From Promethearchaeia archaeon (GTDB lineage: Archaea; Asgardarchaeota; Lokiarchaeia; Sigyniarchaeales; SOKP01), in assembly GCA_029856155.1 (NCBI GenBank), contig JAHQWL010000014.1, forward strand, positions 1 through 10,292: a stretch of 10,292 nucleotides of DNA, written 5' to 3'. Within the stretch, counting starts at the first letter, position 1. Each line of letters starts with the position of its first letter. A program made the position numbers and the translations under genes. Shown here in pieces: positions 1 through 10,292 of this stretch. The notes beneath the pieces were generated by a model. The model saw only the letters and a list, made by a program, of their open reading frames with translations, did no database searches and was not told the DNA's origin.

Positions 1-566
1 GTAAAATGACGATTTAAATGAAAATATAGACCAAGAAAATATAATAGAAGCATAAAACTATATTGGATAGCAAATAGGAAGATAAAAACTACCATCAAAA
101 TAAATAGAATAATTTCTATTGCTAAGCATATCTTACTATTGTAATATTTTTCATCAAAAAAAGATGCAGGATTTTTATATCTGGCTAAATATTTAGGCAA
201 ATTTTCCTGTTCTTCCTTAGAAAGTAATAATTTTAAACCGATTTGTTTTTTTTGAAAATAAAATAAATTTGTGCCCCAATCAATAGTATCAATAATTATA
301 TGAATAAAATAATTAATACCACCAATGATTAGTACTTTCCAATTCAATAAGTATCCCAAAAGTATTATTATTATACTTGGAATTATTGAGTGACTTAGTA
401 ATAGCCTATGATTGTAATCTTTTGCGTATTTCGAAAAAAATACATCGAAATCACATATAAATGAAAATAAAATAATAATTGAAAAATCAAGTAAATTAAA
501 ATTGAAATAGTAGTTTAGAATCGAAGCAAGTATGACTCCTATTGAAAAATGGCTATTAATATGCAT
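1..566 (-). CDS. YdjM/DUF457-like membrane-bound metal-dependent hydrolase, 3'-truncated by the window edge
   Basis: Not in the ORF track because it has no stop inside the window. Manual translation from ATG at 566-564 gives MHINSHFSIGVILASILNYYFNFNLLDFSIIILFSFICDFDVFFSKYAKDYNHRLLLSHSIIPSIIIILLGYLLNWKVLIIGGINYFIHIIIDTIDWGTNLFYF...LYFHLNRHF. This is 188 open codons with several hydrophobic helices and the YdjM-type motif series H...DxD...HRxxxSHS...HxxxD. Confidence 0.8.
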   Translation of the reverse strand, partial: MHINSHFSIGVILASILNYYFNFNLLDFSIIILFSFICDFDVFFSKYAKDYNHRLLLSHSIIPSIIIILLGYLLNWKVLIIGGINYFIHIIIDTIDWGTNLFYFQKKQIGLKLLLSKEEQENLPKYLARYKNPASFFDEKYYNSKICLAIEIILFILMVVFIFLFAIQYSFMLLLYFLGLYFHLNRHF

Positions 567-593
567 AATACATTATTCATTAGAGTTTGTTAT

Positions 594-1577
594 TTAATTG
601 ATATATCGTTTTTTCTCTAATCTTTTTAAAACTGTTTTTTTCGTCACAAAACCAGAGGGTCCTTTTTTTTCTACTAAAAAAGAAGCTGCTGCTGATGCAA
701 AATATGCAGCTTTTTTGATAGATTTCCAAGATTTATCAGAATGGATAAATTCAAATAAAAAGATTGAAAGATACACATCTCCTGCCCCAGTTTCATCTAC
801 GACTCTCCGGGGTTTAAATGCAGGTATTTTCAAGATTTTTTCTCCCTTTTTAGTGAGCATAGAACCTTTTTCTCCTAAAGTCATAATGTAAATCCCGTAA
901 TTATTATACTCATTACAGTGAGCCATGACTTTCTCAAAATCATCGCAAGTTTTTGCAAGAAGACTCATTTCTTCCTCTGAACCCTTCAATATCAACTTAT
1001 CTCCAATTAAATTAATAATTTTTTCCATATTAGAGATGATTTCATTGTCATAAATATATGCTACTTTTCCATCTTCATCAATTTTTCTAATAAAACCTTG
1101 TAAATCTATGCCGATATAAGTATCAGGAAACTTTTTCAAAATTTGAGCCACATATTCAATTGAAATTTCATTACATAATGGAACAAGTACAAATACAGTT
1201 GGAGGAAAAATAAGATAATCTGATGGAATATCGCTAAACATAAGATTGGGGCTTTTAGATTTTAGCGTTAATGTCCTTGCATGATCAAAGTAATCTAATA
1301 CAAAATTCGTATTTTTTACAGGAGAGTATTTAATTCCTCTTAAATCAATATTTTTATTCTTTATTTTACCTAATAGGGAGTTTTTCAAATTTAATTTGCC
1401 TATATGTGAAATTATGCCAATTTTAGCATCTTGGGTATAATTACTTAGTGCTAAGGAACAGTATGATACGCTTCCTCCAAGACTGGGCTTATTCAAGCGT
1501 TTAAAACGTATTATGTGATCAATCGAGAAAGAGCCAGCAAAAATTATGGAGGGATTATTTTTATTTTGGATTTTCAT
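594..1577 (-). CDS. PfkB/ribokinase-family carbohydrate or nucleoside kinase
   Basis: N-terminal GSxxxD strand, GG motif (LGGSVSY), DLQGFIR, KxSEEE, TLGEKGS, and the C-terminal anion-hole signature VDETGAGD with the catalytic Asp. Substrate cannot be determined from sequence. Confidence 0.9.
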   Translation of the reverse strand: MKIQNKNNPSIIFAGSFSIDHIIRFKRLNKPSLGGSVSYCSLALSNYTQDAKIGIISHIGKLNLKNSLLGKIKNKNIDLRGIKYSPVKNTNFVLDYFDHARTLTLKSKSPNLMFSDIPSDYLIFPPTVFVLVPLCNEISIEYVAQILKKFPDTYIGIDLQGFIRKIDEDGKVAYIYDNEIISNMEKIINLIGDKLILKGSEEEMSLLAKTCDDFEKVMAHCNEYNNYGIYIMTLGEKGSMLTKKGEKILKIPAFKPRRVVDETGAGDVYLSIFLFEFIHSDKSWKSIKKAAYFASAAASFLVEKKGPSGFVTKKTVLKRLEKKRYIN

Positions 1578-2705
1578 TTATGATGATTTTAATTGTTCAA
1601 TTATTTTATCTTTTTCGTCTATTGCTATTTTTAACTTATTTATTTTATTTTGTAAATCTTCTACCAAATCTGACATAGGTCCTTTGTGAACTATAGGTAG
1701 TGGTTTCTCTATTGCTTTTAATTCTGCTATCAACTGATCCTTCTGATTTAATTGTTCTTGAATTTCAGAGAGTTTTTTTTCAAGTTCATTAATCTGGGGA
1801 GTTAAAACGGGTTCTTCTGATTTCTCTTTTAGAGATCTTTGTATTTGAGAAAGTTCATTTTTAAGTTCCTCATTTTCACTCTTAAGTTCCTTTATCTCAT
1901 CTGGCTCTAATTTGAATCCCCCGCTTTCAATTACTACTTGAAGTTCAGATTTTTCTTTAGTTAATTTATCTACGATTCGTTTATATTTGTTTAAATCTGA
2001 TTGAAGATCTTGACATAAAATTTCTAATGTTTGCGATGAGGGTTGATTTGGTTGAGGCCTTATCACTGATGATTTTGGTGGCTCTACTGGAACAACATAA
2101 TCTATTGGTAATTTTTTCATTTTTTCGATCAATTGTTCATTTAACACTTCATTTTCTTGTTTTAATTCATCAATTTTTTTATTTAATTCATCAATTTGAG
2201 ATTTCTTCTTCGATAATTCCGATTTCAAATCATCAATCAATGCTGTGGTTACAGCAGAATCTTTTTCTGTTATAGAACTACTTAATGATTGAGCTTCTCT
2301 TGCAACTACCTCTAATCTCGTTTTTAATTCTGTAATTTCATGATTTCTCGCTCTTAACTCTACTTCTTTTTCAGTGAGGTTTTTTTCTAAACTGATTATT
2401 TGATTATTAAGTTTAATATTTTCTTGTTGAAGATCACCTGCATTTATTCCACCAATCATCCCTGCTTGTTTTAACTGTTCTTTCAATCTCACATTTTCTT
2501 CAATAGTGTTCTTAACGATTTTTTCAGTTTTGCTTATTAAATCGATATTCTCTTTAATTTTATTTCTCAGTTGTTCATTCTCTTCTTCTATTTCCTTAAT
2601 TCTATCTATCGTTTCTCCGATGGCACTGGGTTTTTTGATTTCAGTTTCCATCTTTTTTCTCCATAAGCTTATGAAATCCTCAACTTTTTCATTATTATCT
2701 GGCAT
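1578..2705 (-). CDS. Hypothetical long segmented coiled-coil protein
   Basis: 375 aa, rich in E/K/L/Q heptads throughout and broken by Pro/Ser/Gly-rich linkers (e.g. PVEPPKSSVIRPQPNQPSS). No Walker motifs and no TM segment. Sits between MEMO1 and PfkB on the same strand. Confidence 0.8.
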   Translation of the reverse strand: MPDNNEKVEDFISLWRKKMETEIKKPSAIGETIDRIKEIEEENEQLRNKIKENIDLISKTEKIVKNTIEENVRLKEQLKQAGMIGGINAGDLQQENIKLNNQIISLEKNLTEKEVELRARNHEITELKTRLEVVAREAQSLSSSITEKDSAVTTALIDDLKSELSKKKSQIDELNKKIDELKQENEVLNEQLIEKMKKLPIDYVVPVEPPKSSVIRPQPNQPSSQTLEILCQDLQSDLNKYKRIVDKLTKEKSELQVVIESGGFKLEPDEIKELKSENEELKNELSQIQRSLKEKSEEPVLTPQINELEKKLSEIQEQLNQKDQLIAELKAIEKPLPIVHKGPMSDLVEDLQNKINKLKIAIDEKDKIIEQLKSS

Positions 2706-2753
2706 TTTACTTCAAAACTTTCTTTACTCTAAATTATGTATTTTATATGTGAT

Positions 2754-3638
2754 TTATTTCATTAACACTCCTGAAAAATATCCCACACAATATCCACTAA
2801 GATTTCCAGTTTTTTCAGCACTTGTGTAATATTTCAATAATTTCCCTTTACTTGCATTTAATTTTTTAGCTATCATTATTAAAGAAGTTATTGTTTGAGA
2901 ACCACACACTGTTGTTTTTGAGGCAGCCTCAAATGTTTTTTCTGGATTAAATGCAACAAAAGAATCAATAACTTGTTGATCTATTTCTTTAAATTTTTCT
3001 AATTGTTTTGAATCATATACCTCTTTATGAGTCATATCAGAAGAAGCTACTATTACAACATCCTTGTTATAAGATTCAATTGCTTTTGCAATATCGTTCG
3101 ATAATTTGCTCAATTTATTAAAATCTTTAATAGATACTATTATTGGAATAAATTTAACTTCTTTTTCTTGAGCACAGTATTTAATAAAAGGTAATTGTAC
3201 TTCTATATTGTGTTCTCTTCCAAAAGGATATCCAATGAATGCTGACTCATCATTAATTATTATATTACTATTATCTATTATTTTCTCAGATAACTCGTTA
3301 TCAATTGGTATATTTCCTAGAGGTGTCTCCCACTCTCCATCATCCATTAACGCAACTTTTCCATAACCAATATGATCAGTACCTAATACTATAACTGTAT
3401 CGGGTATTCTTTCTAAGAACAAATTTAGATAAGTATATGCTGCAGCACACCCAGAATAGATATATCCCGCATGAGGAGATACTCCACCTATCACAGATCT
3501 TTGCTCTTGATTTAAAGTTTTTGGTTCTTGACCAGGTCCAAACTCCGTATTGGTAAAAGATTCTTTCAATATATTAATTAAATCTGGTTTATAGCGGGGG
3601 TAAAAGCTACCCGCAACAGCTGCTCGTCTGATAACCAT
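2754..3638 (-). CDS. amrB: MEMO1-family protein (AmmeMemoRadiSam system protein B)
   Basis: Family motifs RxxAVAGSFYP, PHAGYxYSG, GxxH (LGTDH), WETPLG, EHxIEVQLPF, ASSDMTH, TVCG and C-terminal VGY. The His/His/Asp/His/Cys putative metal-site residues are retained. Confidence 0.93.
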   Translation of the reverse strand: MVIRRAAVAGSFYPRYKPDLINILKESFTNTEFGPGQEPKTLNQEQRSVIGGVSPHAGYIYSGCAAAYTYLNLFLERIPDTVIVLGTDHIGYGKVALMDDGEWETPLGNIPIDNELSEKIIDNSNIIINDESAFIGYPFGREHNIEVQLPFIKYCAQEKEVKFIPIIVSIKDFNKLSKLSNDIAKAIESYNKDVVIVASSDMTHKEVYDSKQLEKFKEIDQQVIDSFVAFNPEKTFEAASKTTVCGSQTITSLIMIAKKLNASKGKLLKYYTSAEKTGNLSGYCVGYFSGVLMK

Positions 3639-3686
3639 TTTTTTAACACACGTATTTTTTGTTATACTATTAAAATTATTAATATT

Positions 3687-3699
3687 GAAAATTATATAA
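3687..3699. promoter_or_regulatory. Candidate archaeal BRE/TATA element in the 119-bp divergent amrB/endA intergenic region
   Basis: GAAAA (3687-3691) is followed by the self-complementary TTATATAA (3692-3699). Divergent genes require promoters in 3639-3757, but the region is so AT-rich that the exact box is uncertain. Confidence 0.35.
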
Positions 3700-3757
3700 T
3701 GTCATCTACTAATTGTAAATTTAAAAGAATTATTAAGGTAGTTTTAATATCTCTTTA

Positions 3758-4354
3758 ATGATGAACCAAATAAAGGATGAACAAATCTCTCTTGATGACA
3801 TTGAAGTACCAGAGAGAATTCCTGCAAAGTTCGTAAATTCTAGAGTGATTATTTTCAACCCTTTGTATGCTTCGTATTTATATGTAAAGAAGGGATTTTT
3901 TGGATCTCCATTAGGAATAAACAAGCCTAGATTAGAATATTTTTCCAAGCCAAGCGAATTGTCATTAATAGAAGCATATTATTTATTGGAAAAGGATGAA
4001 GTTACTATTTTTGATATAAAAGAAAAAAGATTCTTAAATTCCGAGACATTTTATGAAATTGCTATTAAAATTCATCATAAATTTAAAGAAAAATATGTAA
4101 TTTATAAAGATTTAAGAGAAAAAGGATATATCCCAAGACCGGGACTTAAATTTGGGGCTGATTTTGTAGTTTATAAAAAAGGACCGGGTCTTGAACATTC
4201 CCTTTTCATGGTTCATGTCTTACCACATGATTCTGAAATTACTGCTATTGATATGGTAAGAGCTGGTCGCTTAGCTACATCTGTTAGAAAAAAATTTGTA
4301 ATTGCTAATCCACTTACATGTACTTATTACTTTTTTGAATGGTTTAAACCATAG
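3758..4354 (+). CDS. endA: tRNA-intron (splicing) endonuclease, catalytic alpha subunit
   Basis: LSLIEAYYL, YVIYKDLREKGY, GLKFGADFVVYKKGPGLEHS (catalytic Tyr and His), GRLATSVRKK (catalytic Lys region) and C-terminal WFKP. Start could be 3758 or 3761 (ATG ATG). Confidence 0.95.
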   Translation: MMNQIKDEQISLDDIEVPERIPAKFVNSRVIIFNPLYASYLYVKKGFFGSPLGINKPRLEYFSKPSELSLIEAYYLLEKDEVTIFDIKEKRFLNSETFYEIAIKIHHKFKEKYVIYKDLREKGYIPRPGLKFGADFVVYKKGPGLEHSLFMVHVLPHDSEITAIDMVRAGRLATSVRKKFVIANPLTCTYYFFEWFKP

Positions 4355-4381
4355 AACTGAAAAGTTTACTTTTTCAATAGA
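4355..4381. terminator. Possible shared terminator region between the convergent endA and atpA genes
   Basis: 27-bp gap containing an imperfect inverted repeat TGAAAAG-ttta-CTTTTTCA (4358-4376), which gives short U-tracts on both strands. Weak signal. Confidence 0.25.
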
Positions 4382-6205
4382 TTATAAAGATTGTGTCTTT
4401 AAGTTCTCTACAAGTTTATCTTTTAACTTTTCAATTTGTTGAAAATCATCATTTGGTATCATTTGACCTATTCGTAAAATAGAATTTATAAGTTCGGGAT
4501 CAAGGATATCTTTAATTAACTTTCCTTTTTGTGTAAGATTTTTACCCTCAATATAGAGAATAAGAATAATTTTGATTAAACCCAATAATTTTGCAGAACT
4601 AGTATGATTGTTAACCTCATCATAAGCATTTTGGATTAGAAAACCATCTTTTATCATTTTTGCTATAAAAAGGGTCAATTTTTGGTCCTCTGGTAAATTT
4701 TTATCTCCAATTAATTGAATTACATGCTTCAATTCTTGTTCTTGTGATAGAATCTCATTTACTAGTCTTCTACATTCTAACCAATCAAAATCTATCTCTG
4801 ACCAATCAATATCTCTCTCGTACCACCATTCAGCGATGAATTGTGGATAGTTTGAATATGATTCAACCCAATTGATAGCAGGATAATGTTTTAAATAAGC
4901 TAATTTTGGATCTAGTGCCCAAAAAGCTTGAACTAACCTTTTAGTAGTTGATGTAACTGGTTCACTAAAATCTCCTGCTGGGGGAGATATTGTACTCACA
5001 ATAGTTACAGACCCTTTTATTTCATGTCCTTGTTGATCTGTTGCATTTGTTTTGACAATACCAGCCCTTTCATAAAAGCCTGATAGTTTTGACGGTAAAT
5101 AGGCGGGATAACCTTCTTCTGCTGGCATTTCTTCCAATAGTCCTGAAATTTCTCTTAAGGATTCAGCCCATCTTGATGTGCTATCTGTAAGTACAACAAC
5201 ATCATAGCCCATATCTCGATAATACTCTGCTATCGTAACACCGGAAAACAAACTAGCTTCTCGTGCTGAAACAGGCATATTTGAGGTATTAGCAATAAGT
5301 ATTATCCGATCCAATAACGTTTTTCCACTTTTAAGATCAATGATTTCTGAAAATTGCTTCATGATGTTAGCAATTTCATTTCCAGGTTCACCACAACCAA
5401 TATATACTACAACATCAGCATTGCACCATTTAGCAAGCATTTGTTGAATAACAGTTTTTCCAGTTCCAAATCCACCTGGAATAGCAGTTGTTCCCCCTTT
5501 GGCAATTGGAAATAATAAATCTATAGCACGAATTCCTGTAATCAATGGTTCCACAGGATTTAGTTTCTTATTGTATGGACGCTTTTTTGTAATTGGCCAT
5601 TTTTGTAACATTGTATAAGAATTTTCATTACCTTCTACGTTTAGTCTAAATATTTCATCAATAATAGTATAATTGCCTTCATTTACAATAAAGGAGAGGA
5701 GTCCCGAGATATTAGGGGGTAGCATAATTCTATGTTCTAAAAATGAAGACTCCCTTACGGAACCAATTATTTCTCCACCTTTAACTTTATCATTAACTTT
5801 TTTTGATGGTATAAAATGCCATTTTTTAACTCTTGATAAAGAAGGATACTGTATACCTCTGTGTAGTCTTCCAGAACGTATATCTTTAAAAACATTTGCT
5901 AAAGGTCTCTGCAATCCATCGAATACATTTGAAAGAAGCCCAGGAGCTAATTCCATAGATAGCGGTTCATTTAAACTAGTTACTTTATCATATAATTTCA
6001 CGTTTGTGGTATTTTCGAAACATTGAGCAATAATATAGTCTGAGTAAATTTGGATTACTTCTCCTAAAATATTATATTTAGAAATTTTAATTAAATCATG
6101 AAGACAAATTTGATTTTCTAAACCCTTGATTTTAACTAATGACCCTACGATTGATGAAATATATCCATCATTAGCTTCCTTGTTTGTGTCGTTTTGATTG
6201 AACAT
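4382..6205 (-). CDS. atpA: A/V-type ATP synthase/ATPase subunit A (alpha chain), divergent, with a catalytic-site Arg->Pro substitution
   Basis: DGLQRPL, the non-homologous region, Walker A GGFGTGKT (5453-5476), GCGEPGNE, ANTSNMPV, DSTSRWAE, EEMPAEEGYPAYL, SPPAGDFSEPVT, HYPAINW. 607 aa, no intein. Confidence 0.95.
   Translation of the reverse strand: MFNQNDTNKEANDGYISSIVGSLVKIKGLENQICLHDLIKISKYNILGEVIQIYSDYIIAQCFENTTNVKLYDKVTSLNEPLSMELAPGLLSNVFDGLQRPLANVFKDIRSGRLHRGIQYPSLSRVKKWHFIPSKKVNDKVKGGEIIGSVRESSFLEHRIMLPPNISGLLSFIVNEGNYTIIDEIFRLNVEGNENSYTMLQKWPITKKRPYNKKLNPVEPLITGIRAIDLLFPIAKGGTTAIPGGFGTGKTVIQQMLAKWCNADVVVYIGCGEPGNEIANIMKQFSEIIDLKSGKTLLDRIILIANTSNMPVSAREASLFSGVTIAEYYRDMGYDVVVLTDSTSRWAESLREISGLLEEMPAEEGYPAYLPSKLSGFYERAGIVKTNATDQQGHEIKGSVTIVSTISPPAGDFSEPVTSTTKRLVQAFWALDPKLAYLKHYPAINWVESYSNYPQFIAEWWYERDIDWSEIDFDWLECRRLVNEILSQEQELKHVIQLIGDKNLPEDQKLTLFIAKMIKDGFLIQNAYDEVNNHTSSAKLLGLIKIILILYIEGKNLTQKGKLIKDILDPELINSILRIGQMIPNDDFQQIEKLKDKLVENLKTQSL
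4780..4821. repeat. Imperfect in-frame 21-bp tandem duplication inside atpA
   Basis: accaatcaaaatctatctctg (4780-4800) vs accaatcaatatctctctcgt (4801-4821), 17/21 identical. Encodes YERDIDW / SEIDFDW. Confidence 0.6.
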
Positions 6206-6229
6206 TTAATATCACAAAAGAAGGTAGGT

Positions 6230-6658
6230 TTACGTTATTTGTTTGTTACAAAATGGACATTTTTTAACAAAATTTGGTAAAATATTTCCACAGCCTTGAC
6301 ATTTTTGAATTAAGGGGTTATGATATTGAGAATTGAGATTAATATATTTAGGTATTCTCTGTTGGTATCGTTTTTCGTCTTTTTCTCGTATCATTTTTTG
6401 TTGCTTATTAATTGAAGACTTAGGTTTTTTCTCGGGGAACATTCTTGAATATAGCGAACCTTTAGTTTGCTTTAAGAATAGGCCAATTCCAAATAATAAC
6501 AAAAAAGACAATAAAAGAATTACGATAGTTGGATTAAAATTTAAATCTATTAAGTAAAAATAAAGGAATAGGAGGATTAAGAAGTAAAAAACTAAAAGAA
6601 TAATTCGTATTTTGCTTCTTTTAGTTACATATTCATTTTCGATACTATTATTTGCCAT
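6230..6658 (-). CDS. Hypothetical membrane protein: two N-terminal TM helices plus a C-terminal C4 zinc ribbon
   Basis: Hydrophobic segments at about aa 17-37 and 43-62, a basic linker, then C120-x2-C123-x10-C134-x2-C137 (CQGC...CPFC). Gaps of 38 and 24 bp to atpI and atpA. Confidence 0.8.
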   Translation of the reverse strand: MANNSIENEYVTKRSKIRIILLVFYFLILLFLYFYLIDLNFNPTIVILLLSFLLLFGIGLFLKQTKGSLYSRMFPEKKPKSSINKQQKMIREKDEKRYQQRIPKYINLNSQYHNPLIQKCQGCGNILPNFVKKCPFCNKQIT

Positions 6659-6696
6659 CGATTTTTAACTTTAATTCTTAATGGTGGGTTTAAAAT

Positions 6697-9006
6697 TTAT
6701 TTATATTTTTTTATAATATAGTTATACGCTTTATCAATTTCCCCTCTAATAGATTCAGAGTCGATTTCTTTTTCAATTTCCTCAGAAATTATATCTCTTT
6801 CAGTTATTGCTCTAAAGTTAATGATTGAAAATTTATCATCTAAATGGAAAGGATTGTATCCAATTCCTGAACCTTGGTAAAATTTAAAAAAGAATTCATA
6901 AAAATGAAGCCTGAGAGTATTTATAAAAACTAATAACCCTTCTAATAAGATAACTACCGTATTTCCGAAGAGTAACCCAAGAAAATTTACAATCTCTACT
7001 CCAATACCTTCCCCTTGAATTAAATTAACCATTATATTTATCGCGTACAATAAAGCAATATGGGCTAATGCTAAAGCTAATAATCTAATATAAGAGGCAA
7101 CATTACTCATAACGGATAAGACCGTATCAAAAGTTTCGAGTGAGCCTTCACCTATTAATCCACCGTAAGATTCTTTTTTGAAATATGAAATTCCTATCAA
7201 TTTACCCACAGGCTTCAAAAGTAATAATAATAAACTTGGTATTATTACTAATAAAATAGGGTAAGGAAAGGAGAACCATGTATAAATATCGAATCCATAT
7301 GTGAAAATTAAAACGGTTCCTCCTATTAAGAGTAGAATCTTTATTAAAGAATCACTTAGACTTAGATACTTTCTGTGTTGTTTCCAATAGTTTAAAAATT
7401 GAATAAACCATCCTAGATTAATATGGAAAATTCCAATTATTATCGCAAAATAAAACACAGACATTATGTTATTTAATGGATCGTTAAATGTTATATTGAT
7501 AAAAGGAATTGTTATAGGTCCTAAATGCCACAAAACATTCCCAAAAATTACAATTTCATGTAATCCAAAAAATTCTCCATATAAAAACCCTATAAAAAAT
7601 GAAGCCCATCCACAGAAAAATATAATCCAAGAAAAACTAACAAAATCACCACCACGTTTTCTAAAAAGTAAACCACCAATTAGTCCAGCTATAATAAGCG
7701 TCAGTCCATGACCAATATCTCCAAACATTATTCCAAATAATATTGGAAAAGTAATAGCTATGATTGGGGTAGGATCAATTTCAGAATAATTCGGAATTCC
7801 ATACATTCTCGTGAGTGCTTCGAAAGGTTTAGTTAAAAAGAAGTTTTTCATAATTGTTGGAGTTATTTCACGTAAATCTTGAGTATCTTCAAGGTCTTCA
7901 TCTTCTTCTTCTAATTTTACGGGTTCTTCTTTAGGTTTTGGTTTAATTTTAATTTTTTTCTTTTTTATTTTTTCTAAACCATAAGTTTCTATTGTAGGAT
8001 CTTTTTTAGAAATATCTATTGTATCAATTGAAATTTTATCTTTAAATTTATCAAATAATAAAGTTTTTACATAATTAATTTTTGAATAAGGTACGAAAAA
8101 TTTGAGAACCACATGATTAGTTGATTTTCTTTCGAATTGTTGATTTGCCCAGTTATAATCCTCAATATTTTGCACAATTTCATTGATTCCAGCGAATTTT
8201 AACAAGTTATCTCGGCCAATTCGATTTAATTCTTTATAGTATCTTAAGAGCATCCTTTCAATAAAATTTATTTCTTTATCAATTCTAATATGGTTTATTC
8301 CCGTTTCTGTAAAATATTTCTTTACAATTGGGATTTCTTCGGAATGAATAAGGCGAATCCTTCCATTAAATTCATTTTCTTTATCTTTTGGATAAAATAT
8401 GCAAAATCCAAGTCTATCTTTAGAAATTTCAAATGTCCAATAGAAATTAGGGAATTCCGTGAAATCAAAAAGATTTTTTAAATTATTAAGATTTTTCGAA
8501 AAGGTTGTAAATATTCTAAACTTAAATTGATTAATGTCATTAAGGGAGTCTTTTGCAAAATTCAACTCTTCTAAATTTCTATAACAAGCCTTTAACATAA
8601 TTAAATTCTCTAATTCAATTGTCCCTTTAGCAACAAAACTTTTCAATTCATTAACTCTATTAATATAAAAATCTATTTCTTCAAAGATATGATTAATCAA
8701 TTCTGGTAAATCTTTCGCTGCAAATTCTATTCTCTCAGAATCATCAACCTTCAGGCCTAAAAGAACAAATTCATTAATATTAAGTCTTTTTAATAAAATA
8801 TCTAAATTTTTTCTCAAATCTTTAATTCTATCAAAAAAAGGCTTTTGTTCCTCAAATTCTTCTTTAATAATCTGTTTCTCCTTTGTTTTTAATTGAACTA
8901 AGTTTAAATTAGATAATTCAATTAGAAATTGATCTTTAAACAGTTCGTTTATTTCTACTTTCATCAAACTGAAATTATCTTTTTTCGCCAAATTTCTCAA
9001 TCTCAA
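6697..9006 (-). CDS. atpI: A/V-type ATPase subunit I (a; 116-kDa subunit family)
   Basis: Soluble helical N-half, then TPT...PFE...MYGIPNYSEIDPT...FGIMFGDIGHG, GFLYGEFFG, SYIRLLALALAH (essential Arg, R641) and LRLHFYEFFFKFYQGSG. Predicted start is TTG, so the exact start is uncertain. Confidence 0.95.
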   Translation of the reverse strand: MRLRNLAKKDNFSLMKVEINELFKDQFLIELSNLNLVQLKTKEKQIIKEEFEEQKPFFDRIKDLRKNLDILLKRLNINEFVLLGLKVDDSERIEFAAKDLPELINHIFEEIDFYINRVNELKSFVAKGTIELENLIMLKACYRNLEELNFAKDSLNDINQFKFRIFTTFSKNLNNLKNLFDFTEFPNFYWTFEISKDRLGFCIFYPKDKENEFNGRIRLIHSEEIPIVKKYFTETGINHIRIDKEINFIERMLLRYYKELNRIGRDNLLKFAGINEIVQNIEDYNWANQQFERKSTNHVVLKFFVPYSKINYVKTLLFDKFKDKISIDTIDISKKDPTIETYGLEKIKKKKIKIKPKPKEEPVKLEEEDEDLEDTQDLREITPTIMKNFFLTKPFEALTRMYGIPNYSEIDPTPIIAITFPILFGIMFGDIGHGLTLIIAGLIGGLLFRKRGGDFVSFSWIIFFCGWASFFIGFLYGEFFGLHEIVIFGNVLWHLGPITIPFINITFNDPLNNIMSVFYFAIIIGIFHINLGWFIQFLNYWKQHRKYLSLSDSLIKILLLIGGTVLIFTYGFDIYTWFSFPYPILLVIIPSLLLLLLKPVGKLIGISYFKKESYGGLIGEGSLETFDTVLSVMSNVASYIRLLALALAHIALLYAINIMVNLIQGEGIGVEIVNFLGLLFGNTVVILLEGLLVFINTLRLHFYEFFFKFYQGSGIGYNPFHLDDKFSIINFRAITERDIISEEIEKEIDSESIRGEIDKAYNYIIKKYK

Positions 9007-9014
9007 GTTATTTT

Positions 9015-9650
9015 TTATTTTTTAATAATTAGGTCTTTAGTTTTTTTTAATCTAATATAATTTTCTCTGTCAATTTCTTCTAATATGTCTTTTATTAGTT
9101 TAATATTAGATTTTAACTGAGGAATTACCATGTTTTTTAAACCATTTATCCTTCGATTGATTTTTTTAAAATTAATTGCTTGCTTTAATAGTAAATCTTC
9201 AATTTCAGAAAATTCAATTATCAGATGAAAAAATTTTTTCAAAGTTATAATTAAATCGTCTAGATAAGGACTTGTATTTTCAAATGTATATGCAGGTAGT
9301 TTTTCTTCTTGAATTAATTCATATGAAATTTGGGGTTTTGTTATCCCCACTTTCTTTTTATATAGAATTTCAATTTTAGGTCTGTATTGAATCCTACTTA
9401 AATTACTAATCAAATATAATTCATTTTTACCCATCTCTTCATAAGTAAGATTTAATAATTTCATTGATTCTTTAAAAAGAGTGAGGAATTCTTCTCTTAA
9501 TTCATTATAATCTTTCCATATTTCTCGAAGTAAGATCATTAATTGTTCTCTTCTTAATTCTAAAAAACTTTCCCCTTTTAAAGCAAAATCTAGTCTTTTA
9601 CGCAAATTTATTAAGTTAGTTTTACTGGGTTTTATATCTCTAAAACTTAT
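9015..9650 (-). CDS. atpD: A/V-type ATPase subunit D (central rotor shaft)
   Basis: N-terminal IKPSKTNLINLRKRLxxAxKG and C-terminal RRINGLKNMVIP...LEEIDRENYIRLKKTK. The ORF track starts at TTG 9605, but the family N-terminal motif continues in frame to ATA at 9650-9648, so I place the start there. Confidence 0.9.
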   Translation of the reverse strand: MSFRDIKPSKTNLINLRKRLDFALKGESFLELRREQLMILLREIWKDYNELREEFLTLFKESMKLLNLTYEEMGKNELYLISNLSRIQYRPKIEILYKKKVGITKPQISYELIQEEKLPAYTFENTSPYLDDLIITLKKFFHLIIEFSEIEDLLLKQAINFKKINRRINGLKNMVIPQLKSNIKLIKDILEEIDRENYIRLKKTKDLIIKK

Positions 9651-9653
9651 TCT

Positions 9654-10292
9654 TTACACCTTTCCAGAGTAATATTTATTAATAAAATTTTGATGAATTC
9701 TAAGTAATTGATTTTCGGTTAAATTACCTAACACGTTCCAACCAATATTAAGAGTATCTTCAAAATTACGGCTCTCATCTGACTTTTGATTCAAAAACTT
9801 TTGTTCAAAATCTGCTCCATATTTCAATAAATTCTTCTGATCATAATTTAATCCATCTTCTCCGACAATTGAAATAAGATCTTTTACTTCTAGATAATTT
9901 GAATAAGATGCTAACAATTGAGAGCTAACATCAGCATGATCCTCTCTTGTCTTTTCCTTACCAATAGCATCTTTCATTAATCTTGATATTGAAGCTAAAA
10001 CTTCAAAAGGAGGGTAGATACCTTTCTGATGTAAACTTCGACTTAAAACTAATTGCCCTTCAGTGATATAACCTGTTGTATCGGGAATAGGATGAGATAT
10101 ATCATCATTAGGCATCGTTAATATAGGTATTTGAGTTATTGTTCCCTTTTTACCTTTAATTTTCCCAGTTCTTTCGTAGATAGATGCAAAATCTGAATAA
10201 ATATATCCTGGATATCCTTTCCTGCTGGGTATTTCTTCTTTTGCGGAGCTTAATTCTCTTAATGCTTCCGCATAATTAGTCATGTCAGTTAG
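9654..10292 (-). CDS. atpB: A/V-type ATPase subunit B (beta chain), C-terminal part; 5'-truncated by the window edge
   Basis: The frame is open to the edge ([13 protein letters not shown]). Motifs [44 protein letters not shown] (arginine finger at 9981-9983), TREDH and TLNIGW. Confidence 0.96.

Follow-up and report, generated by a model that had tools for sequence, protein, structure and literature searches.

Subunit A' and its operon

The window analysed here, by which we mean the whole stretch of 10,292 bp, is the entire contig C13 of a lokiarchaeial genome (4.1 Mb, 30% GC, 104 contigs). The names of matching database entries assign the organism to Lokiarchaeia/Promethearchaeota. It carries part of a rotary ATPase operon on the minus strand. 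In the coding direction, the first gene is that of subunit B (9654..10292), of which only the C-terminal 212 amino acids are present as a result of truncation by the contig end; it was recognized by Pfam search and tblastn. It is followed by subunit D of the central stalk (9015..9605; Pfam PF01813, tblastn) and by subunit I, the a-subunit of the stator and ion channel (6697..9006; Pfam PF01496, tblastn). Next comes x, a protein of 142 amino acids with two transmembrane helices and a C4 zinc ribbon (6230..6658, minus strand), which is conserved throughout the order, in genomes with and without A'. The last gene of the operon (4382..6205, minus strand) encodes a paralogue of the catalytic subunit A of A/V-type ATPases, referred to here as A'. 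Convergent with it on the plus strand lies the gene for the tRNA-splicing endonuclease EndA (3758..4354; Pfam PF01974/PF02778 and synteny), which marks the conserved 3' boundary of the operon.

The open reading frame of A' is free of stops over its 607 codons. Its translation matches PF02874, PF16886, PF00006 and PF22919, that is, the full architecture of an A subunit, with the N-terminal barrel, the A-specific bulge (PF16886), the nucleotide-binding domain and the V/A C-terminal domain. It scores 724 bits against NCBIfam NF003220 (cut-off 470). The equivalog cut-off of TIGR01043 (972) is missed by A' (725) and by the canonical A of the same genome (742) alike. In a phmmer search of the PDB, the top match is the A subunit of Pyrococcus horikoshii, aligned end-to-end with E = 5e-170, and the next are those of E. 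hirae, T. thermophilus and eukaryotic V1-A at about 1e-155. The solved A subunits of P. horikoshii (1VDZ/3M4Y), E. hirae (3VR2) and T. thermophilus (3A5C), with E values from about 1e-170 to 1e-155, share with A' the four-domain architecture, bulge included, as well as the P-loop, the catalytic Glu, the Walker B motif and the operon context.

The difference lies in one motif. Residues 270-277 of A' (5375..5398, minus strand) read GGT TGT GGT GAA CCT GGA AAT GAA, or GCGEPGNE, as the first-pass annotation had reported; sequence, open reading frame, translation and alignment agree on this. P274 (CCT, 5386-5384) directly follows the catalytic glutamate E273 (GAA, 5389-5387) and replaces the Arg of GCGERGNE, which binds the gamma-phosphate and Pi. 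In the alignment with P. horikoshii A, P274 stands opposite that Arg. The solved A subunits have Arg here (R262 in E. hirae), whereas A' has an invariant Pro. Six residues past P274, in GNEIAN, A' has Asn in place of Asp (N280, 5366..5368). The remainder of the site is in order, again in agreement with the earlier reading: the Walker A motif or P-loop GGFGTGKT is intact at residues 244-251 (5453..5476), Lys and Thr included, and so are the Walker B Asp D341, within VVVLTDSTSRW, and R345, both in DSTSR (5171..5185). We take R345 to be the equivalent of E. coli beta-R246, D341/R345 being matched to beta-D242/R246 via the LLFVDNIYR segment. Judged by these alignments, A' is a homologous member of the A-subunit family but not a canonical catalytic one, since it lacks the Arg of GER.

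The genome also encodes a canonical A. In a whole-genome search, another gene for A turned up at 145-1983 on the minus strand of contig C46; it carries GCGERGNE and is 65% identical to A'. The count of atpA paralogues that the first-pass annotation had called for is therefore two. Contig C46 contains, in order, a DUF47-like gene and the genes for K, C, H, F, E and A, and it breaks off after 46 codons of B. Because C46 ends in the start of atpB, the window begins inside atpB, and B, D and I are each detected just once in the genome by tblastn, the two contigs are almost certainly the halves of one operon, K-C-H-F-E-A-B-D-I-x-A', with an assembly gap inside atpB; the N-terminus of B is the part that lies at the end of C46, right after canonical A. 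A' is thus a member of a rotary ATPase operon, but in an atypical place: it is an extra copy beside canonical A, sited last and after subunit I, and not before B as A is. That A' might be the only atpA, in a permuted operon, is excluded by the canonical A on C46, which adjoins the window via the broken atpB. Since B, D and I are each single-copy, A' has no separate complex to join.

Distribution and descent of A'

The order K-C-H-F-E-A-B-D-I-x-A', followed by EndA and Memo, is found on a single contig in 11 other species of the window's genus, and K-C-H-F-E-A-B-D-I-x-A' is also present on single contigs in genera g22, g12 and g21. Many genomes, closed chromosomes included, have A and A' on one contig at a distance of about 6.7 kb. 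Arg is found in the upstream gene and Pro in the last one in every case examined. The closed genome G006 has its operon split between D and I, and I-x-A'-EndA-Memo are kept together there.

A degenerate-codon scan of 161 genomes of the class found the exact motif GCGEPGNE in 75, all belonging to family f1; the same scan did not find it in the six other families, nor twice in any one genome. Within f1, the positive genomes are distributed as 41 of 53 in g1, 26 of 42 in g22, 3 of 5 in g12, 2 of 10 in g21, 1 of 1 in g19 and 1 of 6 in g15. An exact-motif count is a lower bound, as the A' of one genome (G116) reads CCGEPGSE. When the codon at position 274 was left free, only Arg or Pro occurred among the matches listed across the class. 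Among the best 115 database clusters (90% identity) that carry the motif, 100 have GCGEPGNE and 15 have GCGERGNE. All four Pro codons are in use: across 44 GTDB species, CCT occurs in 21, CCA in 16, CCG in 4 and CCC in 3. It follows that Pro has been held through much synonymous change. Close and distant orthologues alike have Pro, which answers the orthologue and motif check proposed in the first-pass annotation.

These data bear on the possibility that the Pro codon is a sequencing error, that A' is a pseudogene, or that the second copy comes from a contaminating genome. CCT is a single step from CGT, a caveat already raised when the motif was first noticed, the bin has an estimated contamination of 5.7%, and both ATPase contigs are short. 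Nevertheless, an artefact cannot account for the occurrence of Pro, written with all four of its codons, in some 75 species genomes and 100 protein clusters, for the linkage of A and A' on the same contig in closed chromosomes, or for an intact reading frame with a dN/dS of about 0.1-0.15. Error, pseudogene and bin contamination are refuted on these grounds, and an artefactual origin in any form retains next to no plausibility.

A' is not universal. In the near-complete genomes G012 and G090 it is absent, an unrelated opposite-strand gene lying between x and EndA. In genera g23, g14, g16 and, for the most part, g15, the only A is one with Arg. In the outgroup family f2, closed genomes of 4.3-4.4 Mb included, A' is likewise absent, and the order runs from A-B-D-I-x directly to EndA. 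Since near-complete relatives do without it, A' is dispensable in some lineages. The converse is not seen: wherever contiguity allows, a canonical A accompanies A'. Some MAGs appear to have the Pro copy alone, which would argue that A' suffices, but their contigs break within or just upstream of A.

A first maximum-likelihood tree, sampled from 13 species of the window's genus and outgroups, places all A' in a single clade (SH-aLRT 99) that is nested with A of the same family and has an internal topology parallel to that of A. When further genera were added, A' of g1, g22 and g21 still formed one clade (89), and both g12 copies were unresolved at its base. Being a single clade nested with the A of its family, with a topology that mirrors A, A' is indicated by the first tree to have arisen from one duplication near the base of the A'-bearing genera and within one family of Lokiarchaeia. 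In g12, A and A' are 81% identical, and A' nonetheless has P274, L319, V424, L438 and K502. The Arg/Pro difference therefore persists even between otherwise close copies. An independent, convergent change from Arg to Pro in g12 is unlikely, because L319, V424, L438 and K502 are common to other A'; an early branch or partial gene conversion would fit the g12 sequences better.

In the tree, the terminal branches of A' usually reach 1.5 to 2 times the length seen for A. Pairwise dN/dS (Nei-Gojobori, NG86) is 0.10-0.15 for A' and 0.085-0.12 for A, with dS between 0.65 and 1.9 in these pairs, so that synonymous sites are partly saturated. With that reservation, the values of 0.10-0.15 make it clear that A' is under purifying selection; a dN/dS analysis had been among the checks suggested at the outset.

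Residue differences between A' and A

Fixed differences between A' and A are confined to about 12 columns of the alignment. The changes common to A' of all four genera examined are R274P, I319L, F424(L/V) and S/A438L; D280N and E502K are found in most A' members but not in all. Relative to the canonical A on C46, the A' of the window has a shorter C-terminus together with R274P, I319L, F424L and S438L, the changes D280N and E502K being added in most members. The two copies have in common the WWYERDIDW insert and SGLLEE in place of SGRLEE. The first-pass annotation had taken SGLLEE as a sign of divergence of A'. This does not hold, as SGLLEE also occurs in the genome's canonical A and throughout the family, A'-less genera included. 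The N-terminal barrel, which had likewise been called divergent, is only slightly less conserved than that of A.

Conservation was compared in a set of 112 A' sequences. Pro274 is present in 112/112. The P-loop, E273, D341, R345 and the adenine-stacking F413 (the Phe of SPPAGDFSEPV) are invariant, except for T251S in 4 sequences. The set was selected on G.GEPG.E, and invariance inside the motif, E273 and P274 included, is partly by construction. Position 280 is Asn in 105 of the 112 and Asp in every A and outgroup sequence compared. Domain by domain, A' is slightly less conserved than A throughout, with the largest gap in the C-terminal domain (0.66 vs 0.77). The segment 334-372, which runs from Walker B to YPAYL and faces B, is conserved to 0.95 in A' and 0.97 in A, and is 96% identical between the two.

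The position and the conservation pattern of A' could also be explained if it has a function apart from the ATPase head, for instance as a free sensor of nucleotides, as a chaperone for the assembly of I or x, or as part of another machine. A' comes last, behind the genes for two membrane proteins, I and x, the three stay together in the closed genome in which the operon is split, and the C-terminal domain and tail are the parts least conserved relative to A. We consider such a role quite improbable, because all the domains are kept, including the bulge and the B-facing segment described above, and because the genome has no other B-like partner. Nor can x serve as a dedicated partner of A': it is excluded from this role since it also follows I in family f2 and in A'-less genomes.

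In place of Arg, a model of the structure puts P274 in the turn that joins strand 265-272 to helix 277-287. Confidence in this AF2 model is no more than moderate (mean pLDDT 69) and drops to low values in the P-loop and the interface loops. Given that the replacement is invariably Pro, and not any non-Arg residue, and that the site falls in this turn, the model suggests that Pro may fix the strand-to-helix turn bearing the catalytic Glu.

The lost arginine and the possible role of A'

What the arginine does is known from related enzymes. The P-loop residue Lys238 and Arg262 of subunit A, along with Arg350, the Arg finger of B, are in contact with the nucleotide bound by E. hirae V1 (PMC6353620); E261 and R262 are part of the ATP pocket and move upon AlF4- binding (bioRxiv 10.1101/2021.12.07.471682). 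In E. coli F1, beta-Arg182 is a ligand of the gamma-phosphate and of Pi (review PMC3268026). The mutants beta-R182Q and R182K have no ATP synthesis, low ATPase and no Pi binding (PMC3268026, citing Nadanaciva et al. 1999; Ahmad & Senior 2005), and R182Q additionally loses transition-state formation, while beta-Arg182 has no part in MgADP binding (PMC3268026). Based on the alignment of GER and its adjacency to the catalytic Glu, P274 occupies the position of E. hirae R262 and E. coli beta-R182. Comparison with these sites shows the predicted site of A' to be without one of its four positive phosphate ligands, all else being kept.

A' is a genuine, selected paralogue of the A subunit of the organism's single A-type rotary ATPase, and we favour, with somewhat better than even confidence, the view that it is a catalytically crippled, regulatory subunit of the head. 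Its assembly, its stoichiometry and its loss of activity are inferred, as there are no biochemical, structural or expression data. A' meets what is expected of a pseudo-enzyme or regulatory paralogue in a ring ATPase: fold and interfaces are kept, a catalytic residue is lost, purifying selection acts, and an intact copy stands alongside; the necessity of the residue is taken from PMC3268026 and PMC6353620. The proposal of the first-pass annotation, a nucleotide-binding but catalytically impaired A' beside a canonical A, is thus supported by all of its proposed checks that can be run by computer, whereas loss of catalysis and co-assembly remain inferences.

The putative mechanism can be put together as follows. 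Following the duplication, A' would have been placed after subunit I and the zinc-ribbon membrane protein. As A touches only B in the A3B3 ring, and as there is a single B, D and I, A' is inferred most probably to take one or more of the A positions in the normal head. There it would still bind Mg-nucleotide, ADP especially, but would be unable to bind Pi or to stabilise the transition state, and turnover at its site is predicted to be very slow or nil. Heads that contain A' would have fewer working sites, and A' may thereby act as a brake on ATP hydrolysis or alter the work done per turn. The location of A' after subunit I, which is present once per complex, and not beside A-B, is a weak hint that A' is expressed sub-stoichiometrically.

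The catalytic Glu is strictly kept in A'. A purely dead subunit has no obvious need of it, and some chemistry may remain.

This retention is the main reason for keeping open a different reading, in which A' is a competent catalytic isoform with altered kinetics or altered affinity for nucleotide or Pi, used under certain conditions, the loss of Arg being tolerated or compensated. Such an isoform would be expected to keep the catalytic Glu, the P-loop Lys and Thr, the Walker B Asp and R345, as the 112 A' do, and purifying selection on A' is about as strong as on A. Moreover, the family has already changed another conserved Arg in both copies (SGRLEE to SGLLEE), indicating that the periphery of its active site is unusual. 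Compensation, however, is hard to see: among the fixed A'-specific changes none was found that adds a positive charge near the site, and D280N, the one change close by, takes a negative charge away. That D280N offsets the charge of the lost Arg is itself an inference. Even so mild a substitution as R182K is enough to eliminate synthesis and Pi binding in E. coli F1 (PMC3268026), and A' is always accompanied by a canonical A where contiguity allows, the Pro-only MAGs being assembly breaks. A competent A' is for these reasons unlikely, though it deserves to be kept in mind.

If A' is instead the crippled head subunit that we favour, mixed heads (e.g., A2A'1B3) might be the native state. With one site permanently non-catalytic, fewer ATP would then be made or used per turn of the rotor and the ion/ATP ratio would be raised; alternatively, hydrolysis would be stalled while rotation driven by pmf is allowed, which amounts to a one-way synthase. 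This extension is tentative, and we hold it rather improbable as it stands.

The A/V-type B and F1 alpha subunits are, like A', paralogues of a catalytic subunit minus catalytic residues, and they sit in the same ring, a placement that is inferred for A'. F1 alpha keeps the P-loop, as A' does, nucleotide binding by A' being presumed. F1 alpha has no catalytic Glu. Alpha and B arose before LUCA; they are ancient, occupy alternating positions with the catalytic subunit and provide the Arg finger, whereas A' is a recent, family-level duplicate, which would compete for catalytic positions and, unlike alpha and B, keeps the catalytic Glu. The beta-R182Q/K mutants of E. coli have lost the same residue, the Arg of GER, and are the best experimental proxy for A'. 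They differ in that they are laboratory mutants of an F-type enzyme, with all three sites changed; A' is a natural Pro variant from a V/A-type enzyme, in which it probably occurs together with wild-type A. By analogy, then, the functionally nearest counterparts of A' are the ancient non-catalytic alpha and B subunits together with the laboratory beta-R182 mutants.

A description of A' was not found in open-access papers or preprints, including papers on rotary ATPase evolution that sample Asgard archaea (PMC10656485, bioRxiv 10.64898/2026.10.01.756066). Public records label the A' genes simply "V-type ATP synthase subunit A". Because the label is shared, Asgard metabolic reconstructions and ATPase phylogenies can take the wrong copy unnoticed.

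Few known machines are as conserved as rotary ATPases, whose heads are assumed to contain three identical catalytic subunits. A naturally maintained second motor subunit that lacks the Arg, encoded with the only ATP synthase of an Asgard family, is unexpected. A' constitutes a recent natural experiment on how ring ATPases gain non-catalytic subunits, a theme that links to the origin of alpha and B and to the paralogue-rich complexes of eukaryotes. If mixed heads are real, A' would be a recent, living replay of the step from catalytic to non-catalytic alpha/B, in the archaeal phylum closest to eukaryotes, and synthesis of ATP could be possible at very low ion-motive force; either this or a one-way synthase would suit energy-starved syntrophic archaea of sediments. 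The retention of a selected, Arg-less second A for as long as this lokiarchaeial family has existed points to a hitherto unrecognised regulation or re-gearing of the enzyme in organisms whose life is led near the thermodynamic limit.

Possible loss of a conserved arginine in subunits A and B

A', the second ATPase subunit A, carries the sequence SGLLEE (window 5138–5143). The longer motif EISGLLEE is common to both A paralogues of the genome, A' and the canonical A on contig C46, and to all A subunits examined from f1, the family that bears A'; in other A subunits the motif reads EISGRLEE. The single B subunit of the genome carries SSAKEE, within ELSSAKEE (window ~10230–10250), at a position where SAAREE is usual among B subunits. 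A conserved Arg may have been lost family-wide, and in a co-ordinated manner, from homologous sites in the two subunits.

Relatives with an interrupted or missing subunit A

Inteins are known in subunits A of the VMA1 type. In two relatives, about 1.3 kb is inserted between conserved blocks of the canonical A (L171, G090:C71, 12172–15633; L173, G069:C188, 12107–15529), and this interruption of atpA is probably an intein. No comparable gap was seen in A' among the tblastn matches of A' sequences examined. In the near-complete congeners G012 and G090, the slot of A', namely the interval between x and the tRNA-splicing endonuclease gene EndA, is filled by a gene of ~345 aa on the opposite strand (L169 12290–13382; L171 6160–7366), an indication that A' was replaced or lost in these genomes. 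Guessed from its sequence without a family search, the product might be FBPase/IMPase-like. G018, a 98% complete genome of the window's genus, gave zero A-subunit matches with A and A' as queries; its ATPase operon is either unassembled or absent.

Protein x and the arrangement of the operon

The gene after subunit I encodes x, a small protein with two TM segments and a C4 zinc ribbon (window 6230–6658, minus strand; further loci are L048:2803–3890 and L049:3371–4025). Conservation of x is order-wide and extends to the outgroup family f2, one member of which has two zinc ribbons in its x, and to genomes without A'. Its gene appears to be a lineage-specific accessory of the ATPase operon in Lokiarchaeia, rather than one that encodes a partner of A'.

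Elsewhere in the window, the first NTG codon of atpD is TTG at 9605. A 375-aa coiled-coil protein (1578–2705, minus strand), flanked by genes for a Memo-like protein and a PfkB-family kinase, has only weak, sub-threshold Pfam matches (ATG16, LRRFIP, AAA_13).

In the closed genome of a relative (G006; L044/L045), the ATPase operon lies in two pieces, one (...E-A-B-D) at 2.19 Mb and the other (I-x-A'-EndA-Memo) at 3.05 Mb, so that I, x, and A' are expressible separately from the remaining genes.
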